Shown here: piece by piece, positions 1 to 64,000 of the stretch
How the letters are laid out: every line of letters starts with the position of its first letter
How positions within the stretch are numbered: position 1 is the first letter of the stretch
From: Acidobacteriota bacterium
GTDB taxonomy: Bacteria > Acidobacteriota > Vicinamibacteria > Vicinamibacterales > UBA2999
Length of the DNA stretch: 64,000 nt
Reading direction: 5' to 3'
NCBI GenBank assembly: GCA_963169195.1
Contig: CAUJDN010000123.1
Location: forward strand, 1,021 to 65,020
The notes under the pieces: model-generated
The model's input: only the letters and a program-made list of their open reading frames with translations
Told to the model about the DNA's origin: nothing
The model's database searches: none
Program-made: the position numbers and the translations under genes

Positions 1-685
1 TCGTCCCGAGCATGTCGAGGGTCGGGTCGAGCTGGTTCAGCCCCAGCGGGTCCCCGGTGCCCGCGCCAAAGGTCACCTGCTGACCCGCAACCGCGGTGAC
101 CTGCATCAGCGTGCTCATCGCGCCCTTGGTGAGCATCAGGAGGTCGCCGGCGCGCAGGTTGTCCGATTCGACGTCGGGATCGTCGGAGATGTCCACCGAG
201 TCGTGGATGACCGCCATCGACCCGTCCGCGGAGATCGACGCGAGCGACACGGGCCCGAAGAGATTGTCGGCGGCCAGGATGGTGATGACGTCGGTGCACT
301 GCCCGTTGATCGGCGGCCCGAGGCCTGCCCCGACGGTGATGGCGGGCAGCGTCGAGTCGACGGGGAACGTGTCCACCCCCGGACAGGCTCCGCTCTGCGC
401 CGGCCCCGGCCGGTCAATCGGACTGGCCGCGCCGCCGTTGGGGATGCCAATGCGCCGGCCGACCGGCAGGCCCTGCCCCACCTGCAGCATGTCGCGCTGG
501 ACCAGATCCATCGCGGCGCGCAGGTGGGAATTCATGTCCAGCATCCGCTTCGCGGCCTGGTTGCCGTTCATCGCGTCGCTCATGATCTGCGTCGTGCCCG
601 CGAGCACGACGAGCATCACGGTCATGGCGATGAGCAGCTCCAGCAGGGTGAAGCCCGCCTGGTCCGAACCCGCGTGCCTGGTCAC
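1..685 (-). CDS. minor pilin / pseudopilin with prepilin-type N-terminal methylation motif (PilW/GspJ-like); C-terminus lies beyond the left window edge
   Basis: Hand translation of the minus strand from GTG at 685 gives VTRHAGSDQAGFTLLELLIAMTVMLVVLAGTTQIMSDAMNGNQAAKRML... This shows a G|FTLLE class-III signal motif plus a hydrophobic helix. There is a GTGA overlap with the stop of the upstream pilin gene. It is absent from the ORF track because it has no stop inside the window. Confidence 0.6.
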   Translation of the reverse strand, partial: MTRHAGSDQAGFTLLELLIAMTVMLVVLAGTTQIMSDAMNGNQAAKRMLDMNSHLRAAMDLVQRDMLQVGQGLPVGRRIGIPNGGAASPIDRPGPAQSGACPGVDTFPVDSTLPAITVGAGLGPPINGQCTDVITILAADNLFGPVSLASISADGSMAVIHDSVDISDDPDVESDNLRAGDLLMLTKGAMSTLMQVTAVAGQQVTFGAGTGDPLGLNQLDPTLDMLGT

Positions 686-1257
686 GAGAACCTCGAGATG
701 AGCGTCGACAGCCGGTACGTACGCCGGCGCTCGCCGATCGCGTTCGACGCGTTGTACCGGATGGTGACGATGATCTGCCGCAGATCGGGGTTGCCATCCA
801 CGTCGCAGATCTCGATCTGGCGCGTGTACCCGGCGAGCGGCACGTCGTCGGAGGTCCCGAGCTGGTTGTCGGGGCCCGGAGTGGCTTCGAGCCCTGTGTC
901 GTCGGCCGTGTTGACGAGGCCATCGGGGCCTGGGGCGAGCATGTCGACCTCGCCGTCCTGGAACGCCCCGCCGCCCACGCCGGTCGTGCCCACCGGGCAC
1001 GCACCCGGCACCGCGGCGTTGCGAATCTGCGCCCAGAGGATGGTGTGCGTGTCCCTGGCGGTATGGACGCTCTCGATCGCCTCCCGCGCCTTCTCGCGTG
1101 CCACCAGGCCGGGTGTGGACGTCGCCGCGATGTTCAACCCGAGCACGAGCGCCTGCGCGAGGGCCAGCAGCGCCACGGTCAGCAGGGTCATGGCGATGAG
1201 CGCTTCGAACAGCGTGAAGCCGCGCTCGGAGCGCGGAGTCAAGACGGTGGTCGTCAT
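682..1257 (-). CDS. prepilin-type N-terminal cleavage/methylation domain protein (type IV minor pilin or T2SS pseudopilin)
   Basis: ORF 682..1287 contains RSERGFTLFEALIAMTLLTVALLALAQ. I moved the start to ATG 1257 (MTTTVL...), which forms an ATGA overlap with the stop of the upstream gene. Confidence 0.7.
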   Translation of the reverse strand: MTTTVLTPRSERGFTLFEALIAMTLLTVALLALAQALVLGLNIAATSTPGLVAREKAREAIESVHTARDTHTILWAQIRNAAVPGACPVGTTGVGGGAFQDGEVDMLAPGPDGLVNTADDTGLEATPGPDNQLGTSDDVPLAGYTRQIEICDVDGNPDLRQIIVTIRYNASNAIGERRRTYRLSTLISRFS

Positions 1258-1817
1258 TTCGTCCACCCCACTCCGTCCCATCGCCACCGCTCGATGTTGG
1301 CGGTGGCGCCGAGAATCGTGACAGCGGTTGCCGAGAGCGGGTCGCCCTCGATGCCGAGCGACACGGTGGCGTTGATGGGGTTGCCGGCGGCGTCGATGAA
1401 CGCGCCTTCGCTGGAGAACATCACCGGCGCCGCGCCGCCCAGCGCCACCGCGGTCGCGTTGCCGAACAGGTTGGGCGTGTCGGGCAACGCCGGGAAGAGC
1501 TCATATTCGATGCCGCTCTCGAACGTCAGGGTCTCGAGCACCGTGGGTGCGGGAGTCGCCGCCGGGGGATCGGGAACGGCCCGCTGCGCGCTCTGGACCT
1601 GGTTCGGCGGCAGGAAGCGGATCTCGATGTCACGCCGTCGGGCGACCGCCATCTCCCGGTGGCGTTTCAGGAAGCCATCCAGCTGCTGCGAACCCGTCTC
1701 GCCGCGGGTCATCCGGACGATGGTCGTGGTGACACCGATCCCGACGCCGGCGAGGATGGACAGGACGGCCACCGCGACAAGGATCTCGACCAGAGTGAAC
1801 CCGCGCTCGTTCTGCAT
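1254..1817 (-). CDS. GspH/FimT-like pseudopilin with prepilin-type leader
   Basis: ORF 1254..1973. The internal ATG at 1817 gives MQNERGFTLVEILVAVAVLSILAGV..., a canonical short leader plus GFTLVE motif. The 52 upstream codons of the long ORF look non-coding. Confidence 0.7.
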   Translation of the reverse strand: MQNERGFTLVEILVAVAVLSILAGVGIGVTTTIVRMTRGETGSQQLDGFLKRHREMAVARRRDIEIRFLPPNQVQSAQRAVPDPPAATPAPTVLETLTFESGIEYELFPALPDTPNLFGNATAVALGGAAPVMFSSEGAFIDAAGNPINATVSLGIEGDPLSATAVTILGATANIERWRWDGVGWTK

Positions 1818-2298
1818 GGACGCTCCGTGCCCGAGCAATTCCCGATCCACGCGCGTCGTCCGTCCTAACTGGCTGAGGCCCTGCGGGTTGACACCAGGGA
1901 GGCGACGTTTCGCCACATCTTCGCTCGTCCTGTTCTGGCACATCGGGAAACGGATTCGTGATCGGGCCGGCACGCGCCGCGCGGAGTACCCTATTCATCG
2001 GATTCAGTCCCCCAAGGCATCAGTCAACCGTTCCCAGTGACGCTCAGCCGGGAGCGAGGAAGCCCCCGACCGCGACGTCAGGCCGTTCGGCGAATTCATC
2101 CAGCAGGAACCTTCCCTCGGCCACGCAGAGCAACCCCACGAACAACGCGCCCGTCGTGTTCTTCAGCCGCCGCATCGGGCTGCAGGCGGGCCAGGTGGTC
2201 CCCACAGCCGCATCGGCGCCATCGCGACGCGGCGCGGCTCCGGGCTGCAAGGGGCGGACAGCTGCTGCCCATCGTGACTTCGTGGTCCCTCTGACAGC

Positions 2299-3933
2299 CT
2301 ATTCTTCGGCCATGAAGGGATAGGTGTAATCCGTCGGGGGCGCGAAGGTTTCCTTGATGGTGCGCGGGCTGACCCACCGCAGCAGGTTCAGCTTCGACCC
2401 GGCCTTGTCGTTGGTGCCGCTGGCACGCGATCCGCCGAAGGGCTGCTGCGCGACGACCGCCCCCGTGGGCTTGTCGTTGATGTAGAAGTTGCCGGCCGCG
2501 TTCCTCAGCGTGTTCGACGCCTCGCGGATGGCCCCGCGGTCGCGCGCGAAGATCGAGCCCGTGAGCGCGTAGGGCGCGGTCCGGTCCACCACCTGCAGCG
2601 TCTCGCTCCACCTCGACTCGTCGTAGACGTGCACGGCGAGCACGGGCCCGAAGATCTCCTCGCACAGCAGGCGATAGGCGGGGTTGGCGGTCTCGAGCAG
2701 CGTGGGCTCGATGAACCAGCCCTCCTCGCCGTGACAGCCCCCGCCCTGCAGCACGCGCGCGTTCCTCTTCGCGTCCTCGACATACTCGCTGATCTTCGTG
2801 AAGGCCTTCCGGTCGATGACCGCGCCCATGAAGTTGCGGAAGTCGCGCACGTCCCCCATGCGGATCCCCTGCATCATGCCGACCATCCGGTCGCGCACGT
2901 CGTTCCAGCGCGAGCGCGGCACGTACATCCGGCTGGCGGCGGAGCACTTCTGTCCCTGGTACTCGAACGCGCCGCGCACGGCCGCCACCGCCACCTCCTG
3001 CGGGTCCGCCGACGCGTGCATGACGATGAAGTCCTTGCCGCCCGTCTCGCCGACCAGCCGCGGATAGCCCCGGTACCTGGCCAGGTTCTGCCCGACGCGC
3101 TGCCAGAGGCCCTGGAACACGCTCGTGCTGCCGGTGAAGTGCACACCGGCGAGTTCCGGGTGATCCAGCACGGCATTCGAGATCTCGACGGGATCGCCGG
3201 GGACGAAATTGATGACGCCCGGGGGCAGGCCCGCGGCCTCGAGCAGCTTGTAGGTGTAGTAGTTGGACAGGAGCGACGCGGCGGCCGGCTTCCAGACCAC
3301 GGTGCACCCCATCAGCGCGGGCGCGCCGGAGAGGTTGCCCCCGATGGCCGTGAAGTTGAAGGGCGTAATCGCGTAGACGAAGCCTTCCAGCGGCCGGTAG
3401 TCAATCTGGTTCCAGAACCCGTGCGAGCTGATGGGCTGCTCGGCGAGCAGTTCCTGGGCGAAGTAGGGGTTGAAGCGCCAGAAGTCCACCATCTCGGACG
3501 CCGCGTCGATCTCGGCCTGGTACGCCGTCTTCGACTGGCCGAGCATCGTGGCCGCGTTCAGGGTCTGCCGCCACGTCGTGGTCAGCAGTTCGGCCGCGCG
3601 CAGGAAGATGGCCGCCCGGTCCTCGAAGGGCCATCCCGCCCATTCCCGGCGTGCCTCGAGCGCGGCGGCGATGGCCTGCTTCACGTGCTCCGACGAGGCC
3701 TTGTGCCACGTGGCGAGCACGTGCCCGTGCCTGTGCGGCATCACCACGGTCCCGGTGTCGCCCGTGCGGATCTCCTTCCCGCCGATGATGACGGGAATGT
3801 CGATCTGCTCCCCTGCCATGGCAGCCAGGCGAGCCTTCAGCTCGGCCCGCTCGGGCGAGCCCGGGCGATAGGACAAGTTCGGATCGTTCTGCGGCGGTGG
3901 GACCCGCCGGCGGGCGGCAAGGACGTCAATCAT
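2299..3933 (-). CDS. pruA: L-glutamate gamma-semialdehyde (1-pyrroline-5-carboxylate) dehydrogenase
   Basis: 544-aa ORF with aldehyde dehydrogenase superfamily signatures (FTGSTSVF, EYQGQKCSAASR catalytic Cys region, GGKDF). The N-terminal region matches stand-alone P5C dehydrogenases. A GAAGGA Shine-Dalgarno lies upstream of the ATG. Confidence 0.88.
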   Translation of the reverse strand: MIDVLAARRRVPPPQNDPNLSYRPGSPERAELKARLAAMAGEQIDIPVIIGGKEIRTGDTGTVVMPHRHGHVLATWHKASSEHVKQAIAAALEARREWAGWPFEDRAAIFLRAAELLTTTWRQTLNAATMLGQSKTAYQAEIDAASEMVDFWRFNPYFAQELLAEQPISSHGFWNQIDYRPLEGFVYAITPFNFTAIGGNLSGAPALMGCTVVWKPAAASLLSNYYTYKLLEAAGLPPGVINFVPGDPVEISNAVLDHPELAGVHFTGSTSVFQGLWQRVGQNLARYRGYPRLVGETGGKDFIVMHASADPQEVAVAAVRGAFEYQGQKCSAASRMYVPRSRWNDVRDRMVGMMQGIRMGDVRDFRNFMGAVIDRKAFTKISEYVEDAKRNARVLQGGGCHGEEGWFIEPTLLETANPAYRLLCEEIFGPVLAVHVYDESRWSETLQVVDRTAPYALTGSIFARDRGAIREASNTLRNAAGNFYINDKPTGAVVAQQPFGGSRASGTNDKAGSKLNLLRWVSPRTIKETFAPPTDYTYPFMAEE

Positions 3934-3961
3934 GGGTCAATTCCTTCGATGAAGGCACGGA

Positions 3962-4010
3962 GGTTCGAAGCACAAGGGTTCAAAGCACAAGGGTTCAAAG
4001 CACAAGGGTG
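3962..4010. repeat. 15-nt tandem repeat GGTTCRAAGCACAAG x3.3
   Basis: Read directly from the sequence: ggttcgaagcacaag ggttcaaagcacaag ggttcaaagcacaag ggtg. It lies between the MATE stop and the pruA start. Confidence 0.85.
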
Positions 4011-4013
4011 TGG

Positions 4014-5423
4014 CTACGCCCTCGCGCCCTCGATCTCCACCTTGATGTGTCGCCAGCGGCCCTGGCGGAAGCGGAGCACGGTGAGCACGCATCGCGTGAA
4101 ATGGCCCAGCACGATGGCCAGCCAGATGTCAGAGGCCACGAGCGGCCGGGTCGCCTGGATGGCCAGGCACATGCCGATGGGCACCGCCATCTGAGAGGCC
4201 AGCGTGATGAAAAGCGGGCTGCGCGTGTCGCCGGTCCCCTGCAGGCCGCCGGTGTAGGTGAGCGCGACGGTGATGAAGAAGCCCGACACGGCGAGGTACT
4301 GAAGGAGTTGCTCGCCCAGCCGGGCGACCTCGGGCTCGGTGGCGCCGAAGAGCCCGAGCAGCAGGTGCGGGGCCGCCACGAACGCCAGGCCCACGCCGCC
4401 GGCCACCCACAGCCCAATCCGCGACGCCGCGTGCACGCCGAGGATGGCGCGCTCGGGGTGCCCCGCGCCCAGGTTCTGGCCCGCGACCGTCGCCGCGGCG
4501 CCCATCAGGCCCACGGAGGTCCACGTGATCATCGAGAAGAGCTCGGTGTAGCCGATGGCGTAGGCGGCCTGGGCCGCCGCGCTGTGCTCCAGCGACCCGA
4601 TGAAGCGGAGCAGCAGGACGCCGGCGACGTTCATCGCGATGCCCTGCACGCCGGTGGGCAGGCCGAAGCGGAACAGCGATCGGATGATCGCCCAGTCGGG
4701 CCTGACGTCCATGTGCCGCGAGAAGCGGATGACGAGCTTGCCCCTGAAGAAGAGGTACAGCGCAGCGACACTGACCGTGTTCGACGCGATCACGGTGCCC
4801 AGGGCCGACCCGGTCGTGCCCAGCTTCGGCACCAGGATCAGGTTCAACACCAGGTTGAGCAGCGTCATCGTGACCCCGAGCCGGAGCGGCGTGCGCGCGT
4901 CGCCGGCCGCCCGGAGGGCACTGCTCAGCATGAAGAACAGCATCATGCCGATGCTGAACGTGAAGTTGATGCGGAGGAACGGCAGCGCCTGCGCCTTCAC
5001 CTCGGGGGCGGCGTTCACCATGTCGAGCAGGTACGGCGCCGCGAAGTACCCGAACGGCGCGAGCAGCAGGCCGAACATCGCCAGGGCCGTCAGGAAGGCC
5101 TGGTAGACGGTGCGGTTGACCTTGTCCTCCTCGCCCGCCCCGGCGAAGCGCGCCACCAGCACCGCCTGGCCGGTGAACAGCGACGCCATGAAGACGATGA
5201 CGACGAGGAAGATCTGCCAGCTGATGCCAATGGCCGCATTGGCCGTGTAGCCGATCAGGTTGCCGACCAGGACGTGGTCCACCACGCCCTGCAGTCCGGC
5301 CACCACGTTCTGCAGCATCGTGGGCCACGCCAGCCTCCACACGGCCGGGCCGATGGGGCCTTCCACGAGCGAACGGTCGAACGGCGTGGGCTTCGTCTGC
5401 GCGCGCGGCGCCGGGTCGGCCAT
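4014..5423 (-). CDS. MATE family efflux transporter
   Basis: ORF 4014..5666. From ATG 5423 the protein reads MADPAPRAQTKPTPFDRSLVEGPIGPAVWRLAWPTMLQNVVAGLQGVVDHVLVG..., a typical MATE N-terminus, and has about 12 hydrophobic helices. The 81 upstream codons translate the octamer repeat and are not coding. Confidence 0.88.
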   Translation of the reverse strand: MADPAPRAQTKPTPFDRSLVEGPIGPAVWRLAWPTMLQNVVAGLQGVVDHVLVGNLIGYTANAAIGISWQIFLVVIVFMASLFTGQAVLVARFAGAGEEDKVNRTVYQAFLTALAMFGLLLAPFGYFAAPYLLDMVNAAPEVKAQALPFLRINFTFSIGMMLFFMLSSALRAAGDARTPLRLGVTMTLLNLVLNLILVPKLGTTGSALGTVIASNTVSVAALYLFFRGKLVIRFSRHMDVRPDWAIIRSLFRFGLPTGVQGIAMNVAGVLLLRFIGSLEHSAAAQAAYAIGYTELFSMITWTSVGLMGAAATVAGQNLGAGHPERAILGVHAASRIGLWVAGGVGLAFVAAPHLLLGLFGATEPEVARLGEQLLQYLAVSGFFITVALTYTGGLQGTGDTRSPLFITLASQMAVPIGMCLAIQATRPLVASDIWLAIVLGHFTRCVLTVLRFRQGRWRHIKVEIEGARA

Positions 5424-5466
5424 AGACGGCTGAGACAGGGTTCGAGACGGACTTCCGATTCTACTC

Positions 5467-5578
5467 GTTCTGGGGTTCTGGGGTTCTGGGGTTCTGAGGT
5501 TCTGAGGTTCTGGGGTTCTGGGGTTCTGCGGTTCTGGGGTTCTGGGGTTTGCGGGTTCTGAGGTTCTGAGGTTCTGAG
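5467..5578. repeat. octamer tandem array GTTCTGRG (=GGGGTTCT family), 14 units, G-rich on plus strand
   Basis: Read directly from the sequence. Units are gttctggg x3, gttctgag x2, gttctggg x2, gttctgcg, gttctggg x2, gtttgcgg, gttctgag x3. Confidence 0.9.
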
Positions 5579-5587
5579 TGCTAGGCT

Positions 5588-6088
5588 CGGGAAGGCAAAG
5601 AAGGGAACCACGGCCGTCGACACGCGCCGCCAGGCCTTGCCGATCGTCGGGAAGCGCTGGCCCCACTCGCTGGCCTCGACGGTGCTGATGAGATCCGGCG
5701 AGACATCGACCGCGTACATTTCCAGCAGAAAGGCCTGAATCTCGCGGACGGTGAGGCCCCGCGCCTATAGCGCGAGGCTCTCGTCATCGAAGCCGGTGAA
5801 GCGGCGTACACGCGCGGCCCGTCATCGGTCAGCACCGTCTTGCCGCCAGTGCCGTTGCGATGATTGGCCGCGTCGTCGGGCTTGGCCCCGCCGGGGGCAT
5901 AGCCGAGATGGTGGCTCAGCTCCGCCCCGAGCGCGCGCTCGATGATGGCTTTCTTGAAGCGCCGGGTGGCGGCCTCGACTTTCGGCCGCGGTCAGCGGCC
6001 CTTCGCGCACGAACTGGTCCAGCACCTGGACCGGCACCGGGGCCAGGATTTCGGCGTCACGCGTTTCGCTCTTCCGTTTGCGGGGCAT
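5588..6088 (-). pseudogene. decayed IS256-family (mutator-type) transposase remnant
   Basis: Three minus-strand frames together give MPRKRKSETRDAEILAPVPVQVLDQFVREGPLTAAE / VEAATRRFKKAIIERALGAELSHHLGYAPGGAKPDDAANHRNGTGGKTVLTDDGP / [41 protein letters not shown] / EWGQRFPTIGKAWRR..VVPFFAFP. These are hallmark IS256 N- and C-terminal blocks. The remnant carries frameshifts, an in-frame TAG and loss of the central DDE region. Confidence 0.8.
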
Positions 6089-6164
6089 GGGACCTCCTCA
6101 TCCTATGCCTCACACACAGAATTTCTGACACCCTCGGCTCGCAGAACCCTCGAAACATGCACTC

Positions 6165-6240
6165 GAGAACCCCAGAACCCCAGAACCCCAGAACCTCAGA
6201 ACCTCAGAACCCCAGAACCTCAGAACCCCAGAACCTCAGA
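6165..6240. repeat. octamer tandem array CAGAACCY (reverse complement of GGGTTCTG), about 9.5 units, G-rich on minus strand
   Basis: Read directly from the sequence. The last unit contains the stop codon of the topoisomerase B-subunit gene. An isolated copy (gcagaaccct) lies at 6141-6150. Confidence 0.9.
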
Positions 6241-8140
6241 CATCTATCTCCCCCGCATCCTCCGCCCGTTCCATGATGAAGCGGAACCGCGCCGAGGCGT
6301 CCTTCCCCATCAGCTCGTTGATCACGCGGTCCGTCACCAGCTGGTCGGCCACCTGCACCTTGAGGAGCCGACGCGTGCGGGGGTTCAGCGTCGTCTCCCA
6401 CAGCACCTTCGGCATCATCTCGCCCAGGCCCTTGAAGCGCGTGATCTCCGGCGTCGCGCGGCCGGTCTTCTGCCGCACGATCTGGTTCTTCTGCGCCTCG
6501 TCCAGGGCCCAGTAGGTCTCCTTGCCGATGTCGATGCGGTAGAGCGGCGGCTGCGCCAGGTACACCTTCCCCGCCGTGATCAGCTGCGGCAGGTGGCGGT
6601 ACAGGAACGTGAGGAGCAGCGTGGAGATGTGATGGCCGTCGGAGTCGGCGTCGGCCAGCAGGATCACCTTGCCGTACCGCATCCGGTTGAGGTCGAAGTG
6701 CTTCCCGACGCCGCACCCCAGCGCGGTCACCAGGTCCGCAAGTTCCTTGTTCTCGAGGACCTTCGCCGTGGACACACCCTCGGTGTTCAGCACCTTGCCG
6801 CGCAGCGGGAGGATGGCCTGCCGTGCGCGGTCTCGGCCCTGCTTGGCCGACCCGCCGGCCGAATCGCCCTCCACGATGAAGAGCTCGCTGGTGATGGAGC
6901 CGGGATGGGTGCAGTCGGAGAGCTTGCCGGGCAGGTTCACGCGCCCCGCCGTGGGCCCCTTCCGCACCACTTCCTGCTGGGCCGCGCGGCTGGCCTCGCG
7001 CGCCCGCGCCGCCAGGATGATGCGCGCGACAATGGCCTCGGCCACCGACTGGTTGTTGTTCAGCCAGTGCTCGAGCGCGGGCCGCACGAGGCCATCCACG
7101 GCCGAGAGCACCTCGGGGTTGTTCAACCGGTCCTTGGTCTGTCCCTGGAACTGCGGCTCCTGCACGAACACGGACAGGATGCCCGTGGTGCCCTCGCGGA
7201 TGTCATCGGCGGTGAGGGTGACGCCCTTCGGCGAAAGGGTGTGCGTCTCGATGTAGTTGCGCACGGCCTTGCCCACCCCGGCCCGGAGGCCGCTCTCGTG
7301 CGTGCCGCCGGAACCCGTCGGGATGCCGTTCACGTAGCTCCGCAGGTGCTCGTCGGTGGACTCGGTCCACTGGAGCACGAGCTCCAGCTTGACGCCGTTC
7401 TCCTTCTCGAGCACGAACGGCGCCTCGTGCACGGGCCTGGCCTGCCGCTCCGCGACGATCTTCTTCAGGTAGTCGACCAGGCCTTCGGCGTGCTGGAACA
7501 CGTCCTTGCGGCCGGCCGGCTCGTCCTCGAAGGCGACCTTGACGCCGCGGTGCAGGTAGCTGGCCACTTCCAGCCGGTCGCGGATGATCGCGCCGTCGAA
7601 CTCCACCTTCGGGAAGATGGTCGGGTCCGGCCGGAAGAACACGCTGGTCCCGCTGCCGCGCGCCGGGCCGGTCTTCCTGAGAGCACCCGTGGGCCTGCCC
7701 TGCTTGAAGCTCATCTCCCACTGCGCGCCGTCGCGGCGCACCGTGGCGACGAGCTCGCGCGAGAGCGCGTTCACCACGCTCGCGCCCACGCCGTGCAGGC
7801 CGCCCGCCGTCTTGTAGTTGCCGGCCTCGAACTTCCCGCCCGCGTGGAGGACCGTGAAGATCACTTCGAGCGCGCTCTTCTTCGTCTTCGGGTGCACGTC
7901 CACCGGGATCCCGCGCCCGTCGTCCTCGATGGTGATGGACGAACCGTCCTTGTGCAGGGTCACCCGGATGTTCGAGGCGTAGCCGTTCATCGCCTCGTCG
8001 ATGGCGTTGTCGAGCACTTCCCAGACCAGGTGGTGCAGCCCCGCGGCGCCGACGCCGCCGATGTACATGCCCGGGCGCTTGCGAACGGGCTCGAGGCCCT
8101 CGAGGACGGTGATGTCTTTGGCTGTGTAAGTCGTGGACAA
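6236..8140 (-). CDS. type IIA DNA topoisomerase subunit B (GyrB/ParE family, short 634-aa form)
   Basis: MSTTYTAKDITVLEGLEPVRKRPGMYIGG..HHLVWEVLDNAIDEA..GGLHGVGASVVNALS (GHKL ATPase) plus the Toprim block EGDSAGGSAKQGRDR and PLRGKVLN. The start codon is TTG. I cannot separate gyrB from parE by eye. Confidence 0.9.
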   Translation of the reverse strand: MSTTYTAKDITVLEGLEPVRKRPGMYIGGVGAAGLHHLVWEVLDNAIDEAMNGYASNIRVTLHKDGSSITIEDDGRGIPVDVHPKTKKSALEVIFTVLHAGGKFEAGNYKTAGGLHGVGASVVNALSRELVATVRRDGAQWEMSFKQGRPTGALRKTGPARGSGTSVFFRPDPTIFPKVEFDGAIIRDRLEVASYLHRGVKVAFEDEPAGRKDVFQHAEGLVDYLKKIVAERQARPVHEAPFVLEKENGVKLELVLQWTESTDEHLRSYVNGIPTGSGGTHESGLRAGVGKAVRNYIETHTLSPKGVTLTADDIREGTTGILSVFVQEPQFQGQTKDRLNNPEVLSAVDGLVRPALEHWLNNNQSVAEAIVARIILAARAREASRAAQQEVVRKGPTAGRVNLPGKLSDCTHPGSITSELFIVEGDSAGGSAKQGRDRARQAILPLRGKVLNTEGVSTAKVLENKELADLVTALGCGVGKHFDLNRMRYGKVILLADADSDGHHISTLLLTFLYRHLPQLITAGKVYLAQPPLYRIDIGKETYWALDEAQKNQIVRQKTGRATPEITRFKGLGEMMPKVLWETTLNPRTRRLLKVQVADQLVTDRVINELMGKDASARFRFIMERAEDAGEIDV

Positions 8141-8157
8141 GGCAGGAAAGATTGTAA

Positions 8158-8229
8158 AGGTTCTGAGGTTCTGAGGTTCTGAGGTTCTGGGGTTCTGGGG
8201 TTCTGGGGTTCTGGGGTTCTGGGGTTCGC
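8158..8229. repeat. octamer tandem array GGTTCTGR, 9 units, G-rich on plus strand
   Basis: Read directly: ggttctga x3, ggttctgg x5, ggttcgcg. It lies about 18 nt upstream of the topoisomerase B start and just downstream of the DUF1835 stop. Confidence 0.9.
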
Positions 8230-8234
8230 GGGCT

Positions 8235-9242
8235 CTAGCGCTGCTCGAAGGTGTCGCGGGCGTCGTTCCAGCGCCAGACGGGGTCGGGCTTCAGGCCGCG
8301 GGAGGCTGGCGACGCCACCAGGTGCACGCCGCCCAGCCAGCGGTCGATGCCGTTGAGCAACACGTGATCCAGTTCGCCGGCGAGCACACGCCGGCCGGCG
8401 TCCGTCAGCGCCAGGCGGGGGGCGGACGGGTCGTCGCGCCACCAGTCCGCATCGTGCCAGCGGCCAGGCGCCGCGCCCTCGGCTCGCATCAGCGGATCAG
8501 CCGCGATGACGAGGGGCCGGATGTGCGACCACCATCCGGCGTCCCCCATGAAGACGGCCTCCTCCACCGCGTGGTTCGCGGCGCGGAATGCGTCGCGAAC
8601 GGGGAGCGGCGATCCCGCCACCGCGGCGAGCGTCTGCCGCTCGGTGCGTGAGAGGCCGTCACGAATCGACGGGAACTGCTCCAGGTGTCGCCGTAGCGAC
8701 GACCTGAGGGAGGGCCACGCTCCAGGATGGTCGAACGACACCAGTCCGGTGGGCTCCGGCGCGCGAAAGCAGTCCCAGGCGTGGGTCGCGGCCGCCCACC
8801 GCCCGGGGCCGAGCGGCTCACGCGCCGCGAACCACGCCGCGAGCTGCTCGTCAGGCTGCGCCGCGAGGTAATCGTCAGCGAGAATCGCCGTGACACGCGC
8901 GATGGCGCCGGTCGCCGCGACACGAATCGGCGCGAGCTGGCTCAGCACCTGGAGGACGTGCAGCTGGTCGTAGAGGTCGTGCTCGAACCACAAGACGATC
9001 TCGTCGCCGGACACGGCCTCGGCCAGCGCCGCATCGCGCGCGGCCAGCGAGCGCTCGATCTGCGCGGCATCGCCCCAATCGACCGCCAGGAACTCCGCCC
9101 GCACCCGCCGCAGCGCCTCGTCGACCAATCCCGCCGGCACGGGACCCTCGTGCAGCACGTCATCCCACGGCACGATGCGGCCCGGCACACCCAGATCGTG
9201 CAGGCGGGAGAGCGCGACAGAGCCGTTGGTGACGTGGAGCAT
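8235..9242 (-). CDS. DUF1835 domain-containing protein
   Basis: ORF 8235..9386. From ATG 9242 it reads MLHVTNGSVALSRLHDLGVPGRIVPWDDVLHEGPVP...EIVLWFEHDLYDQLHVLQVL, the pattern I recognise as the DUF1835 family. The upstream 48 codons are translated repeat. Confidence 0.7.
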   Translation of the reverse strand: MLHVTNGSVALSRLHDLGVPGRIVPWDDVLHEGPVPAGLVDEALRRVRAEFLAVDWGDAAQIERSLAARDAALAEAVSGDEIVLWFEHDLYDQLHVLQVLSQLAPIRVAATGAIARVTAILADDYLAAQPDEQLAAWFAAREPLGPGRWAAATHAWDCFRAPEPTGLVSFDHPGAWPSLRSSLRRHLEQFPSIRDGLSRTERQTLAAVAGSPLPVRDAFRAANHAVEEAVFMGDAGWWSHIRPLVIAADPLMRAEGAAPGRWHDADWWRDDPSAPRLALTDAGRRVLAGELDHVLLNGIDRWLGGVHLVASPASRGLKPDPVWRWNDARDTFEQR

Positions 9243-9337
9243 TCGGGGGTTCGGGGGTTCGGGGGTTCGGGGGTTCTGGGGTTCGGAGGTTCTGGGGTTC
9301 GGGGGTTCGGAGGTTCTGGGGTTCTGGGGTTCTTGAG
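9242..9337. repeat. octamer tandem array TTCGGGGG/TTCTGGGG, 12 units, G-rich on plus strand
   Basis: Read directly from the sequence. The array begins at the DUF1835 start codon and ends 28 nt before the start of the divergent gene at 9365. Confidence 0.9.
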
Positions 9338-9358
9338 GGCATCGCGGGCTGGTATCGT
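9331..9358 (+). promoter_or_regulatory. putative promoter TCTTGA-N16-TATCGT, 6 nt upstream of GTG 9365 (leaderless arrangement)
   Basis: The sequence reads tcttgagggcatcgcgggctggtatcgtagcccc GTG. The -35-like hexamer is the last repeat unit. Confidence 0.35.
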
Positions 9359-9364
9359 AGCCCC

Positions 9365-9682
9365 GTGCTCGCGCCGGTGGTCTCACGGGTTCTGGCGGCC
9401 GCCATTGTCACGGGAGGGCTGGTCCGGGTGACGCTCCTGCTCGGGCCGCCGCCGCCGCCGCGCTGGACCATTACCCACCGCGTCTCCGCACACCGTGCGC
9501 TGGTCGTCGAGGTCGAAACCCGCCACCTGGACGAGGCCGCGGCGATCGCCAGGGCCATCAGCGACGCGGAGCAGCCGCACTTCGACGAGATCCTCGTGTT
9601 CTTCCATTCACCCGGACGCCGCGACATGCTGCGGCGCATCCAGTGGACGCGCGCGCACGGCTACGTCGAGACGATGTACTGA
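9365..9682 (+). CDS. hypothetical small protein with N-terminal hydrophobic segment
   Basis: 105-aa ORF with strong GC3 bias. The N-terminus VLAPVVSRVLAAAIVTGGLVRVTLLL is hydrophobic. A GC-rich hairpin follows the ORF. Confidence 0.55.
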   Translation: MLAPVVSRVLAAAIVTGGLVRVTLLLGPPPPPRWTITHRVSAHRALVVEVETRHLDEAAAIARAISDAEQPHFDEILVFFHSPGRRDMLRRIQWTRAHGYVETMY

Positions 9683-9690
9683 ACGCGACC

Positions 9691-9710
9691 GCCGGGGCCG
9701 AAGCCCCGGC
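9691..9710 (+). terminator. GC-rich hairpin GCCGGGGC-CGAA-GCCCCGGC after the 9365 gene
   Basis: Perfect 8-bp stem with a tetraloop, 9 nt after the stop, in a convergent spacer. Only a short AUU follows, so this is not a classical U-tract terminator. Confidence 0.45.
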
Positions 9711-9796
9711 ATTCCCGGCCCGGCGCCCGCCATCCCCACCGCGAAGCGCGGCCACACCGCAGGCCCACCCGCCGAAACCGGAGGACGCGGCGGGCC

Positions 9797-11377
9797 CTAC
9801 TCCTTCCGCCTCCGCGTCGGCGTCCGCTTCGCTGCGGTCTTCTTCGCGGCGGTCTTGCGGGCCCGCTTCGCCTTCGGCGCGGGCGGCTGGGGCTCGTCCA
9901 CCTCCGCCTGCGAATCGTCGTCCGACAGGGGTGGCGCCATGCGGCCGCCACCCACGCCTCCGATCATCTCGCGCGTGACGTCCACGGCGCCGCCGACAAT
10001 CCGGTTGCCGATGTCATCGTCCGGCAGCTCGTGGCTGGCCGTTGCGGCCGGCGGGGGCATGTCCTCGGGGATCTCCGGGCCTTCGCCGGTTTCCTCGAGG
10101 GCTGACGACCCCGGCTGGCCGCCGGCGAGGATGGACCAGCCGTGCGGGACCGCCACGCGGGGCGTGCCGCCTCCGGCCGCGAACACCCGCAGGCCGCCCT
10201 GCCGGTCGCGCTCGAGCTTCAGGATGCCGTCCTTCTGGCACGCGCGCATCAGCTCCGCAATCGATCCGTACTTCCGCTCGTCGAAGGTCGGGTCGGCCGC
10301 GCGCAGGAACTGCTTGAACTGTCGCGGGTACATCGGCCACCGCGGCTGCGCACCGCCCTCGGTGAGCACCCGGCGCACCAGCGACACGCCTTCGCCCAGC
10401 GAGGCGGCATCCACGGTCTCGCGCCTGGATTGCGATCCCGGCGCTCCGTGCTGATCGTCCTCCTGGCCGCGTCGCGTGTCATCGCCGCTCCGGCGCCGCG
10501 CGTCCCGCGCCGGCTGCTGAGCCTCCGCCGGCACTCCCTCCGCGAGCTCCTCGGCGGCCGGCGCCGCCACGGCCGCGACCGTTCCCTCGATCGGCGTCAT
10601 GGGCGCCGCCTCGACGCCCTCCACGAGCTCCACGAGGGTGCTGCGGCCCTGGTGCTTGAGGGTCACGATGCCGTGCTCGGCGAGCTTGTCGGCGAAATCG
10701 CGAAAGCTGCCGGAACCGTAGTCGCGCTCGGAGAACGACGAGTCGAGCTGGAGCAGGGTGCTCTTGAGCAGGCCCAGCTGCGGTGTGACCTCCCGGTCCG
10801 CCAGCACCTTCAGGGCGCGCTTCACCAGCGGCACCGCAACGTCGATGGCCTGCGAACCCGCGGCCACGCGGGGCCGCTCGCCCCGCTCCTGGCGGTGCGG
10901 GCGCCGGTCGGGCACGACGTTCTCGTAGGCGATGAACTCGGTGCAGTTCTTCTGCATCACCTGGCTGGTGAACGATCGCCCGCCCACGACGAACACCTTG
11001 CGGTCGTACTGCTTGAGCTTCTCGACCAGCGTGATGAAGTCGCTGTCGCCGCCCACGATGACGAAGGCGTTGATGTGCGCGTGGGTGAAGGCCATCTCCA
11101 GCGCGTCGAGCGCCAGGTTGATGTCGGCGCCGTTCTTGTCGCCCCCGGGCGTCATCACACGCTGCACGAGCCGCACCGCATGGTTGGACATCGCGCGGCC
11201 GTAGTCACCCGAGCGCTTCCAGTCGCCGTAGGCGACCTTCGTCACGATCTCGCCGCGCTCCTTGATGGCCTCGAGCACCGCACCGATGTCGAACTGGAGG
11301 CCGAGGGTGGTCTTCACGCCGATCTCGACGTTGTCGAAGTCGATGAAGACCGCAATCTTGAGTTTCTGCTCTGACAT
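9797..11377 (-). CDS. NYN (LabA-like) ribonuclease-fold domain protein with two OST-HTH/LOTUS domains and a basic C-terminal tail
   Basis: KIAVFIDFDNVEIG...GDKNGADINLALDALEMA..VIVGGDSDFITLVEKLKQYDRKVFVVG is the NYN domain. There are two HTH-like blocks (..LGLLKSTLLQLDSSFSERDYGSGSFRDFADKL.. and ..YPRQFKQFLRAADPTFDERKYGSIAELMRACQKDG..). The tail is KAKRARKTAAKKTAAKRTPTRRRKE. Confidence 0.8.
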   Translation of the reverse strand: MSEQKLKIAVFIDFDNVEIGVKTTLGLQFDIGAVLEAIKERGEIVTKVAYGDWKRSGDYGRAMSNHAVRLVQRVMTPGGDKNGADINLALDALEMAFTHAHINAFVIVGGDSDFITLVEKLKQYDRKVFVVGGRSFTSQVMQKNCTEFIAYENVVPDRRPHRQERGERPRVAAGSQAIDVAVPLVKRALKVLADREVTPQLGLLKSTLLQLDSSFSERDYGSGSFRDFADKLAEHGIVTLKHQGRSTLVELVEGVEAAPMTPIEGTVAAVAAPAAEELAEGVPAEAQQPARDARRRSGDDTRRGQEDDQHGAPGSQSRRETVDAASLGEGVSLVRRVLTEGGAQPRWPMYPRQFKQFLRAADPTFDERKYGSIAELMRACQKDGILKLERDRQGGLRVFAAGGGTPRVAVPHGWSILAGGQPGSSALEETGEGPEIPEDMPPPAATASHELPDDDIGNRIVGGAVDVTREMIGGVGGGRMAPPLSDDDSQAEVDEPQPPAPKAKRARKTAAKKTAAKRTPTRRRKE

Positions 11378-11382
11378 TCTTT

Positions 11383-11423
11383 AGGTCCTGAAGTCTTGGG
11401 GGTCCTGAGGTCTTGAGGCTCAG
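11383..11423. repeat. degenerate octamer array AGGTCCTG/AAGTCTTG, about 5 units
   Basis: Read directly from the sequence. It sits between the NYN start (6 nt away) and the MBOAT stop, which it overlaps. Confidence 0.7.
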
Positions 11424-12868
11424 AACTGAAAATAGATGAAGTCGAGGGAAACGCGGCTCCTCAGCACGAGGATGAGCGTCACCATCGCTCCGGCCGCCGC
11501 TGCCTGCAGCAGCGCGCGGGACACGCTGGCGGGGCCCAGGGCCTCCCAGCGCGACTCGGCCCACCGAACGAGGCGCACGCCCCGCTCGCGTCCAAGCGCC
11601 CACAGGTCGTCCAGGAACAGCGGCACACCCCATGTGGCCGCCAGGACGAACAAGTAAACGCCGACCTGCCGCTCCATCATCGTGCTCTCGGCCGGGGAGA
11701 GCACGAGCCATCGGCGCAGGAAGTCGGGGTTGGTCTCTCTGAAGAACAGCCAGCCGGCGAACGCTGCCGATACGGTCAGGACGATCTGGACGATAGCCAG
11801 CGGACCAGGCCACTTCGCGGGAAGCCCCAGGAGCCGCCCGACGGTCCGCGTGACGACTACTAGTGTGCCATGGTACAGGCCCCAAAGCACGTAGTTCCAG
11901 CTGGCCCCGTGCCAGAGGCCGGAAACGAGGAAGGTGGCCATCAGGTTGGCCTCGCGCTGGAGGGCCGGCACGCGGTTCCCGCCGAGCGGGATGTAGACGA
12001 AGTCCCGGAACCACGTCGAGAGCGAGATGTGCCACCGGTGCCAGAAGTCGGAGGGACTGCGGGCGATGTAGGGGTGGTTGAAGTTCAGGATCAGCTCGAA
12101 GCCGAACCACCGGGCCGTACCGCGGGCGATGTCCGAATAGGCCGAGAAGTCCGCGTAGATCTGCAGCCCGAAGGCGAAGACGCCCGCCCAGAGCATCTCG
12201 AACGAGGGGTCCTGGTGGCTGAACACGCGGTTGGCGATCACGCCCACGTTGTCGGCCACCACCAGCTTCTTGAAGAAGCCCCAGACGACGAGCAGCACCG
12301 CATCGCGCGCGCGACCGGTGTCCCACGTGCGCGGCTGCTCGACCTGTACCAGCAGGTTCATCGCCCGCATGATGGGGCCCGCCACGAGGTGCGGGAAGAA
12401 CGCGACGAAGAGCGCGAAGTCCACCGGGTTCCGGCGCGCCTTCATGTGGCCCCAGTAGACCTCCACGGTGTAGCTGAGCGCCTGGAACGTGTAGAAGGAG
12501 ATGCCGGCCGGGAGCACCAGCTCCAGGACCGGCGGAGACACGTCGAGGCCGACGCTGGCGAGCACCTCCCGCACGTTCTCGACGAAGAAGTTGAAGTACT
12601 TGAACACCCCGAGCATGCCGAGGTTCGCCGCGAGGCTCGCGTAGAGGTACGCCTTCTTCCGCCCGGGGTCCTCCTCCATCCGCTGCGCCGCCCAGTAGTC
12701 GACCGTGGTGGACACCAGCATCAGGATGACGAACCAGGGATGCACCCACCCGTAGAACACGTAGCTGGCGCCGAGGAGCCAGATGTTCTGCCAGCGATGC
12801 GGGAGCCGCCAGTAGATCGAGACGACGACCGCGAAGAAGACGAGGAAGTCGAGGCTGTGGAAGATCAT
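11420..12868 (-). CDS. MBOAT family O-acyltransferase (AlgI/DltB-like)
   Basis: 482 aa and polytopic. It begins MIFHSLDFLVFFAVVVSIYW... and carries the conserved His region FWHRWHISLSTWFRDFVYIPLGGNR. Confidence 0.88.
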   Translation of the reverse strand: MIFHSLDFLVFFAVVVSIYWRLPHRWQNIWLLGASYVFYGWVHPWFVILMLVSTTVDYWAAQRMEEDPGRKKAYLYASLAANLGMLGVFKYFNFFVENVREVLASVGLDVSPPVLELVLPAGISFYTFQALSYTVEVYWGHMKARRNPVDFALFVAFFPHLVAGPIMRAMNLLVQVEQPRTWDTGRARDAVLLVVWGFFKKLVVADNVGVIANRVFSHQDPSFEMLWAGVFAFGLQIYADFSAYSDIARGTARWFGFELILNFNHPYIARSPSDFWHRWHISLSTWFRDFVYIPLGGNRVPALQREANLMATFLVSGLWHGASWNYVLWGLYHGTLVVVTRTVGRLLGLPAKWPGPLAIVQIVLTVSAAFAGWLFFRETNPDFLRRWLVLSPAESTMMERQVGVYLFVLAATWGVPLFLDDLWALGRERGVRLVRWAESRWEALGPASVSRALLQAAAAGAMVTLILVLRSRVSLDFIYFQF

Positions 12869-14022
12869 CGCCCTTCGACCGCGCTCAGGCCGCCCCGAGC
12901 CTGGTCGAGGGGGCGGAACAGCGGATCGAGCCGTTTCCGGAAGATCTCCGTGTAGCGGCGGCGATCGTTCACGTGATCGCCGTCACGGTAGAGATCCAGC
13001 GTCATCTCGGGATCGCCGGTGTCGTCGTGGAACAGGGCGCCGTTGGCCTCGAGCCAGGCCTTCAGGTCCGCGACGTAGCGCACGAGCTCGGGCGACTGCT
13101 CCGGCGGACGGTTCCCCACCGGCCGCCGCTGCACGCGGACGAAGCAGACCGGCAGGCCGTGCTCCCGGGAAAGGCCCATGATCAGCGGAAGGACCGACGT
13201 GGGCAGGTCGCGGTGGAAGTCGGGCTCGCCGGTGGTGTCCGTCACCGCGAAGTCCGCGCCCACGTCGTGGCGCAACGTGTCCACCGAGAAGATCTGGTCC
13301 ACGTTCCACTCGAAGCCCTCAGCCGCGCCCGGCTCCGGGTGCTGGCGCCGCACCCACCAGCGCCGAATGGCCGGCTCCATCCACGCGGTGGCGATGTCGG
13401 TCTCATAGGCGTTGGCGATCGTCCGGTGCGTGCGGTGCCAGTCGCCCCTGCGACGCTCGGCCACGAGCCGGTCGAGCTCGGGCTCCTGCCCGGTGGCGAC
13501 GGCGTCCAGGGCACGGCCGTACTGGCCCTCCAGGCGGAACATGGTGTCGGTGAGGTTCGTGTCGCGGAAGAAGATGAACGTCGTGCGCGGCTTCGCGCCG
13601 CTCGGCACCAGCTGGTTCTTGAAGGCGAGGTACCACCACGCTGGCCCGGTGGCCGCGTGATAGAGGAAGGCGACGAGCTCGTCGCCGGTCGTGGAGATGC
13701 GCCCCAGGTGCTCCGGGTCGATCCGCGTCCCCAGCATCGAGTCGCCGATGAACACCCACGCCGGATTGCCTCGCCGCAGCTCGTCAATGGCCTCGGCACG
13801 GAAGGGATCGTGGGGACGTCTAATCTCGAGGGAGGGGAGGTAGCCGAGCGGGGGCAGGTCGCCCACGACCGCGCGGTTCAGCGGCCTGAGAGACAGGGGC
13901 ACCACTAGGATGCCCACTCCCACCAGGAGCAGGAGGATCCAGGGCCGCGCGCGGGAGGCGCTGGCGGGCTCGACCGGACCGGGGGTGCCGGAAGGCCGGG
14001 CCGCATGGGAAGCCGGTGACAC
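12865..14022 (-). CDS. membrane-anchored hypothetical protein, possible SGNH/GDSL-like partner of the MBOAT
   Basis: ATGA overlap with the MBOAT start. It has an N-terminal TM segment (PWILLLLVGVGILVV) and a block-I-like motif AWVFIGDSMLG. The AlgI-AlgJ/X and DltB-DltD gene-pair logic also applies. The start is GTG with no obvious Shine-Dalgarno. Confidence 0.55.
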   Translation of the reverse strand: MSPASHAARPSGTPGPVEPASASRARPWILLLLVGVGILVVPLSLRPLNRAVVGDLPPLGYLPSLEIRRPHDPFRAEAIDELRRGNPAWVFIGDSMLGTRIDPEHLGRISTTGDELVAFLYHAATGPAWWYLAFKNQLVPSGAKPRTTFIFFRDTNLTDTMFRLEGQYGRALDAVATGQEPELDRLVAERRRGDWHRTHRTIANAYETDIATAWMEPAIRRWWVRRQHPEPGAAEGFEWNVDQIFSVDTLRHDVGADFAVTDTTGEPDFHRDLPTSVLPLIMGLSREHGLPVCFVRVQRRPVGNRPPEQSPELVRYVADLKAWLEANGALFHDDTGDPEMTLDLYRDGDHVNDRRRYTEIFRKRLDPLFRPLDQARGGLSAVEGR

Positions 14023-14134
14023 AGGGACTGTAGAAAAAGGGACTCGACCCGGGCTGCTTCACGGGGCCGACCCAGTATAACTGACCGCACGCTCCGGCAC
14101 GGTCATTGCACAATTCTCATCAGAGAGGTTCATC

Positions 14135-14737
14135 ATGCCGGTACTTCGTCTCGCAAAGTGGTCGGCCGTCGGTCTCGTCGTCCTGTCCGTGGGCCTGTCG
14201 GCGCAGGAGCCTTCGACGCAGCAGCTCTACGAGACCGGCCAGTACCAGGCCCTGGTCGATCGCGCCGCCGACGGGCGCGCCGCCACGCCGGAAGACACCT
14301 ACTGGGCGGCGCTGGCGTTCCTGAAGATGGAGAACGGCGCAGCGTCAGGTGCCGAGTATCGCCGCCTGCAAGAGCAGGGCGGCGCCTGGGGTGAGGTTGG
14401 CGCGTCGGGTGTGGCGATGCTCGACCGCAACTACGCCGAGGCCATCGCCGCGGCCGAGCGCGCCGTCGAGATGTCCCCGGATCACCCGTATCTCCAGTAC
14501 CAGCTCGGGCTCTCCGCCCTGGGTGCGGACGACTACGGGATGGCGTCACAGGCGCTGGCCCGGGCCACCGAACTCAAGCCCGACTTCGCCTACGCGCACT
14601 ACTACGCCGGGCAGGCGTTCCAGAAGCTGCACAACCTGTCGAAGGCGTCAGAGCACTACACCTACTTCCTGCGTCTCGCGCCGGAGTCGCCGGACCGTGG
14701 AGCGGTGATGGCCGTGATGAGGGCCATGCGGAAGTAG
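14135..14737 (+). CDS. secreted TPR-repeat protein
   Basis: Signal peptide MPVLRLAKWSAVGLVVLSVGLSAQE. TPR-like helices follow (AIAAAERAVEMSPDHPYLQYQLGLSAL, ALARATELKPDFAYAHYYAGQAFQKL). A GAGAGG Shine-Dalgarno precedes the ATG. Confidence 0.75.
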   Translation: MPVLRLAKWSAVGLVVLSVGLSAQEPSTQQLYETGQYQALVDRAADGRAATPEDTYWAALAFLKMENGAASGAEYRRLQEQGGAWGEVGASGVAMLDRNYAEAIAAAERAVEMSPDHPYLQYQLGLSALGADDYGMASQALARATELKPDFAYAHYYAGQAFQKLHNLSKASEHYTYFLRLAPESPDRGAVMAVMRAMRK

Positions 14738-14744
14738 GGCGCCG

Positions 14745-17700
14745 CTAGAAGATGTGCCCGATCCCGAAGTACCACCGGCCGCTGCCGAGAGCGTTCGCGC
14801 GGCGGCTGGAGGTGCTGAGGGTCGATCCGGGAATGCCGAAGTCCAGTCGAAGCAGGCCCACGGGCGAGTCGATTCGCAAGCCGGCGCCGTAGCCAATCTT
14901 CAGGTCGCTGTCCGAGCCTGGCGCCCCCGGGAAGACGACCTTGCCCGCGTCGAGGAACCCCACGCCGCGCACCCATCGGTAGATCGGGAACCGCACCTCC
15001 TGGTTCAACACCAGCAGGCGGGTCCCCCCCACGGGCAGCCGGAGGAAGATGTCCTCCGATCCCAGCCCGTCTTCCTTGTACCCCCGGACGCTGTTCCCGC
15101 CGCCAGCGTAGAAGCGGTCCGACAGCGGCGGGTCGTCGTTGCCGAAGGCGCGCCCCGCCACGACGCGCGACGCCAGGACGATTCTCCCGAGCGGCACGAA
15201 CACGTACTGCTGGGCCAGGACCCGGCCGAAGCTGACGTCCGCCCCGAGGGCAGACGCGCTGTGCTCGTACGAAACGGACGAGAAGGTCCCCCGCTGCGAG
15301 TTGACCGGGTCGTCGCGGCGGTCGAACAGCGCGGCCGAGGTCAACTTGCCGAGGTTCAGGACCTGGTTGAACGGCTCGAAGTCCTGCGGGTCGGGGTTCG
15401 CCTCGTACGTGTGGTTTCGCGTGAACCGGTACCCGTAGGTCACCTCGAGGCCGCGCCTGCGCCGCCACCGCTGCTCGACGCTGACGCCCACATCGTCGGT
15501 GACGAAGAGCGGAGCGGAGGGATACTGGACGTCCTCGCGGCTGAGGTAGCCGGACACGGTCGACCGCACCGGCAGGCCGAAGAAGCTGGCGTTCGACAGG
15601 AAGACGTTTCCGCGCTGGAAGTCCTTCTCGACGAGCCCGGCCACCCCGGCCGTCACCGCGCGGCCGAACAGGTTCTGGTTCCGCAGCTCGGCAATCGCAC
15701 CGATCTTCGTGGAGAGGCGGCCTTCCTCCTCGCCCTCGAGCGGGTCGTTGCGCTCGCGGTCGCCCTGCACGCCGTAGCGGAGCCGCCAGTGCGGGTACTC
15801 CTCGACCGTCACCACCGCGCGCACGTCCTGCTCGCCACCCTCCGGCTCGCCCAGTGGGACGGCCTGAATGTCCACCGCGCGGAACACGTTCGTGTCGAAC
15901 AGCCGCTTGCGGGCCATCGACCACTCCTCGAGATTCACCGGCTCGCCCAGGCGCAGGCTGAGGGCGCGGTCCACGATGCCTTCGCGCGTGCGCGTGGCGC
16001 CGGTGGTGACCACCTCGCGGAGCACCTGCCGCGGGCCTTCGACCACGGTGAAGGCGAGCGAGACGCTCGCCTCGTCCGGGGCAGGCGACGCCGCCGCGGT
16101 CACCTGCACGGTGTTGAAGCCGTGCTGGCGGTAGTGGCGCGCCACCCGGCCGCGCGCCGCGTCGAGCCCGGGCGCGGTATACGGCTCGCCGGGCACGATG
16201 TCGATCGCGCGTTCGACGGGCGGCCGCTCGTCATCAGAAACGCCTTCGACGCGCACTTCGCCCACAGCGGCCCGCGGCCCCTCCGCGATCGCGAAGGTGA
16301 GCTCATCGGGCCGGCGTTCCGGCATCGCGGCCACCTCGACACGGGCCTGCAGGAACCCCTCTTCCCGGTAGAAGTCCGACAGGGCACCGGCCGCCGCGTC
16401 GGGATCGATCCAGGCGTCCAGCTCCAGGCCCGCCCGCACGATGACGGCCTCCAACTCGCGGGACGACACCTCGCTGTTGCCACGGAACCCGAAGCCGCGG
16501 CGCCCGGCGCGCGCGCCCTGGTTCACGGCGAGATGCAGTGTCTTGGTATCGCCGACCAGCTCCACCGATCCGCGAACGTGTCCGTCGACGTAGCCCGACG
16601 CGAGCAGGTAGCGGCGCAGCCGGTTCTCGGCATCCTGCACGAGGAAGCGGTCGAAGACAGCGCGGGTCCAGGCTTCGGTGATGGCCTCGATCTCGTCCTG
16701 CGGGATCGGCGCTCCCTCGACGATGATCCGCGTGGCCGGCCCCCGGCTCACGGCGTACACCACGGCAATCGAGCCGTCCGGCAAATCGACTCGCCGCCCG
16801 CGCACCCGGGCCTCGAAGTACCCGCCGTCCACGTAGGCGGCCGTCAGCCGATCGAGGTCCCGCTGCCAGTCGTAGAAGCTGAACGCCTCGCCCGCGCGAA
16901 TCCGGACCAGGTCGCGGAGGCTGGCTTCGGTCAGCGGCGCGAGCTCGCCCTCGAACTGGACGCGGGCCACCCGCACCTCGGTCCGAACGACCGCCACACC
17001 CGAGCCGCCAAAGGTCACCTGGTGCCGCAGGCCGAGGCCGAAGCTCGAGTTGTCGCGGGAGACGGCCCGCACCTCGAAGCTGCCAATGGGGAAGTAGCTG
17101 ACCACGAAGGTGGCCCGGCCATTCTCGCGCAGGTTCTGCGACACGGTGAACTCGACGTTGTCGCGGATCCGCTTCGACAGCGTGAGGCGGGTCACCGGGT
17201 CCTCGAGATCCTGCTGGAGCTGCCCGGGATCCTCGCGAAATTCGTCCGGCGTCCCGCCAATGTCGAGACGCAGCGCGTCGAGGCCGAGGCGCTGCCCGGT
17301 GACGCCGAGCAGTTCACCGGACAGCAGCGTGAACGCATTGCCGGTCGTGACGCCGCCGCCGAAGAGCGCGGTGGCGATCTCCTCGCGGCTCCCTCCCTCG
17401 CTGGACGAGAGCTCGACGGACATCTGCTGCGGCGTGCCCTGAACCGTGAGCGTCACCTCGCCCTGGCCGCTGACGCGCGTCTGGGCCTGAACGTCGAGGT
17501 CCGGCTCGATGCGATCGAGGTTGGTGAAGGAGATGTTTCCGCGGTTGATCGTGAACGTGCGCCCCGCCGCGTACACCGTGCCGCCCTCGCGCAGCGTCGC
17601 CCGGCCCGTCAGCGCCGGCTGGCCCACCGTGCCGACGAGGCGCACCTGCGCGCCGCCCTCGAAGCGGCCGTAGTTGTTGTCCACGCGCATGTCCTCGACG

Positions 17701-20700
17701 GTCGTCACGGCGACGTTCAGCCGGATGTCGTCGAGGGCGGATCTCACGGCCGCCGGACGCGTCGTGGTGGCCGTGGCCAGCGCGGCCAGGCTGATGGGCT
17801 CGGTGTACGAGCTCCGCCGCACGCGGACGTCGCCGACGACCTGCGGACCCGCGTCCTCGATGCTGTAGGTCACCAGCGCGTCGATCTCGCTGCGCAGCCC
17901 GCGCGGATATTCCGCCGCCATGCCCGCGACCTGCACGGCAATCTCGGCGTCGGCAATCTCGGTCCCCTTCAACACCACGCCGCCATCGGCGACGAGCGTG
18001 CCGCCGTTGACGGCGCCCGTGAGGCCCCGCAGCTCGATGCGATCGCCCGCCAGGGCAACGGGTCCCGAGAGCCCGGACACCACCAGCCGGGGCGACGAGA
18101 GCGCCAGCTCGGCGTTGTTCAACTGCATCCGGCCTGCCAGCGTCGGATTCGCGGCGGTCCCCTGCACGCGAACGTCCACGTCGGCCGTGCCGTCGATGGC
18201 CACCGTCGGCACGAAGGCCGACAGGACACGCAGCACCGCCACACCCGTCAGGCTCAGGTCGACCGCAGCCTCGTCTTTCGTCAGGTCGACGGCGCCGCCC
18301 AGCGTCAGCCGGCTCCCCGCCGCCTGCCACACCACATCGTCCATGTGGACGATGCCGTCCTTGACGGAGATGGTGGAGGGGCGCGCCTGCGTGACCTCGA
18401 TGCCGGCCGTGTCGAATGCTGCGGTATCCACGACGAAGGTCCCGGCGGCGCGCATCGCATCGAGTTCGGGGATGGTTGCGCGGCCCTTGGCCGCGAAGCG
18501 GCCACTCGCCTGCTCGGCTGCCACCTGGGCGCTCAACGCGTGGAGCGTGAGGGCCTCGCCCGTGAGGTTGGCGTTCACGGCCAGGTCCGAGAGCACGACG
18601 TCTGGCGTCAGCTCGACGCGACCGCCCGTCAAGTCCACGCTGGCGATGAGGTCCCCCTGGCGACCGGTCGCGAAGAGGTCCAGCGCCAGGGGCCCGCTGG
18701 CGACGATGTCGGTCTCGAAGCCGAACGCCCTGGCCGCGGTCATCGCCTCGGACAGCTCGCCGCGGAACGAGGCGTTGAAGACGGTGTTGTCGCGGCCGGT
18801 GCGCTCACCCGACGCCGAGAGCGTCCCGCGGCCGAGGCGCGCCGTGAAGTCCCGGACCACGAGATCCCCAGGCTGCCAGGTGGCGGCGGCGGGTGTGGTG
18901 AGCGTGAGGGGAACGCCGGCGACGTGCGCGTCGATGGACTGGATGTTGGCGGCCACGTGAGGCGGAGGCGTTTCGTCCCCGACCGCGCCGTGGACGGCGG
19001 CGGTGAGGCTCACCTGGCCGGTCAACGTGCCCGGCACCGCACCGATGAGCGGGGAGGCCGTCGCCAGGTCCACGCGGTTCAGCACGGCCACCGCGCGATA
19101 GTCGTAGGGCGCCGCGAGGGCGACGGTGCCGTGCGCGAACGCGCCGAGCGAAGGGACGTGCGCCGCGACGCGTCCGTGATCCCCGTTGAGCGCCACGTCC
19201 ACCGTGCCGGTCCCGATGAGATCGCCGGCGATGCCACCCGCGAGCATGAAGCGGAACTGCCCGCGCCCCTGGGGGTGATCCACGGTCCCGTCACCGGTGA
19301 AGCGGCCGTTCACGAAAGCGGTGGTCTCGGCCTCGCCGACGAGCGCGCGGCTCCAGACGAGGTCCGCGACCTCGAGGTCGAGCGTGAAGGCGCGATCGAA
19401 CCCGTAGCGTCCCGACGCGCGCACGGCGCCAGCGCCCTGGCGGATGGAGAGCGACGGCACGTCGACTCCCTCGTCCGTGATGCGCGCGCGGCCGTCGAGG
19501 TTCTCGAACCTTTCGCCGGCCACCTGCAGCAGCGGGCTCGTGATCGCGACGTCCACGAGCGGCGCGTCGAAGGTCCCCCCGATGGTCGCGTCCGCGGCGA
19601 GCGCTCCGGACGCACGCCACTCCTCGGGCACCGCATCCTGCAACGTGCGGGCGTCTGGGGCCCGCGCCTGCAGGGTGCCGGAGAGGGTTCGCCTCTCGAG
19701 GTCGAGGGTCACCTCTCCGGTGGCCTCGGTGCCGCCGCGCGCCAGGCGCAGCGGCGAGACCACCACGCGTGACGTATCGGCGTCGATGGTGGCGGTCAAC
19801 GCCGTTGGACCGATGCCTGGCAGCGCCAGGTCGGGTGCGCGCGTCTCGATGGTCGCGCGGGGCGTGGCCAGGGTGCCCGCCAGCGTCACATCCGCGTCGA
19901 TGGCGCCGGCCGTGGCGCGCACCGCCTCGGACAGCGCGATGCCGTGCGGCGCGAGGCCGTCGCCCGCCTCCGCGAGGCTGGAAATCGTGATCGTCGTCGG
20001 GCCCGCGATCGTCGAGTTCATCAAGGCGTCGGCATCGAGCCGTCCGTCGGCGGTGCCGCGCGCCGCGATGCCCGCCGTCGTGACGGCGTGCTGCAGCGTC
20101 CACCGCTCGCCCCGCAGGCCCATCTCGATCCGGCCATCGAGCGGGGTCACGCCGCGTGCGCGGATGGCGTCGAGTTCGGTCCTCACGTCGAGCCGGCGGT
20201 CCGGACCGCTCGCGAAGCGGGCCTGTCCGTCGAGCCGCGCGCCGATGGGGTACGCCGCCATGTCGGCCAGGCGCATGAACACCAGGGCGTCCACGCCTTT
20301 CCACGCGGCGTTGGCGGTCAGCGGACCTTCGCCGAACGGCATGTCGAAGGTTGCCTCCACCTCCCCACCGCTCGACGGCGACACGGTGAGGCGGTTGCCC
20401 GTCGCGCGCTCGGCGTCCACGATCACTTCAGCGCTCACCGTCAGATCGCGCTCGGCGCCCACGCTCAGCGCCTCGGCGTCCAGGCGCACGGCGGTCTCCG
20501 GCGCGCCGGCCGGACCGACAAGCGATCCCTTCACGCGCGCCGAGCCGGCCACCGCCATCGGCGGCGGTGCCCACAGGGCGGCGGCCGTGGTGTCCACCTG
20601 TCCCTCGAAGGCCAGTTCCAGCGCAGGCGCGTCGAGCACGCGCGTCACCCGCCCGGACACGCTGATCGTCCCAATAGCGGACAGTGGGGACAGTCCCCGT

Positions 20701-21386
20701 AAAGAGAGCGGCAGATCCTGCAGCGAGACCGTGCTGCCATCGAAGGCAAGCCGCGAGTCGATGGGATCGACACGCAGGGCGCGCTCGCCGAGTTCCACGT
20801 CCACGCCGCCGCGAACGGCCAACGGTCCCGTGATGCCGTCGAACACGCGAATCTCGCGACGCTCGAGGGCGGCGTCGATGCCGGTCGCGACGATGCGGAG
20901 CGGGCCGGACCGATCGTCGTAGAGGAACGCGAAGTCGACCAGGTGGAGCCCGCGAAGCGCCAGCCTGCGCGGGATGGCGGGCGGCGGCTCGTCCGCGCCG
21001 CCATCAGGGATGTTCGACACGCCGTTGGCGTCAGTCACCACCTCCACCCGTCCACCGTCCACCGCTACGTCCTCCAGCACGAGGGCGCCGGCGTAGGCGG
21101 CCAGCGGAACGTCGGCCCGCACCCGGACGGCGGTGAAGAACGGCTGCGCCTCGTGGCCCCTGGCGGCCAGCCGGACATTGGTGAGGGTGGCGCTGCCGGT
21201 GAGGAGGTTGTAGCGGAAGGTGTCGGCCGTCAGGACGAGGCCGTAGTCGCGGTCGAGCAGCCCGCCGACCCAGGCGAAGACGCGCGACCGGGCCGGGGGC
21301 ATGTGAAGAATGGCCAGCACGGCGATCACGAGCACGGCCGCCACCGCGGCCGAGATGGCGACCGCCCGGTGCATCCTCGTCCCCAC
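14745..21386 (-). CDS. 2213-aa fusion protein: TamB-like (AsmA-like N-terminal anchor plus DUF490-type C-terminal region) fused to POTRA repeats and an Omp85/BamA/TamA-type beta-barrel
   Basis: Single uninterrupted ORF. The N-terminus is a signal anchor (AVAISAAVAAVLVIAVLAIL) followed by long beta-rich repeats. The middle carries ..RLNVAVTTVEDMRVDNNYGRFEGGAQVRLVGTVGQPALTGRATLREGGTVYAAGRTFTINRGNISF.. (TamB C-terminal domain style). Then come POTRA-like units (VARVQFEGELAPLTEASLRDLVRIRAGEAF..., VGEVRVEGVSDDERPPVERAIDIVPGEPY...). The C-terminal barrel ends ..YGAGLRIDSPVGLLRLDFGIPG...RWYFGIGHIF with a terminal Phe. Confidence 0.8.
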   Translation of the reverse strand: MGTRMHRAVAISAAVAAVLVIAVLAILHMPPARSRVFAWVGGLLDRDYGLVLTADTFRYNLLTGSATLTNVRLAARGHEAQPFFTAVRVRADVPLAAYAGALVLEDVAVDGGRVEVVTDANGVSNIPDGGADEPPPAIPRRLALRGLHLVDFAFLYDDRSGPLRIVATGIDAALERREIRVFDGITGPLAVRGGVDVELGERALRVDPIDSRLAFDGSTVSLQDLPLSLRGLSPLSAIGTISVSGRVTRVLDAPALELAFEGQVDTTAAALWAPPPMAVAGSARVKGSLVGPAGAPETAVRLDAEALSVGAERDLTVSAEVIVDAERATGNRLTVSPSSGGEVEATFDMPFGEGPLTANAAWKGVDALVFMRLADMAAYPIGARLDGQARFASGPDRRLDVRTELDAIRARGVTPLDGRIEMGLRGERWTLQHAVTTAGIAARGTADGRLDADALMNSTIAGPTTITISSLAEAGDGLAPHGIALSEAVRATAGAIDADVTLAGTLATPRATIETRAPDLALPGIGPTALTATIDADTSRVVVSPLRLARGGTEATGEVTLDLERRTLSGTLQARAPDARTLQDAVPEEWRASGALAADATIGGTFDAPLVDVAITSPLLQVAGERFENLDGRARITDEGVDVPSLSIRQGAGAVRASGRYGFDRAFTLDLEVADLVWSRALVGEAETTAFVNGRFTGDGTVDHPQGRGQFRFMLAGGIAGDLIGTGTVDVALNGDHGRVAAHVPSLGAFAHGTVALAAPYDYRAVAVLNRVDLATASPLIGAVPGTLTGQVSLTAAVHGAVGDETPPPHVAANIQSIDAHVAGVPLTLTTPAAATWQPGDLVVRDFTARLGRGTLSASGERTGRDNTVFNASFRGELSEAMTAARAFGFETDIVASGPLALDLFATGRQGDLIASVDLTGGRVELTPDVVLSDLAVNANLTGEALTLHALSAQVAAEQASGRFAAKGRATIPELDAMRAAGTFVVDTAAFDTAGIEVTQARPSTISVKDGIVHMDDVVWQAAGSRLTLGGAVDLTKDEAAVDLSLTGVAVLRVLSAFVPTVAIDGTADVDVRVQGTAANPTLAGRMQLNNAELALSSPRLVVSGLSGPVALAGDRIELRGLTGAVNGGTLVADGGVVLKGTEIADAEIAVQVAGMAAEYPRGLRSEIDALVTYSIEDAGPQVVGDVRVRRSSYTEPISLAALATATTTRPAAVRSALDDIRLNVAVTTVEDMRVDNNYGRFEGGAQVRLVGTVGQPALTGRATLREGGTVYAAGRTFTINRGNISFTNLDRIEPDLDVQAQTRVSGQGEVTLTVQGTPQQMSVELSSSEGGSREEIATALFGGGVTTGNAFTLLSGELLGVTGQRLGLDALRLDIGGTPDEFREDPGQLQQDLEDPVTRLTLSKRIRDNVEFTVSQNLRENGRATFVVSYFPIGSFEVRAVSRDNSSFGLGLRHQVTFGGSGVAVVRTEVRVARVQFEGELAPLTEASLRDLVRIRAGEAFSFYDWQRDLDRLTAAYVDGGYFEARVRGRRVDLPDGSIAVVYAVSRGPATRIIVEGAPIPQDEIEAITEAWTRAVFDRFLVQDAENRLRRYLLASGYVDGHVRGSVELVGDTKTLHLAVNQGARAGRRGFGFRGNSEVSSRELEAVIVRAGLELDAWIDPDAAAGALSDFYREEGFLQARVEVAAMPERRPDELTFAIAEGPRAAVGEVRVEGVSDDERPPVERAIDIVPGEPYTAPGLDAARGRVARHYRQHGFNTVQVTAAASPAPDEASVSLAFTVVEGPRQVLREVVTTGATRTREGIVDRALSLRLGEPVNLEEWSMARKRLFDTNVFRAVDIQAVPLGEPEGGEQDVRAVVTVEEYPHWRLRYGVQGDRERNDPLEGEEEGRLSTKIGAIAELRNQNLFGRAVTAGVAGLVEKDFQRGNVFLSNASFFGLPVRSTVSGYLSREDVQYPSAPLFVTDDVGVSVEQRWRRRRGLEVTYGYRFTRNHTYEANPDPQDFEPFNQVLNLGKLTSAALFDRRDDPVNSQRGTFSSVSYEHSASALGADVSFGRVLAQQYVFVPLGRIVLASRVVAGRAFGNDDPPLSDRFYAGGGNSVRGYKEDGLGSEDIFLRLPVGGTRLLVLNQEVRFPIYRWVRGVGFLDAGKVVFPGAPGSDSDLKIGYGAGLRIDSPVGLLRLDFGIPGSTLSTSSRRANALGSGRWYFGIGHIF

Positions 21387-21441
21387 GTGTCGATCTTACA
21401 GGCAGACCTCGTGCTAGCATCCGCCGGTGGAGGATCTCTTC

Positions 21442-21990
21442 ATGCGTGTGAAGTCCCTGGTTGGCCTGGGGCTGGCCGCGGTGCTTGGCGTCATGCCCGG
21501 CTCGGCCGGGCGCGCCCAGGCCCCTGCGGTCGAGCTCGGGGTGGGAGACGCGGCGCCGGCCTTCTCGCTGCCGGGATCGGACGGCAAGACCCACAGTCTC
21601 GCCGATTCGAAGGGGAAGCGGGCCGTCGTCCTGGCCTGGTTTCCGAAGGCGTTCACCGGTGGTTGAACGGCCGAGTGCAAGTCGCTCCGTGAGAGCGGCG
21701 ATCTCATCCGGCAGTACAACGTCGACTACTACATGGTCAGCGTCGACACGCTCGAGGACAACACGAAGTTCTCGCAGATGCACGAGGCCGATTACCCGAT
21801 CCTGAGCGACGTGTCGAAGGCCGTGGCCACCGCGTACGGTGTGCTCGGACCGGCCGGCGTCGCGCGGCGCTGGACGTTCTACATCGACCCCGACGGCAGG
21901 ATCCTCCACATCGAGAAGACCGTGTCCCCCTCCACGGCGGGGCCGGACATGGTGAAGAAGCTGGGCGAGCTGAACATCGCCAAGCGGTAG
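21442..21990 (+). CDS. exported peroxiredoxin (AhpC/TSA-BCP type) with in-frame UGA at 21664-21666 read as selenocysteine
   Basis: ORFs 21427..21666 and 21733..21990 share a frame and are separated only by one TGA. Read-through gives ..GKRAVVLAWFPKAFTGG-U-TAECKSLRESGDLIRQYNVDYYMVSVDTLEDNTKFSQMHEADYPILSDVSKAVATAYGV.. The UGA sits at the peroxidatic Cys position. The signal peptide is MRVKSLVGLGLAAVLGVMPGSAGRAQA, and a GGTGGAGG Shine-Dalgarno precedes ATG 21442. Confidence 0.7.
21681..21699 (+). promoter_or_regulatory. candidate bacterial SECIS hairpin
   Basis: GUCGCUC-CGUGA-GAGCGGC: a 7-bp stem (one G-U pair) with a 5-nt G/U-containing loop, starting 15 nt after the UGA. Confidence 0.4.
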
Positions 21991-21994
21991 CAGG

Positions 21995-22107
21995 GAGACC
22001 ACGAAGGCACGAGGGACACGACGTCGAACGCGAAGAGAGCCGCGTCAAGCCTGAATGCTTCGTGCGTCTTTCGTGCTCTTCGTGTCTTCGTGGTTTCGTT
22101 TCTTCGC
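21995..22107. repeat. inverted short-repeat cluster: CACGA(A/G)G units (left) facing YTTCGTG units (right)
   Basis: Left arm: gagaCCACGAAGgCACGAGggaCACGACg. Right arm: gCTTCGTGcgtctTTCGTGctCTTCGTGtCTTCGTGGtttcg. Together they can form a long imperfect hairpin between the peroxiredoxin and the amidohydrolase gene. Confidence 0.65.
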
Positions 22108-22136
22108 CCGGCACTCGGGACCATTCAAGGAGCGGC

Positions 22137-23573
22137 ATGACGCGACGCGGAATCTCCTCGGCGTGGTGTGCGGTGCTGGGCCTGGCCGGACTCGTGTCAG
22201 CGTGCGGCACGCCGCCGGCCGAGGCGCCCCGGTACGACCTGGTGATCGCGAACGGCCGCGTGATGGACCCCGAGTCGCGGCTCGACGCCGCGCGGCACGT
22301 CGGCATCACGGGCGGCCGCCTCGCCGCCATCTCGGAGACTCCACTGCAGGGCGTCCGAACCATCGACGCCACGGGCCACGTCGTGGCGCCAGGCTTCATC
22401 GACCTGCACGAGCACGGCCAGCAGGACGAGTCCTACTCGATGATGGTGCGCGACGGCGTCACCTCGGCGTTCGAGCTCGAGGTGGGGACCGGCGACGTCG
22501 CCGCGTGGTACGCCGCCCGCGAGGCCGGACAGCGCGTGAACCACGGCGTGTCCATCGGGCACATTCCCGCCCGCATGAAGGTCCTGGGTGATCCGGGCAC
22601 AGGGCTGCTCCCGGCCGGCATCGGCGGCAGCGGGTCGGCGAGCGAAGACCAGCTGAAGGCGATGGAAGCCATCCTGCGCGAGGGCATCAGGCAGGGCGCC
22701 GTCGCCATGGGCTTCGGCAGCGCCTACACGCCGGGTGCGCCCATCGCGGAGTTCGAGCGGATGTTCCGCGTCGCGGCCGAGGCCGGGCTCCCGGCGCACA
22801 TCCACATCCGCGGCGGCATCGAGGGGCTGAAGGACACCATCGCGGCCGCGCGGGCTGCCGGTGCCCCGCTCCACATCGTCCACGTGAACTCGGTGGCCGG
22901 CGACGACATCGACGCGTTCCTCGCCGCCATCCAGGCGGCGCGCGATGCGGGCCAGGACATCACCACCGAGGCCTATCCCTACGGCGCCGGCATGACCGAG
23001 ATCCAGTCTGCGCTCTTCGACGACTGGAGGACGTGGCCCGATGAGCGCTTCGCGCTGCACCAGCTCGTCTCGACCGGGGAGCGCCTCACGCGCGCCACCT
23101 TCGAAAGGGCACGCGCCGCCGGCGGCACCGTGATCATCCACGGCCGATCCGAAGAGCAGACGCGCAAGGCCATCGCCAGCCCGCTGTCGATGATCGCGAG
23201 CGACGGGTTCATCGAGAACGGGCGGGGCCACCCGCGCACGTCTGGCACCTACGCAAAAGTGCTGGGCCAGTACGTCCGGGAGGACAAGGCCGTCTCCCTG
23301 ATGGACGCGCTGCAGCGCATGACGCTCGATCCGGCACGCCGCCTCGAGCGCCGCGTGCCGGCCATGGCGTCGAAGGGCCGCTTGACGATCGGCGCCGACG
23401 CGGACGTGACGATCTTCAACCCCGACACGGTGATCGACCGCGCCACCTACGAGGACGGGGCCATTCCTTCGGCCGGCATTCCCTGGGTGATCGTGAACGG
23501 CCAGCTCGTCGTGGACAACGGAGCGCTGACGGAGGCGCGACCGGGGCGCGCCATCCGCGCGCCGGTGCGATAG
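22137..23573 (+). CDS. lipoprotein amidohydrolase, D-aminoacylase (N-acyl-D-amino-acid deacylase)-like
   Basis: ATG 22137 is preceded by an AAGGAG Shine-Dalgarno. The lipobox is LAGLVSAC. The sequence YDLVIANGRVMDPESRLD..VGITGGRLAAI...IDATGHVVAPGFIDLHEHG shows the metal-binding H-x-H region of amidohydrolases. The length and C-terminus fit the D-aminoacylase family. Confidence 0.75.
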   Translation: MTRRGISSAWCAVLGLAGLVSACGTPPAEAPRYDLVIANGRVMDPESRLDAARHVGITGGRLAAISETPLQGVRTIDATGHVVAPGFIDLHEHGQQDESYSMMVRDGVTSAFELEVGTGDVAAWYAAREAGQRVNHGVSIGHIPARMKVLGDPGTGLLPAGIGGSGSASEDQLKAMEAILREGIRQGAVAMGFGSAYTPGAPIAEFERMFRVAAEAGLPAHIHIRGGIEGLKDTIAAARAAGAPLHIVHVNSVAGDDIDAFLAAIQAARDAGQDITTEAYPYGAGMTEIQSALFDDWRTWPDERFALHQLVSTGERLTRATFERARAAGGTVIIHGRSEEQTRKAIASPLSMIASDGFIENGRGHPRTSGTYAKVLGQYVREDKAVSLMDALQRMTLDPARRLERRVPAMASKGRLTIGADADVTIFNPDTVIDRATYEDGAIPSAGIPWVIVNGQLVVDNGALTEARPGRAIRAPVR

Positions 23574-23643
23574 CGCGGCGTCACGGGAACTCGACCAGCC
23601 TCCGCTGAAGCTGCGGCATTGCGCCGGAGCCTGGGCGAAGGCG

Positions 23644-23688
23644 GAAGGACACGACGGACAGGAGGACTCCTTCGTGTTCTCGTGATCC
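23644..23688. repeat. imperfect hairpin of the CACGA/TTCGTG repeat type
   Basis: The sequence ggaaggacacgacggacaggaggactccttcgtgttctcgtg uses the same short words as the cluster at 21995-22107. Confidence 0.45.
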
Positions 23689-23719
23689 CCGCGCACGGTG
23701 AGCCGCGGTGGGAGGACAC

Positions 23720-24877
23720 ATGCGACCAGTCTCGAGGCGCGGGTTCGTGCAGGCGGTCGGCGCAACGGCAGGGGCCGGCTGGCTGGCGCCGTCGGTGATC
23801 GCGCAGGCGGACGTACCCGATCCCGCGCCTGACCGCAGCGTGCATCTCTCGGGCGACGGCATCGGCCTCTCGCCGCGCGCCTACGCGGCGCTCCTCGGCG
23901 AGTTGAGCCGGAAGGCCGACGTCCAGGAAGACAACTACCTGCTCGGTGGCGAGGTGGAGCGCTTCGAGCAGCATTGCGCGGCGCTGCTGGGCAAGGAGAC
24001 AGCCGTCTTCATGCCGTCGGGCACGCTGGCCAACCACCTGGCCCTTCGCACCCTGGCCGGCGCGAAGCGGCGCGTCATCGTGCCCGAGATGAGCCACGTC
24101 TACAACGACACGGGCGACGCGTGCCAGACCCTGTCGGGTCTCGCCTTGATGCCGCTCGCGCCCGGCGCCGCCACGTTCACCCGCGAGGATGTCGAGGCCG
24201 TGCTCGCCCGCACCGCGGGCGGCCGCGTGGCGACCGACGTGGGCGCCATCCTCATCGAGAGCCCGGTTCGACGCCTGGCGGGCCGTATGTTCGACTGGGA
24301 CGAGGCGAAGCGCATCGCCGCGTTCGCGCGCGAGCGCGGCATCGGCACGCACCTTGACGGCGCGCGGCTGTTCATCGCATCAGCCTACACCGGCATCTCC
24401 CCCGCGGAGTACGCGACGCCGTTCGACACCGTGTACGTCTCTCTGTGGAAGTACTTCAACTGCGGCATCGGCGCCATCCTGGCCGGGCCCAGGCGCGTGC
24501 TCGACGGCATGTTCCACGCGCGTCGCATGTTCGGCGGCAACCTGTGGGCGGGCTGGCCGGCCGCGCTCGTCGCGCGGCACTACATGCACGGCTTCGTCGA
24601 TCGGCTCACGAGCGCGGTGCGGGTGTCGGAGGAATTCTACACGGCGATCGCGCGGCACCCGATGGTGAGCGTCGAGCGGATCCCGAACGGCACCAACCTC
24701 GCGCGGGTCACATTGAAGGGCGTCGATGTCGCGGCGGTCTCCCGAGCGCTGGCCGGGCGCGGCATCCGACTGCCTGCCGCCACGCCCGCAGGCGTCACCA
24801 TGCTGGGCGTGAACGAGACCTGGAACCGCACGACGGGCGGCGGGCTGGCCCGCGCCTTCGAGCAGGCGCTGGGGTGA
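23720..24877 (+). CDS. Tat-signal-bearing PLP-dependent threonine aldolase-like (beta-eliminating lyase family) enzyme
   Basis: A GGAGG Shine-Dalgarno precedes ATG 23720. The twin-arginine motif is MRPVSRRGFVQAVGATAGAGWLAPSVIAQA. The body (NYLLGGEVERFEQHCAALLGKETAVFMPSGTLANHLALR...THLDGARLF...VYVSLWKYF) matches low-specificity threonine aldolases by eye. Confidence 0.7.
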   Translation: MRPVSRRGFVQAVGATAGAGWLAPSVIAQADVPDPAPDRSVHLSGDGIGLSPRAYAALLGELSRKADVQEDNYLLGGEVERFEQHCAALLGKETAVFMPSGTLANHLALRTLAGAKRRVIVPEMSHVYNDTGDACQTLSGLALMPLAPGAATFTREDVEAVLARTAGGRVATDVGAILIESPVRRLAGRMFDWDEAKRIAAFARERGIGTHLDGARLFIASAYTGISPAEYATPFDTVYVSLWKYFNCGIGAILAGPRRVLDGMFHARRMFGGNLWAGWPAALVARHYMHGFVDRLTSAVRVSEEFYTAIARHPMVSVERIPNGTNLARVTLKGVDVAAVSRALAGRGIRLPAATPAGVTMLGVNETWNRTTGGGLARAFEQALG

Positions 24878-24910
24878 TCCCTGCGCATCAGGGGTCGGCC
24901 AGTCGCAGGC

Positions 24911-26920
24911 TCAGCGGAAGATCGCGCGGACGCGGCGGCCGGCTTCCGCGATCCATCCCTGCACCGTGCGCGCGACGCGCTGGCGAATGGTGCCCCGGTG
25001 CACCGCGCACAGCCGGTCCGGGATCTGGTCGCCTTCCTTGAAGTACTCGGTGTAGAGCGGGCACCCATCCACCGGCCTGCGGTAGCTGATGGCGCAGAGC
25101 GTTTCGTCGTGCAGGCGCGCGGGCCGCTCGAACGTGCCCGCGGGCCGCACGCGCGCCGCGCGCTGCATGAAGTCGGCCCAGATGGGCAGCGCGTAGCGCG
25201 AGCCGTAGGCGTCGCGCCCAATCGTCGCCGGCTGGTCGAAGCCGACCCACACGCCCACCACGATCGACGGCGAGAAGCCGACGAACCACGCGTCCTTGAA
25301 GTCGTCGGTCGTGCCCGTCTTGCCGCCAACCGGGAACCGCACGCCGAGTCGGCGGGCAGCGGTTCCCGTCCCGCGATCCACCACGTCCCCCAGCATGGAG
25401 ACCATCTGGAACGCCACCTCGGGCGACAGGACACGCTCGGCCTCCACGCTCTGCTGCAGGGCCGGCGCGCCGTCGGCGTCGATGACGCGGAGGATGTCGC
25501 GCGGCCGCACGGCCATCCCGCCATTGGGGAACATCGAGAACGCGGCGGTGATGGCCAGCGGGGTCACCAGGCCGGTCCCGAGCGACAGCGAGGGCACGTC
25601 CGGCAGATCGTCCAGCCCGGCCCGCGACGCGAGGTTCAGCACGCGGCGCGCCCCGACGCGCTGCTGCAGCCGCGTCGCCGCGCGGTTGTCCGACGCCAGG
25701 AGGGCGGCTCGCAGCGTGAGCGCGTCGGGCGTGTCGTCACTCACGTTGCGCGGCGTCCATTCGTCGGGGCCCTGCGGGGGAATGCGGTCCAGGCCGTCCA
25801 GGACCGACACGGGCGACAGTCCACGCTCGAGCGCCACGGCGAACACGAACGGCTTGAACGCGGATCCCGGCTGACGCCGGCTCCGACTGGCCCGGTTGAA
25901 AGCCGATCGGCGATAGTCGCGCCCGCCGACCAGCGCCAGCACGTCGCCGGTGTGCGGATCCATGGCGACGAGCGCTGCCTGCAGCTCGGGCGCGCCGAAC
26001 CGTGAGAGGCCTCGCTCCACGGCGCCCTCGGCGGCATCCTGCAGCGCAGCCACGAACGTCGTCTCGACCCGCCAGTCGGGGGGATGGTCACCGCCGAAGG
26101 CATCGCGGAACCGCTGGCGGAGATGGGCCTTCGCATAGCCGTGCCGGGCGTCGCCATCGCTCCGGTACGCGCGCACCCGAAGGCGCGCGCGCCTGGCCTC
26201 CTGCTCTTCAGCCACGGTGATGAAACCGGCATCACGCATGCGCGCCAGCACCACGTGGCTGCGCGCGATGGCGCCGTCCAGGTTCGACCAGGGCGAGAGC
26301 GCCGCCGGCGCCCGGGCGAGCCCGGCGATGAGGGCGCTTTCCGCAATCGAGAGGTCCCGGGCCGGCTTGCCGAAGACGCGGCGCGACATGGCCTCGACGC
26401 CGTAGATGCCCGCGCTCAGGTAGAGACGATTGAGGTACAGCTCGAGAATCTGCTCCTTGGTGAGCTGCGCTTCGATCAGGACGGACAGCACGGCCTCGCG
26501 TGCCTTCCGCAGGTAGCTCTTCCGGTTCGACAGGAACAGCGTGCGGGCAAGCTGCTGCGTGATGGTGCTGCCGCCTTCCACCGTGCCCGGCTCACGCAGG
26601 TTGCGGGACGCGGCTCTCGCCAGCGCAATCGGGTCCAGGCCGGGATGCCGGAAGAAGCGGTGATCCTCCACCGCCACGAAGGCGTGCTGCAGGTGCGGCG
26701 AGATGGCCGCCATCGGCACGTCGTGCCGCTGCTCGTCGAGGCGGAACCACGGCCGGCCGTCGGCCGTGTGGAACCAGGTGTCGCCGACGCCTCGCGTGAG
26801 CTTGTAGACGGCATAGCCCTGCCGTCCGAGCCACACCGTGGCGATGCTGGCCACGACGATGAACATCCAGAGCAGGGCTCGCGCCCTGCCGGAGTCGGTG
26901 CGAAGCCAGCCGAGCATCAC
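24911..26920 (-). CDS. class A penicillin-binding protein (PBP1A family; glycosyltransferase 51 plus transpeptidase)
   Basis: GT51 motifs FVAVEDHRFFRHPGLD, GGSTITQQLAR and RKAREAVLSVLIEAQLTKEQILELYLN. Transpeptidase motifs SAFKPFVF (SxxK) and KTGTT. Confidence 0.9.
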   Translation of the reverse strand: MMLGWLRTDSGRARALLWMFIVVASIATVWLGRQGYAVYKLTRGVGDTWFHTADGRPWFRLDEQRHDVPMAAISPHLQHAFVAVEDHRFFRHPGLDPIALARAASRNLREPGTVEGGSTITQQLARTLFLSNRKSYLRKAREAVLSVLIEAQLTKEQILELYLNRLYLSAGIYGVEAMSRRVFGKPARDLSIAESALIAGLARAPAALSPWSNLDGAIARSHVVLARMRDAGFITVAEEQEARRARLRVRAYRSDGDARHGYAKAHLRQRFRDAFGGDHPPDWRVETTFVAALQDAAEGAVERGLSRFGAPELQAALVAMDPHTGDVLALVGGRDYRRSAFNRASRSRRQPGSAFKPFVFAVALERGLSPVSVLDGLDRIPPQGPDEWTPRNVSDDTPDALTLRAALLASDNRAATRLQQRVGARRVLNLASRAGLDDLPDVPSLSLGTGLVTPLAITAAFSMFPNGGMAVRPRDILRVIDADGAPALQQSVEAERVLSPEVAFQMVSMLGDVVDRGTGTAARRLGVRFPVGGKTGTTDDFKDAWFVGFSPSIVVGVWVGFDQPATIGRDAYGSRYALPIWADFMQRAARVRPAGTFERPARLHDETLCAISYRRPVDGCPLYTEYFKEGDQIPDRLCAVHRGTIRQRVARTVQGWIAEAGRRVRAIFR

Positions 26921-27064
26921 CCTTTGGACGACAGGCCGGCCGGGTCAGTCTGAGGCTGCAGGGGCCCCGGGTGCCGCGCCGTCGGCATCCGGCCCTGCGG
27001 GCCCGACCGCCGTCGACGGGACGACGACACGGGCAACACGCCCGGCCCCGAGGCCGACGGGCTG

Positions 27065-28543
27065 CTACGGTTTCGAGACCACGATCGTGTCGCCGGGCTG
27101 CAGGATGTCCTCAGGCACGGCCCGGAGCTCGAGTCGCGTGCCGTACATCCATCGCACGATCGTCAGCCGGCCGGCGGTTCCGCCACGTCTCGCACCGCCG
27201 GCCGCCTCGAGCGCCTGTCGCACGGACGTGCCGGGCTCGACGGCGTACACGCCAGGCGCCCTGACCTCGCCAAACACGAACACGCGAGCGTGTGCGAGGC
27301 GGGACACGAAGATGACGTCGCCGTCCCGCAACGCCGGGTTCTCGGCCGGCAACCCTCGTATGAACGGCGTCAGGTCCACCTCCAGCACCTCGGCAGGATC
27401 CACGCGCCCCGGGACGCGACCGGGCACGAGGCGAGGCTCGCCGCCGGTGCGCACGATGGTGGCCCTCATGCCGGCATCGGGGGTGAGCGGGTCGGCAAAC
27501 CCCAACGCCTCGGTCAGGGTCATGCCGCTGGCGAGTGCAAGACTGCCCGGACGTCGGACCTCCCCGACGATGAAGATGCGCGGGCGGCGCGAGGGCTCCA
27601 CGGACAGGCTGAGGCGCGGGTCCTTGATGTAGGCGTCGGACAGCCGTCGCTTCAGATCCGCCTCGATGCTCCGCGCCGTCAGGCCTGCCGCCGGCACCCG
27701 CCCCACCATGGGAAAAGCGAAGCTGCCGTCGGTCCCGACCTCGTAGTTCCCCGAGAAAGCCGGCCAGTCCCAGAGCGAGATCGACAAGACGTCCCGGGGC
27801 CCGACGAGCGGTTCCCCCCCACGTCCGGCGGACAGCGACGAGGCGGGCGAACCGGGCACCTCGGCGGCAGGCGGCGGCTCCGCAACTGCCACGGGTGGTG
27901 CTGGTGCCGGGGGCAGGGCGTCAGGTCCGGAGCTCGTCGGCGGCGGGACAGTGGCCGGTGGCGTGGAAGCGGGCGAGGAGCCGGGCGACGTCTCTGCGGT
28001 CCCGGCAGGCGCTCGCGTTGGGGACGTCGCCGCCGCCGCTGAGACGTCCGGCGGCGGAGCAACTGCGGCGTCTCCCGAGGGGCGGGTCGAAACGGATGGC
28101 GCGGCGACGTTCCCGGTTCCGATGACGACCACGATGCGCCCCTGGCCCTGTGCCGACGTGTCGATCTGGTACGGCAGTCGGCGCCCAAGATCGAACACGA
28201 CGCGAGTCACGAGCGGCGAGGCGCTGTAGCGCGCCGTCCGCACGCGCAGCACGGCACTGGCGTTGACCGGGGTCAGGGCTGGCGCGGTGTGCTCGACACC
28301 GGGAAAGTCGAGGACCAGGCGCGGGGGCGGAGCACTTACCTCGAGCGGCCGGTCGGGGACGAGCGCCCCACGGCCCGAGAGCGTGATGCGGACAACGCCG
28401 TCTGACACCTCCACCGCCACGGCGGAAAGAGTCGGTCTGGACCCGGCCGGTTGCCCGGCGCTCTCGGTGACACCAATGACCAGAACGAGCAACAGCAGAG
28501 CGCCCGGGCCACCAGGAGTGATCGGGAACAGGCGAAACGGCAT
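27065..28543 (-). CDS. AMIN domain fused to a Wza-like polysaccharide export (Poly_export plus SLBB) protein
   Basis: Signal sequence, then an AMIN-like block (VVRITLSGRG...PPRLVLDFPGVEH...VLRVRTARYSASPLVTRVVFDL), then a Pro/Ala-rich linker. After that comes ..LSISLWDWPAFSGNYEVGTDGSFAFPMVGRVPAAGLTARSIEADLKRRL...IFIVGEVRRPGSLAL and a second SLBB-like VFVFGEVRAPGVYAV. Confidence 0.75.
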   Translation of the reverse strand: MPFRLFPITPGGPGALLLLVLVIGVTESAGQPAGSRPTLSAVAVEVSDGVVRITLSGRGALVPDRPLEVSAPPPRLVLDFPGVEHTAPALTPVNASAVLRVRTARYSASPLVTRVVFDLGRRLPYQIDTSAQGQGRIVVVIGTGNVAAPSVSTRPSGDAAVAPPPDVSAAAATSPTRAPAGTAETSPGSSPASTPPATVPPPTSSGPDALPPAPAPPVAVAEPPPAAEVPGSPASSLSAGRGGEPLVGPRDVLSISLWDWPAFSGNYEVGTDGSFAFPMVGRVPAAGLTARSIEADLKRRLSDAYIKDPRLSLSVEPSRRPRIFIVGEVRRPGSLALASGMTLTEALGFADPLTPDAGMRATIVRTGGEPRLVPGRVPGRVDPAEVLEVDLTPFIRGLPAENPALRDGDVIFVSRLAHARVFVFGEVRAPGVYAVEPGTSVRQALEAAGGARRGGTAGRLTIVRWMYGTRLELRAVPEDILQPGDTIVVSKP

Positions 28544-28744
28544 GGGAGACGCTCAGGGCGACCCCTATCGTAGCCGGAGAACGGGCTCGCCGCGCGGTGA
28601 ACGCTCCGCTTCATCCGGTCGACGCGGCAGGGTGTCGGGCTCGTGCCCACCGGGCCTCACGCCGCGACGCGCTTCCCGGATCTGCACGCCACTGCCCGCG
28701 CGTTCACCCCTGGCAGGCGTCTCCACGCCTCTCGGGGCCGTCCG

Positions 28745-31192
<2,448 letters not shown>

Positions 31193-31203
31193 CAGATCAG
31201 AAC

Positions 31204-31240
31204 GGGAGCCGGGAGTCGGGAGTCGGGAGTCGGGAAGTCG
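31204..31240. repeat. heptamer tandem array GGGAGYC x5
   Basis: Read directly from the sequence: gggagcc gggagtc gggagtc gggagtc gggaagtc. It begins 12 nt upstream of the topoisomerase A start codon. Confidence 0.88.
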
Positions 31241-31242
31241 GG

Positions 31243-31298
31243 CCCCAAGACCTCAAGACCCCAAGACCCCAAGACCTCAAGACCTCAAGACCCAAGGA
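31243..31298. repeat. octamer tandem array CCYCAAGA x7 (minus strand TCTTGRGG)
   Basis: Read directly from the sequence. It is contiguous with the heptamer array, in the divergent spacer between topoisomerase A and TrpB2. Confidence 0.88.
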
Positions 31299-31444
31299 TA
31301 GCAGGGCTTCCCCACCCCATGCGCAGCGTGCAGAGCGTCTGTGCTGCGCCGCAGGCGCCGGCGCGGGTCCCGGACTTTCCCTCGGCGCGGCGCTCGTCGT
31401 AAAGTCTAAGGCTCATTCACTCTGCCGCACGATCGAGGGACACC

Positions 31445-32815
31445 ATGAGCGACGCCATCAAATACCTTCTCGACGAATCCCGCATCCCGAAGGCCTGGTA
31501 CAACCTGATGGCCGACCTGCCCTCGCCGCCGCCGCCGGTGCTGCACCCGGGGACGATGAAGCCCGTGGGGCCCGACGACCTGGCGCCGCTGTTCCCCATG
31601 GCGCTCATCGGGCAGGAGGTGTCCACCGAGCGCGAGATCGAGATTCCCGAGCCGGTCCGCGACGTCTACCGGCAGTGGCGCCCCTCGCCGCTCTTCCGCG
31701 CGCGGCGGCTCGAGCAGGCGCTGCAGACGCCCGCCCGCATCTATTACAAGTACGAGGGCGTCAGCCCCGCGGGCAGCCACAAGCCGAACACCGCCGTGGC
31801 CCAGGCCTTCTTCAACAAGGAAGCCGGGATCCGGAAGATCACCACCGAGACGGGTGCCGGCCAGTGGGGCTCGTCGCTCGCGTTCGCGGGCGCGCTCTTC
31901 GGGATCGACATCCAGGTGTTCATGGTGCGCGTGTCGTACGGCCAGAAGCCGTACCGGCGGCTGATGATGGAGACCTTCGGCGCGAGGTGCATTCCCAGCC
32001 CGTCGATGGAGACCAGCTTCGGGCGGGCGGTGTTGGCCCGCACGCCGGACAGCCCCGGCAGCCTGGGCATCGCCATCTCCGAGGCGGTGGAGGTCGCCGC
32101 CACGCACGACGACACGAAGTACGCGCTCGGGTCGGTGCTCAACCACGTGCTGCTGCACCAGACGGTGGTCGGCCAGGAAGCCATCGCGCAGCTCGAGATG
32201 GCGGACGACTATCCCGACATCGTCGTCGGCTGCACGGGCGGCGGGTCGAACTTCGCCGGCATCGCCTTCCCGTTCATCGGCGCCCAGCTGCGGGGGGGAC
32301 GGAAGGTGCGGGTCATCGCGGTGGAGCCGGCGGCCTGCCCGAGCCTCACGCGCGGGCTCTACCGGTACGACTTCGGCGACACCGGCCGGATGACCCCGCT
32401 CGTGAAGATGCACACGCTCGGCTCGGCGTTCGTGCCGCCGGGCTTCCACGCGGGCGGACTCCGGTACCACGGCATGGCGCCGCTCGTCTCGCACGTCAAG
32501 GAACTGGGCCTCATCGAGGCCCGCGCCGAGCACCAGACCCAGTGCTTCGAGGCGGGCGTCCTCTTCGCGCGCGCGGAGGGCATCGTGCCCGCTCCCGAGG
32601 CGAACCATGCGGTGAAGGGTGCCATCGACGAGGCGGTGAAGTGCCGCGAGGAGGGGACGTCGAAGGCGATCCTCTTCAACCTCTGCGGGCACGGCCACTT
32701 CGACATGGCGGCGTACCAGGACTACTTCGCCGGCCGGCTCGAGGACCGGGACTACGACGAGGGCGAGCTGGCCATGGCGCTGGCGGGGCTGCCGTCGGTG
32801 CCGGCTGGAGTCTGA
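31445..32815 (+). CDS. TrpB-like PLP-dependent enzyme (tryptophan synthase beta, TrpB2 type)
   Basis: 456 aa. It reads [26 protein letters not shown]...[44 protein letters not shown], the long TrpB2 N-terminus with the PLP lysine (SHK). Confidence 0.88.
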
Positions 32816-32926
32816 GCGGTCCGCGTCAGACGGGCGTGTCCCCGGCGGGCGCCATGGGCCAGCCGTGCGTCGGCCGCCTCCCGGTGACCCGCGGTCAGTG
32901 CGCGGGTCGCGGTATGGTAGTATGGC

Positions 32927-33208
32927 ATGGGTATGGTCAAGGTGACGTTCTCGCTCGACGAAGAGACCGTCGAGCAGATCCGCCGGGCCGCCAGCCGCCT
33001 CGGCAGGGCCCAGAGCCACATCGTCCGCGACGCCGTCGCCGACTACGCCGCGAGGGTCGATCGATTGAGCGAGCGCGAGCGCCTGACGCTGCTGGGCGTG
33101 CTCGAGGGCCTCGCCAGGGCCGCGCCGACGCGCAGCGCCCGGGCCGTCGACGGGGAGCTGGGCGCCATCCGGGCGGCACGACGGCAGGGCGGCCGGCGGT
33201 CCGCGTGA
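32927..33208 (+). CDS. vapB: ribbon-helix-helix (CopG-like) antitoxin
   Basis: MGMVKVTFSLDEETVEQIRRAASRLGRAQSHIVRDAVADY has an RHH pattern. There is a GTGA overlap with the downstream PIN gene. Confidence 0.75.
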   Translation: MGMVKVTFSLDEETVEQIRRAASRLGRAQSHIVRDAVADYAARVDRLSERERLTLLGVLEGLARAAPTRSARAVDGELGAIRAARRQGGRRSA

Positions 33209-33579
33209 TCGTTCACCTCGACACGTCGGCCCTGGTCGATGCCCTGACCGGCCCGAGGCGCTCGCTGTCGACGCTGACGGCGCTCGTCGAGCAGGGACAT
33301 CCCATCGCGATCTCGAGCCTGGTCTTCTTCGAGTGGAAGCGTGGTCCGCGGGTGCGTGGTGAACTGGCCGCGCAGGAGGCCCTCCTGCCGACCGAATCGG
33401 TCGTGGCGTTCGACGGAGGGGCCGCGGCGCTCGCGGCCGACCTGTACCGGCGCCTCTCCCGCCCGCGCGGGCGGGAGATCGACGTCGCCATCGCGGCGGC
33501 CGCCATGCACCAGGGCGCCATGCTCTGGACGCTCAACCGCCGAGATTTCGAGGACATCCCGGGGCTCCGGCTCGCCTGA
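33205..33579 (+). CDS. vapC: PIN-domain toxin (VapC family)
   Basis: GTG 33205. VIVHLDTSALVDAL...FFEWKRG...DVAIAAAAMHQGAMLWTLNRRDF carries the conserved acidic residues of PIN (D6, E, D, N/D). It is the C-terminal part of the over-long track ORF 31084..33579. Confidence 0.78.
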   Translation: MIVHLDTSALVDALTGPRRSLSTLTALVEQGHPIAISSLVFFEWKRGPRVRGELAAQEALLPTESVVAFDGGAAALAADLYRRLSRPRGREIDVAIAAAAMHQGAMLWTLNRRDFEDIPGLRLA

Positions 33580-33687
33580 CGCAGCCATCCGTGAGCCCAC
33601 GGCCCTCGTCCATCCCTCCGGCGCCAGGGAGGCCCTGAATCCCGGGCGGGCCGAGCCGGCTGCCTGCCGCGGGTGGCATCGGTGCCG

Positions 33688-34089
33688 TCAGCGCGGGGCC
33701 ATGACGGCCTGCAACTGACTCGTGTCGACGTACTGCTGGAAGCTCGCGAGCTTGCCGTCCCTGAAGCGGAGCACGTGGCAGACCTGTGCGTCGAGCGGCT
33801 TGCCGGAAGCCATGTGGGTGCCGGTATAGCGGCCTTCCATCACCACGTGCTCTCCGGCGTCGTGGAGCCTGTGGACGTTGACCGTGAAACCGTCCCAGTC
33901 CCCGCCGATCCGCATGAAGAGCCGCTCGAGGACCGCCTGCGGCCCGACCCAGGCCGTGCCGTCCGGCTGATAGGGATTGCCCTCGGCCTCGCGCCATTCG
34001 ATCTCGGGATGGAACATGCCCAGCACGGCCGGGATGTCGCCGCGCCCGAACGCGGCGTAGATGTCGTTCGCGTGCTGCACGTTGCTCAT
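33688..34089 (-). CDS. SnoaL-like / NTF2-fold family protein
   Basis: ATG 34089 is preceded by a GAGGAG Shine-Dalgarno. The 133-aa protein reads MSNVQHANDIYAAFGRGDIPAVLGMFHPEIEWREAEG...VCHVLRFRDGKLASFQQYVDT. Confidence 0.7.
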   Translation of the reverse strand: MSNVQHANDIYAAFGRGDIPAVLGMFHPEIEWREAEGNPYQPDGTAWVGPQAVLERLFMRIGGDWDGFTVNVHRLHDAGEHVVMEGRYTGTHMASGKPLDAQVCHVLRFRDGKLASFQQYVDTSQLQAVMAPR

Positions 34090-34205
34090 CGTGAACTCCT
34101 CGGGCCGTGGGGGATGACGGCCAGGCCGGCCCGCATTGTGCCACACGAGGGGCACGGCGACCGACTCGGTCGGCGAGGCACAGGGTCCACCGCCGGACCC
34201 CGCCG

Positions 34206-34211
34206 TATAAT
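34206..34211 (+). promoter_or_regulatory. TATAAT -10 box upstream of the 34290 gene
   Basis: A perfect TATAAT hexamer stands out in GC-rich sequence, 79 nt upstream of the ATG. Confidence 0.35.
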
Positions 34212-34289
34212 CCGTTCCGGGCGCGCGGCCGGGCCACCCGGACCGCCGGCCGGGGAACGCCCACGGCCGTTCGTGTGGAGGAAGACCAG

Positions 34290-34721
34290 ATGGCGTGGAC
34301 ACGTCGCGACTTCGTCAAGGCCCCGGCACTGGCCGCCCCGGTCGCCGCTGTTCCATCCGACGGGTGGGCCCGGCAGGCGCCCGCCTCCGGGACGCCGTCC
34401 GCGCCGGCGGGTGCGTCCGTGCATGGATGGATGAGGGTCCTCGAGCAGATGGCGCCGCACTACCCGGCCGACGCCCTCTACGTCTACGGGCACGCGGAGG
34501 CGGGGCACCCCTTCATCGGCACGCGCGCCGACCTGCTCTACCAGCGCGACTGCTTCTCGGCGGCGATCGACCATGCGCGCCGCGCGCGCACGGAGGGCCG
34601 CACGCGGGAGACGTTGGCGAAGGCGGACGTGCTGGCGGGCTTCGAGCACGTCGGCGGGCAGAAGCCGCGCCTGGGCCTGGCGCTGACCATCGCGTACGAC
34701 GAGCTGGCGAAGACGGATTGA
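34290..34721 (+). CDS. hypothetical protein with twin-arginine-like N-terminus (possibly a truncated hydrolase)
   Basis: A GGAGGAAG Shine-Dalgarno precedes ATG 34290. It begins MAWTRRDFVKAPALAAPVAAV.. Only about 110 residues follow. The stop overlaps the argA start (TGATG). Confidence 0.5.
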   Translation: MAWTRRDFVKAPALAAPVAAVPSDGWARQAPASGTPSAPAGASVHGWMRVLEQMAPHYPADALYVYGHAEAGHPFIGTRADLLYQRDCFSAAIDHARRARTEGRTRETLAKADVLAGFEHVGGQKPRLGLALTIAYDELAKTD

Positions 34722-36001
34722 TGAAGCCGACCGATCTGCGCGGCATCCTCGAGTACATCCCCCGCTACCGCGAGCGGATCTTCGTGCTCTCGGTGGACGG
34801 CGCCATCGTGACCGACGAGAACTTCGCGAACATCCTGCTCGATGTCGCGGTGCTCCGCTCGCTCAACATCCGGGTGGCGCTCGTGCACGGCGCGGCCGCG
34901 CAGATCGAGCGGCTGGGCGCGGAGCGCGGCGTGGCGCCGAGCGATCTGGCGGGGACGGGCGTCACCGATGCCGCGACGCTGGAGCTGGCGCTGGCCGCGG
35001 CCAACCGTCTCACCCACGAGATCCTCGAAGGCCTCTCGGCCGCGGACCTCCGGGCCGCGACCACCAACGCCGTCATCGCGCATCCCGCGGGCATCATCCA
35101 CGGCGTGGATCAGCAGTTCACCGGCCGGGTGGAGCGCGTGGACGTCGAGCTGCTCCAGGCGCTGCTGGCACAGGGCATCATCCCGGTGGTGCCGCCGCTC
35201 GGCTTCGACGGCGATGGCCGGACCTATCGGGTGAACTCGGATGCGGCCGCAGCCGCGGTGGCCAGGGCGCTCAAGGCCGTCAAGCTCGTCTACATCACCA
35301 CGCACAGCGGGATCGTCGTGGACGCCGAGCTGGTGCGGCAGCTGAGCGTGGGCGATCTGGAGGGGCTGCTGCAGAAGAACCGCGCCGGCTTCCTCCCCGA
35401 CAGCGTGTCGAAGGCCCAGCAGGCCGCGGCGGCCTGCCGGGCGGGCGTCGAGCGCGTGCACGTGATCAGCGGCCGCGAAGAGGAGGGGCTGCTGGCCGAG
35501 GTGTTCTCGAACGAGGGCATCGGCACGATGATCCACGCCGATCAGTACGAGCAGATCCGGCCCGCGAGGAAGAAGGACGTGCACGCCATCCAGGTGCTGA
35601 TCCGTCCGGGCGTCGAGGCCGGTGAGCTGATGTACCGCAGCCGCACGAGCCTCGAGAAGACGCTCGCGGACTTCTCCATCTTCGAGATCGACGGGAACCC
35701 GGTGGCCTGCGTGGCGCTCCACGTCGATGCCGGCCAGAAGACCGGCGAGCTCGCGTGCCTCTACGTGAACCCCGCCCACGAGCACCAGGGCATCGGGCGC
35801 AAGCTGGTCCAGTTCGTGGAGAGCCGGGCTCGCGAGATGGGCCTCACGCGGGTCTACGCGCTCTCGACGCAGGCGTTCACCTATTTCCAGTCGAAGGGAG
35901 GGTTCGTCGAAGGGACCCCTGACGACCTTCCTCCAGCCCGCCGCGAGAAGTACGAGAGGAGCGGCCGTCGTTCAAAGGTGCTGGTGAAGCGCCTGGCCTG
36001 A
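34721..36001 (+). CDS. argA: amino-acid N-acetyltransferase (N-acetylglutamate synthase; amino-acid kinase fold plus GNAT)
   Basis: MKPTDLRGILEYIPRYRERIFVLSVDGAIV...LVHGAAAQI..NSDAAAAAVARALKAVKLVYIT is the AAK domain. The C-terminal GNAT carries HEHQGIGRKLVQFVESRAREMG. The protein is 426 aa. Confidence 0.82.
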   Translation: MKPTDLRGILEYIPRYRERIFVLSVDGAIVTDENFANILLDVAVLRSLNIRVALVHGAAAQIERLGAERGVAPSDLAGTGVTDAATLELALAAANRLTHEILEGLSAADLRAATTNAVIAHPAGIIHGVDQQFTGRVERVDVELLQALLAQGIIPVVPPLGFDGDGRTYRVNSDAAAAAVARALKAVKLVYITTHSGIVVDAELVRQLSVGDLEGLLQKNRAGFLPDSVSKAQQAAAACRAGVERVHVISGREEEGLLAEVFSNEGIGTMIHADQYEQIRPARKKDVHAIQVLIRPGVEAGELMYRSRTSLEKTLADFSIFEIDGNPVACVALHVDAGQKTGELACLYVNPAHEHQGIGRKLVQFVESRAREMGLTRVYALSTQAFTYFQSKGGFVEGTPDDLPPARREKYERSGRRSKVLVKRLA

Positions 36002-36027
36002 TGTCGGACCGCGCCTGATCAACCACC

Positions 36028-37821
36028 GTGCACGCCGCCGCTTCCCTCCTCATCATCCTCGTGGCCGGGCTGCTGAGCCAGTGGCTGGCCTGGTGGATCG
36101 GCCTCCCCGCCATCGTCGTGCTCATTGCCGCGGGGCTGGTGCTCGGGCCGGTCAGCGGGACGGTCGCGCCGGGAATCCCGCAGGCCGAGCTGACGGAGAT
36201 CATCGGCCTGGGCGTGGCCATCATCCTGTTCGAAGGCGGCATGGACCTCAAGCTGGCCGAGTTCAGGCGAGTGGGCAAGGGCGTCCGCCGCCTGACCGTG
36301 GCCGCACCTCCGCTGGCGTGGGTGCTCGGCACGCTGGCGGGATACTTCGTCGGCGGCATGAGCTGGCCGGTGGCGGTCGTGCTCGGGGCGATCCTCGTGG
36401 TGACCGGCCCCACCGTCATCCTGCCCCTGCTGCGTCAGGCACGGCTCAACAAGGAGTCGGCCTCCCTGCTGAAGTGGGAGGGCATCGTCAACGATCCCGT
36501 CGGCGTGCTGCTGGCCGTCCTGAGCTTCCAGTACTTCACCATCGGCGGCGGCTGGGACCGGACCGCTGCAGGCGTCGGCGCCGCCATCGGCGCGGCCGCC
36601 GTCCTCGGCGGGGCGGGCGGGTGGCTCGTCGGTTCGGTGTACCGGCGGGGCCTGGTGCCCGAGCATCTCAAGGCCCCCATCCTGATGGTGCTGGTGCTGG
36701 TGGTCTACTGGGCCAGCAACCTCGTGCAGCACGAAGCCGGCCTGCTGAGCGTGACGCTCATGGGCCTGGTCATCGGGAACATGCAGCTGGTCGAGCGGGA
36801 GGCGCTCCAGCGCTTCAAGGAGCACCTGACGGTCGTGCTGCTGTCGGTGCTGTTCGTCGTGATTCCCTCGCAGCTGCAGGCCGAGCAGCTCGCGCTGCTG
36901 GACTGGCGGACGCTGGGGTTCGTCCTGGCGGTGCTGATCGTCGTGCGGCCGCTGTCGATCCTGCTCGCGACCATCGGCGGCCCGATACGCCCGCAGGATC
37001 GCGCCCTGCTCGCGTGGATCGCGCCGCGCGGCATCGTGGCCGCGGCGACCGCCGGCATCTTCGGGCCCGAGCTCGTGACGGCGGGATACGCCGACGCGGC
37101 ACGGCTCCTGCCCGTGACCTTCGCCGTCATCATCGCGACCGTGCTCGCCCACGGCCTGACGATTGCCCCGCTCGCGCGCCGGCTCGGGCTGGCGTCCCGT
37201 AGCGCCAACGGGCTGCTGATCGTGGGCGTCACGCCGTGGTCGCGCGCGCTGGGCGCGGCCCTGAAGAAGCTCGAGATCGACGTGCTGATGGTGGATGGCG
37301 CCTATCACCGCCTGAAGGACGCCCGGATGGCGGGCCTCGACGTCTACTACGGCGAGATCCTCTCCGAGCACGCCGAGCACACGCTGGAGACCCAGCACTT
37401 GAGCCACGTGCTGTGCGCCACCGAGAACGACTTCTACAACGCGCTCGCCTGCAAGGCCCTGGGCCTGCGGTACGGCCGCCATCGCACGTTCCAGCTCGCC
37501 ACACCCCAGGCGTCGGGTGAGGAGCTGCGGCGCCTGACGCTGCAGCAGCGCGGGTACTTCGCCTTCGACCCCGGGGCCACGTTCGACCTCCTTCACGAGC
37601 GCCTCTCGGGGGGCTGGGCAGTGCAGGCGACGAAGCTCAGCCCGCAGTTCGGATGGGCCGAGCTCACCGACCGGTTGGGTACGCCGATCGAGCAGTGGAT
37701 CCTGCTCGGCGCCATCACTCCGGCGGGAGTCTTCCGGCTCTACTCGAAGGAGCAGCACTTCAAGCTGGCCACGGGCTGGACGGCGATCTACTTCGCGCCT
37801 GGACGCACGCGCGAGGGGTGA
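36028..37821 (+). CDS. cation:proton antiporter (CPA1, NhaP-type Na+/H+ exchanger) with cytoplasmic C-terminal domain
   Basis: 597 aa with about 12 TM helices (LLIILVAGLLSQWLAWWIGLPAIVVLIAAGLVLGP...) followed by a soluble TrkA-C/RCK-like tail. Confidence 0.8.
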   Translation: MHAAASLLIILVAGLLSQWLAWWIGLPAIVVLIAAGLVLGPVSGTVAPGIPQAELTEIIGLGVAIILFEGGMDLKLAEFRRVGKGVRRLTVAAPPLAWVLGTLAGYFVGGMSWPVAVVLGAILVVTGPTVILPLLRQARLNKESASLLKWEGIVNDPVGVLLAVLSFQYFTIGGGWDRTAAGVGAAIGAAAVLGGAGGWLVGSVYRRGLVPEHLKAPILMVLVLVVYWASNLVQHEAGLLSVTLMGLVIGNMQLVEREALQRFKEHLTVVLLSVLFVVIPSQLQAEQLALLDWRTLGFVLAVLIVVRPLSILLATIGGPIRPQDRALLAWIAPRGIVAAATAGIFGPELVTAGYADAARLLPVTFAVIIATVLAHGLTIAPLARRLGLASRSANGLLIVGVTPWSRALGAALKKLEIDVLMVDGAYHRLKDARMAGLDVYYGEILSEHAEHTLETQHLSHVLCATENDFYNALACKALGLRYGRHRTFQLATPQASGEELRRLTLQQRGYFAFDPGATFDLLHERLSGGWAVQATKLSPQFGWAELTDRLGTPIEQWILLGAITPAGVFRLYSKEQHFKLATGWTAIYFAPGRTREG

Positions 37822-37838
37822 GCCCGTCGGCCGGCCGG

Positions 37839-39212
37839 CTACTCCGGCAGCATCTTCCCGGGGTTCATCAGCCCGTGCGGATCCAGCGCCTGCTTGATCG
37901 CGCGCATCACGTCGAGCGCCTCGCCGTGCTCGGCCCGCAGGTACTTCATCTTGCCGAGTCCGACGCCGTGCTCGCCGGAGCAGGTGCCGCCCATGCGGAG
38001 CGCGCGCTCGACGAGGCGCTGGCTGAACGCGCTGACACGTGAGACCTCGTCCGCGTCCTCGGGATCCAGCACGAGGATCAGGTGGAAGTTGCCGTCGCCG
38101 GCGTGGCCCACCAGCGGCGCCGTGACGGTCGAGGCGCGGGCGTCGGCCTGCGTCTCCAGGATGCAGGGCGCCAGCTGCGAGATGGGGACGCAGACGTCGG
38201 TGGTCATCGCGCGCGCGCCGGGGCGCGAGGCCACCGTCGCATAGTAGGCGTCGTGGCGCGCCTGCCAGAGGCGGGCGCGATCCTCGGGTGTGCTCGCCCA
38301 CTGGAAGCCGGTCGCGTGGTGCTCGCGCACGATCGCCTGGACCGTCCTCGCCTGATCGTCGACAACGGCCTGGCTGGTGCCGTGGAACTCGAAGAACAGC
38401 GTCGGCGCCTCGGGGTAGCCGGTCTTGGAGAAGCGATTGACCAAGGCGAGCTGCGTCTCGTCGATGATCTCCATCCGGGCGACGGGGATGCCCAGCTGGA
38501 TGACCTCGATCACCGCCTGCGCGGCGTCGGCCATGGACGCGAACGGGCAGACAGCCGCGGCCACGGCTTCCGGCCGGCCGAAGAGGCGCAGCGTGACCTC
38601 GGTGATGACACCGAGCGTCCCCTCCGAGCCGACGAACACGCGGGTGAGGTCGTAGCCGGACGAGGACTTCCGCGCCCGGCTGCCCGCGCGAATCACGCGG
38701 CCGTCGGCCAGCACCACGGTCAGCCCCAGGACGTTCTCGCGCATGGTTCCGTAGCGGACGGCGGTGGTGCCCGAGGCGCGCGTGGCGGCCATGCCGCCGA
38801 TGGTGGCGTCGGCGCCGGGGTCGATGGGGAACATGAGGCCGGTGTTCTTCAGGTGCGCGTCCAGGGTCTTGCGCGTGATGCCCGCCTCGACGGTCACGTC
38901 CAGGTCGTCGGAGCTGAGGCGGAGCACCCGGGTCATGCGCGTGAGGTCGATGGACACGCCGCCGCGGACGGCGTTCACGTGGCCCTCCATCGAGCTTCCC
39001 ATGCCGAAGGGGATCATCGGCACGCGATGCTCCGCGCACGTGCGAACGATGGCGGCGACCTCGTCGGTGGAGACGGGGAAGACGACGGCGTCGGGCTTGG
39101 CCGGCGCGTGCCACGACTCGGCGTGGCTGTGGTGTTCGCGGACGACGTCACTGGTGGACACGCGGTCGCCTACCAGGGCGCGGAGGGCGTTGACGATGGT
39201 CACAGGTGTCAC
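37839..39212 (-). CDS. FAD-binding oxidoreductase (GlcD / D-lactate dehydrogenase family)
   Basis: FAD_binding_4 pattern VVFPVSTDEVAAIVRTCAEHRVPMIPFGMGSSMEG...IDPGADATIGGMAATRASG, with a C-terminal GGTCSGEHGVGLGK. The start is GTG. Confidence 0.85.
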   Translation of the reverse strand: MTPVTIVNALRALVGDRVSTSDVVREHHSHAESWHAPAKPDAVVFPVSTDEVAAIVRTCAEHRVPMIPFGMGSSMEGHVNAVRGGVSIDLTRMTRVLRLSSDDLDVTVEAGITRKTLDAHLKNTGLMFPIDPGADATIGGMAATRASGTTAVRYGTMRENVLGLTVVLADGRVIRAGSRARKSSSGYDLTRVFVGSEGTLGVITEVTLRLFGRPEAVAAAVCPFASMADAAQAVIEVIQLGIPVARMEIIDETQLALVNRFSKTGYPEAPTLFFEFHGTSQAVVDDQARTVQAIVREHHATGFQWASTPEDRARLWQARHDAYYATVASRPGARAMTTDVCVPISQLAPCILETQADARASTVTAPLVGHAGDGNFHLILVLDPEDADEVSRVSAFSQRLVERALRMGGTCSGEHGVGLGKMKYLRAEHGEALDVMRAIKQALDPHGLMNPGKMLPE

Positions 39213-39294
39213 AGGGACAGTCCCCGTAAAATCCCCGTTAAATGATTGCAGTTCTTGATGCGTGCGAAACGTGGGTTTCCGCGAGGAGCCGGCG

Positions 39295-40569
39295 CTACCG
39301 GCGTGTCGCGATCCAGAACAGCACGCCGCCGGCCACGAGCGCGGCGGCGCCGGCGGCCAGCTGCTGGCTGGTGGCGCCGAAGAGAATCCCGAACGAAATC
39401 GCCGCCGCCAGCAGCGGCACGACCGGTCCCCCGGGGATCACGAACAGCGCAGGCCCCATCTCGCCGGTTGGCTGCCGCCGCCGCAGCACCAGCGTCGCCA
39501 GGCACACGGCCAGGTACATCACGAGGCGTGCGACCGCACTCACCGCCGCCAGGAACACGAACGAACCGGTCAGTGCGAGGGCGAGCGCCACCCCCGCCGT
39601 GAACAGGATGGCGTTCGAGGGCGTCCGGTACGTGGGGTGCACGCGCGCGAACCACGGAGGCAGGTCGCCGTTCTCCGCAAGGGCGAAGATGGTCCGCGAC
39701 CCGTTCAGGATCTGCCCCATGTTGTTCCCGGCCATCGACACCGACGAGCCCGCCGAGATCATCAGCGCGCCGGCCACCCCCATGAAGATCGCCGCGCCGT
39801 CGGCCAGCGGCGTGCGGGACTCGGCAATCGCCGGCAGCACGCCCGTGGCGACGATCGAGGTGAGGGTCATGATGACGGTGACGGTGATCATCGTCATGAC
39901 GAACGCGAAGGGGACGTCGCGCTTCGGGTTGGAGGCCTCCCCCGCCAGCACGCCCGTCACCTCGTAGCCGCCGTAGGCGAAGATCAGCAGCAGCACGGCC
40001 GAGCCCACCTGGTCCGGCGTGACGGCGGGCATCGAGGCCCAGCGCGCGGGATCGACGTACCAGATGCCGACGAGGATGAACAGCGTCAGCGGCAGCAGCT
40101 TGCCGATGGTCAGCGCGTTGACCACCCAGGACGACTGCTTGACACCCACGACGCAGATCCACGTGAGCACGAGCGTCAGGATCGCCACCAGGGCGATGCG
40201 CGCCGGGCCGGCGGCCAGCACCGGCCAGTAGAATGCCAGCGCCAGCGACAGGCCGTTGGCCACGGAGGCCTGGCTGGCCACGCGCGTGAACCACATCATC
40301 CAGCCCACCTCGAAACCGACGAATCGCCCGAACGCCTCGCGCGCCGGCAGGTAGGGGCCGCCCGTCTTCTCGAAGCGGCTGCCGACCTCCGCGAAGCAGA
40401 GCGCGATGCTGAGCGAGGCGAGCCCCACCGCCGCGAACGCAGCGGGCCCCCACGCCCCCACCAGGCGAGCGACGTCGGCGGGCAGCAGGAAGATGGCGCT
40501 CCCGATGACCTGGTTGATACCGATGGCGGTGAGGTCCCACCGCCCGAGTGCGCGCCGCAGTTCAGCCAC
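39295..40569 (-). CDS. APC superfamily amino acid permease
   Basis: LGRWDLTAIGINQVIGSAIFLLPADVA...CFAEVGSRFEKTGGPYLPAREAFG. The protein is 424 aa with about 12 TM helices. Confidence 0.85.
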   Translation of the reverse strand: MAELRRALGRWDLTAIGINQVIGSAIFLLPADVARLVGAWGPAAFAAVGLASLSIALCFAEVGSRFEKTGGPYLPAREAFGRFVGFEVGWMMWFTRVASQASVANGLSLALAFYWPVLAAGPARIALVAILTLVLTWICVVGVKQSSWVVNALTIGKLLPLTLFILVGIWYVDPARWASMPAVTPDQVGSAVLLLIFAYGGYEVTGVLAGEASNPKRDVPFAFVMTMITVTVIMTLTSIVATGVLPAIAESRTPLADGAAIFMGVAGALMISAGSSVSMAGNNMGQILNGSRTIFALAENGDLPPWFARVHPTYRTPSNAILFTAGVALALALTGSFVFLAAVSAVARLVMYLAVCLATLVLRRRQPTGEMGPALFVIPGGPVVPLLAAAISFGILFGATSQQLAAGAAALVAGGVLFWIATRR

Positions 40570-40602
40570 GACGTGACCCCCTGGAGTGAGCGAAGGCGCG
40601 TC

Positions 40603-41424
40603 TCACCGGGCCATCCATCCGGCGTACAGCTCCGGCCGACGATGACGAAGGAAGAGGCGGCGGGCGTGCGAGCGCTCCGGCGCGGAGAGATCGAGCGTCG
40701 CATGGAGGACGTGATCCGCACCGGACGGCGCGCGCGCGATCACCACGCCGTCCGGATCGCACACGAACGACTCGCCGGCGAAGTCCACGCAGTCCTCTCG
40801 TCCAACCCGGTTGCAGAGCGCCACGAAGTAGCCGTTCTGGAGCGCAGCCACGCGCATCTCGCCCTCGTAGAGGCCCTCGGGCCACTCGCCGGTCGCGCCC
40901 GCCTGGGGCACGAACACGACATCGGCCCCATTCAGCGCCAGTGCGCGCATGTACTCCGGGAAGTGGCGGTCGTAGCAGATGGCCACGCCAATGCGGCCCG
41001 CCTGCGTATGGTAGACGGGCGCGCCCCTGTCGCCGGGTGCGTAGTACCCCTGCTCGTGGAAGCAGGGGTAGTCGGTGATGTGCACCATCCGCGTGACGCC
41101 GAGCACGGCACCGTCGGCGTCGATCACCGGCGAGCTGTCGAAGGTCCGATCGCCATCTCGTTCGAACAGGTTCAACACGGCAACGACGCCCAGCGCGCGC
41201 GCCTTCTGTCGAAAGGCGGTGACGATGGGCCCGTCGATCGGCTCGGCCAGGGCTGACACGTCGCCGCCCGCCGGCCGCTGCGGGTGGAACCACTCGAACG
41301 CGAGCTCGGCGAAGCCCACCACCTCGGCGCCGGCCCGCGCGGCGGATTCCAGCGCGGCCAACCCTCGCGCCACATTGCCGGCCTTGTCGCGCGTGGCGTG
41401 CTGCTGGACCAGGGCGATGCGCAT
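40603..41424 (-). CDS. carbon-nitrogen hydrolase (nitrilase superfamily) protein
   Basis: MRIALVQQHATRDKAGN..VVGFAELAF (Glu) ...RIGVAICYDRHFPE (Cys) fits the E-K-C triad context. Confidence 0.85.
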   Translation of the reverse strand: MRIALVQQHATRDKAGNVARGLAALESAARAGAEVVGFAELAFEWFHPQRPAGGDVSALAEPIDGPIVTAFRQKARALGVVAVLNLFERDGDRTFDSSPVIDADGAVLGVTRMVHITDYPCFHEQGYYAPGDRGAPVYHTQAGRIGVAICYDRHFPEYMRALALNGADVVFVPQAGATGEWPEGLYEGEMRVAALQNGYFVALCNRVGREDCVDFAGESFVCDPDGVVIARAPSGADHVLHATLDLSAPERSHARRLFLRHRRPELYAGWMAR

Positions 41425-41506
41425 GGGGGGATAGTGTATGACGGAAGGTCGGGTGCCGGGGTGCAGGGGTGCACGGGCGCCGGGGTGTCAGGTGCCGCGC
41501 GCAGGT

Positions 41507-42592
41507 ATGATGCAGGCCTGGAGGCGTGACGTGATTCGAATCCTACGAGCATCCATTGTGGCTGCGACGCTCGCGGCCGCGGGGCTGGCGACACCCGGAG
41601 CCCAGGGCGGGCCGACCCCGTACAAGCTCGGCATGTTCCGGCAGGGCGACCGCGTCTTCGTCGGGATGGTGCTGAACGACGAGATGGTCATCGACCTCGG
41701 GCGAACCATCGCCGGCACGCCACCGACGCTCAAGGGGCTCATCGCGCAGTGGAGCCCGCCCACGGCGGACCGCTTCGCGTCGGTCGCGTCGGACTCGATG
41801 GCCAACCCGCCCGCCTCGGCAATGAAGGTCTCGCAGCTGAAGGTGCTGCCCCCCATCACCGACCCGAAGGTGCTGCTCAGCACCGCCGTGAACTACCAGG
41901 AGCACGCGGTGGAGATGCGGAGCACGACGACGACCGCGGCATCGGCCCAGGCCGTGGATCCCAAGGTGGCGCAGGGCATCCCCGGCTACTGGGACCGCCG
42001 GCCCGGCGACCCGCGGCAGAACCCGTACTTCTTCGTGAAGGCCAACACCGCCATCACGGGCCACGACGACCCCATCGTCATCCCGCGCGGGCGCGACCGC
42101 ATCGACTGGGAGTGTGAGATGAACATCGTCATCGGCCGCACGGCCAGGCACGTGTCGCGCGAGCAGGCCGCCGACTATATCTTCGGCTACACGCTGATGA
42201 ACGACGTGTCGGATCGGGGCGGGCGAGCCGACGGCCGTCACGGCTCGGACTGGCAGCTCGGCAAGAGCCACGACACCTTCGCGCCGCTGGGCCCCTTCAT
42301 CGTCCCGCGGCAGTTCGTGCCGGACCCGCAGAAGCTGGCCGTCAAGTTCACGCTGAACGACACGGTGATGCAGGACTCGAACACGGACCGCATGACGCAC
42401 ACGGTGTTCGACCTGGTGGAGTACGCCTCGAACATGATGACGCTCCACCCCGGGGATCTCATCTCGACGGGCAGCCCGGCGGGCGTCGGCACGGCGCGCG
42501 CCACGCCGGTGTACTTCAAGCCCGGCGACCGTTCGACCTGCACCATCGAGTCGATCGGGACGCTCAGGAACAGGGTGGAGGCGGAGAAGTAG
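41507..42592 (+). CDS. fumarylacetoacetate hydrolase (FAH) family protein with N-terminal signal-like sequence
   Basis: The start choice is tentative (MMQAWRRDVIRILRASIVAATLAAAGLATPGAQG). The FAH core shows ..NPYFFVKANTAITGHDDPIVIPRG..IDWECEMNIVIGR...GYTLMNDVSDR...GKSHDTFAPLGPFIV. Confidence 0.75.
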   Translation: MMQAWRRDVIRILRASIVAATLAAAGLATPGAQGGPTPYKLGMFRQGDRVFVGMVLNDEMVIDLGRTIAGTPPTLKGLIAQWSPPTADRFASVASDSMANPPASAMKVSQLKVLPPITDPKVLLSTAVNYQEHAVEMRSTTTTAASAQAVDPKVAQGIPGYWDRRPGDPRQNPYFFVKANTAITGHDDPIVIPRGRDRIDWECEMNIVIGRTARHVSREQAADYIFGYTLMNDVSDRGGRADGRHGSDWQLGKSHDTFAPLGPFIVPRQFVPDPQKLAVKFTLNDTVMQDSNTDRMTHTVFDLVEYASNMMTLHPGDLISTGSPAGVGTARATPVYFKPGDRSTCTIESIGTLRNRVEAEK

Positions 42593-42600
42593 ATCGCGCC

Positions 42601-42633
42601 GGGAGCCGGGAGTCGGGAGTCCGGAGTCGGGAC
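42601..42633. repeat. heptamer tandem array GGGAGYC x4.5
   Basis: Read directly from the sequence: gggagcc gggagtc gggagtc cggagtc gggac. Confidence 0.85.
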
Positions 42634-42665
42634 AGGGGCGCGACGGGAACGGCTATGATCGGCCC

Positions 42666-43025
42666 ATGCCTGCCACGACCCGGCTCGTCGGTCTCATCCT
42701 CATGCTCCTCGGCATCGGCAGCTACCTGCTCACCGGGCGGACGAGCGTCACGGCGCTCATTCCCGCATTCTTCGGTATCGCGTTCGTCGGCCTCGCGTTC
42801 ATCGCCCGCAACGAGTCGGCGCGCAAGCACGCCATTCACGTCGCGGTGGCCGTCGGCCTGGTGGGGCTGCTTGGCGTCCTGGGCCGGGCGATCCCGGCCA
42901 TCGGCGCGGGCGAAATCATGAGGCCCGCCGTGCTGGCGCAGGTGGTCACGGCGCTGGTGCTGGCCGCCTACGTGGCCACGGGCGTGCAGTCGTTCATGGC
43001 CGCCCGCCGCGCGCGCAAGGGATAG
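42666..43025 (+). CDS. small integral membrane protein (4 predicted helices)
   Basis: 119 aa: MPATTRLVGLILMLLGIGSYLL...IPAFFGIAFVGLAFI...VAVAVGLVGLLGVL...VVTALVLAAYVATGV. Confidence 0.6.
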   Translation: MPATTRLVGLILMLLGIGSYLLTGRTSVTALIPAFFGIAFVGLAFIARNESARKHAIHVAVAVGLVGLLGVLGRAIPAIGAGEIMRPAVLAQVVTALVLAAYVATGVQSFMAARRARKG

Positions 43026-43174
43026 CGCCGGACAACGGTCGTGCGGCTCGCCGGACCTTCCTCGGCCGCGGGAGGGCGGTCCCTGACGCCCGTACCTGCC
43101 TGGACACCGCCGCGCGCCTCATCGCTCGAGCCCCCCATCACCAGGGCCCTTGCGCGAGCAGGCGCGGCTTCCAG

Positions 43175-43209
43175 CTTCGGACTTCCGGTTCCCGGTTCCC
43201 GGTTCCCGA
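43175..43209. repeat. heptamer tandem array GGTTCCC (reverse complement GGGAACC) x3-4
   Basis: Read directly from the sequence: cttcggacttccgg ttcccgg ttcccgg ttcccga. It lies in a convergent spacer abutting the GcvT-like stop. Confidence 0.8.
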
Positions 43210-43217
43210 CACCATCT

Positions 43218-44405
43218 TCACGCCGTTTTCCTCGGCGGGTTGAAGAACGGCGTCGGCACCACCGTCGCTGGTGCGCGGTGGCGCGTGGCTTCGACCGTCA
43301 CCTCCATCTCCACACGCGATCCGATGGCGAAGTGCGGCCGGTCGATGGTGGCGAGCGCGATCATCTTCTTGAGCGTCGTGGACCACGTGGTGGACGTCGC
43401 GCGGCCGACCTGGCCGCTCCCCTTGTAGACCGGCACGGCCACGCGCGAGGTCTGCGAGGCCACGGCCGGGGGCAGGCCGACCGCCTCGTAGAGCGCTTCG
43501 ACCGCGGTCCACTCGAGCTCGAGCCCCACGATCTGCCGCACGTGCCCGCGGCGGTGCTCCTCCACGAGCGCAGGGCGCCCGACGAAGGCGGGCTTGGCCA
43601 GGTCCACGAGCCGCCCAAGGCCCAGCTCGAAGGGCGAGTACTTCTGCGACTCGATGAGCGCCTTGCGGCTGCTCTGGAAATCCACGTCGATGAGCAGCAG
43701 ACCGGCCTCGACGCGCGCGACGTCCAGGGCCAGCATGCCCGCGGCGTGCAGGTCGAACGCCGGTCCCGCCTCGGCCAGGGCGTCCCACACCGTCACCGCC
43801 CGGTCCCACGGCATCCAGATCTCGTAGCCCAGATCGCCCGTGTAGCCCGTGCGCGACACGTCCACGGGCACGCCCGCGATCTCGCCGCCCGCCACGCGGA
43901 AGTACTTCAAGGCGTCCACGGGCGCGGTGCACACCGCTTGCAGGAGCGCCCGCGAGGTGGGCCCCTGCAGCGCCAGTGCCGCCACCTGCTCGCTGATCTC
44001 CTCGATCTGTACGTCGAAGCCGGCCGCGTTCTCCACGAGCCAGCGCAGGTTGGGGTGGGCCGCCGTCCAGCGGTAGGTGTCCGCGCCCAGGCGCGAGACC
44101 GTCCCATCGTCGATGACCTTGCCCTCGTCATCGCACCAGGGTGTGTACCAGACCTGCCCCACCGCCATGCGCGAAGCGTCGCGTGTGATGATCCGGTTCA
44201 CGAGGCGCGTGGCATCGGGCCCCCGCAGGCGGTACTTGAACAGCGGGGAGATGTCGATGAGCGCGCAGGCGTTGCGGATGGCGTTGTACTCGTGGTCGTG
44301 GTGCGTCTCGAACGAGCTGACCGCGTAGTAGCCCGCCCAGTCGCGGAAGCTGAGGCTCCCGGCGAGCGGCGCGGTGCGCGCGTGAAAGGCGGAACCGATG
44401 GGCAC
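43218..44405 (-). CDS. aminomethyltransferase (GcvT) family protein
   Basis: 395 aa with a GTG start. ..EYNAIRNACALIDISPLFKYRLRGPDATRLVNRIITRD...ALQGPTSRALLQ.. is the GCV_T fold pattern. Confidence 0.8.
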   Translation of the reverse strand: MPIGSAFHARTAPLAGSLSFRDWAGYYAVSSFETHHDHEYNAIRNACALIDISPLFKYRLRGPDATRLVNRIITRDASRMAVGQVWYTPWCDDEGKVIDDGTVSRLGADTYRWTAAHPNLRWLVENAAGFDVQIEEISEQVAALALQGPTSRALLQAVCTAPVDALKYFRVAGGEIAGVPVDVSRTGYTGDLGYEIWMPWDRAVTVWDALAEAGPAFDLHAAGMLALDVARVEAGLLLIDVDFQSSRKALIESQKYSPFELGLGRLVDLAKPAFVGRPALVEEHRRGHVRQIVGLELEWTAVEALYEAVGLPPAVASQTSRVAVPVYKGSGQVGRATSTTWSTTLKKMIALATIDRPHFAIGSRVEMEVTVEATRHRAPATVVPTPFFNPPRKTA

Positions 44406-44411
44406 GGGAGG

Positions 44412-44417
44412 ATTATA
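44412..44417 (-). promoter_or_regulatory. TATAAT -10 box 6 nt upstream of the GcvT-like GTG (leaderless arrangement)
   Basis: The minus strand reads CGCACCCG-TATAAT-CCTCCC-GTG CCC ATC. Confidence 0.5.
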
Positions 44418-44462
44418 CGGGTGCGAACCGGTGCGGGCGGGTGCGGACGGGTGCGGGGGGGG
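44418..44462. repeat. 10-nt tandem repeat CGGGTGCGRR x4 plus G-run
   Basis: acgggtgcga accggtgcgg gcgggtgcgg acgggtgcgg gggggg. It lies immediately upstream of the TATAAT box on the minus strand. Confidence 0.8.
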
Positions 44463-44469
44463 TAGGGCC

Positions 44470-45051
44470 TCACTCGCTCCCGAACCACCCCGCGTGCCTG
44501 GCCTCGTCCAACCTCGCCTCCATGTAGTCCCAGAGCGCGGGGCAGCCGGCGCGGATCGGGCCTGCCAGCCGGGCCACGACCCGCGCGTGGGTGATGCCGT
44601 TCTCCCGCCAGCTCTGCCCGTTGTTCGCCAGGTTCAGCAGCGCCGGCATGGCGCGGTCCACGGCGTGCGCAAAGCGCGCCTCGGGCGTGGCGGCCTCCTC
44701 GAACTCCTGCCAGATCGCCAGGAGCGCGGTCGCCTGTGCCTCGGGCAGTATCGCAAAGATGCGCGCCACCGCGGCGCGCTCCGCGGCCTTGCGGGCTTCC
44801 CATCCGTCCTCGGCGTACACGATGGTGTCGCCGGTGTCGATCTCGCCAATGTCGTGCACGAGGAGCATGCGGACGACGCGGTCGATGTCGACGGGGGTCC
44901 CGGCATGGTGCGCGAGCGACACGGCAAGCATCGCAATCTGCCAGCTGTGCTCCGCGGAGTTCTCGTACCGGTCCAGCCCCAGCGGCCGCGTCCTGCGCGT
45001 GACGGCCTTCAGCTTGTCGAGTTCGAGGATGAAGTCGATGATGGCCTGCAT
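44470..45051 (-). CDS. HD-domain phosphohydrolase (YfbR-like 5'-nucleotidase family)
   Basis: ENSAEHSWQIAMLAVSLAHH...RMLLVHDIGEIDTGD is the H..HD..D metal motif. I chose ATG 45051 (MQAIIDF) because a GGAG lies 9 nt upstream; ATG 45066 is an alternative. Confidence 0.75.
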   Translation of the reverse strand: MQAIIDFILELDKLKAVTRRTRPLGLDRYENSAEHSWQIAMLAVSLAHHAGTPVDIDRVVRMLLVHDIGEIDTGDTIVYAEDGWEARKAAERAAVARIFAILPEAQATALLAIWQEFEEAATPEARFAHAVDRAMPALLNLANNGQSWRENGITHARVVARLAGPIRAGCPALWDYMEARLDEARHAGWFGSE

Positions 45052-45092
45052 GCCCGCTCCGGGCATTGTACGCGCCGCGTGCGTGCCGCACG

Positions 45093-45098
45093 TATAAT
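45093..45098 (+). promoter_or_regulatory. TATAAT -10 box 12 nt upstream of GTG 45111
   Basis: The context is ccgcacg-TATAAT-ctcggcaccacc-GTG. It shares the context CGGCAC..TATAAT..CGGCACCAC with 49977-49999. Confidence 0.5.
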
Positions 45099-45110
45099 CT
45101 CGGCACCACC

Positions 45111-46742
45111 GTGAAATACGACGCCATCGTCATCGGGGGCGGTCACAACGGCCTCACCTGCGCTGCGTACCTCGCGCGCGCGGGGCGACGCGTGCTGGCG
45201 CTCGAGCGCCGGCACGTGCTGGGCGGCGCCGCCGTCACCGAGGAGATCGTCCCGGGGTTCAAGTACTCGGTCTGCTCCTACGTCGTCTCGCTGCTGAGGC
45301 CCGAGATCATCCGCGACCTGGATCTGCCCCGCCACGGCATGGAGCTCCTGCCGCTGGATGGCACGTTCACGCCGATGCCGGGCGGCGACTACCTGTGGCG
45401 CGTGAACGACCACGAGAAGACGCGACGGGAGATCGCGCGCCACTCGCGCCTGGACGCGGAAGCCTACGACGAGTACGGCCGCGCGATGGTCGAGATGGGC
45501 CGCTTCGCCAAGCCCATCCTCGCGATGACGCCGCCGGACCCGACCCGGCTCGATCCCCGGGGCCTGCTGGATCTGCTGTCGCTCGGCACGCGCTTCCGCG
45601 CCATGCGGCCTCACGATCGCATCAACCAGGTGCAGCTGCTCACCATGAGCGCGGCGGACTTCCTGGACCAGTGGTTCGAGACCGACGTGCTGAAGGCCAC
45701 GATGAGCGCGTCGGGCATCATCGGCACGTTCCTGGGCGTGAAGTCGCCGGGAACGGCCTACGTCCTGCTCCACCACTACATGGGGGAGATCGACGGGTCC
45801 TTCCGCTCGTGGGGCCTCTCGCGCGGGGGCACGGGCGCGGTGTCGAACGCCATCGGCGACGCGGCCCGGCGCTTCGGCGCCGAGATCCGGACGAACGCGC
45901 CGGTCGGGCGCATCATCACGAAGAACGGCCGCGCCACGGGCGTCGCGCTCGAGAACGGCGACGAGTTCCACGCCGACACGGTCGTGTCGAGCGTGGATCC
46001 GCGGCTCACGTTCCAGCGCTGGATGGACGAGAAGGAGCTGCCGCCGGACTTCGTCGAGGGCGTGCGCCGCTACAAGTTCCGCGGGTCGTCGGGCAAGGTG
46101 AACCTCGCCCTGGACGGCCTGCCGAACTTCACGTGCCTCCCCGGCGCGGGCCCGCACCTGCGCGGCGCCATCTCCATCTCGCCGAGCGTGGACTACATGG
46201 AGCGCGCCTACGACGATGCGAAGTACGGGCGGTTCTCGCGGCGGCCCTACATCGACATCGTCATCCCGTCGCTGACGGACACGTCGCTGGCTCCGCCCGG
46301 CAAGCACGTCATGTCGTGCTTCGTCCAATACGCGCCCTACGAATTGCGGCGGGAGCCGGGAGCCGGGAGCCGGGAGTCCGAGGACCCGGAGCGCCGGGAC
46401 TCCAGTCCGACCGAGTTCGAGTGGGACCGGCAGCGCGAGGCGTTCGGCGACACGGTCATCGACACCATCGCCGAGTACGCCCCGAACATCCGGGACCTCA
46501 TCCTCCATCGCCAGGTGCTGACGCCGCTCGACATCGAGCGCGACTTCGGGCTCGCGGAGGGCAACATCTTCCAGGGCGAGCTGACGCTCGAGCAGCTGTT
46601 CTTCCTGCGGCCCGTTCCCGGGTGGGCGCAGTACACGACGCCGGTGCGCGGCCTCTACATGTGCGGATCCGCCACGCACCCGGGCGGCGGCATCATGGGC
46701 GCGCCGGGGAAGAACGCGGCGGAACGGATCCTCGGACGATGA
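45111..46742 (+). CDS. FAD/NAD(P)-dependent oxidoreductase of the phytoene desaturase (CrtI-like, COG1233) superfamily, paralogue 1
   Basis: GTG 45111. VKYDAIVIGGGHNGLTCAAYLARAGRRVLALERRHVLGGA is a Rossmann GxGxxG motif. The C-terminus GLYMCGSATHPGGGIMGAPG is typical of the family. Confidence 0.8.
   Translation: MKYDAIVIGGGHNGLTCAAYLARAGRRVLALERRHVLGGAAVTEEIVPGFKYSVCSYVVSLLRPEIIRDLDLPRHGMELLPLDGTFTPMPGGDYLWRVNDHEKTRREIARHSRLDAEAYDEYGRAMVEMGRFAKPILAMTPPDPTRLDPRGLLDLLSLGTRFRAMRPHDRINQVQLLTMSAADFLDQWFETDVLKATMSASGIIGTFLGVKSPGTAYVLLHHYMGEIDGSFRSWGLSRGGTGAVSNAIGDAARRFGAEIRTNAPVGRIITKNGRATGVALENGDEFHADTVVSSVDPRLTFQRWMDEKELPPDFVEGVRRYKFRGSSGKVNLALDGLPNFTCLPGAGPHLRGAISISPSVDYMERAYDDAKYGRFSRRPYIDIVIPSLTDTSLAPPGKHVMSCFVQYAPYELRREPGAGSRESEDPERRDSSPTEFEWDRQREAFGDTVIDTIAEYAPNIRDLILHRQVLTPLDIERDFGLAEGNIFQGELTLEQLFFLRPVPGWAQYTTPVRGLYMCGSATHPGGGIMGAPGKNAAERILGR
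46351..46378 (+). repeat. heptamer array GGGAGCC x3 plus GGGAGTC inside the CDS (encodes EPGAGSR)
   Basis: Read directly from the sequence. The codons are cgg cgg gag ccg gga gcc ggg agc cgg gag tcc. Confidence 0.88.
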
Positions 46743-48316
46743 CATACGACGCCATCGTGATGGGCGGGGGCATCAACGGGCTGACCTGCGCGGCGATGCT
46801 GGGAAGGGCCGGGCTCCGGACACTGCTGCTCGAAGGGCGCGACGCGGTGGGCGGCTGCGCGGCCGAACACGAACTGGCCCCCGGGTTCCGCGTGCCCACG
46901 CTCGCCCACCGCACGGGACCGTTGCGCGCGGACGTCGTGAACGACCTGCAGCTGGCGAACCACGGGCTGTCCTTCGTCGCGCGCCCCGTGCGGATGACGG
47001 CGCTCTCGCCCGACGGCCGCGCGCTGGCGCTCTTCGCCGACCCCGCGGCGGCGGCAGGCGCCATCCGGCCGTGGTCCGACCACGACGCGGCGGCGTGGCC
47101 CGCCTTCGCCCGGTCGCTCTCCAGGGTCGCCGGCGTCGTGGGGACGCTGCTGGCCCGCACGCCCCCGGACGTGGACGATCCCGGTGCCCACGATCTCTGG
47201 ACGGCGATGCGCGCGCTCGGCGCCTTCCGAGGGCTGCCGAAGGACGATGCATGGCGGCTGCTCCGGTGGGGACCGATGGCGGTGGCCGACCTGACGAGCG
47301 AGGTCTTCCAGACCGAGCTCCTGCGCGCAGCCGTGGCGGCCGACGGCCTGCTGGGTGGGATGATGGGGCCCTGGTCCGCCGGCAGCGGCCTTCAGCTGCT
47401 GCTCCATGCAGCCAACCAGGCGGTAGCGGCCCTGCGCGATGCGGAGGTCGAGGGCGGGCCCATCGCGGTCGCGCGAGCCCTGGAGGCCGCCGCCCGGCGG
47501 CACGGCGTGGGCATCCGGACGCACGCCGAAGTCGCCCAGGTGGTGGTGCGCGGCGATCGCGCCGCCGGCGTCACGCTCACCTCGGGCGAGACGATCGAGT
47601 CACGCGCCGTCGTGTCCGGCCTGGATCCGAAGCGCACGTTCCTCTCGCTCTGCGACGCGGACCACCTGCCGCCGGAGTTCCTCTGGCGCATCCGGCGCGT
47701 CCGCACGCGCGGGACGCTGGCCAAGGTCAACCTGGCGCTGTCCGCGCTGCCGGTGTTCGGCGAGGCGACCAGGCCGATGCTCGCGGGCCCGGTGCGCATC
47801 GCGCCGACGCTGGACTACCTGGAGCGGGCGTTCGATCACGCCAAGTACGGCGAGTGGTCGCGCGAGCCGTGGATCGAGTTCACCATTCCCTCGCTCGTGG
47901 ACGCCTCGCTGGCGCCCGCGGGCGCGCACGTGCTGTCGGCGTACGTGCAGTGGGTGCCGCGTGGCGTCGGGAGGCGGGAGCCGGGAGCCGGGAGCCGGGA
48001 CACCGACGCCATCCTCGACACGGTGCTGGCCACGCTGGAGCGCTACTCGCCCGGACTCCGCGGGCTCATCGTCGCGAGCGAGATCATCACGCCCGCCGAC
48101 ATGGAGCGCGAGTGGGGGCTCAGTGGCGGGCACGTCTTCCACGGTGAGCTGGCGCTGGACCAGATGTTGATGATGCGGCCGCTGCTCGGCTTCGGGCGCT
48201 ACCGCTCGCCCATCGACGGGCTGTTCCTCTGTGGTTCGGGCACGCATCCGGGCACGGGGCTGACGGGCGGGTCCGGGGCTAACGCCGCCCGCGTCATCGC
48301 CGGGTGCCTGCGCTAG
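46739..48316 (+). CDS. FAD/NAD(P)-dependent oxidoreductase of the phytoene desaturase (CrtI-like) superfamily, paralogue 2
   Basis: ATG 46739 forms an ATGA overlap with paralogue 1. It reads MTYDAIVMGGGINGLTCAAMLGRAGLRTLLLEGRDAVGGC... and has the C-terminus GLFLCGSGTHPGTGLTGGSG. Confidence 0.8.
   Translation: MTYDAIVMGGGINGLTCAAMLGRAGLRTLLLEGRDAVGGCAAEHELAPGFRVPTLAHRTGPLRADVVNDLQLANHGLSFVARPVRMTALSPDGRALALFADPAAAAGAIRPWSDHDAAAWPAFARSLSRVAGVVGTLLARTPPDVDDPGAHDLWTAMRALGAFRGLPKDDAWRLLRWGPMAVADLTSEVFQTELLRAAVAADGLLGGMMGPWSAGSGLQLLLHAANQAVAALRDAEVEGGPIAVARALEAAARRHGVGIRTHAEVAQVVVRGDRAAGVTLTSGETIESRAVVSGLDPKRTFLSLCDADHLPPEFLWRIRRVRTRGTLAKVNLALSALPVFGEATRPMLAGPVRIAPTLDYLERAFDHAKYGEWSREPWIEFTIPSLVDASLAPAGAHVLSAYVQWVPRGVGRREPGAGSRDTDAILDTVLATLERYSPGLRGLIVASEIITPADMEREWGLSGGHVFHGELALDQMLMMRPLLGFGRYRSPIDGLFLCGSGTHPGTGLTGGSGANAARVIAGCLR
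47969..48003 (+). repeat. heptamer array GGGAGGC plus GGGAGCC x3 plus GGGACAC inside the CDS (encodes REPGAGSR)
   Basis: Read directly from the sequence. It sits at the loop homologous to the insert in paralogue 1. Confidence 0.88.
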
Positions 48317-48375
48317 CACCGCGGCGGCGACTGTCCGCTGGCGATTGCCCGGACTGGCCATCGCCGATGAGCCGC

Positions 48376-49965
48376 CTATGAGTACAGCGGCTCCCACATG
48401 GCGGCGGCAACCGCGGCAGCGAGGTCGGGCGTCCGGCCCACCCCCGCCAGCCCGTCGGTGAAGGCGACGCTCGCGACCGCGGCGGCCACCGCGCGCGATA
48501 CCTCGCGCAGGCGAGCCGGCGCCGGGTACACGCGCCCTTCCGCCAGTTCCGCTTCGGTCACGCACCCGGCCAGCGCGCGTGCCGCCGCGAAGAACATCTC
48601 GTCGGTGACGCGCCGCGCGCCCGCGACGAGCAGGCCCAGCCCAACGCCGGGGAAGACGAACGCGTTGTTTCCCTGTCCCGACACGTGCACGCGCCCGGCA
48701 TGCGCCACCGACGGAAACGGGCTGCCGCTCGCGAAGATGGCGCGGTCAGCAGTCCACGCATAGGCCTGCTCCGCGGTGCACTCCGCCTTCGACGTGGGGT
48801 TCGAGAGCGCGAACACCACCGGGCGCTCGTTGAGGCGCGCCATCGCGGCCAGCACGTCCTCGGTGAAGCGCCCGCCCTGCCCGCAAGCGCCGATGATGGT
48901 CGTCGGCTGAAACGCCTCGACGGCGGCGGCCAGATCCGGCACGGGCGCGCGGTCCTGCGCGAAGCGGCGCTTGTGCTCCGGCAAATCGGTGCGGCTGGCA
49001 ACCACGAGCCCGCGTGAATCCACGAACAGGCACCGCCCCAGCGCCTCGGGCTCCGACAGCCCCTCGCGCCGCATCGCGGAGACGACCAGGCCGCCCACGC
49101 CCAGGCACGCCTCGCCTGCCCCGACGAACAGCAGGCGCTGCTCGCGAAGCGCCTTCCCGGTAATCCGCCCCGACGAGAGGAGGCCGGCCAGCCCCATCGC
49201 GCCCGTGCCCTGCACATCGTCGTTGAAGCAACAGAGCCGATCGCGATGGCGCCCGAGCAGCCGGAACGCCGAGGCGTTGTTGAAGTCCTCGAACTGCACG
49301 ATGACGCCGGGGAACACGTCCTGCGCGGCCTCGACGAACTCCTCCAGGAAGTCGTCGTACCGCGCGCCCGTCAGCCGGGGCTGGCGCTCCCCCAGGTAGT
49401 GCGGGTGCTCGCGCACGGCTCTGTTGTCGGTGCCGACGTCGAGCGTGATGGGCAGGCCCAGCGCCGGGGGCACCCCCGCGCAGGCGGTGTAGAGCGCCAG
49501 CTTGCCGATCGGAATCCCCATCCCGTTCACGCCGAGATCGCCGAGCCCGAGGATGCGGCCGCCGTCGGTCACGACGATGATGCCGACGCGCGCGCGCGGC
49601 CAGTTGCGCAACACCTCACGGACGCGCCCGCCATGCTGCCACGCCGAGAGGTAAAGGCCCCTCGGCCGCTCGAAGATGTCGCTCCACTGGGTGCACGCCT
49701 CTCCCACCGTGGGCGTGTACACGACGGGCAGGAGTTCCTCGAGGTGGTCGACGAGCACGCGAAAGAACAGCGTCTCGTTCTCGTCGCGCACCCCGCAGAG
49801 GCACATGTAGCGCTCCAGCGGGCCCGACCTCGCCCGGACCTTGGCCAGGACGCGGTCCGCCTGCTCGGCGAGCGACTCGACGCGCGGCGGCAGGACGCCG
49901 TCGATGCCGAGCGCGCGGCGCTCGTCGAGCGTGCAGGCCGTGCCCTTGTTCGTCAGTGGATCCAC
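48376..49965 (-). CDS. NAD(P)-dependent malic enzyme (oxaloacetate-decarboxylating malate dehydrogenase)
   Basis: VYTPTVGEACTQWS, VVTDGGRILGLGDLGVNGMGIPIGKLALYTACAG and FNDDVQGTGA. I moved the start to GTG 49965 (VDPLTNKG), which has a GGGGGAGG Shine-Dalgarno 5 nt upstream. The longest ORF start (50016) would overlap the divergent promoter and start codon. Confidence 0.85.
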   Translation of the reverse strand: MDPLTNKGTACTLDERRALGIDGVLPPRVESLAEQADRVLAKVRARSGPLERYMCLCGVRDENETLFFRVLVDHLEELLPVVYTPTVGEACTQWSDIFERPRGLYLSAWQHGGRVREVLRNWPRARVGIIVVTDGGRILGLGDLGVNGMGIPIGKLALYTACAGVPPALGLPITLDVGTDNRAVREHPHYLGERQPRLTGARYDDFLEEFVEAAQDVFPGVIVQFEDFNNASAFRLLGRHRDRLCCFNDDVQGTGAMGLAGLLSSGRITGKALREQRLLFVGAGEACLGVGGLVVSAMRREGLSEPEALGRCLFVDSRGLVVASRTDLPEHKRRFAQDRAPVPDLAAAVEAFQPTTIIGACGQGGRFTEDVLAAMARLNERPVVFALSNPTSKAECTAEQAYAWTADRAIFASGSPFPSVAHAGRVHVSGQGNNAFVFPGVGLGLLVAGARRVTDEMFFAAARALAGCVTEAELAEGRVYPAPARLREVSRAVAAAVASVAFTDGLAGVGRTPDLAAAVAAAMWEPLYS

Positions 49966-49983
49966 GTCCGCCTCCCCCGGCAC

Positions 49984-49989
49984 TATAAT
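49984..49989 (+). promoter_or_regulatory. TATAAT -10 box upstream of the 50015 gene
   Basis: The context is ccggcac-TATAAT-tcggcaccacttcc-GGAGG-ctcgac-ATG. Confidence 0.5.
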
Positions 49990-50014
49990 TCGGCACCACT
50001 TCCGGAGGCTCGAC

Positions 50015-51793
50015 ATGCGGCGTCCCCTCGCCCTCCTCGGCCTGATGCTTGCCCTCGCGCTGGCGGCGCGAGCGGCGCCTCTGCACCCCCAGACCGGCGC
50101 GATCCGGGTCCCCTCCGCCGCGGGCGTGACCGGCGGTGTGACGGGTGCCGTTGTTCAACGGGGTCAGACGCCCACGCGCGATCGTCGGCCCGGCAGCCCG
50201 CGCGAGGGCACGGCCGCCATTCGCGGCTACGTGGTCGCGGCCGACACGGGAACGCCCCTGCGCCGCGCCGAGGTGGGCGCCTTCGCGATGACCGGCGAGG
50301 GCGGCGGCATGGCGCAGACCGACGCGGAGGGACGCTTCGAGATCGCGAATCTGCCGGCGGGGCGGTACCACGTCAGCGTGCAGCGAAGCGGCTACGTCGC
50401 GCAGTCGTTCGGGCAACGCGCGCCGAACCAGCCGGGCACGCCCATCGAGATCGGCGAGGGCCAGGTCGTCGAGACGCTGCACTTCGCGCTCGTGCGCGGC
50501 GGCGCGATCAGTGGCCGGGTCGTGGACGAGTTCGGCGAGCCCGTGTCGTCGGCGCAGGTGAGCGCGCAGCGCTGGGCCTACCTGGGCGGCGCGCGGCGGC
50601 TGGTGGAAGCCGGCGCCGAGGGAGGGGCGGATCGCACCGACGACCAGGGGCAGTTCCGCCTGTATGGCCTGCCGCCCGGCGAGTACTACGTGATGGCCAC
50701 CCTCAGGGCGTTCGAGTTCGTGCCGATGAACACGGCCGCACCGCCGGCCGAGGGCTTTGCGCCGACGTATTACCCGGGCACCTCGAATGTCGCGGACGCG
50801 CGCCGCCTCACGGTGCGGGCAGGACAGGAGCTGCCGAACGTGGCCTTCGCGCTCACCTCCGCCCGCCTGGGCCGCATTCTCGGGCGGGTCGCGACGAGCG
50901 CCGGCGGGCCGTACGTCGGCGGCATGCTGATGGTGGCGCTGCGGGACGACGGCGTGGTGCGGGGCGGCATGTTGTCGGGCGCCCAGGTGCGGCCGGACGG
51001 CAGGTTCCAGACCGCCCCGCTGGCCCCGGGCGCCTACACGCTGACGGTGCAGCCGATGGGCAACCGCGGCAATCCGGACGCCGAGGTCGCGCGCGTGGAC
51101 GTCACCGTCAACGGCGAGGACGTCCGCGACGTCCACATCGTGACCGGCCGGGGCGGCGTCATCCGCGGCCGTGTCTCCACCGAGGATGGGACCGTGCCGC
51201 CCTTCAGTCCCCGGCAGATGCGCATCTTCGCGCAGCCCGAGGATCCCACGCGGCCCGGCTTCGGCGTCGCCCCGGGCACGGTGCGCGACGACTGGACGTT
51301 CGAGATCGCCGGGCTCACCGACCGCGTGCGCCTGCGGTGGTCGATCGACATGCCGGGCGGCGGGTGGTCGCTGAAGAGCGCGATGAAGGACACCGTGGAC
51401 CTCGCGGACGTGGCCGCGGACGTGGCCCCCGGCGAGGTCGTCGAGGAGGTGGAGATCACGCTCACGCGCAAGGTCACCGAGTTGTCCGGACTCGTGACCG
51501 ACGATCGCAACGCGCCCGTGACGGACGCGACCGTGGTGGTGTTTCCGGAGGACCGGAGCCTCTGGACCTTCTCGTCGCGCTACGTGCGCACGGCCAGGCC
51601 GGACGTCAGCGGCAAGTACACGGTGCGGCTGACACCTACGGACGGGTATCGCGCCATCGCCGTGCAGGGCCTGGAGCAGGACGAAGCACTCGACCCGGAT
51701 TTCCTCGGCCGCGCCCTGGAGGCCGCAGCGACCGCCGAGATTCGGGAAGGGGAATCGCGGGCGCTCGACCTGCGACTGGCGACGGTCAGGTAA
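50015..51793 (+). CDS. secreted carboxypeptidase-regulatory-like (CarboxypepD_reg) repeat protein, paralogue 1 (592 aa)
   Basis: Signal peptide MRRPLALLGLMLALALAARA. Repeated blocks such as IRGYVVAADTGTPLRRAEV...TDAEGRFEIANLPAGRYHVSVQRSGY and ISGRVVDEFGEPVSSAQV...TDDQGQFRLYGLPPGEYYV follow. Confidence 0.75.
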   Translation: MRRPLALLGLMLALALAARAAPLHPQTGAIRVPSAAGVTGGVTGAVVQRGQTPTRDRRPGSPREGTAAIRGYVVAADTGTPLRRAEVGAFAMTGEGGGMAQTDAEGRFEIANLPAGRYHVSVQRSGYVAQSFGQRAPNQPGTPIEIGEGQVVETLHFALVRGGAISGRVVDEFGEPVSSAQVSAQRWAYLGGARRLVEAGAEGGADRTDDQGQFRLYGLPPGEYYVMATLRAFEFVPMNTAAPPAEGFAPTYYPGTSNVADARRLTVRAGQELPNVAFALTSARLGRILGRVATSAGGPYVGGMLMVALRDDGVVRGGMLSGAQVRPDGRFQTAPLAPGAYTLTVQPMGNRGNPDAEVARVDVTVNGEDVRDVHIVTGRGGVIRGRVSTEDGTVPPFSPRQMRIFAQPEDPTRPGFGVAPGTVRDDWTFEIAGLTDRVRLRWSIDMPGGGWSLKSAMKDTVDLADVAADVAPGEVVEEVEITLTRKVTELSGLVTDDRNAPVTDATVVVFPEDRSLWTFSSRYVRTARPDVSGKYTVRLTPTDGYRAIAVQGLEQDEALDPDFLGRALEAAATAEIREGESRALDLRLATVR

Positions 51794-51835
51794 CGGACGT
51801 GCCGCGGGCGGCGTAGATGATCCCAGGGGCCGTCG

Positions 51836-53614
51836 ATGATCAGCAGCGCTGCTCGTGACCACCGCTCTCGCCGGCAGGCGCGCCTGGCGGCCGTCGCCTG
51901 CGCCTGTTGGGCCGCCTGGGTGCTGATGCCAGCCTCCGCCCTGTCGGCGCAAGGGCCCGGGTCAACCGCTTCCGGGCAGACCGCGCGCCCACAGGTGGGC
52001 GGCCAGCGGACGCCTCCACGCGCGGGCCGCATGGCCGAGACGCCCGCTCCTCGTGGCACCGCCGTGCTGCGCGGGCAGGTGGTGGCACTGGACACCGGGG
52101 CGCCGGTCAGGCGCGCGCAGGTGCGTGTCAGCGCGCAGAGCGTCCGCGAGGCGCGCCTGGCCACCACCGACGCCGACGGGCGTTTCGAGGTCCGCGAGCT
52201 GGCCGCCGGCCGCTACACGATGACGGCCAGCAAGGGCGGCTTCGTGACGCTGCAGTACGGGCAGCGCCGGCCCGGCGAGTCGGGCACGCCGCTGGAACTG
52301 GCCGACGGCCAGGTGCTCGACAGGCTGCTGATCGGCCTGCCGCGCGGGAGCGTCATCAGCGGGCGCGTGACCGACGAGTTCGGCGAGCCGGTGGCCAACG
52401 CCGCCGTGATGGCGATGCGCTCCGCGTATACCGGCGGCACGCGGCGGCTGGTGCCCGCCGGCGCACGCGACACCACCGACGATCAGGGCCAGTACCGGTT
52501 GTACGGCCTGCCACCCGGCGACTACGTCGTGAGCGCGAACCTCCGCACGCGGGAGGTCACCGATCCGGGTGACGATCCGTCGGGCTACGCCCCGACGTAC
52601 TTTCCCGGCACGCCGAACCCCGGCGAAGCCGAGCGCGTGCGGCTGGGGCTGGCGCAGGAGAACAGCAGCGTGTCGTTCGGGCTGGTCGCGACGCGGCTGG
52701 TGAGCGTGTCGGGACAGGTCCTGAACTCCACGGGCGGGCCACCACCCGGCGGCGCGGTGGTGCTGATGCCGCCGGGGGGAGCGCGCGGCGCCGCGGCCTT
52801 CATGCCGGGCGGCGGCGGGCGCATCGACGCCACCGGGGCATTTCGCATCGCGAACGTCGCGCCGGGGCGGTACCAGCTGCAGGCGCGCACGGGTGTGCGC
52901 GGCGAAGGCGAGTTCGCGCGCATGGATCTGACCGTCGGTGCAGAGGATGTGGCGGGGCTCACGTTGGTCACCGCGCTGGCCGGCCGCGTGAGCGGGGCGG
53001 TGGTCACCGACACCGGCGCCCCGCTGCCCGTGTCTGGCCAGCCCATTCAGGTCTCGGCGCGGCCCGCCTCACCCGAGGCGGCGCCAGGCCTCGGTGGAGG
53101 CGGTGGAGGGCGCATCTCGGACGACGGGACGTTCGAGCTGGGGAACCTCACCGACGCGCGCGTGATTCGCGTCTCGGTCCCGCAGGGATGGATGCTGAAG
53201 TCGGTCACGCTGAACGGCGAGGACATCACGGACACGCCGATCGACGTCGGTCCCGGCCAGCACCTCACGGGGCTTCGCGTGGCGATCACGCAGAGGATCG
53301 GCACGCTGACGGGAACCGTGGTGGACGCGCGGAAGCAGCCGGTGCTCGACGCCACGGTGGTCCTGTTTCCCTCGGATGAGGCCCGGCGCACGTTCCAGTC
53401 ACGCTTCGTCCGGACCGCACGGCCCGATCAGCAGGGGACCTTCCGCCTCACTGGCCTCCCACCCGGCAGCTACATGGCCGTGGCACTGCAGGGGCTGGAG
53501 GACGGGCAGGCCAGCGATCCGGAGTTCCTCGCGGGCATGGAGGATCTGGCCACACGCCTGGCCCTGGAGGAAGGCGAGAGCCGGAGCCTGACGCTGGAGC
53601 TCCAGCAACCCTGA
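51836..53614 (+). CDS. secreted carboxypeptidase-regulatory-like repeat protein, paralogue 2 (592 aa)
   Basis: It has the same architecture and length as paralogue 1 (LRGQVVALDTGAPVRRAQV..TDADGRFEVRELAAGRYTMTASKGGF; ISGRVTDEFGEPVANAAV..TDDQGQYRLYGLPPGDYVV). Confidence 0.75.
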   Translation: MISSAARDHRSRRQARLAAVACACWAAWVLMPASALSAQGPGSTASGQTARPQVGGQRTPPRAGRMAETPAPRGTAVLRGQVVALDTGAPVRRAQVRVSAQSVREARLATTDADGRFEVRELAAGRYTMTASKGGFVTLQYGQRRPGESGTPLELADGQVLDRLLIGLPRGSVISGRVTDEFGEPVANAAVMAMRSAYTGGTRRLVPAGARDTTDDQGQYRLYGLPPGDYVVSANLRTREVTDPGDDPSGYAPTYFPGTPNPGEAERVRLGLAQENSSVSFGLVATRLVSVSGQVLNSTGGPPPGGAVVLMPPGGARGAAAFMPGGGGRIDATGAFRIANVAPGRYQLQARTGVRGEGEFARMDLTVGAEDVAGLTLVTALAGRVSGAVVTDTGAPLPVSGQPIQVSARPASPEAAPGLGGGGGGRISDDGTFELGNLTDARVIRVSVPQGWMLKSVTLNGEDITDTPIDVGPGQHLTGLRVAITQRIGTLTGTVVDARKQPVLDATVVLFPSDEARRTFQSRFVRTARPDQQGTFRLTGLPPGSYMAVALQGLEDGQASDPEFLAGMEDLATRLALEEGESRSLTLELQQP

Positions 53615-53633
53615 CTCGGTCCTCTCTGCTCTG

Positions 53634-54605
53634 TCAGAACCGGTCCCCCTGCCAGAACGCCACCTCCTCGGGGGAGAGCGGCGGCAGCGGCAGCCTCCGG
53701 TCCCTCAGCGGGCGGATCATCAGGACCTCGGGCGTGGGGGCCGCGGCCGCCACGCGCGTCTGCGGGGGCACGAGGCCGTGCGGGAGCCAGCCGCGGATCT
53801 CGGGCAGCGCCTCGCCCGGGTGGCGTGACAGCATCACCTGCAGCATCGCGCCGAGGCGCGCGCCGGCGGGATCCCGGTCGCCGGCATCCTCGATGGTCCA
53901 CCGGCCGCGATGTGCCACCGAGAGCACGTACGCGACGGCCTGGTGGCCCTCCTCGGCCACGAGGAACTCCACGTCGCGCAGGCCGGGCGGGCCCAGGCCG
54001 GCCAGCAGGCGCTGGCGGGCCACGACGAACCTGATGAAGTCCTCGCTGCGCGCCACCGACAGCCTCGCGCCCTCGGCGCGGGCGGCGCTCATCTCGGCGA
54101 TCGCGGGCAAGTCCCGGTCGTCGCCGCTCCGCACGAGCATGGCAGGCGGGCCACCGCCCTTCCGGTCCACCTCCAGCCGGCGCTCGGTGAGGGGCACGGG
54201 CACGAAGTCGATCTGCTCGTAGAACGACGGCGCGATCTCGGAGAAGAGGGCGGCGAACTCGTGGCCCTCGGCTTCGGCCGTCTCCATCATCCGTGTCAGC
54301 AGCTCCTTCGCCGCGCCACGCCCGCGGTACGCCGGCGCGGTGAAGACGGCGCCAATGCCCAGCACCCGCCGGATGCGCCCGTCGATGCGAAGCGACAGGT
54401 CGTATCGCTTGGCGCTGGCCACGGTGTGCGGGCCGTCCTGGAGCGCCACGCGGTCGAGGTGCGCGGCGCCCCAGGCCGTCTTCCGCTGCGCCGCCCAGTA
54501 GCGGCCGTAGTTCTCGCGCGTCAGCCCGTCGTGCCACAGCAGAAACGTGTCGTCCAGCACGCGCTCGAGCACAGGCCCGACAGCGGGCACGACGGTCAGC
54601 GCCAT
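53634..54605 (-). CDS. GNAT family N-acetyltransferase (two-domain, Eis-like size)
   Basis: The acetyl-CoA motif IGAVFTAPAYRGRGAAKELLTRMME is present. The protein is 323 aa. Confidence 0.7.
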   Translation of the reverse strand: MALTVVPAVGPVLERVLDDTFLLWHDGLTRENYGRYWAAQRKTAWGAAHLDRVALQDGPHTVASAKRYDLSLRIDGRIRRVLGIGAVFTAPAYRGRGAAKELLTRMMETAEAEGHEFAALFSEIAPSFYEQIDFVPVPLTERRLEVDRKGGGPPAMLVRSGDDRDLPAIAEMSAARAEGARLSVARSEDFIRFVVARQRLLAGLGPPGLRDVEFLVAEEGHQAVAYVLSVAHRGRWTIEDAGDRDPAGARLGAMLQVMLSRHPGEALPEIRGWLPHGLVPPQTRVAAAAPTPEVLMIRPLRDRRLPLPPLSPEEVAFWQGDRF

Positions 54606-54695
54606 CCCGATCCTCGCGCGGCGCTCCCGCGAAGCATGGAGCGGTTAAACCCCGACGGGCGTGGGCTGGTCATATCGATCGGCAGAGGTTACCCC

Positions 54696-56408
54696 ATGTC
54701 GCACCGCCCCGCGAGACCCGTCGCCGCCGCCGTCGTCATCACCCTGGTGCTCCAGGCGCCCGCAACCGGCATGCTGGCCCTGTCCGCACCGTCTGCGCCA
54801 TCTGCGGCCCACATCCTGAACCGTCTGGGCTACGGCCCACGTCCCGGCGACATCGCCCGCATCCAGCGCATCGGCGTCGAGGCCTGGATCGAGCAGCAGC
54901 TCCATCCCGAGCGCATTGATGACCGGATGCTCGAGGCTCGCCTCGCGGCGTTCGAGACGCTCACACTCGACTCTGAGACGATCGTCCGTGAGTACCACGA
55001 GCCTGCGATCCGGGCACGGAGAGCGCGGCAGCTGGCGCAGAGCGGACCGCCGCAGCCGAGTCCGGACGTTCAGGGGCAGCGAGGAGACGGTCGGCCGGCG
55101 GCCTCTCCTTCACCTGCGGCTCCTGTTCCATCTGCGTCACCTGCGTCATCCGCGGCTTCGGTTCCTTCTGCGGCGTCCGCGTCGGACCGCGTCATCCTCG
55201 TCGAGCTCGAGCAGGCGAAGCTGCTGCGCGCCATCTACAGCGAGCGCCAGCTCCAGGAAGTGCTGGTGGACTTCTGGTTCAACCACTTCAACGTCTTCGC
55301 GGGCAAGGGGCCGACGCGCGCCTACATCACGTCGTTCGAGCGCGACGTGATCCGGCCGCACGTCCTCGGCAGCTTCCGCCAGATGCTCGAGGCAGTGGCC
55401 TCGAGCCCGGCGATGCTGTTCTATCTCGACAACTGGATGAACACCAGCCCCGAGGCCGCACGGGCCGACCGCACCCTGCGCCAGGGCCAGCGGCGACCGG
55501 GCCCGACACGCGCGCCGGGCCGGGCCGAGGCTGGCGCTCTGCGCGCGCAGCGTCAGGCCGAGGGTCGATCGCCCACGCGCGGGATCAACGAGAACTACGC
55601 GCGCGAGCTGCTCGAGCTGCACACGCTGGGCGTGGACGGCGGCTACACGCAGGACGACATCGTCAACGTGGCGCGCGCGTTCACCGGCTGGACGTTCCGC
55701 CCGCGGCAGGGCACGGCGTTCCACTTCTCGCCCGCACGGCACGACGATGGGGAGAAGAGGGTGCTGGGCCAGCGGATCGCGGGGGGCGGGGGCATCGAGG
55801 ATGGGCGACGGGTGCTGGACCTGCTCGTGGCGCACCCGTCCACGGCACGATTCATCGCCACCAAGCTGGCACAGCGCTTCGTGGCCGACGAGCCTCCGCA
55901 GGCGCTCGTGGATCGCGCGGCCCGGCGCTTCGCCGAGACGCGGGGCGACCTGGGCGAGGTCACGCGTGCCGTGATCACATCGCCCGAGTTCCTCGCCGCC
56001 GACGCCGGGCGGTCGAAGGTGAAGACCCCGCTGGAGTTCGTCGCCAGCGCCATCCGGGCGACGGGCGCGGAGGTGCGGAGCGCCCTTCCGCTGGCGCGCG
56101 CGCTCCGCGACCTGGGCATGCCGCTCTACTTCTGCCAGCCGCCCACCGGCTACGACGAGGTGGCTGATCCCTGGGTGTCGTCGGGCGCGCTGGTGGCCCG
56201 CATGAACTTCGCGCTCGAACTGGGGGCCAATCGCCTGCGCGGCGTGTCCATCGGCGACGGTGATGTGACGGCGCTTCGCGAGCGCATCGTCCAGGACGTC
56301 CTCGCCGGCCACATCTCGACGACCACGCGGGCCGCCCTCGACAGGGCGGCGACGGCCGATCAGGCCGTGGCGCTTGCGATCGGATCGCCGGAGTTCCAGC
56401 GCCAATGA
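54696..56408 (+). CDS. DUF1800 domain-containing protein
   Basis: ATG 54696. ..HILNRLGYGPRPGD...EQQLHPE...VLVDFWFNHFNVF...MLFYLDN...NENYARELLELHTLGVDGGYTQDDI..ARAFTGW is the family pattern. There is a low-complexity P/S/A insert. Confidence 0.8.
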   Translation: MSHRPARPVAAAVVITLVLQAPATGMLALSAPSAPSAAHILNRLGYGPRPGDIARIQRIGVEAWIEQQLHPERIDDRMLEARLAAFETLTLDSETIVREYHEPAIRARRARQLAQSGPPQPSPDVQGQRGDGRPAASPSPAAPVPSASPASSAASVPSAASASDRVILVELEQAKLLRAIYSERQLQEVLVDFWFNHFNVFAGKGPTRAYITSFERDVIRPHVLGSFRQMLEAVASSPAMLFYLDNWMNTSPEAARADRTLRQGQRRPGPTRAPGRAEAGALRAQRQAEGRSPTRGINENYARELLELHTLGVDGGYTQDDIVNVARAFTGWTFRPRQGTAFHFSPARHDDGEKRVLGQRIAGGGGIEDGRRVLDLLVAHPSTARFIATKLAQRFVADEPPQALVDRAARRFAETRGDLGEVTRAVITSPEFLAADAGRSKVKTPLEFVASAIRATGAEVRSALPLARALRDLGMPLYFCQPPTGYDEVADPWVSSGALVARMNFALELGANRLRGVSIGDGDVTALRERIVQDVLAGHISTTTRAALDRAATADQAVALAIGSPEFQRQ

Positions 56409-56430
56409 CGCCGATGGCGCTGGGGCGATG

Positions 56431-56475
56431 CCCGCAGACGCCGCAGAGGACGCAGATTCCCCAGATCACGCAGAT
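56431..56475. repeat. 9-nt tandem repeat NNNGCAGAK x5
   Basis: cccgcagac gccgcagag gacgcagat tccccagat cacgcagat, lying between the DUF1800 stop and the DUF1501 start. Confidence 0.75.
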
Positions 56476-56502
56476 GAGGGCGGGTACGGAAAGGGGGGAC
56501 GG

Positions 56503-57738
56503 ATGAGGAGTCGGCGCGTGTTCCTGAAGTCGGGCGCGATGGCGCTCGTCACCCTCGGCTTCGCGCCGTCGTTCCTGGCCAGGACCGTGGAGGCGGCCGG
56601 GACGCGGAAGAAGCTGCTGATCGCGATCTTCCAGCGCGGCGCGGTGGACGGCCTGAACATGGTCGTGCCGTTCGGCGAGGATGAGTACCATCGCGCGAGG
56701 CCCACGATCGCGATTGCCCGGCCCGGCCGGACGGACGGCGCGGTGGACCTGGACGGCTTCTTCGGCCTGCACCCGCGCATGGCCGTGCTGAAGCCGCTCT
56801 GGGACCAGGGGCACCTGGCCGTCGTCCACGCGTCGGGATCGCACGACGCCACGCGGTCGCACTTCGACGCGCAGGACTACATGGAGTCCGCCACGCCCGG
56901 CGTGAAGAGCACACGCGACGGGTGGCTGAACCGGTACCTCCAGGCGGTGGACGAGGCGCGCAACCCGCTCAGGGGCGTCGCCCTCACCCGCCAGATGCCG
57001 CGCGCGCTGCAGGGCCCGGCATCGGCGCTGGCGATGGGCAGCGTGAGCAGCTTCGCCGTCAGGGGCGACATGGCCGCGAAGGCCACCTTCGAGGCGGCCT
57101 ATGCCGGCGCGGCGGACCGGGTCCTGAACGGAACGGCCGCCGAGGCCTTCGACGCGATGCGCACGCTCGCGCGCGAGGCCGGAACACGCTCACGCCCGCT
57201 GGGCCTCACGAGCTACCCGCGTTCGCCGTTCGGGCAGGCGCTCCAGGAGATCGCCTCGCTGGCGAAGGCCGATGTCGGGCTCGAAGTCGCATTCGCCGAG
57301 AGTACCGGCTGGGACCACCACGCCAACGAGGGCGGCGCAACGGGCCAGATGGCAAACCGCCTCGACGACTTCTCGCATGGAATCGCCGCGCTGGCGCAGG
57401 ACCTTGGGGACCGCCTGGCCGACACCGTGATCCTGACGATGTCGGAGTTCGGCCGGGCGGTCGCGGAGAACGGCAGCCGGGGCACGGATCACGGGCACGG
57501 CAACGCCATGATGATCATCGGCGGCGCCGTGAAGGGCCGGCGCGTCCTCGGGGAGTGGCCTGGACTCGCGCGCGAGCGGCGCTTCGAGGCGCGCGACCTC
57601 GCGGTGACCACGGACTTCCGTGACGTCTTCGCCGAGGTCGTGACGGCGCACCTGGGCGCGAGCCCGGCCGCCGCCGCGCGGGTCTTCCCGGGCTACCGCG
57701 TGGATCCGGCCCGGTTCCGCGGCCTGTTTCGCGCCTGA
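56503..57738 (+). CDS. DUF1501 domain-containing protein (Tat signal, sulfatase-like fold)
   Basis: MRSRRVFLKSGAMALVTLGFAPSFLARTVEAAG is a twin-arginine signal. The body ..LLIAIFQRGAVDGLNMVVP...GWDHHAN...LTMSEFGR...GTDHGHGN fits the family. The pairing with DUF1800 is canonical. Confidence 0.82.
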   Translation: MRSRRVFLKSGAMALVTLGFAPSFLARTVEAAGTRKKLLIAIFQRGAVDGLNMVVPFGEDEYHRARPTIAIARPGRTDGAVDLDGFFGLHPRMAVLKPLWDQGHLAVVHASGSHDATRSHFDAQDYMESATPGVKSTRDGWLNRYLQAVDEARNPLRGVALTRQMPRALQGPASALAMGSVSSFAVRGDMAAKATFEAAYAGAADRVLNGTAAEAFDAMRTLAREAGTRSRPLGLTSYPRSPFGQALQEIASLAKADVGLEVAFAESTGWDHHANEGGATGQMANRLDDFSHGIAALAQDLGDRLADTVILTMSEFGRAVAENGSRGTDHGHGNAMMIIGGAVKGRRVLGEWPGLARERRFEARDLAVTTDFRDVFAEVVTAHLGASPAAAARVFPGYRVDPARFRGLFRA

Positions 57739-57754
57739 CAGGTCGTCCCGCGCC

Positions 57755-58009
57755 ATGGGCGCGCTGGGGACTGGCACGGATGCCTGGAATTCGATGCAGA
57801 TTCTGCCGACGCTCGTCCTCGAGCGGTTGTCGGAAGAGCACGCCACCGTCCGTATCGCGGATGGTGCGACAACGCTCGAGCCCGGAGACCTGGTGCGCAT
57901 CCTGCCCCACCACGCGTGCGTGGTGTCGAACCTGGTGGACCAGGCGTGGCTGCTCGACGGCAGCCAGGTGACGCCCCTCCCGATTGCCGCGAGGGGCAGG
58001 GTCGCCTGA
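57755..58009 (+). pseudogene. orphan C-terminal fragment of a D-serine dehydratase-like / D-threonine aldolase (DSD1 family) gene
   Basis: The 84-aa ORF reads ..LEPGDLVRILPHHACVVSNLVDQAWLLDG.QVTPLPIAARG, which matches only the C-terminal beta-domain of that family. No N-terminal alanine-racemase-like barrel lies upstream. Confidence 0.45.
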
Positions 58010-58103
58010 CGGCGCCTCGAGCCTTTGGATACCCGATCGACTGCGACAGCGGCGACGGCAGCGTGTCGGGACCCCACTCTTCTCCCCGGCACCCGTCCGG
58101 CGG

Positions 58104-58109
58104 TAGAAT
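58104..58109 (+). promoter_or_regulatory. TAGAAT -10-like box upstream of the 58156 gene
   Basis: The sequence reads ccggcggTAGAATccgggcg, 47 nt before the ATG. The AGGAGGA Shine-Dalgarno is at 58144-58150. Confidence 0.35.
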
Positions 58110-58155
58110 CCGGGCGTCACGTCGTCCCGGCCCCTGGGACACCAGGAGGAAGACC

Positions 58156-59016
58156 ATGGCTGTCGCCAGGCGGTCGTCCCGCATCGTCGCGTGCGTCGTG
58201 ATGGTCGCGGTCACGGCAGTCCAGCCGGCGGCCTCCCCGAGCGCCGCCCGGCAGGCGCCACCGGATCCGCCGGCCGCCAGGCTTGCGACCGATGCCGAGC
58301 GCGAGGCGTTCCTCTCCTCGGCGCGCGTCCTTCGTGCCAGGCCGGCGGCGAAGGGCGTCACCAACACCGTCCGCGTGACGCTGAGCGACGGCACCGTCAC
58401 CCACGACGCCAGCGTCCAGACCATCGACGAGAGCAAGGCGGTCTTCGAAGGGACGCGTGGCACCGAGCTGGGCTTCAAGGACAGCTGGCGGTTCAACGTG
58501 GCGGCGTATCGTCTCGACCGGCTGCTGGGCCTGGGTATGATCCCGACGACCGTGGAGCGCCGATACAATGGCCGGGTCGGGTCCTTCACCTGGTGGGTGG
58601 ATGACGTCCTGATGGACGAGCAGCAGCGCTACCGCGGAAAGCACCGCGCGCCGGACACCGAGGACTGGAACCAGCAGATGTGGACGACGAGGCTGTTCGA
58701 CCAGTTGATTGCCAATGCCGATCGCAATCTCGGGAACCTGCTCATCGACACGGGCTGGAACATCTGGATGATCGACCACTCGCGGGCGTTCCGGATGAAC
58801 ACGGCGCCGCGCTCGCCCGGCAACCTCGCCAAGGTGGAGCGCACGCTGCTCGAGCGCCTCCGACGGCTGGACCGCGAGGCGCTTCGCCAGGCCGCGGGCG
58901 CCCACCTGGCCGACGGCGAGATCGACGCGCTGCTGGCGCGGCGGGACGCCATCGTGTCGCACTTCACGAAGGGTGGTCCGGCCCTCGTGTTCGAGCGGCC
59001 CTCGCGCTGCTGTTGA
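58156..59016 (+). CDS. exported hypothetical protein with PI3/PI4-kinase (type II PI4K-like) catalytic-loop motifs, paralogue 1 (286 aa, C-terminal CC)
   Basis: An AGGAGGA Shine-Dalgarno precedes the start. The signal-like N-terminus is MAVARRSSRIVACVVMVAVTAVQPAASPSAA. The motif is LFDQLIANADRNLGNLLIDTGWNIWMIDHSRAF. The protein ends ..FERPSRCC. Confidence 0.6.
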   Translation: MAVARRSSRIVACVVMVAVTAVQPAASPSAARQAPPDPPAARLATDAEREAFLSSARVLRARPAAKGVTNTVRVTLSDGTVTHDASVQTIDESKAVFEGTRGTELGFKDSWRFNVAAYRLDRLLGLGMIPTTVERRYNGRVGSFTWWVDDVLMDEQQRYRGKHRAPDTEDWNQQMWTTRLFDQLIANADRNLGNLLIDTGWNIWMIDHSRAFRMNTAPRSPGNLAKVERTLLERLRRLDREALRQAAGAHLADGEIDALLARRDAIVSHFTKGGPALVFERPSRCC

Positions 59017-59068
59017 GGACGGCGCGATGAGAGCATCCCGGACCCGCGCGCGCAATCTGGAGGCCCCC

Positions 59069-59929
59069 ATGCCCGTCACCCGCCGCGCCGTGCATGCCAC
59101 GGCGCTCTGCGCCATGCTGCTGGCCGCTTCGACGTCCACGCCTCCGGCCGCGGGGGCGGCCCGGGCCGCGTCGCAGGACGCGCCCGACCGGCGGCTGTCC
59201 ACGCGGGCCGAACAGGAAGCCTTCCTCGGCGGCGCCCGTATCGTCAGCCAGGAGTCGGCGCCGAAGGGCGTCACCGGGACGATGCGCGTGACGCTCAGCG
59301 ACGGCGTCGTCACGCACGACGCGAGCGTGCAGACCATCGACGAGAGCCGCATGAAGTACGAGACGCCCAAGGGCGTCGAGATGAACTTCAAGGACAGCTG
59401 GCGGTTCAACGTCGCCGCCTACCACGTGGACCGGCTGCTGGAGCTCGGCATGATCCCCGCCACCGTCGAGCGCGTGTTCAGGGGCAAGCCCGCCTCCTTC
59501 ACCTGGTGGGTGGACGACGTCCTGATGGACGAGGAGGACCGCCAGCGGCAGAAGGTCGCGGCGCCGAGCCAGGCGGACTGGGACCAGCAGCTGTCCACCG
59601 TGCGGCTGTTCGATCAGCTCATCGCGAACGTCGATCGCAACAAGGGGAACCTGCTGATCGACAAGACCTGGAACATGTGGATGATCGACCACTCGCGCGC
59701 CTTCCGGGTGAACGGCCGGCCCCGATCCCCGGACCAGCTGACCAAGGCGGACCGTGCGCTGCTGGCGCGCCTGCGTCAGCTGGATCGCGACGGCGTGCGC
59801 AGCGCGGTGGGACGGCACCTGAACGGCGAGGAGATCTCCGCCCTGCTGAAGCGCCGTGACTACATCGTGGCCCACTTCGACAAGGGCGGCGCGACGCTGC
59901 TCTTCGAGCGCCCGCCGCGCTGCTGCTGA
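59069..59929 (+). CDS. exported hypothetical protein with PI4K-type-II-like motifs, paralogue 2 (286 aa, C-terminal CC)
   Basis: A GGAGG Shine-Dalgarno precedes the start. It begins MPVTRRAVHATALCAMLLAASTSTPPAAGA. The motif is LFDQLIANVDRNKGNLLIDKTWNMWMIDHSRAF. The protein ends ..FERPPRCC. Confidence 0.6.
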   Translation: MPVTRRAVHATALCAMLLAASTSTPPAAGAARAASQDAPDRRLSTRAEQEAFLGGARIVSQESAPKGVTGTMRVTLSDGVVTHDASVQTIDESRMKYETPKGVEMNFKDSWRFNVAAYHVDRLLELGMIPATVERVFRGKPASFTWWVDDVLMDEEDRQRQKVAAPSQADWDQQLSTVRLFDQLIANVDRNKGNLLIDKTWNMWMIDHSRAFRVNGRPRSPDQLTKADRALLARLRQLDRDGVRSAVGRHLNGEEISALLKRRDYIVAHFDKGGATLLFERPPRCC

Positions 59930-59953
59930 CACCGCACCCACGGGCGGCGCGGA

Positions 59954-61285
59954 TCACGCCGTCCCGACGGGCTCTTCCCTCTCCCGGAACGTGATGCCCA
60001 GGCGCGCGAGCTCCGCCAGCGACGGCTCGTAGACTTCCGGGTCCACCGGCGCGTGCACGCCCTTCAGGGCCAGGCGGCCGTCCAGCAGCAGCCTTGCGGC
60101 GATGGCTGGCGGCAGTCCGGTGGTGCGCGCAATCGAGGTCTCGCCGCCTTCCACGCCGTAGTCGATCATCGTGGACGTGTGGCGAACACGGCGCCCTTCC
60201 GCGGGGAAGACCGCCTCGTAGCGGTGTTCCATGACGACCATGTCCCGCTCGCCGGGAGCGTAGACGAGCTTCCGCAGGTACAGCCCGGCCACGACGTCCC
60301 GCGGGCTGCCCTGCTCCTGCGGAATCGGCTCGTCCGAGAGGAGGCCGAGCCACTGGAGCTTGTGGAACACGGCGCTCCAGGGCTCGAGATTCAGCGCGCG
60401 CCGCAACGCCTCCGCCGCCGTCTCGCCCCCGCGGGCGCCGGCCAGCCGGGCGGTGAACGCCCGGTACGACAGTCCCCGGAGATCGCGCACGTCCTCCTCG
60501 AAGAGGCCGAGGTCCAGCATCTTCCGCACGGTCTCGCTCCACCCGATGTAGCGGATGGTGCCGCGGTAGACGTGCGTCACCTCGGGCATGCCGTAGAGAT
60601 CCACGTAGGGCAGCGAGTCGGCGTTGGCGTACTGCTCGAACCAGCCGAGCCCCGCGATCTCCAGCAGGCCGCCGTGGCGGAACGTGTCGCCGGGCGGGTA
60701 GATGACGACCTGGCGGTCCCGCAGGATGCGCGCTTCGCGCGTGCTCGCGCCGATGAGCCCCGCCGGCGACCACGAGAGCTTGTAGCCGAACGGGTTCGTG
60801 TTGGCCTCGGCCGAGGGAATGGCGCCGCAGCAGGACCAGAACGAGTCCACCTGCCCTCCGCGCGCGTGGATCTGCCGGATGGTGCGGGCGGCGGACATAT
60901 GGTCGATACCCGGGTCGAGCCCGACCTCGCAGAGCAGCAGGATGCCGGCCTCGCGCGCGGGACCATCGAGCGCGCGCACGTCGTCCTTGATGTACGACGC
61001 GTTGATCATGTCGATGCGGGCGCGCACCGAGGCCTCGGCCACCGGGGCCATGAAGGGCGCGGGCAGCAGGTTGATGACCAGGTCCGGCGAGGTCGACGCG
61101 AGCACGCGGGGGACCTCCGCGACGCTCTCCCGAAGGGCCCGGGCCCGGGGGGATCCGCCGGTGACGGCGGCGAGATTGCGCTCGTCCTGGTCCACCACCG
61201 TCAGGTCGTGGGGCGTGTGTTCCAGCAGGTAGCGGACGCAGGGACCGGCCACGCGGCCGGCGCCAAGGATGAGGATGTGCTTCAC
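59954..61285 (-). CDS. saccharopine dehydrogenase (LYS9-like, NADP+, L-glutamate-forming) family protein
   Basis: MKHILILGAGRVAGPCVRYLL is a Rossmann motif. ..CEVGLDPGIDHMSA...NPFGYKLSWSPAGL are family hallmarks. The protein is 443 aa. Confidence 0.85.
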   Translation of the reverse strand: MKHILILGAGRVAGPCVRYLLEHTPHDLTVVDQDERNLAAVTGGSPRARALRESVAEVPRVLASTSPDLVINLLPAPFMAPVAEASVRARIDMINASYIKDDVRALDGPAREAGILLLCEVGLDPGIDHMSAARTIRQIHARGGQVDSFWSCCGAIPSAEANTNPFGYKLSWSPAGLIGASTREARILRDRQVVIYPPGDTFRHGGLLEIAGLGWFEQYANADSLPYVDLYGMPEVTHVYRGTIRYIGWSETVRKMLDLGLFEEDVRDLRGLSYRAFTARLAGARGGETAAEALRRALNLEPWSAVFHKLQWLGLLSDEPIPQEQGSPRDVVAGLYLRKLVYAPGERDMVVMEHRYEAVFPAEGRRVRHTSTMIDYGVEGGETSIARTTGLPPAIAARLLLDGRLALKGVHAPVDPEVYEPSLAELARLGITFREREEPVGTA

Positions 61286-61286
61286 G

Positions 61287-62780
61287 TCAGGTGCCTTCCG
61301 CGCGGAAATCCGAGACCCGGGCGCCCCAGGCGCGGCCGGCCCCCACGACGAACACGCCGACGAGGGCCAGGGCCACCAGCAGCAGCCACGGCGAGTCGAA
61401 CCTGCCTACCGCGGCGTAGGTGATGGCACTGGCCGACGCGACCAGCAGCGCGTACGGGAGCTGGGTCTTCACGTGGTCGATGTGATCGCAGGCCGCGCCC
61501 ATGGACGACAGGATCGTCGTGTCCGAGATGGGCGAGCAATGATCCCCGAAGAGCCCGCCCGACAGCACGGCGCCAATCGTGGCGTGCACCGGCGCGCCGA
61601 GCGCCACCGCCATGGGGATGGCCAGCGGCATGAGGATGGCGAAGGTCCCCCACGACGATCCGGTGGCGAAGCTGATGCCCGCGCCCGTCACGAAGACGAG
61701 CAGCGGGACCATCCAGGCCGGCAGCGTGCCCCGGGTGAGGCCCACGATGTAGTCCGCCGTGCCGAGGGCCTTGCACACCGAGCCCAGCGACCAGGCCAGC
61801 ACGAGGATCATCAGGATGAACACGACCTCGCGCGCCCCGTCCATGTAGAGCGAGAAGGCCTGCGACGGGGTCTTCACCCGGTGGCGCACCATCAGGACGA
61901 GGCACGACATGCCGCCCAGGAAGTAGCCCGTGCACAGGGCGGTGCGCAGCACGGCGCCGGGGACCTGCCTGAACGGGAAGCCCTGGGGAATCAGCAGGCC
62001 GAAGATGCAGGCGAACAGCACCGCGACCGGGACGACCATCATGGACGCGCGGGGCCTGACGCCGGCCTCGGCCTTGATGGACACGGCCGGGCGCGCGGGC
62101 GTGGCGCCGGGCCACAGGGGCTGGCCGGTCTCCACCGTGCGCTTCTCGGCCTGGTACATCGCGCTGAACTCGAAGCCCAGGTACGCCACGAGGGGAATCA
62201 TGAAGAGCGTGCCGATGGCGTAGAACTGGAACGGGAGGGCCGTCAGGAACGCGTCGAACTCCGACTCCGCGATGCCGAGCGTCGTGAACTCCTGCTTGAT
62301 GAGCCCCATGATGTAGATGCCCCACCCGATGAACGGGATGAGGATGCACACGGGCGAGGCCGTGCAGTCGAGCAGCCACGCGAGCTTCTCCCGGCTGACG
62401 CGCAGCTTGTCGGTGATGGGCTGGAAGGTGGGGCCGAGAATGAGCGGGCTGCCGGAGTCCGTGAAGAAGACGACGATGCCGGCGAACCACACCGCGAACT
62501 GCGCCCGGGCCCGCGTGTTGAACCAGTGCGACGCGCGCTCCGCGAAGGCCGCGGCGCCTCCCGAGTGCGTGACGACGCCGACGAACCCGCCGATGAAGAT
62601 CATCATCACCAGCAGGCTCGAGTTGTAGCTGTCGGCCGCCTGCACGAAGACGTGGTCCTGGATGAGGCTCGTCAGCCCTGTGAGCGGGTTGCCCCCCTGC
62701 AGGATGACCACCCCCAGGTAGGCGCCGAGGAACAGCGAGACGAGGACGTTCCTCGAGACGATCGCGAGCACCACGGCCAC
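61287..62780 (-). CDS. NhaC-family membrane transporter
   Basis: Polytopic, with ..FIGGFVGVVTHSGGAAAF...FTDSGSPLILGPTFQPITDKLRVSREKLAWLLDCTASPVCILIP.. The stop lies 1 nt from the saccharopine dehydrogenase start. Conserved-looking N-terminal residues (GLLAILPPL) lie upstream of the first canonical start, so the true start is uncertain. Confidence 0.8.
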   Translation of the reverse strand: MAVVLAIVSRNVLVSLFLGAYLGVVILQGGNPLTGLTSLIQDHVFVQAADSYNSSLLVMMIFIGGFVGVVTHSGGAAAFAERASHWFNTRARAQFAVWFAGIVVFFTDSGSPLILGPTFQPITDKLRVSREKLAWLLDCTASPVCILIPFIGWGIYIMGLIKQEFTTLGIAESEFDAFLTALPFQFYAIGTLFMIPLVAYLGFEFSAMYQAEKRTVETGQPLWPGATPARPAVSIKAEAGVRPRASMMVVPVAVLFACIFGLLIPQGFPFRQVPGAVLRTALCTGYFLGGMSCLVLMVRHRVKTPSQAFSLYMDGAREVVFILMILVLAWSLGSVCKALGTADYIVGLTRGTLPAWMVPLLVFVTGAGISFATGSSWGTFAILMPLAIPMAVALGAPVHATIGAVLSGGLFGDHCSPISDTTILSSMGAACDHIDHVKTQLPYALLVASASAITYAAVGRFDSPWLLLVALALVGVFVVGAGRAWGARVSDFRAEGT

Positions 62781-62873
62781 CAGCGGCGGCAGGATCGCGA
62801 GCAGTCCGTGATTCAGATCCGGGCCTCCATGGAGGGCCCTACGTTATCACCGACGGTGACCCTGCACGCACGG

Positions 62874-63968
62874 CTAGCGCGTGACGGGCATCCGGAGCCT
62901 GTAGCGCACGGGCCGGCCGTCCTTCATCGCCGGCCGGAACTGCCACGCCTTGACGGCCGCGAGGATCATGCGGTCGTTCAGGGACATGTCGGTGGAGTGC
63001 AGCCGCACCTGCGCCACCTCGCCTCGTTCGTTCACGAGCACCTCCACGAACGAGTCGCTGGGTTCGGAGTCCACCTTCGGCTCCGATGGCAGCTGCGGCC
63101 GGCGCCAGACGGGCGGTTCGACGTCGGGGTCCCCGGCCGAATAGACACGAAGCTCCGGCAGGGCCGGTCCCGGCGCGATTCCGGCATCCGCCGGGCGAGA
63201 CGGGGGTGGTGGTCCGGGTGTCGCCGGCGGCCTCGCGATCCCCGGAGACGAGGCGACCGCCGGCGGCGCGAGGACCGGCACGGACACAGGCGTCGGCGTG
63301 AGCCGCGTCGGAGCCGCATCGCCGGATGAACGGGCCACGAGACCAGCGGTCGGCGGTCCGGCGGTCGCGGGACCCGTGCCTGGGAGGCCTCGACCCGCCT
63401 GCCCGCGTGTCCCCGGCGGAGCCGACGGCACATCCGGCGCGATCGTGGGCGCATAGGCGGCCGCGACCGCCAGCGCGCGTGATTCGAGTCGTGGCCCCGG
63501 GGGGGCCGAGCCCAGCCACGCCACCGCGGCGACAGCCGCCGCGAGCACCACCACGCCGGCCGCCACGCCCACCGCGAGAGGCTCGCCCGTGCGCAGGTGC
63601 GAGACGGCTGCCGAGGCCCGATCGATCAGCCACTCCAGCCGCCACTCGTCCTGCTCGCGCGAGTCACGAGCCTGCGGCGGCGCCTCCCGGGGCGGCGGTT
63701 CGAGCGCCAGGCCCGGTGCCGGCTCAAGTCCGGGTGAGCCGGCGGACGGGAAGGCGGCCAGCCCATCCCGCGGGGTGGTCGGCGGCACCGGCGGTGGGAC
63801 CGGGACCACCGCTGGCGGGACCGGGACCGCCGGCGACACAGGGCTCGGACCGGGTGGCTCGGCGACCGCGATTCCGCTTCCGCTCGGCGGCCTCCCGCCG
63901 AAGGGCGGGGGTTCGTAGTCCGTGCCGAGCGGATGGATCGGCGCCCGGCGCGACGCCCGCGTCGTCAC
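62874..63968 (-). CDS. TonB-like energy-transducer family protein (C-terminal TonB_C domain, Pro-rich region)
   Basis: The C-terminus FVEVLVNERGEVAQVRLHSTDMSLNDRMILAAVKAWQFRPAMKDGRPVRYRLRMPV is present, with a TM helix LAVGVAAGVVVLAAAVAAVAWL and long P/A-rich segments. The N-terminal start is uncertain. Confidence 0.65.
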   Translation of the reverse strand: MTTRASRRAPIHPLGTDYEPPPFGGRPPSGSGIAVAEPPGPSPVSPAVPVPPAVVPVPPPVPPTTPRDGLAAFPSAGSPGLEPAPGLALEPPPREAPPQARDSREQDEWRLEWLIDRASAAVSHLRTGEPLAVGVAAGVVVLAAAVAAVAWLGSAPPGPRLESRALAVAAAYAPTIAPDVPSAPPGTRGQAGRGLPGTGPATAGPPTAGLVARSSGDAAPTRLTPTPVSVPVLAPPAVASSPGIARPPATPGPPPPSRPADAGIAPGPALPELRVYSAGDPDVEPPVWRRPQLPSEPKVDSEPSDSFVEVLVNERGEVAQVRLHSTDMSLNDRMILAAVKAWQFRPAMKDGRPVRYRLRMPVTR

Positions 63969-64000
63969 GATGCCGCGATCCGCGCCGACCGCCCGGGCGG

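What the first reader, a model, noticed from the sequence alone, without database searches (positions are those of the whole stretch)
5467..9337. Telomere-like G-rich octamer arrays (GGGGTTCT)n fill successive intergenic spacers
There are four arrays of the 8-nt unit GGGGTTCT (variants GAGGTTCT, GGGGTTCG). They lie at 5467-5578 (14 units), 6165-6240 (about 9.5 units, opposite orientation), 8158-8229 (9 units) and 9242-9337 (12 units). Related units occur at 11383-11423 (GGTCYTGA) and 31243-31298 (TCTTGRGG on the minus strand). Almost every spacer between 3.9 and 11.4 kb is mostly repeat. The unit differs by one base from the ciliate telomere repeat TTTTGGGG. Stretches 8182-8229 and 9242-9273 satisfy the canonical G-quadruplex rule (four G3+ runs with loops of 1-7 nt). 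At 5467, 8158 and 9242 the G-rich strand is the template strand of the adjacent minus-strand genes. The arrays are not CRISPR, because there are no spacers. They are not coding: PEPQNPRT-like translations appear only as spurious N-terminal extensions. The nearest described analogue I know is the STRR heptamer arrays of heterocystous cyanobacteria. I do not know of a description of such octamer arrays in GC-rich soil bacteria.
Basis: partly seen in the sequence, partly recalled or inferred. Interest (0 to 1): 0.7.

Follow-up and report, generated by a model that had tools for sequence, protein, structure and literature searches.

The report
Hypervariable octamer repeat arrays between genes
The spacers between these genes are filled with real 8-base tandem repeats that change copy number between near-identical strains. 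This kind of bacterial "microsatellite" is already described in Xanthomonas and cyanobacteria. In this soil lineage the arrays also pair up into long hairpins, and the same paired arrays bracket a small gene family first found inside ribosomal RNA intervening sequences.

Summary
Four arrays of ([G/C][G/A]GGTTCT)n lie at 5467-5578, 6165-6240, 8158-8229 and 9242-9337: 36 matches against 0.02 expected by chance. They are non-coding and present in independent assemblies.

They are hypermutable. The only multi-base differences among >=99.4%-identical assemblies are +8, +40 and +14 bp, each a whole number of units inside an array.

The organism is a Vicinamibacterales acidobacterium. In 80 unbiased related loci, 95 of 115 arrays sit in the 14% non-coding DNA. 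Heptamers dominate, and the 95 intergenic arrays carry 79 different units.

The arrays show no bias for spacer type, transcription strand or replication strand. They lie close to stop codons. G-quadruplex potential is a property of this lineage's unit, not of the phenomenon.

This class is already published: Mrázek's 5-11-nt long SSRs, cyanobacterial STRR, and the G4-forming heptamers of Xanthomonas and Nostoc, inverted pairs included.

New here: same-family neighbouring arrays are inverted 34:1 and almost always G-rich arm first. Such inverted arrays bracket most PF05635 (23S-rRNA-IVS / four-helix-bundle) genes examined, 25 of 32 clearly, across four phyla.

Verdict: a new member of a known kind, with a lead worth following.

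The parts
5467..5578 (+). Octamer array, about 14 units of [G/C][G/A]GGTTCT, G-rich on the + strand. It is the left (G-rich) arm of an inverted pair and ends 4 nt from a TAGAAT box upstream of the MATE gene.
5579..6088 (-). IS256/Mutator-family transposase remnant in the core between the two arms. It has frameshifts, an in-frame stop and an internal deletion. It is absent from the orthologous spacer of the relative SJ725 (L048).
6165..6240 (-). Octamer array, about 9.5 units, C-rich on the + strand. It is the right arm of the inverted pair. The TGA stop of the parE-like gene lies in its last unit.
8158..8229 (+). Solo octamer array of 9 units. It fills the 94-nt spacer from the DUF1835 stop codon to the TACAAT box 10 nt upstream of the parE-like TTG start. 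It meets the G4 rule at 8189-8232.
9242..9337 (+). Solo octamer array of about 12 units (GGGGTTCG/T) that abuts the ATG of the DUF1835 gene. Copy number is polymorphic: +8 bp and +40 bp in two near-identical assemblies.
3962..4009 (+). 15-mer array (GGTTCAAAGCACAAG)x3.2 in the spacer between the aldehyde dehydrogenase and MATE genes.
11378..11423 (+). Degenerate related octamer array (GGTCYTGA) that fills the 42-nt spacer between the MBOAT and NYN genes.
31203..31242 (+). Heptamer array (CGGGAGT)x5.6, directly upstream of the parC/gyrA-like gene (28745-31192, minus strand).
31243..31298 (+). Octamer array (CCCCAAGA/CCTCAAGA)x6.5 in the same divergent spacer.
41451..41492 (+). Octamer array (GGGTGCAG)x5 in a divergent spacer, upstream of a TACACT box.
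42600..42632 (+). Heptamer array (CGGGAGT)x4.7, 8 nt after the FAA-hydrolase stop codon.
43185..43208 (+). Heptamer array (CCGGTTC)x3.4 downstream of gcvT. One near-identical assembly has +14 bp (2 units) here, and four Logan contigs end exactly at this point.
44417..44461 (+). 10-mer array (ACGGGTGCGG)x4 that ends at the TATAAT box 6 nt upstream of the gcvT GTG start.
46350..46399 (+). Heptamer array (CGGGAGC)n inside the coding sequence of an amine-oxidase-family gene (45066-46742). It encodes RREPGAGSR.
47968..48000 (+). Heptamer array (CGGGAGC)x4.7 inside the tandem paralogue (46739-48316). It encodes the same RREPGAGSR peptide.
4014..5423 (-). MATE efflux gene, downstream of the inverted array pair.
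6236..8140 (-). GyrB/ParE-type topoisomerase subunit gene, flanked by arrays on both sides.
8235..9242 (-). DUF1835-like gene. The apparent N-terminal extension to 9386 is array sequence.

Best explanation
The arrays are a lineage-specific family of hypermutable, non-coding short tandem repeats in a Vicinamibacterales acidobacterium. They belong to the known class of long simple-sequence repeats with 5-11-nt units. That class includes cyanobacterial STRR, Beggiatoaceae TAACTGA repeats and the Xanthomonas/Nostoc GGGNATC-type repeats.

Shown:
- The arrays gain and lose whole units between near-identical strains.
- They persist at orthologous sites over about 15% nucleotide divergence, with the same unit and orientation but a different copy number.
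- They are excluded from coding DNA unless the repeat stays in frame.
- They occupy every kind of spacer, without transcription-strand or replication-strand bias.
- They sit next to the upstream stop codon and leave the core promoter or start region free.

Inferred:
- They arise and are maintained by slipped-strand mispairing of units too long for efficient mismatch repair.
- They spread into whatever intergenic DNA is unconstrained.
- Because an array looks the same after any shift by a whole unit, a copy-number change does not alter the sequence next to a -10 box or a start codon. This would explain why arrays are tolerated even upstream of essential genes in an organism that rarely uses Shine-Dalgarno sites.

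Second layer, shown: two arrays of one family in a spacer are almost always inverted, in the order G-rich arm, core, C-rich arm. The pair 5467-5578 / 6165-6240 is an example. Such pairs fold into very long hairpins.

Second layer, inferred by analogy with 23S-rRNA intervening sequences: the hairpins are RNase III substrates or cruciforms that separate the flanking messages. The G-quadruplex potential of this unit is probably incidental.
For: Reality and excess over chance.

Non-coding bias: 12 of 15 window arrays lie in about 13% of the DNA (p=7e-9). In 80 loci chosen only by parE homology, 95 of 115 arrays lie in 14.4% of the DNA (p=6e-60). Arrays inside genes have periods of 9 or 12.

Hypermutability: over about 54 kb compared among assemblies at least 99.4% identical, the indels are +8 and +40 bp in array 9242-9337 and +14 bp in array 43185-43208, all whole units. 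There is one unrelated 1-bp deletion.

Persistence: orthologous arrays have 8.8 vs 6.5, 5.9 vs 10.9 and 7.9 vs 11.2 copies at 85-97% nucleotide identity. The MATE-parE spacer keeps both arms in relative L048.

No positional or strand preference:
- spacer type matches the background (chi-square p=0.67);
- the sense strand is C-rich 36 times and G-rich 24 times;
- the G-rich strand agrees within a locus 25 times and disagrees 18 times;
- it agrees with the sign of the locus GC skew 50 times and disagrees 41 times.

Stop-codon proximity: the median distance is 8-10 nt from the stop codon, against 27-55 nt to the next start codon.

Few SD motifs, and many TAnnnT boxes 9-16 nt upstream of start codons.

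Inverted pairs: 34 inverted against 1 direct; the 5' arm is G-rich in 23 pairs and C-rich in 4 (p=3e-4). The L048 spacer RNA folds at -117 kcal/mol (z=-9.1). The window arms are 95% complementary over 74 nt.

Published precedent for the class, including convergent inverted pairs, copy-number change and stop-codon proximity: PMC4692102, PMC4679880, PMC4060949.
Against: Slippage alone does not explain why the same unit occupies dozens of unlinked spacers in one genome. At least 35 separate 8-kb chunks of the relative SJ725 carry it.

Slippage alone does not explain why 569 units from 75 loci vary only at positions 1 and 2.

It does not explain the strict G-first polarity of inverted pairs.

It does not explain why PF05635 genes are nearly always bracketed by such pairs.

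Gene calls came from a crude GC3-based caller. The SJ725 sample was selected by the octamer itself.

No transcription, RNase III or polymerase data exist for this organism.
Confidence: 0.6

Rival explanations
1. The arrays are the non-autonomous part of a selfish hairpin-element system. The gene-carrying copies are cassettes of the form [G-rich array] - PF05635 (S23p / four-helix-bundle, Avd-like) gene - [C-rich inverted array]. Cargo-less foldbacks and solo arrays, including those in this window, are their derivatives. They would be spread or maintained with the help of the protein, in the way REPINs depend on RAYT.
For: Of 32 PF05635 genes examined, 25 are clearly bracketed by inverted arrays, and 2 more have short or weak arms. 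Among the 23 loci selected by protein homology alone, 17 are clear.
- Acidobacteriota.
- Nostoc, Anabaena, Aulosira, Calothrix, Geminocystis, Riemerella and Gemmatirosa.

In SJ725 the bracketing unit is GGTTCTGG, the same family as the window arrays (L067).

Within one syntenic context the unit differs between genomes, yet the two arms stay complementary.

A cargo-less derivative sits at the orthologous site of a cargo-carrying cassette: L129 against L157, L156 and L120.

The spacer upstream of parE holds different foldback families in different genomes.

The MATE-parE spacer is empty in relatives with 86-89% amino-acid identity and filled in the window and SJ725.

The Coxiella IVS has polymorphic tandem heptamers upstream of S23p, with the RNase III cut in the first repeat (PMC4990558).
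Against: No PF05635 gene is found in the 64-kb window.

The cargo between the window's arms is an IS256 remnant, which fits hairpin loops acting as insertion targets instead.

No target-site duplications were seen at filled sites compared with empty ones.

The PF05635 genes are syntenic across genomes, so they are long-term residents and not recently mobile.

A 125-aa helical bundle has no known catalytic activity.

Most arrays are solo.
Confidence: 0.2
2. The arrays are G-quadruplex regulatory elements. G4 on DNA or RNA would control transcription or translation of adjacent genes, as proposed for the Xanthomonas/Nostoc heptamers.
For: The canonical G4 motif is met at 8189-8232, 9245-9281 and 9318-9348 and in 54 of 75 arrays of the family. 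In the window, 8 of 11 G4 motifs lie in arrays. Related units form G4 in vitro (PMC4692102).
Against: The G-tract is the variable part of the unit. About 22% of units (GAGG, CAGG, GCGG) lack a G3 run. The 14-unit array at 5467 and the array at 6165 never reach four consecutive tracts. There is no strand bias relative to genes. In the unbiased sample, units carry a G3 run in 28% of cases against 19% for random intergenic k-mers, and their skew equals the null. In inverted pairs, duplex formation competes with G4.
Confidence: 0.1
3. The arrays are contingency loci. Copy-number changes would switch or tune expression of the neighbouring genes (phase variation).
For: Unit-number polymorphism between near-identical strains at 9242-9337, which lies between two divergent starts, and at 43185-43208. 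Several arrays end at -10-like boxes.
Against: Arrays are as frequent in convergent spacers as in promoter-bearing ones. They sit closer to stop codons than to start codons. The neighbouring genes are housekeeping genes (topoisomerase subunits, gcvT, MATE). The arrays lie upstream of the -10 box and not between the -35 and -10 elements, so a periodic array keeps the adjoining sequence unchanged when it resizes.
Confidence: 0.06
4. The arrays are an assembly or sequencing artefact.
For: Several short-read contigs end exactly at an array. Many PF05635-carrying contigs are shorter than 2 kb.
Against: The same arrays at the same sites occur in four independent assemblies, including a 443-kb contig. 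The differences are whole units only. Orthologous arrays are present in other genomes.
Confidence: 0.01

Closest known systems
G-rich heptamer SSRs of Xanthomonas (GGGAATC) and Nostoc (GGGGAYT), Rehm et al. 2015, PMC4692102
   Same: G-tract-containing units of 7-8 nt. Both occur as many dispersed intergenic arrays and meet the formal G4 motif. Copy number differs between relatives while the type (solo or inverted pair) is kept. Both lie close to stop codons and are frequent as 'convergent' inverted pairs, that is, G-rich arm first.
   Different: The unit here is 8 nt, in Acidobacteriota at 70% GC. Arrays are longer (median about 9 units) and show no preference for four units. The G-tract is the least conserved part of the unit. 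No strand bias relative to ORFs was found here. G4 formation was not tested.
Long SSRs with 5-11-nt units (Mrázek et al. 2007, as summarised in PMC4679880 and PMC4060949), cyanobacterial STRR, and Beggiatoaceae TAACTGA repeats
   Same: Arrays are far longer than chance allows. They are intergenic, occur in free-living bacteria with large genomes, are dominated by heptamers across the clade, and contain several unit families per genome. Multiples of three occur inside genes.
   Different: In this lineage an octamer dominates. TAACTGA repeats are strongly oriented and end 1 nt from start codons, whereas these arrays lie next to stop codons and show no orientation bias.
23S rRNA intervening sequences carrying an S23p ORF (Coxiella, Leptospira; PMC4990558)
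   Same: A stem-loop formed by terminal inverted repeats around a PF05635 ORF. The cargo has lower GC than the host. The 5' arm is made of tandem heptamers with strain-to-strain copy-number change. This is the same architecture as the array-bracketed PF05635 cassettes found here.
   Different: The cassettes found here lie in ordinary intergenic spacers and not in rRNA. Their arms can reach more than 100 bp. The window's own inverted pair carries an IS256 remnant and no S23p gene. RNase III processing was not tested.
REPIN-RAYT systems (PMC3116915) and eukaryotic Foldback elements (the latter from my own knowledge)
   Same: Short repeats form inverted doublets and hairpins in intergenic DNA. 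A protein gene is flanked by its genome's own repeat family. Foldback elements have terminal inverted repeats built of short tandem repeats.
   Different: No RAYT or other transposase is associated. Mobility is not shown and no target-site duplications were seen. The arms are tandem arrays of variable length and not a fixed palindrome.

Membership tests
Long SSR with 5-11-nt unit / STRR-type intergenic tandem repeats | Head-to-tail repeats of a 5-11-nt unit, much longer than expected by chance | tested here: met
   8-nt unit with 8.6-13.8 copies. 36 matches against 0.02 expected.
Long SSR with 5-11-nt unit / STRR-type intergenic tandem repeats | Over-representation in non-coding DNA; units that are multiples of three tolerated inside genes | tested here: met
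   12 of 15 window arrays and 95 of 115 arrays in unbiased loci are intergenic. Arrays inside genes have periods of 9 or 12.
Long SSR with 5-11-nt unit / STRR-type intergenic tandem repeats | Same unit families dispersed at many loci of one genome | tested here: met
   At least 35 separate 8-kb chunks of the close relative SJ725 carry (GGGGTTCT)3. For the window's own genome only the window and about 54 kb of near-identical assemblies were examined.
Long SSR with 5-11-nt unit / STRR-type intergenic tandem repeats | Copy-number polymorphism by whole units | tested here: met
   +8, +40 and +14 bp between assemblies at least 99.4% identical. Orthologous arrays differ in copy number.
G4-forming G-rich SSR (Rehm et al. 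2015) | Each unit carries a G3+ tract, and at least four consecutive tracts are present | tested here: inconclusive
   Met at 8189-8232, 9245-9281 and 9318-9348. Not met in arrays 5467 and 6165. 54 of 75 arrays of the family meet it.
G4-forming G-rich SSR (Rehm et al. 2015) | Preference for exactly four units | tested here: not met
   The median is 8.8 copies. The window arrays have 8.6-13.8 copies.
G4-forming G-rich SSR (Rehm et al. 2015) | G4 folding of the oligonucleotide in K+ | not testable with these tools
   This needs CD/UV melting or NMM/ThT assays.
G4-forming G-rich SSR (Rehm et al. 2015) | Frequent convergent inverted pairs | tested here: met
   34 inverted against 1 direct. The G-rich arm comes first in 23 of the 27 pairs with a clear G/C skew. 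Window pair: 5467 / 6165.
Phase-variation contingency locus | The repeat lies within an ORF or between promoter elements of a surface or virulence gene, so that unit changes switch expression | tested here: not met
   The arrays lie upstream of -10 boxes or after stop codons. The neighbouring genes are housekeeping genes. Convergent spacers are equally populated.
CRISPR array | Repeats of 24-48 nt separated by unique spacers | tested here: not met
   8-nt units are directly adjacent, with no spacers.
Telomeric repeat | Located at the ends of a linear replicon, with the G-rich strand running 3' outward | tested here: not met
   The arrays are internal, lie between genes, occur in both orientations, and sit inside a 443-kb contig.
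IVS-like S23p stem-loop cassette | A PF05635 ORF lies between the two complementary arms | tested here: not met
   There is no PF05635 homologue anywhere in the window (tblastn). The core of the window pair is an IS256 remnant. The feature is met in related loci such as L067, L097, L136, L158 and L192-L200.
IVS-like S23p stem-loop cassette | Terminal inverted repeats that form a long stem | tested here: met
   74 nt at 95% complementarity in the window. The orthologue L048 folds at -117 kcal/mol, z=-9.1.
IVS-like S23p stem-loop cassette | Excision or processing of the stem by RNase III | not testable with these tools
   This needs RNA end mapping or in vitro cleavage.
REPIN-RAYT system | A cognate RAYT (IS200/IS605-like) transposase gene flanked by the repeat | not tested
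   Not searched for specifically. Pfam scans of nine proteins encoded between 2.3 and 12.9 kb, and the precomputed Pfam families of called genes in near-identical assemblies, list no IS200/IS605-type transposase. The whole genome was not available.

The most novel reading that the evidence does not exclude
Short tandem repeat arrays of the STRR / long-SSR type in several bacterial phyla are not independent slippage products. They are the arms of IVS-like hairpin elements whose gene-carrying form encodes the PF05635 four-helix-bundle protein (S23p, Avd-like). The protein binds the 7-8-nt repeats or promotes template switching on them. Cargo-less foldbacks and solo arrays, such as those filling the spacers at 5.4-9.4 kb, are its non-autonomous offspring. 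This would be a REPIN-RAYT-like partnership. It would explain how one unit colonises many spacers, why paired arrays are G-first and stay complementary, and what the S23p family does.
Probability: 0.2. Interest if true: 0.85.

Novelty: new member of a known kind. Interest (0 to 1): 0.55.

Why it matters
Taken alone, the arrays add an octamer family and a new phylum (Acidobacteriota, order Vicinamibacterales) to a repeat class known since the STRR work. The function and dispersal of that class remain unexplained.

They have practical consequences. They break short-read assemblies, create spurious N-terminal extensions in gene calls, and provide natural strain-typing markers.

The more valuable result is the cross-phylum regularity seen while following them up. 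Paired arrays are inverted and G-rich arm first. The two arms co-vary between genomes. Such pairs bracket most PF05635 genes examined in Acidobacteriota, Cyanobacteriota, Bacteroidota and Gemmatimonadota.

This links three old puzzles: STRR-type repeats, rRNA intervening sequences, and the function of S23p/Avd-like proteins. It makes them testable in cultivable organisms such as Nostoc, Xanthomonas, Luteitalea and Vicinamibacter.

Tried and rejected
- Transcription-strand bias: not significant.
- Replication-strand or GC-skew bias: none. The window's 8:2 excess of G-rich arrays on the + strand is local.
- Preference for promoter-bearing spacers: none.
- A shared motif across unit families: GAACC/GGTTC occurs in only 6 of 74 units in the unbiased set, mostly in orthologous arrays upstream of parE.
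- 'Structure-free spacer' idea: single arrays have an MFE of 0 as ssDNA. The lower folding energy compared with arrays of random k-mers disappears after matching for GC.
- A special status for this octamer: (GGGGTTCT)3 gives 1 hit in viral contigs, and two scrambled controls give 5 and 0. The arrays of the same octamer in Paenibacillus, Photobacterium, Sphaerochaeta and others therefore cannot be called special. The genome scan could not be repeated with controls.
- Known RNA families: none in the window.
- Target-site duplications at filled against empty spacers: none recognisable.
- Mirror order of unit variants in the two window arms (95% identity): not clearly above the roughly 89% expected for two arrays of this family.
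- Position profile of the GGGGTCTT family: contaminated by GGGGTTCT arrays and not used.
- One look-up failed because of a wrong start codon.
- Literature: the held library has no paper on Vicinamibacterales repeats, none on this octamer, and none linking PF05635 genes to tandem-repeat arms beyond Coxiella.

Full report
**1. Observation**

Reading the sequence and running Tandem Repeats Finder confirm four period-8 arrays:
- 5467-5576, 13.8 copies;
- 6166-6240, 9.4 copies, opposite orientation;
- 8159-8227, 8.6 copies;
- 9242-9332, 11.4 copies.

Weaker relatives lie at 11378-11418 and 31246-31296. A two-unit probe with up to 2 mismatches matches 36 times, against 0.02 expected from shuffles.

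The flanking genes are an aldehyde dehydrogenase, a MATE exporter (4014-5423), a GyrB/ParE-type subunit (6236-8140), a DUF1835-like gene (8235-9242), and NYN and MBOAT genes, all on the minus strand. The arrays fill 60-80% of the free spacer DNA.

These are a 15-mer, several (CGGGAGT/C)n heptamers, (CCGGTTC)n, a 10-mer and (GGGTGCAG)n. Twelve of the 15 arrays lie in the roughly 13% of the window that is non-coding.

**2. Source and reality**

A scan of one genome per species for (GGGGTTCT)3 returned mainly Acidobacteriota and Vicinamibacterales MAGs, above all isolate SJ725. A MAG labelled Bifidobacteriaceae is in fact 94-97% identical to SJ725.

Proteins of the window occur unchanged on ENA ('Vicinamibacterales_1'), NCBI, JGI and Logan contigs that are 99.4-99.97% identical to the window. 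All of them carry the arrays.

Across about 54 kb compared, the indels are:
- +8 and +40 bp in array 9242-9337;
- +14 bp (two heptamers) in array 43185-43208;
- one unrelated 1-bp deletion.

Four short-read contigs end exactly at 43185. The arrays are therefore real and hypermutable by whole units.

**3. Behaviour at larger divergence**

Orthologous arrays in SJ725 and its relative keep unit and orientation but differ in copy number: 8.8 vs 6.5, 5.9 vs 10.9 and 7.9 vs 11.2.

The MATE-parE spacer of SJ725 (L048) has the same two inverted arrays as the window. It has fewer units and lacks the 510-bp IS256/Mutator transposase remnant that sits between the window's arms.

In relatives whose ParE is 86-89% identical, that spacer is only about 25 bp: a stop codon, three bases, a TACAAT box and a start codon. 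The array pair was therefore gained in the window/SJ725 lineage.

**4. Unbiased sample**

Eighty metagenome loci were chosen only by homology to the ParE-like protein (658 kb). They hold 95 intergenic and 20 coding arrays, although 85.6% of the DNA is coding (p=6e-60).
- Period 7 dominates among intergenic arrays (57 of 95). Arrays inside genes have period 9 or 12.
- The 95 intergenic arrays have 79 distinct units.
- 54 of 337 spacers carry arrays.
- Spacer type (co-directional, divergent, convergent) equals the background (p=0.67).
- Orientation relative to transcription is unbiased: G-rich sense 11 times and C-rich sense 7 times here, and C-rich 36 times and G-rich 24 times in the window/SJ725/other-Acidobacteriota set.
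- The G-rich strand does not follow neighbouring arrays (25 same, 18 opposite) or the local GC skew (50 agree, 41 disagree).
- Arrays sit a median of 8-10 nt from the upstream stop codon, but 27-55 nt from the next start codon.

This is what is expected if arrays occupy whatever DNA is unconstrained.

The organism shows few Shine-Dalgarno motifs. Many genes have a TAnnnT box 9-16 nt upstream of the start codon, the leaderless type. ParE in most relatives has TATAAT followed by 8 nt and then GTG. This helps explain how arrays can run right up to -10 boxes or start codons.

**5. G-quadruplex reading**

The formal rule is met in arrays 8158 and 9242. It is not met in arrays 5467 or 6165.

Over 569 units from 75 arrays the profile is [G 76% / C 22%][G 78% / A 21%]GGTTC[T 93%]. 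The G-tract is the variable part and GGTTC is at least 98% constant. 21 of 75 arrays lack a G4 motif. In the unbiased set, G3 runs and GC skew are at null levels.

A single array strand has no Watson-Crick structure. A 'structure-free spacer' idea did not survive GC matching.

G4-forming heptamer SSRs with very similar genomics are already described in Xanthomonas and Nostoc (PMC4692102). The wider class is Mrázek's 5-11-nt long SSRs (PMC4679880, PMC4060949). On this basis the arrays are a new member of a known kind.

**6. Inverted pairs**

Neighbouring arrays of the same family (gap 2-700 bp) are inverted in 34 cases and direct in 1. The 5' arm is G-rich in 23 cases and C-rich in 4 (p=3e-4). 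Two of the four exceptions are A/T-type units.

A palindrome reads the same on both strands, so this polarity is intrinsic. It is seen for many unrelated units. The Xanthomonas paper also reports pairs 'in convergent orientation'.

The L048 spacer folds into a single hairpin of -117 kcal/mol (z=-9.1). The window arms are 95% complementary over 74 nt.

The excess of inverted pairs can be explained by survivorship, because direct pairs collapse by slippage. The polarity cannot be explained that way.

**7. Link to PF05635 genes**

Long cores between paired arrays often contain a low-GC gene of the PF05635 family. This is the 23S-rRNA-intervening-sequence protein, also called S23p or 'four helix bundle protein'.
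- All nine such genes in the loci already held have arrays next to them, and eight are bracketed on both sides. The unit families are GGTTCTGG, TAACGAA, TTGATTG, AAATGCA and GGTTCCNN.
- Homologues were then fetched purely by protein identity. Seven of eight distinct loci show both arms. Within one syntenic context the unit changes between genomes while the arms stay complementary.
- Among plasmid-borne homologues in Nostoc, Anabaena, Aulosira, Calothrix, Geminocystis, Riemerella and Gemmatirosa, 10 of 15 are clearly bracketed and 2 more weakly, always purine/G-rich arm first.
- A cargo-less version sits at the orthologous site of a cargo-carrying cassette (L129).
- The genuine Coxiella IVS has polymorphic tandem heptamers upstream of S23p, with the RNase III cut in the first repeat (PMC4990558).

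I found no paper that generalises this link. The held library is incomplete, however.

The window itself has no PF05635 gene.

**8. Interpretation**

Most likely (0.6): these are slippage-driven, selection-bounded, largely non-adaptive hypervariable repeats. Paired copies form long hairpins that are probable RNase III or cruciform substrates.

A REPIN-RAYT-like partnership with PF05635 cassettes (0.2) would explain three things that slippage alone does not: dispersal of one unit to many loci, the polarity of pairs, and the co-variation of the arms. Mobility and protein function are not shown.

G4 regulation (0.1), phase variation (0.06) and artefact (0.01) are less likely.

**9. Limits**

- Gene calls came from a GC3 heuristic, checked against database gene calls only around the window.
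- The SJ725 loci were selected by the octamer itself.
- TRF thresholds miss degenerate arms.
- No expression or biochemical data exist for this organism.
- The genome-collection scan could not be repeated with control octamers.

Noticed in passing
L067 3091-3468; L097 9499-9888; L136 2817-3128; L158 5391-5759; L120/L156/L157/L160; L192-L200; L206, L208, L209, L211, L213-L219: Genes of the PF05635 family (23S-rRNA-IVS protein / four-helix-bundle protein) are bracketed by inverted arrays of 7-9-nt units, G/purine-rich arm upstream. The unit differs from genome to genome but the two arms stay complementary. This is seen in Acidobacteriota, Cyanobacteriota, Bacteroidota and Gemmatimonadota.
   Followed up: yes
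window 46350-46399 and 47968-48000: Heptamer arrays (CGGGAGC)n lie inside two tandem paralogous amine-oxidase-family genes (45066-46742 and 46739-48316). At the equivalent position both encode the same peptide, RREPGAGSR. Three heptamers make 21 nt, which is 7 codons.
   Followed up: partly
window 5579-6088: A degraded IS256/Mutator-family transposase remnant sits exactly in the core between the two inverted arrays. It has at least 2 frameshifts, an in-frame stop and an internal deletion. It is absent from the orthologous spacer in SJ725.
   Followed up: yes
window, upstream of the starts at 8140, 14022, 21386, 21427, 33208-region, 41424 and 44405: Few genes have Shine-Dalgarno motifs. Many have a TAnnnT box 9-16 nt before the start codon, for example TATAAT-N6-GTG at gcvT and TACAAT-N10-TTG at parE. 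This suggests widespread leaderless or very short-leader mRNAs.
   Followed up: partly
L002, L015, L016, L021, L027, L029, L031, L039, L047, L052, L059, L066, L070, L083 (CAZLBU01): A MAG deposited as 'uncultured Bifidobacteriaceae' has 66-71% GC. Three of its contigs align at 85-97% nucleotide identity (94-97% for L016) to loci of the acidobacterial MAG SJ725, so it is mislabelled.
   Followed up: yes
L099 and L104, upstream of the parE-like gene (about 5850-5990): The C-terminal tail of the upstream gene is encoded by a 9-nt array, (AAGGGTTCC)n, giving KGSKGS... It is the inverted partner of an 8-nt array (TGGAACCC)n just after the stop codon. One arm has apparently been taken into coding sequence by adopting a period of 9.
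   Followed up: no
L208 (Anabaena sp. 90 pANA02), L212 (Pseudanabaena), L217 (Picosynechococcus), L213 (Nostoc edaphicum): In cyanobacterial plasmids the four-helix-bundle gene sits between genes of one functional cluster: cas6 and cas4, cas10 and cmr3, and the two ribonucleotide reductase subunit genes. This fits a selfish insertion into spacers within gene clusters.
   Followed up: no
L011 7574-7963 (Paenibacillus typhae), L036, L005, L006, L028, L030, L050, L088: Long, nearly perfect arrays of the same octamer, up to 49 copies, occur in unrelated phyla and often at contig ends. Scrambled-octamer controls in viral contigs gave similar counts, so this may only mean that any octamer can expand somewhere.
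   Followed up: partly
window 51081: Two Logan contigs lack one G here. This splits a 592-aa CarboxypepD_reg-domain gene into 232-aa and 375-aa ORFs. It may be a population frameshift variant or an assembly error.
   Followed up: no
window 28745-31192 and 6236-8140: The window carries both a ParC/GyrA-type and a ParE/GyrB-type topoisomerase subunit gene, about 20 kb apart. Each has repeat arrays directly upstream.
   Followed up: no

What the first reader, a model, noticed from the sequence alone, without database searches (positions are those of the whole stretch)
21442..21990. Probable exported selenocysteine-containing peroxiredoxin with a SECIS-like hairpin
Two same-frame ORFs are separated by a single TGA (21664-21666). 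Read-through gives one 182-aa AhpC/TSA-BCP-type peroxiredoxin. The TGA falls exactly where the family has its peroxidatic Cys (WFPKAFTGG-U-TAEC; the usual motif is F-T-x-G-C-T-x-E). A Cys four residues later is retained. A 7-bp hairpin with a G/U-containing pentaloop (21681-21699) starts 15 nt after the UGA, which fits the placement of a bacterial SECIS. Sec-containing Prx-like proteins are a known bacterial selenoprotein class, so the kind is not new. Automated annotation would nevertheless split or pseudogenise it. The clear Sec-type signal peptide (AGRAQA) implies a periplasmic or secreted selenoprotein, which is less usual.
Basis: partly seen in the sequence, partly recalled or inferred. 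Interest (0 to 1): 0.6.

Follow-up and report, generated by a model that had tools for sequence, protein, structure and literature searches.

The report
Exported selenocysteine peroxiredoxin gene with SECIS
The two short reading frames are one intact gene for an exported peroxide-destroying enzyme whose catalytic residue is selenocysteine, read from an in-frame UGA; this is a known kind of selenoprotein, common in soil Acidobacteria, that gene callers routinely cut in two.

Summary
Window 21442-21990 (+) is one 182-codon frame with a single TGA (21664-21666) at the peroxidatic position of an AhpC/TSA peroxiredoxin (PxxxTxxU plus the conserved Arg).

The genome has selA, selB, tRNA-Sec (anticodon TCA) and a selD that itself carries a catalytic TGA. 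TGA is an ordinary stop in neighbouring genes.

The same TGA, at the same codon and with an intact downstream frame, occurs in 86 of 118 family genes found in the fetched related loci (Vicinamibacterales and other Acidobacteriota). An even sample of 301 genomes of the phylum gave 40 with a single-TGA copy.

The 7-bp hairpin (21681-21699, loop CGUGA) meets all four published bacterial SECIS constraints. It is 98.8% paired in 46 distinct sequences, and 4 of 7 pairs show compensatory changes. Synonymous variation is suppressed there only in Sec forms, and Cys paralogues lack the hairpin.

A Sec-type signal peptide (cleavage after AQA27) is a family-wide feature.

The kind is known (the Prx "TxxU" selenoprotein family). 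This is a lineage-wide, systematically mis-annotated member: public sets hold about 2,900 clusters of short fragments, and all 120 listed are 71-86 aa. This scan has already reported the same gene family on other genomes.

Selenium incorporation, export and activity remain untested.

The parts
21429..21433 (+). Shine-Dalgarno GGAGG, 8 nt upstream of the ATG
   Evidence: Read from the sequence. Supports ATG 21442 over GTG 21427 as the start.
21442..21990 (+). Complete selenoprotein coding sequence (182 codons plus TAG), one gene read through TGA as Sec
   Evidence: The Pfam AhpC-TSA domain (residues 34-156) spans the TGA. Orthologues carry the same single TGA.
21442..21522 (+). Sec-type signal peptide, residues 1-27 (MRVK, hydrophobic core, AQA, cleavage before P28)
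   Evidence: N-terminal extensions with basic n-region, hydrophobic core and small-x-small end occur across more than 100 Sec and Cys homologues, while their sequence varies. AlphaFold2 pLDDT is below 50 for exactly residues 1-27. There is no RR motif and no lipobox Cys. No dedicated predictor was run.
21643..21666 (+). Active-site motif P68-K-A-F-T72-G-G-U75 (PxxxTxxU)
   Evidence: P68, T72 and G74 are invariant in alignment A1. The motif matches the Prx selenoprotein motif described in PMC13188914.
21664..21666 (+). UGA selenocysteine codon (residue 75, peroxidatic position)
   Evidence: It aligns with Cys in 32 Cys homologues and with TGA in 86 related family genes at the same codon. It sits at the N-terminus of helix 73-84 of the model, as CP does in peroxiredoxins.
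21676..21678 (+). Cys79 codon, candidate resolving cysteine at CP+4 (U-T-A-E-C)
   Evidence: Invariant in all Sec and Cys family members examined. It aligns one residue before the canonical BCP resolving Cys of Sulfolobus Bcp1. Its role is inferred.
21681..21699 (+). Bacterial SECIS core: 7-bp stem (21681-21687 with 21693-21699) and apical loop CGUGA (21688-21692)
   Evidence: Energy is -9.6 kcal/mol. RNAalifold predicts exactly this helix and nothing else on 46 distinct sequences. Cells are 98.8% paired, 4 of 7 pairs have compensatory changes, and 0 of 500 shuffles reach this. Synonymous variation is 0.00-0.19 at codons 80-86 in Sec forms against 0.18-0.45 in Cys forms.
21868..21870 (+). Arg143 codon, the conserved peroxiredoxin active-site arginine (RWTFYID)
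   Evidence: Invariant R143-W-T-F-Y-I in A1. It lies downstream of the TGA, so the downstream part is under selection for catalysis.

Best explanation
This is one functional gene of a Vicinamibacterales (Acidobacteriota) bacterium.

Decoding. The ribosome reaches UGA75 while the 7-bp hairpin with loop CGUGA, 14 nt further on, is bound by SelB·GTP·Sec-tRNA(Sec). Selenocysteine is inserted instead of termination, giving a 182-aa precursor.

Export. An N-terminal Sec-type signal peptide sends the precursor across the inner membrane and is cut after AQA27. This leaves a periplasmic or envelope enzyme of about 155 aa with a BCP/PrxQ-AhpE-like peroxiredoxin fold.

Catalysis. Sec75 is activated by Pro68, Thr72 and Arg143. 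It attacks H2O2 or an organic hydroperoxide and becomes a selenenic acid. This is probably resolved by the invariant Cys79 one helical turn away, forming a selenenylsulfide. The enzyme is then re-reduced by an envelope thioredoxin-like donor fed by the genome's three-domain DsbD.

Shown here by computation: the gene is intact and conserved with its TGA, the SECIS is under structural selection, and the Sec machinery is present.

Inferred: actual Se insertion, export, peroxidase activity, the role of Cys79 and the reductant.

My odds: genuine Sec codon 0.95, exported 0.85, thiol- or selenol-dependent peroxidase 0.8, Cys79 as resolving residue 0.5, DsbD-dependent recycling 0.5. The confidence value given for this explanation (0.85) refers to the core claim: a genuine, exported Sec-containing peroxiredoxin decoded through this SECIS.
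For: Gene and family. There is a single in-frame TGA at the peroxidatic position, and the Pfam AhpC-TSA match (E 1e-30) spans it. The AlphaFold2 model has mature-domain pLDDT above 90. Its best PDB matches are Sulfolobus Bcp1 (3drn, E 1e-15, TM 0.84), M. tuberculosis BcpB and AhpE (by sequence).

Machinery in the same genome.
- selA, 525 bits.
- selB, 323 bits including the C-terminal part.
- selD, 350 bits, with its own TGA at SCAG-U-ASKL.
- tRNA-Sec: Rfam 71.8 bits, ARAGORN anticodon TCA.

Genetic code. TGA ends 3 of 6 Pfam-supported neighbouring genes. It is absent inside them, including a 2213-aa ORF, so this is not a TGA-sense code.

Comparative evidence.
- TGA at the same codon in 17 of 19 other same-genus species and in most families of the order.
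- 86 TGA against 32 TGC among 118 family genes found in the fetched loci.
- 41 of 54 matches in an even sample of 301 genomes of the phylum carry one TGA.
- The frame after the TGA is 105-123 aa in 85 of 86 loci.
- A quick tree places 82 Sec genes and 3 Cys genes in one clade, apart from a clade of 29 Cys paralogues.

SECIS. All four constraints of the published model (PMC13188914) are met:
- loop of 5 nt and stem of 7 bp;
- G at loop position 2, followed by U or G, in all 61 distinct sequences;
- 21 nt between the UGA and the loop;
- -9.6 kcal/mol.
Covariation and synonymous-site suppression support it. At the same positions in Cys homologues the hairpin energy has a median of -0.8 kcal/mol.

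Export. Signal-peptide features are family-wide.

Reductant. DsbD with N-terminal, transmembrane and thioredoxin-like domains is present. A periplasmic BCP/PrxQ peroxiredoxin reduced through ScsB or DsbD and TlpA is documented in Caulobacter (PMC3322552).
Against: - There is no direct evidence of selenium incorporation, expression or export.
- The hairpin alone is not statistically unusual in this GC-rich DNA (z -1.04).
- No NCBIfam model reaches its cut-off. The best is the thiol peroxidase model PRK09437 at 73.6 bits against a cut-off of 140, so subfamily placement is loose.
- Cys79 lies at CP+4, not at the canonical CP+5 of BCP enzymes, so the resolving step is uncertain.
- The signal peptide was judged by rules, not by a trained predictor.
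- The tree is the quick version only.
- The TGA position was verified codon by codon only in fetched loci, not in all matches.
Confidence: 0.85

Rival explanations
1. Pseudogene: a nonsense mutation inactivated an ordinary Cys peroxiredoxin, and the downstream part is decaying.
For: Under table 11 the frame is broken. Public gene calls keep only 71-86-aa fragments.
Against: The same TGA at the same codon occurs in 86 related family genes down to about 55% identity, with the downstream frame open in all of them. Arg143 and other catalytic residues downstream are invariant. The hairpin is preserved by compensatory changes.
Confidence: 0.02
2. Alternative genetic code or general stop-codon read-through: TGA is read as Trp or Gly, as the JGI calls with W suggest, not as selenocysteine.
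For: JGI full-length proteins of this family carry W at the position. Those loci translate to them only with TGA=W.
Against: TGA terminates neighbouring Pfam-supported genes and never occurs inside them. selA and selB have no internal stops. The position is Cys in homologues, the classic Cys/Sec pair. A SECIS and the full Sec machinery are present. The W calls come from contigs of about 1 kb and are most simply a gene caller choosing a TGA-sense code (inference).
Confidence: 0.01
3. A genuine selenoprotein, but not a peroxidase. It would be an envelope thiol-disulfide or selenol oxidoreductase using the U-x3-C pair like a TlpA/ResA/DsbE-type redox motif, for example for protein or metal-centre reduction.
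For: The thioredoxin-fold ResA and MauD models give weak hits. The second Cys sits at CP+4, unlike canonical BCP. The protein is exported into a compartment rich in Dsb-type chemistry, and the same genome has a Sec DsbA-like candidate.
Against: The full peroxiredoxin catalytic set Pro-Thr-Sec-Arg is invariant. The best sequence and fold matches are all peroxiredoxins. The ResA hit is much weaker (E 8e-10 against 1.6e-20).
Confidence: 0.1
4. A genuine Sec peroxiredoxin that stays in the cytoplasm or is membrane-anchored. The N-terminal hydrophobic stretch would be an uncleaved anchor, or the true start would lie further downstream.
For: No signal-peptide predictor and no localisation data are available. 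The only later ATG inside the presequence is M18.
Against: The SD-ATG spacing supports 21442. The n-h-c organisation with an AxA-like end is conserved across more than 100 homologues whose sequences otherwise vary. The hydrophobic core is only about 13 residues, short for a transmembrane anchor.
Confidence: 0.1

Closest known systems
Bacterial selenoprotein family 'Peroxiredoxin (Prx)', PF00578, TxxU / PxxxTxxU motif (Zhang et al. 2006, PMC1794560; 2026 review PMC13188914; prototype PrxU of Eubacterium acidaminophilum, Sohling et al. 2001 as cited there)
   Same: Sec replaces the peroxidatic Cys in PxxxTxxC. There is a Cys/Sec pair with many Cys homologues. The bSECIS lies immediately downstream in the coding region. 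The origin looks lineage-specific, consistent with the repeated Cys-to-Sec conversions reported for Prx.
   Different: It is not PrxU: NF040737 scores 48.6 bits against a cut-off of 270. It carries a signal peptide. It has a second Cys at CP+4. It occurs in Acidobacteriota (Vicinamibacterales). The papers I searched do not mention Vicinamibacteria or a periplasmic Sec-Prx.
PprX, the cell-envelope BCP/PrxQ peroxiredoxin of Caulobacter crescentus (Cho et al. 2012, PMC3322552)
   Same: A BCP/PrxQ-like peroxiredoxin with an N-terminal signal sequence of about 20 aa. The resolving Cys is at a non-canonical position. It depends on an envelope reductive pathway (ScsB or DsbD, then TlpA or DsbD-gamma). 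This genome has a three-domain DsbD.
   Different: PprX uses Cys, not Sec. Orthology to PprX was not tested here. No partner gene is adjacent in the window.
BCP/PrxQ and AhpE peroxiredoxins with solved structures (Sulfolobus Bcp1 3drn; M. tuberculosis BcpB 5epf and AhpE 1xvw)
   Same: The same fold (TM 0.80-0.85 normalised to the target, 28-32% identity). CP lies at the start of helix alpha-2. The Pro/Thr/Arg catalytic residues are present.
   Different: Those enzymes are cytoplasmic Cys enzymes. Bcp1 has its resolving Cys at CP+5 and AhpE is a 1-Cys enzyme. Here the pair is U...C at CP+4.
E. coli fdhF-type bacterial SECIS / bSECISearch consensus
   Same: A stem-loop directly downstream of the UGA, with G followed by U in a small apical loop and spacing within 16-37 nt.
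   Different: The loop is CGUGA, not GGUC, and no bulged U is seen. Other Sec candidates in this genome mostly have GGUC or GUC loops.

Membership tests
Bacterial Sec-decoded (selenoprotein) gene | In-frame UGA aligned with a conserved catalytic Cys of homologues (Cys/Sec pair) | tested here: met
   86 TGA and 32 TGC at the same alignment column.
Bacterial Sec-decoded (selenoprotein) gene | bSECIS meeting the consensus (loop 3-9 nt, stem 4-16 bp, G in the first two loop positions, 16-37 nt from the UGA to the loop, MFE at or below -7.5 kcal/mol) | tested here: met
   Loop 5 nt (CGUGA), stem 7 bp, spacing 21 nt, -9.6 kcal/mol. 55 of 61 distinct Sec homologue sequences reach -7.5 or lower.
Bacterial Sec-decoded (selenoprotein) gene | SECIS structure conserved with covariation among orthologues | tested here: met
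   Cells 98.8% paired. 4 of 7 pairs have changes on both sides. 0 of 500 shuffles reach the observed values. Slid controls give 31-70% paired.
Bacterial Sec-decoded (selenoprotein) gene | selA, selB, selC (tRNA-Sec) and selD present in the genome | tested here: met
   All are over the curated cut-offs. The tRNA has anticodon TCA.
Bacterial Sec-decoded (selenoprotein) gene | Selenium actually incorporated at the UGA | not testable with these tools
   Needs 75Se labelling or mass spectrometry.
Peroxiredoxin (AhpC/TSA, PF00578) | Profile match over the curated threshold | tested here: met
   106.5 bits against a cut-off of 26.
Peroxiredoxin (AhpC/TSA, PF00578) | Catalytic Pro, Thr, Cys/Sec (PxxxTxxC) and the distal Arg | tested here: met
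   P68, T72, U75 and R143 are invariant.
Peroxiredoxin (AhpC/TSA, PF00578) | Thioredoxin-like Prx fold with CP at the N-terminus of helix alpha-2 | tested here: met
   Model pLDDT 85.6 overall and above 90 in the domain. Helix 73-84 starts at the active site. The top 50 PDB matches are all peroxiredoxins.
Peroxiredoxin (AhpC/TSA, PF00578) | Peroxidase activity | not testable with these tools
   Needs an enzyme assay.
BCP/PrxQ subfamily | Equivalog-level profile match (NCBIfam PRK09437 or PrxQ) | tested here: not met
   73.6 bits against 140, and 61.3 against 260. The nearest structures are BCP and AhpE types, so it works like a BCP/AhpE-type enzyme but is not an equivalog.
BCP/PrxQ subfamily | Resolving Cys five residues after CP (CP-x4-CR) | tested here: not met
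   The second Cys is at CP+4. It aligns one residue before the Bcp1 CR position.
PrxU (NF040737) | Profile match over the cut-off | tested here: not met
   48.6 bits against 270.
Cell-envelope peroxiredoxin (PprX-like) | Cleavable N-terminal signal sequence | tested here: inconclusive
   Rule-based features are conserved family-wide and the N-terminus is disordered in the model. No trained predictor or experiment.
Cell-envelope peroxiredoxin (PprX-like) | Reduction through a DsbD/ScsB-fed thioredoxin-like protein | not testable with these tools
   DsbD (alpha, beta and gamma domains) is present in the genome. The link to this enzyme is inferred.

The most novel reading that the evidence does not exclude
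These soil Acidobacteria (cultured Vicinamibacteria are aerobes, from my own knowledge) may keep the whole Sec machinery largely to run a selenium-based redox system in the cell envelope. It would consist of this exported Sec-peroxiredoxin together with the Sec DsbA-like lipoprotein and the exported Sec DUF411 candidate seen in the same genome. The enzyme would use a so far undescribed intrahelical selenenylsulfide (U-x3-C, resolving Cys at CP+4). That would make soil selenium availability a determinant of envelope oxidative-stress defence in one of the most abundant soil lineages.
Probability: 0.2. Interest if true: 0.55.

Novelty: new member of a known kind. Interest (0 to 1): 0.3.

Why it matters
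Annotation. A conserved, very abundant gene is stored in public protein sets as a roughly 74-aa stump or with a false Trp. About 2,900 clusters at 90% identity match the N-terminal fragment. Any census of antioxidant enzymes or selenium use in soil metagenomes therefore undercounts it. A dedicated profile with a Sec exception rule would fix thousands of records.

Biology. The gene indicates that Vicinamibacterales and other Acidobacteriota use selenium, and in an exported enzyme. This gives a clean natural Sec/Cys paralogue pair, in tandem in some genomes, for asking what selenocysteine buys a peroxiredoxin outside the cytoplasm.

It does not change what is known about how Sec decoding or peroxiredoxins work.

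Tried and rejected
- Rfam gathering-threshold scan of the whole window found no family. It gave no independent support for the hairpin.
- The single-sequence fold suggested an extended lower stem that includes the UGA. RNAalifold on 46 sequences keeps only the 7-bp apical helix, so I rejected the lower stem.
- The promoter and terminator consensus scan around the gene found nothing.
- The neighbourhood offers no redox partner. The neighbours are a divergent TamB-Omp85 gene, an amidohydrolase and a beta-eliminating lyase family (PLP) enzyme.
- The careful maximum-likelihood tree did not finish in 288 s, so only the quick tree is used.
- A crude synonymous versus nonsynonymous count up- and downstream of the TGA is saturated at these divergences. 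I do not use it as evidence.
- My whole-genome TGA plus GC3 plus hairpin scan is noisy: 153 hits at loose thresholds, and the strict version missed both the Prx and selD. Only hits with a Cys-motif context and a Pfam domain were kept as leads.
- PrxU, Prx-SUH and WAxxUGC memberships were considered and rejected on score.
Full report
**1. Observation**

The sequence at 21442-21990 (+) is a single frame. It starts at an ATG preceded by GGAGG (21429-21433) and ends at TAG. There is exactly one internal stop, TGA at 21664-21666. Read through, it gives 182 residues. Pfam AhpC-TSA matches residues 34-156 at E 1.1e-30, and Redoxin at 1.6e-20, so one domain spans the TGA. The local motif is WFPKAFTGG-U-TAEC. 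A 7-bp hairpin (GUCGCUC / CGUGA / GAGCGGC) occupies 21681-21699, with its first base 15 nt after the UGA. Taken alone, the 62-nt fold is not unusual for this 70.7% GC DNA (z -1.04, 36 of 200 shuffles as good). The hairpin therefore had to be tested by comparison.

**2. Sec machinery and genetic code**

The window lies on contig C123 of a 5.0-Mb, 135-contig assembly (97% complete). The assembly holds the following:
- selA at 525 bits (cut-off 268).
- selB at 295 bits, 323 with its C-terminal segment, in a 639-aa frame.
- selD at 350 bits with one internal TGA. That TGA falls at MVSCAG-U-ASKL, the SelD catalytic Sec/Cys site, and hairpins follow it.
- A tRNA that Rfam scores at 71.8 bits for tRNA-Sec and that ARAGORN calls tRNA-SeC with anticodon TCA.

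TGA is a normal terminator here. It ends three of six Pfam-supported neighbouring genes and never occurs inside them, including a 2213-codon ORF. A TGA-sense code is thus excluded.

**3. Homologues**

A protein search returned thousands of full-length relatives. Among the best 120, 106 have Cys at the position and 14, all from JGI, have Trp. The three Trp forms I looked up are encoded with TGA and translate to the database protein only with TGA=W. The 'W' is therefore a gene-calling artefact on contigs of about 1 kb (my inference for the cause), and these are further TGA carriers.

Whole-genome searches that read through stops gave these results:
- A single TGA in the match in 17 of 19 other species of the genus. 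The two without a match are 92% and 62% complete.
- A single TGA in other genera of the family and in most families of the order, down to about 55% identity.
- 52 of 301 genomes in an even sample of the phylum have a match at E <= 1e-35. 41 of the 54 matches carry one TGA.

Record titles of 80 further loci name Vicinamibacterales, Vicinamibacteria or Acidobacteriota MAGs almost throughout. A few are labelled Acidimicrobiia or Planctomycetota, which may be binning or labelling noise.

I located the active-site motif in every fetched locus and found 118 family genes. Of these, 86 have TGA and 32 have TGC at the same codon. After the TGA the frame stays open for 105-123 codons in 85 of 86 loci. 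Residues downstream, such as R143-W-T-F-Y-I, are invariant. This is incompatible with a pseudogene.

**4. The SECIS**

In Sec genes the stretch UGA ACG GCC GAR UGC AAG UCG CUC CGU GAG AGC GGC is nearly fixed at the nucleotide level. The sequence beyond it varies freely.

On 46 distinct 60-nt sequences, RNAalifold predicts exactly the 7-bp helix (columns 18-24 with 30-36) and nothing else. Counting pairs on that structure gives 98.8% standard pairs and 4 of 7 pairs with changes on both sides. These are G-C to C-G or A-U at the base, G-C to A-U, C-G to U-A, and C-G to G-C at the top. None of 500 shuffles reaches these values, and sliding the 3' arm by 1-3 columns drops pairing to 31-70%.

Synonymous differences between pairs with the same amino acid fall to 0.00-0.19 at codons 80-86 in Sec genes. 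Ser81 is 0.02, Leu82 0.05 and Ser85 0.03, all six-fold degenerate codons, while elsewhere in the gene Leu shows 0.42-0.67 and Ser 0.07-0.56. Cys genes show 0.18-0.45 at the same codons.

Cys paralogues encode LAENG instead of LRESG and cannot form the helix. The energy of the forced hairpin has a median of -0.8 kcal/mol in Cys genes against -9.6 in Sec genes. The three Cys genes nested in the Sec clade have also lost it.

The element meets all four constraints of the published bacterial SECIS model (PMC13188914, read):
- a 5-nt loop and a 7-bp stem;
- G at loop position 2, followed by U or G, in all 61 distinct sequences (loops CGUGA 45, CGUGC 11, CGGGC 4, CGUGG 1);
- 21 nt between the UGA and the loop;
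- -9.6 kcal/mol.

The extended lower stem seen in the single-sequence fold is not conserved, and I dropped it.

**5. The protein**

The AlphaFold2 model (16-sequence alignment) has pLDDT above 90 through the mature domain and below 50 for residues 1-27 only. Residue 75 lies at the N-terminus of helix 73-84.

The best structural matches are Sulfolobus Bcp1 (3drn), M. tuberculosis BcpB (5epf) and AhpE (1xvw, 4x1u). TM-scores are 0.80-0.85 on the target and identity is 28-32%. Sequence search of the PDB agrees.

Pro68, Thr72, Sec75 and Arg143 form the canonical peroxiredoxin catalytic set. Cys79 is invariant in Sec and Cys forms but sits at CP+4, one residue before the canonical BCP resolving Cys.

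No NCBIfam equivalog reaches its cut-off: thiol peroxidase PRK09437 73.6 of 140, PrxQ 61.3 of 260, PrxU 48.6 of 270, Prx-SUH 30.6 of 298. So it works like a BCP/AhpE-type peroxiredoxin but is not a member of those named equivalogs.

**6. Export**

Residues 1-27 (MRVK-SLVGLGLAAVLGV-MPGSAGRAQA) have the n-h-c layout of a Sec-type signal peptide. There is no twin-arginine and no lipobox Cys. More than 100 Sec and Cys homologues carry an equivalent extension that varies in sequence. It is typically 20-30 residues, with a best 10-residue hydropathy of 2-3 and endings such as AQA or AMA.

This is rule-based, not a trained prediction. I put export at 0.85.

A characterised analogue exists. Caulobacter PprX is a BCP/PrxQ peroxiredoxin with a 20-aa signal sequence and a non-canonical resolving Cys. 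It is kept reduced by ScsB or DsbD through TlpA or the DsbD gamma domain (PMC3322552). This genome encodes a three-domain DsbD (DsbD_N, DsbD_TM, thioredoxin-like), so a reductive route is available. The link to this enzyme is inferred.

**7. Evolution**

A quick ML tree, with the CP column removed, separates a clade of 29 Cys paralogues (CTIEC...LAENG) from a clade of 85 that holds all 82 Sec genes plus 3 Cys genes. The Sec/Cys label needs about 3 changes against 28 in shuffles.

The simplest reading is one old Sec lineage with a few Sec-to-Cys reversions. The tree is unrooted and quick, so the direction is not established.

Several genomes carry the Cys paralogue in tandem about 150 nt upstream of the Sec gene. 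The window does not.

**8. Annotation state**

Searching with only the 74-aa N-terminal piece found 2,872 clusters at E <= 1e-10 within the length range searched (about 41-130 aa). The top 120 are all 71-86 aa. They come from NCBI, ENA, JGI and Logan, and those with a name are called 'peroxiredoxin Q/BCP' or 'thioredoxin-dependent peroxiredoxin'. Full-length versions appear only as the W-mistranslated JGI calls.

**9. Comparison with the known, and novelty**

Peroxiredoxin with a TxxU / PxxxTxxU active site is a long-listed bacterial selenoprotein family with repeated Cys-to-Sec conversions (PMC1794560; PMC13188914). Acidobacteria were already counted among Sec users in 2006.

The papers I could search do not mention Vicinamibacteria, a signal-peptide-bearing Sec-Prx or the U-x3-C arrangement. 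These are details within a known kind.

Earlier agents of this scan reported the same gene family on other genomes, including Vicinamibacterales, and similar finds in Gemmatimonadota. My independent tests agree with them.

Verdict: real, well supported, ordinary in kind. It is a new, lineage-wide member of a known selenoprotein family, and its main practical value is correcting annotation.

**10. Context noticed**

A crude scan of the genome for in-frame TGA with coding-like GC3 on both sides and a bSECIS-like hairpin, followed by Pfam, suggests about ten selenoprotein genes:
- two FdhA-like genes, of which only C66 was confirmed by Pfam;
- SelD;
- a DsbA-like lipoprotein (YQ-U-PFC);
- an AhpF-N-terminal-like thioredoxin (PT-U-PHC);
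- an AhpD/CMD-like protein (C-RY-U);
- an exported DUF411 protein (SPT-U-GCC);
- a MerB-domain protein (YT-U-ATIC);
- a less certain exported beta-helix protein.

These rest on one genome only and were not followed up.

**Limits**

No SignalP or bSECISearch was run. Only the quick tree is available. The TGA position was verified codon by codon only in fetched loci.

Noticed in passing
window 14745-21386 (-): A 2213-aa ORF combines TamB (PF04357), POTRA repeats and an Omp85 barrel in one polypeptide. It is divergently oriented to the peroxiredoxin gene. An earlier agent of this scan has already followed it up (e1-3187760).
   Followed up: partly
window 21995-22107: Directly after the prx stop codon, CACGAAG words face CTTCGTG words and form a long imperfect inverted repeat. 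The consensus terminator scan finds nothing here, so this may be the functional transcript end of prx. It was noted earlier as e1-3187758.
   Followed up: no
G000:C93:59054-59977 (-), locus L010: The genome's selD is itself a selenoprotein gene. Its in-frame TGA lies at MVSCAG-U-ASKL, and two hairpins follow it, the second with a GUC loop.
   Followed up: partly
G000 contigs C66 (+, TGA offset 9077) and C121 (-, offset 13877 on the reverse strand): Two formate-dehydrogenase-alpha-like frames have TGA at NRT-U-HAPSVAGL and ARI-U-HGPTVASL, with GGUCU and GUC hairpin loops. The C66 frame matches the molybdopterin oxidoreductase family. The C121 frame was not sent to Pfam.
   Followed up: partly
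G000 contigs C59 (-, 24421), C93 (-, 30224), C30 (+, 95924), C14 (-, 106790): Candidate thiol-oxidoreductase selenoproteins seen in one genome only. They are a DsbA-like/Thioredoxin_4 protein with a lipoprotein-like N-terminus (YQ-U-PFC), a Thioredoxin_3 AhpF-N-terminal-like protein (PT-U-PHC), a CMD/AhpD-like protein (C-RY-U-LHHH), and a DUF411 protein with a signal peptide (SPT-U-GCC). At least two appear to be exported.
   Followed up: partly
G000 contigs C128 (-, 81667), C124 (-, 8253), C119 (+, 16215): Less certain Sec candidates. They are a MerB (alkylmercury lyase) domain protein with YT-U-ATIC, an exported right-handed beta-helix/NosD-like protein with GGGI-U-IQGHN, and a weak GrdB-like frame with PV-U-PFC whose hairpin loop is CGUGA like that of the Prx. 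None was checked in relatives.
   Followed up: no
loci L037, L038, L039, L042, L080, L083: In several relatives a Cys paralogue (CTIEC...LAENG clade, also with a signal peptide) sits in tandem about 150 nt upstream of the Sec gene. This is a natural Sec/Cys pair in one operon-like unit. The window's genome lacks the upstream copy.
   Followed up: partly
loci L050, L120, L083 (Cys copy): Three Cys genes nest inside the Sec clade and have lost the hairpin. They are probably Sec-to-Cys reversions.
   Followed up: partly
G000:C29:58851-60725 (+), locus L135 628-2502: A three-domain DsbD (DsbD_N, DsbD_TM and a thioredoxin-like gamma domain) was the only DsbD_TM match found in the assembly.
   Followed up: partly

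What the first reader, a model, noticed from the sequence alone, without database searches (positions are those of the whole stretch)
46351..48003. The same G-rich heptamer array (GGGAGCC)3-4 sits in frame at the homologous loop of two tandem CrtI-like paralogues
Paralogue 1 carries GGGAGCC x3 plus GGGAGTC at 46351-46378. Paralogue 2 carries GGGAGGC plus GGGAGCC x3 at 47969-47996. Both are translated as (R)REPGAGSR, between the conserved VQ(Y/W).P segment and the ..DTV(I/L)(D/A)T(I/L).(E/R)Y(A/S)P helix. The flanking protein sequences are strongly diverged, yet the repeat DNA is nearly identical. It is also identical in type to the intergenic arrays at 31204, 42601 and 43175. That argues for recent acquisition, gene conversion or array spread rather than ancient shared ancestry. 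Three units (21 nt) keep the frame. Gain or loss of one 7-nt unit would frameshift, which is the mechanism of slipped-strand phase variation in contingency loci. Each array also has four or more GGG runs with 4-nt loops on the sense strand, so the mRNA could form an RNA G-quadruplex inside the ORF.
Basis: partly seen in the sequence, partly recalled or inferred. Interest (0 to 1): 0.7.

Follow-up and report, generated by a model that had tools for sequence, protein, structure and literature searches.

The report
In-frame heptamer microsatellites in paralogue loops
Two neighbouring enzyme genes of a soil acidobacterium each carry the same short 7-base repeat in a floppy loop; it came from a genome-wide population of such repeats that spread and homogenise, and it does not look like an on/off switch.

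Summary
(GGGAGCC)3 plus one variant unit sits in frame, giving RREPGAGSR, at the same loop of two tandem CrtI-fold FAD oxidoreductase genes. These are P1 (45111-46742) and P2 (46739-48316). They share 40% of residues and 57% of bases, yet have a 28-nt identical run at the arrays; the next longest shared run is 15 nt.

The host is a Vicinamibacterales bacterium. Across Acidobacteriota both gene lineages ancestrally have a tight 4-residue turn here, so the arrays are derived. Among the 119 nearest P1 clusters, 52 keep the turn and 67 carry inserts. Many of the inserts translate different heptamers (GGGAGTC, GGGAACC, GGGATCA, GGGTGCC).

The heptamer unit co-varies between P1 and P2 within a genome, and tends to match other arrays of that genome. 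Genomes with inserts have about four times more 7-8-nt arrays elsewhere, mostly intergenic.

No copy-number variant appears among strain-level assemblies. An orthologous intergenic array keeps its unit count between species. The insert lies in a low-confidence coil between a strand and a helix.

Verdict: near-neutral in-frame microsatellites in an indel-tolerant loop, with concerted evolution. Array spread or gene conversion is supported. Phase variation and a conserved G-quadruplex role are not.

The parts
45111..46742 (+). Paralogue 1 (P1), 543-aa CrtI-fold FAD-dependent oxidoreductase; GTG start 12-13 nt after a TATAAT box
   Evidence: ORF. Pfam Amino_oxidase/DAO/NAD_binding_8. NCBIfam crtI_fam 118.6 bits, below the 238.1 cutoff. 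AF2 model pLDDT 81; Foldseek top hits 4REP and 4DGK. Exact protein P0001.
46351..46378 (+). P1 array, well-preserved part: GGGAGCC x3 + GGGAGTC, read as (R)EPGAGSRE
46341..46421 (+). Whole P1 loop between TAC (Y) and TGG (W). It is 63 nt (9 heptamers) longer than insert-free alleles; the 3' part is decayed heptamer units (TRF array 46350-46399).
   Evidence: DNA alignment with L001, L005, L006 shows a 63-column gap. TRF period 7, 6.7 copies, 78% matches. Residues 412-431 have pLDDT <50 and are coil.
46739..48316 (+). Paralogue 2 (P2), 525 aa, 40% identical to P1; its ATG overlaps the P1 stop (ATGA)
47969..48000 (+). P2 array: GGGAGGC + GGGAGCC x3 + GGGA, read as GRREPGAGSRD. It replaces the ancestral LRxxxWD turn.
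31203..31242 (+). Intergenic array of the same family: GGGAGCC + GGGAGTC x3-4, directly abutting a second array (CAAGACCT)6.5 at 31246-31296
42600..42632 (+). Intergenic array of the same family (GGGAGCC, GGGAGTC x2, CCGGAGT, ...), 8 nt after a stop codon. Orthologous array in L089 has the same unit count.
43185..43208 (-). Intergenic (GGGAACC)3 on the minus strand, just downstream of the GcvT-like gene
5467..9332 (.). Region with four longer intergenic octamer arrays: 5467-5576 (GTTCTGGG)14, 6166-6240 (AGAACCCC)9, 8159-8227 (GGTTCTGG)8.6, 9242-9332 (TTCGGGGG)11. They show the genome-wide array population to which the loop arrays belong.

Best explanation
The two arrays are near-neutral, in-frame microsatellite insertions. 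They belong to a lineage-specific, genome-wide population of G-rich 7-8-nt tandem arrays found in a subclade of Vicinamibacterales. These arrays fill short intergenic spacers. They survive inside genes only where the protein tolerates them.

The tolerant site here is a disordered, indel-tolerant loop between a beta-strand (residues 399-406) and a helix (435-456). The loop is homologous in P1 and P2. A heptamer array is read in all three phases over 21 nt. Any unit without a stop triplet in its cyclic sequence is therefore translated as a 7-residue Gly/Ser/Pro/Arg/Glu-rich repeat, provided the total added length is a multiple of 3 (63 nt in P1).

The near identity of the P1 and P2 arrays does not come from the ancient gene duplication. 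It comes from non-allelic exchange, either short-tract gene conversion or template switching. The exchange runs between the two arrays 1.6 kb apart and with other arrays of the same genome. As a result the unit sequence evolves in concert within a genome and differs between genomes.

Shown: the derived state, the loop location, the genome-wide array family, the within-genome co-variation, and the stability of copy number.

Inferred: the molecular route of exchange or seeding. One possibility is microhomology with the ancestral R-E-G codons (C/A)GG GAG GGC, which already look like a GGGAGGC unit. Near-neutrality at the protein level is also inferred.
For: (1) Derived state. The insert-free turn APYxL(K/R)(E/D)GxWD is found in 76 of 80 species-representative genomes and 79 of 80 metagenome contigs, including tandem P1-P2 pairs. 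Of the 119 nearest P1 clusters, 52 have the turn and 67 have inserts that make the loop 6-45 residues long.

(2) Many inserts translate different heptamers: RESGVGS = GGGAGTC, DPGTGN = GGGAACC, DQGSGI = GGGATCA, RVPGAGC = GGGTGCC. This was checked on DNA.

(3) Co-variation of the P1/P2 unit within genomes: window GGGAGCC/GGGAGCC; L089 and L090 GGGAGTC/GGGAGTC; L002 GGCAGCC/GGCAGCC; L014 GGCA(A/G)(A/C)C in both; L176 GG(G/A)ATC(A/G) in both, with a shared 14-nt higher-order period. Only 8 of 720 permutations reach the observed concordance.

(4) Loop units match non-loop arrays of the same genome (distance <=1) in 42% of comparisons, against 14.5% across genomes; 30 of 5000 permutations reach this. 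The same unit also occurs in frame in a DUF1501 gene of L177.

(5) Array density outside the loops is 1.54 per 10 kb in insert-bearing genomes and 0.36 in insert-free ones (p=3e-8). It is 0.48 in equally GC-rich insert-free genomes. 32 of 49 arrays lie in the 7% non-coding DNA.

(6) Identity is confined to the array: 28 nt exact, flanks unrelated, next longest run 15 nt.

(7) The AF2 model has pLDDT 81, and the insert residues 412-431 are <50 and coil. The loop also hosts unrelated REP-like insertions in other genomes. This shows tolerance rather than a specific function.

(8) Copy number is stable across strains and between species.
Against: Co-variation is not universal. L173 has GGGAGGC in P1 but (GGAGCAC)13 in P2. 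By peptide, P0066 and P0188 (paired only by matching contig length) also differ. The number of independent genome pairs is small (5-6), and all units are related by 1-3 substitutions, so the permutation tests have limited power. The L014 pair was mis-assigned; the correct pairing would strengthen the result. A 21-28-nt tract is near the lower limit for RecA-dependent exchange, and no conversion tract extends into the flanks. A rough NJ tree needs many gains or losses at exactly this codon, which a pure 'tolerant loop' filter does not fully explain. Surface exposure is inferred from low pLDDT and indel tolerance, not measured.
Confidence: 0.6

Rival explanations
1. Independent origin without exchange. 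Each paralogue's array arose or was seeded separately at the homologous turn, because the conserved R-(E/D)-G-x-W-D codons ((C/A)GG GAG GGC ... TGG GAC) form a G-rich proto-unit or microhomology site. The two arrays look alike only because they start from the same local sequence or copy the same abundant array type of that genome.
For: Insert-free alleles read CTG AGG GAG GGC ACG TGG GAG (L005) and TTG CGG GAA GGA ACC TGG GAC (L006). These contain GGGAGGGC and GGGAAGGAACC, close to the observed units GGGAGGC and GGGAACC. In all clades the arrays begin on the Arg codon followed by GA(G/C/T). The first P2 unit in the window is GGGAGGC. Loop units also match unlinked arrays of the same genome. 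L177 and L178 have a P1 array but none in P2; L001 has the reverse.
Against: In-situ stepwise growth of a 7-nt unit must pass through frameshifted intermediates in a gene that is about 75% identical across the phylum. Sister genomes differ at the same unit position in all units of both paralogues (window CC, L089 TC; L002 vs L014). That fits ongoing exchange better than two independent histories. L176 shares a 14-nt higher-order period in both arrays.
Confidence: 0.2
2. Phase-variable contingency switch. Slipped-strand gain or loss of one 7-nt unit switches each gene off and on, as in E. coli K1 neuO.
For: The arithmetic holds: 7-nt units, with only multiples of three in frame. A true precedent exists in neuO, where full-length translation requires a repeat number divisible by 3 (PMC13001214). 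Some relatives carry much longer in-frame arrays, e.g. 13 units in the P2 loop of L173. An intergenic array region differs by 123 nt between two 99.95%-identical contigs.
Against: There are only 3-4 perfect units. In neuO, genomes range from 3 to 53 repeats, 20 is the commonest count, and 66% of genomes are out of frame. All 5 DNA assemblies covering the P1 array and all 8 covering P2 have the window's unit count. All 8 P1 and 3 P2 cluster members have the same length. The orthologous intergenic array has 5 units in two species. The tract is in the last quarter of the ORF, and the gene family is a conserved housekeeping-type oxidoreductase.
Confidence: 0.06
3. Selected nucleic-acid or peptide function. 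The arrays are kept because they form an RNA or DNA G-quadruplex, bind a genome-specific factor, or encode a useful flexible linker that co-regulates the two paralogues.
For: The G3N4 x4-5 motif lies on the sense strand in both genes. The arrays are G-rich on the coding strand in P1, P2 and the DUF1501 example. Within-genome sharing of units could reflect co-evolution with a binding factor.
Against: A G4 is not in the predicted minimum-free-energy structure in +/-40-nt context, and is only 0.2 kcal/mol better for the isolated P2 array. Orthologous arrays lack GGG runs in several genomes. About 44% of close orthologue clusters have no insert at all. The encoded peptides differ widely (REPGAGS, RDQGSGI, RVPGAGC, SRQPAAG). 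The 3' half of the P1 insert is decaying.
Confidence: 0.08

Closest known systems
neuO of E. coli K1 (CUS-3 prophage): in-ORF heptanucleotide (AAGACTC)n phase-variable switch
   Same: A 7-nt tandem repeat lies inside a coding sequence. Three units encode seven residues. Only repeat numbers divisible by 3 give the full-length protein (PMC13001214).
   Different: The neuO tract is long (3-53 units, commonly about 20), lies at the 5' end, is highly polymorphic and is often out of frame. Here there are 3-4 units in a mid-to-late loop, with invariant copy number in all assemblies seen. The host gene is not a surface-modifying or contingency gene.
Cyanobacterial STRR (short tandemly repeated repetitive) heptamer sequences
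   Same: Heptanucleotide tandem arrays are dispersed at many, mostly intergenic, sites. Their unit sequences are lineage-specific, which is why they are used for strain fingerprinting (PMC5088731; the description as heptamers rests on my knowledge of Mazel et al. 1990).
   Different: The phylum is different (Acidobacteriota, Vicinamibacterales). The units are different and G-rich, and 8-mers are also common. In-frame occupation of enzyme loops and within-genome co-variation of units are documented here. I found no report of either for this clade.
Rickettsia palindromic elements (RPEs) inserted in frame in protein-coding genes
   Same: A dispersed repeat is inserted in frame into unrelated or conserved metabolic genes, is absent from orthologues, and sits at positions compatible with fold and function (PMC10969869).
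   Different: RPEs are palindromic MITE-like elements of about 150 bp encoding a conserved peptide. Here the inserts are simple tandem heptamers without defined ends or shared flanks. Separate REP-like hairpin elements do land inside these arrays in relatives.
Concerted evolution of dispersed satellite or microsatellite families (molecular drive; my own knowledge)
   Same: Units are homogenised within arrays and among arrays of one genome, while diverging between genomes.
   Different: This is classically a eukaryotic phenomenon with long arrays. Here the arrays are 20-110 nt in a bacterium, and some are under reading-frame constraint.

Membership tests
SSR-mediated phase-variable contingency locus (neuO type) | Long perfect repeat tract prone to slippage | tested here: not met
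   There are 3 perfect units plus 1 variant in each gene. neuO ranges from 3 to 53 repeats, most commonly 20.
SSR-mediated phase-variable contingency locus (neuO type) | Copy-number polymorphism, including out-of-frame alleles, among close strains | tested here: not met
   L081-L084 and L087 (P1) and L081-L088 (P2) have arrays identical to the window. 8 P1 and 3 P2 cluster members have identical lengths; the only variant is a T/C change in unit 4. Read-level data are not available.
SSR-mediated phase-variable contingency locus (neuO type) | Tract in the promoter or 5' coding region of a surface, host-interaction or restriction-modification gene | tested here: not met
   The tract lies at residues 412-420 of 543 in a CrtI-fold FAD oxidoreductase that is about 75% identical across Acidobacteriota classes.
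STRR-like dispersed heptamer arrays | Tandem heptamer units at many dispersed, mostly intergenic loci | tested here: met
   There are 10-12 arrays of period 7-8 in the window. 32 of 49 arrays in related loci lie in the 7% non-coding DNA, p=1e-24.
STRR-like dispersed heptamer arrays | Lineage-specific or genome-specific unit sequences | tested here: met
   GGGAGYC (window, L089), GGCAGMC (L002, L014), GGRATCR (L176, L177), GGGTGCC (L178). 30 of 5000 permutations reach the observed unit sharing.
STRR-like dispersed heptamer arrays | Cyanobacterial host and STRR1-3 consensus units | tested here: not met
   The host is Vicinamibacterales. The units differ from CCCCAGT, TTGGTCA and CAACAGT (consensus recalled from memory).
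In-frame selfish repeats (RPE-like) | Dispersed repeat inserted in frame in conserved ORFs and absent from orthologues | tested here: met
In-frame selfish repeats (RPE-like) | Palindromic element of about 100-150 bp with defined ends encoding a conserved peptide | tested here: not met
   The inserts are simple heptamer arrays. The array sites share no flanks. The encoded peptides vary with the unit.
In-frame selfish repeats (RPE-like) | Insertion at surface-exposed, structurally tolerant positions | tested here: inconclusive
   Residues 412-431 have pLDDT <50 and are coil between strand 399-406 and helix 435-456. Loop length varies from 4 to 45 residues among orthologues. Solvent exposure was not computed.
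CrtI / phytoene desaturase family (host genes) | Score above the TIGR02734 crtI_fam cutoff | tested here: not met
   118.6 bits (P1) and 102.3 bits (P2) against a cutoff of 238.1. The best hit, CrtO NF045689, scores 314 and 212 against a cutoff of 1000.
CrtI / phytoene desaturase family (host genes) | CrtI-type fold with an N-terminal FAD-binding GxGxxG motif | tested here: met
   Foldseek gives 4REP at TM 0.75/0.83 and 4DGK at E=3e-21. The GGGHNG and GGGING motifs are at residues 9-14.
Canonical G-quadruplex motif | Four or more G3 runs with loops of 1-7 nt | tested here: met
   There are 4 runs in P1 (46351-46374) and 5 runs in P2 (47969-47999), each with 4-nt loops.
Canonical G-quadruplex motif | Quadruplex favoured over competing structure, and conserved in orthologous arrays | tested here: not met
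   RNAfold with G4 energies gives no G4 in the minimum-free-energy structure with +/-40-nt context. Orthologous arrays made of GGCAGCC, GGAATCG or GGAGCAC units lack G3 runs.

The most novel reading that the evidence does not exclude
A subclade of Vicinamibacterales may possess an active, so far undescribed process that creates or re-templates G-rich 7-8-nt tandem arrays at many loci. Candidates are microhomology-primed copying from existing arrays during break or fork repair, or an enzyme that adds templated repeats. Under this reading each genome carries its own 'current' unit families. New arrays appear in intergenic spacers, at gene junctions (the P1-P2 spacer of L089) and in tolerant protein loops (P1, P2, DUF1501). 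Old arrays are overwritten in concert. The two paralogue arrays would then be read-outs of that process rather than passive slippage products.
Probability: 0.15. Interest if true: 0.85.

Novelty: new variant of a known kind. Interest (0 to 1): 0.55.

Why it matters
Bacterial genomes are usually poor in microsatellites, and in-ORF repeats are normally read as phase-variation switches. This case gives a different picture. A whole clade of abundant soil Acidobacteriota has genomes dotted with G-rich heptamer and octamer arrays. The arrays colonise short spacers and even loops of highly conserved enzymes. Their units change in concert within a genome while their copy number stays stable.

This matters in three ways. 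First, it warns against annotating such tracts as contingency loci. Second, it offers natural markers of indel-tolerant loops in proteins. Third, it provides a tractable system for asking how dispersed short arrays are born and homogenised in bacteria: tandem paralogues 1.6 kb apart with matching arrays, set against many genomes with and without inserts.

Tried and rejected
(1) The first AlphaFold run, on 18 close orthologues, gave pLDDT 35 and was discarded. A 143-sequence P1+P2 alignment gave pLDDT 81.

It was useful only for establishing the ancestral state. Close relatives were then fetched one by one; P0018 returned no DNA.

(3) Literature searches for heptamer or tandem repeats in Acidobacteria and Vicinamibacter found nothing relevant.

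(4) I tested whether the arrays are termini or footprints of the REP-like hairpin elements seen inside arrays of L003 and L174. No copy of either element is in the window with up to 3 mismatches, and array sites share no flanks. The idea was dropped as a general explanation.

(5) G-quadruplex: not favoured in silico and not conserved.

(6) Assembly artefact: rejected. The arrays are shorter than assembly k-mers and recur identically in independent Logan, JGI and NCBI assemblies.

(7) Lineage-specific C-to-T bias at CCGG as the cause of the CC/TC difference between the window and L089: not supported. The orthologous intergenic array has three TC units in both genomes.

(8) A single gain with vertical descent: the NJ tree with the loop masked places insert-free sequences inside insert-bearing clades. 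The tree is too poorly resolved to count events.


Full report
**Observation.**
The sequence is as described. P1 (45111-46742, GTG start) carries GGGAGCC x3 + GGGAGTC at 46351-46378. P2 (46739-48316) has an ATG that overlaps the P1 stop as ATGA, and carries GGGAGGC + GGGAGCC x3 at 47969-47996. Both arrays are read as RREPGAGSR.

A two-unit pattern with one mismatch occurs 8 times in the window against 0.24 expected. The two hits outside the genes are the intergenic arrays at 31204 and 42601. The array at 43185 is (GGGAACC)3 on the other strand, so it is related rather than identical.

The proteins are 40% identical and the genes 57% identical over aligned codons. Even so, they share a 28-nt exact run at the arrays; the next longest homologous run is 15 nt.

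**The host genes.**
Both genes encode FAD-dependent oxidoreductases of the CrtI fold. Pfam finds Amino_oxidase, DAO and NAD_binding_8. NCBIfam scores for crtI_fam and CrtO are well below the cutoffs. By sequence the closest solved structure is CrtI, 4DGK.

An AlphaFold model built on 143 P1 and P2 relatives has mean pLDDT 81. Its best structural matches are 4REP (TM 0.75/0.83) and 4DGK. So 'CrtI-like' is right at the fold level, but neither gene is a certified family member.

Names attached to close homologues, and the genome records, place the window in Vicinamibacterales, Acidobacteriota.

**The insert is derived, and the loop is a hot spot.**
In 76 of 80 species-representative genomes the P1 orthologue has a tight turn, APYxL(K/R)(E/D)GxWD. 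The same holds for 79 of 80 metagenome contigs. Several Vicinamibacterales (L005-L012) have the tandem P1-P2 pair with the short turn in both genes.

Among the 119 nearest P1 clusters (82-95% identical), 52 have the 4-residue turn. The other 67 have loops of 6-45 residues. P2 relatives show the same pattern.

Many inserts are translations of other heptamers:
- RESGVGSRE is (GGGAGTC)n.
- DPGTGNRE is (GGGAACC)n.
- DQGSGIRD is (GGGATCA)n.
- RVPGAGC is (GGGTGCC)n.

I verified this on DNA for nine further genomes.

Relative to insert-free alleles the window's P1 loop is exactly 63 nt longer, which is nine heptamers. The 5' units are well preserved and the 3' units decayed. In P2 the array has replaced the old turn, so the net gain is only about three residues.

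In the model, residues 412-431 are coil with pLDDT below 50, between strand 399-406 and helix 435-456.

Unrelated REP-like hairpin elements have also landed in this loop, inside the arrays, in other genomes. The site therefore tolerates almost anything.

**The arrays belong to a genome-wide population.**
The window has 10-12 arrays of period 7-8. All but the two in P1 and P2 are intergenic.

In eight related loci with gene calls, 32 of 49 arrays lie in the 7% non-coding DNA (p about 1e-24). Of the 17 arrays inside genes, 11 are these two loops. Another gene, DUF1501, carries in-frame arrays at one and the same codon in two genomes.

Genomes whose loops carry inserts have 1.54 arrays per 10 kb outside the loops. 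Insert-free Acidobacteriota have 0.36 (p=3e-8), and equally GC-rich insert-free genomes have 0.48.

**Concerted evolution.**
The unit differs between genomes but agrees between P1 and P2 within a genome:

| Genome | P1 unit | P2 unit |
|---|---|---|
| Window | GGGAGCC | GGGAGCC |
| L089, L090 (P1 95% identical to the window) | GGGAGTC | GGGAGTC |
| L002 | GGCAGCC | GGCAGCC |
| L014 | GGCA(A/G)(A/C)C | GGCA(A/G)(A/C)C |
| L176 | GG(G/A)ATC(A/G) | GG(G/A)ATC(A/G) |

In L176 the two arrays also share a 14-nt higher-order period.

Only 8 of 720 permutations of genome labels give P1-P2 concordance as good as observed. One pair in that test was mis-assigned in a way that weakens the result.

Loop units are within one substitution of non-loop arrays of the same genome in 42% of comparisons, against 14.5% across genomes. 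Only 30 of 5000 permutations reach this.

There are exceptions. L173 has GGGAGGC in P1 and (GGAGCAC)13 in P2. Some genomes have an array in only one paralogue.

Identity stops at the array edges. Any exchange is therefore confined to the repeat tract.

**Not a switch.**
- All five independent DNA assemblies covering the P1 array, and all eight covering P2, have the window's unit counts.
- The 8 P1 and 3 P2 protein variants in the 90% clusters all have the same length. One P2 variant was seen on 30 contigs. The only difference in the array is a T/C change in unit 4.
- The intergenic array at 42600 has five units in both the window and L089, with only C/T changes within units.
- In neuO, repeat numbers range from 3 to 53 and two thirds of genomes are out of frame.

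The tract here is short, late in the ORF, and sits in a gene conserved across the phylum. I therefore give phase variation about 6%.

**G-quadruplex.**
The motif is present here. However, ViennaRNA with G4 energies does not use it in context. Orthologous arrays in other genomes also lack G3 runs. A conserved G4 role is therefore unlikely. A local effect in this strain cannot be excluded without experiment.

**Mechanism.**
A heptamer array passes through all three reading phases every 21 nt. A unit whose cyclic sequence contains no stop triplet is therefore translated as one 7-residue repeat whatever the phase, and only the total length must be a multiple of three. This follows directly from the sequence.

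G-rich units meet that condition and encode Gly/Ser/Pro/Arg/Glu-rich, flexible peptides. Selection then acts as a filter, leaving arrays only in spacers and tolerant loops.

Why exactly this turn, in both paralogues? The ancestral R-E-G-x-W-D codons read (C/A)GG GAG GGC ... TGG GAC. That is already a near-unit (GGGAGGC), and every array starts on the Arg codon. This would favour microhomology-primed copying from an existing array, or slippage seeding, at the same place in both genes.

The step from proto-unit to an in-frame array, and the route of homogenisation (short-tract conversion versus template switching), are inferred, not shown.

**Comparison and novelty.**
The arrays work like cyanobacterial STRR heptamers in being dispersed and lineage-specific. 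They work like Rickettsia palindromic elements in being in-frame repeats in conserved genes. They are a member of neither family.

They share the frame arithmetic of neuO but not its behaviour.

I found no description of such arrays in Vicinamibacterales. I rate the finding as a new variant of a known kind, of moderate interest. The more novel possibility is an active array-generating or re-templating process, at about 15%.

Noticed in passing
window 5467-5576, 6166-6240, 8159-8227, 9242-9332, 11378-11418, 31246-31296, 41451-41492, 44417-44461: Many intergenic spacers carry G-rich 7-10-nt tandem arrays of different units: (GTTCTGGG)14, (AGAACCCC)9, (GGTTCTGG)8.6, (TTCGGGGG)11, (TCTTGAGG)5, (CAAGACCT)6.5, (GGGTGCAG)5, (ACGGGTGCGG)4. 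The GGGGTTCT unit recurs at three sites within 3 kb, in both orientations. Several arrays start within about 10 nt of a stop codon.
   Followed up: partly
L089:13274-13589; L171:11460-11766; L172:11337-11598: Between the convergent P2 and malic-enzyme genes, three relatives carry arrays in inverted arrangement, (CATTGGGG)n followed by (CCCAATC)n. Together these could form a long imperfect hairpin. The window has only a 60-nt spacer there (48316-48376).
   Followed up: no
L174:9640-9760 and L174:11000-11120; L003:6890-6915: REP/MITE-like hairpin elements sit inside heptamer arrays, flanked by units on both sides, in the P2 loop and in the P1-P2 spacer. Their peptide traces are FDSAQGRP and SAEALAKAE / AGALAKAE. 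The end of one element (GGCGGAAGCC) itself resembles a unit. No copy is in the window.
   Followed up: partly
L177:16290-16324 and L178:16261-16292: A DUF1501 gene has in-frame heptamer arrays at the same codon in two genomes, with different units (CAGGGAT vs CAGGCCT). This is a second recurrent tolerant-loop site. The L177 unit equals that genome's P1-loop unit.
   Followed up: partly
window 45090-45113; L171:7890-8005, L176:7895-8005, L177:7912-8005: P1 has a TATAAT box 12-13 nt upstream of its GTG start in all relatives, so its mRNA is probably nearly leaderless. In relatives, arrays of different units (GGGTGCGG, AAGGGCTT, GCGGGCT) sit directly upstream of this -10 box.
   Followed up: no
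window 46739-46742 vs L089:11633-11663, L002:5598-5624, L014:5599-5627: P1 and P2 overlap by ATGA in the window. In several relatives they are separated by a spacer made almost entirely of heptamer units of that genome's family, with the GATGAC around the start codon duplicated in L089.
   Followed up: partly
L174:11480-12260 vs L175:11480-12140: Two contigs that are 99.95% identical over 11.5 kb differ by a 123-nt indel inside an intergenic region of (CCGACTC)n arrays. This is either strain-level length variation of a higher-order repeat or assembly collapse.
   Followed up: partly
window 46372-46378; proteins P0241, P0246: Strain variants of P1 have GGGAGCC instead of GGGAGTC as the fourth unit (S to P). 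Units at several arrays differ mainly by C/T at the outer C of CCGG, which might reflect deamination of methylated cytosine.
   Followed up: no
L173:10865-10953: The P2 loop of this relative holds a 13-unit in-frame (GGAGCAC) array, the longest in-gene array seen. Slippage would be most plausible there.
   Followed up: no
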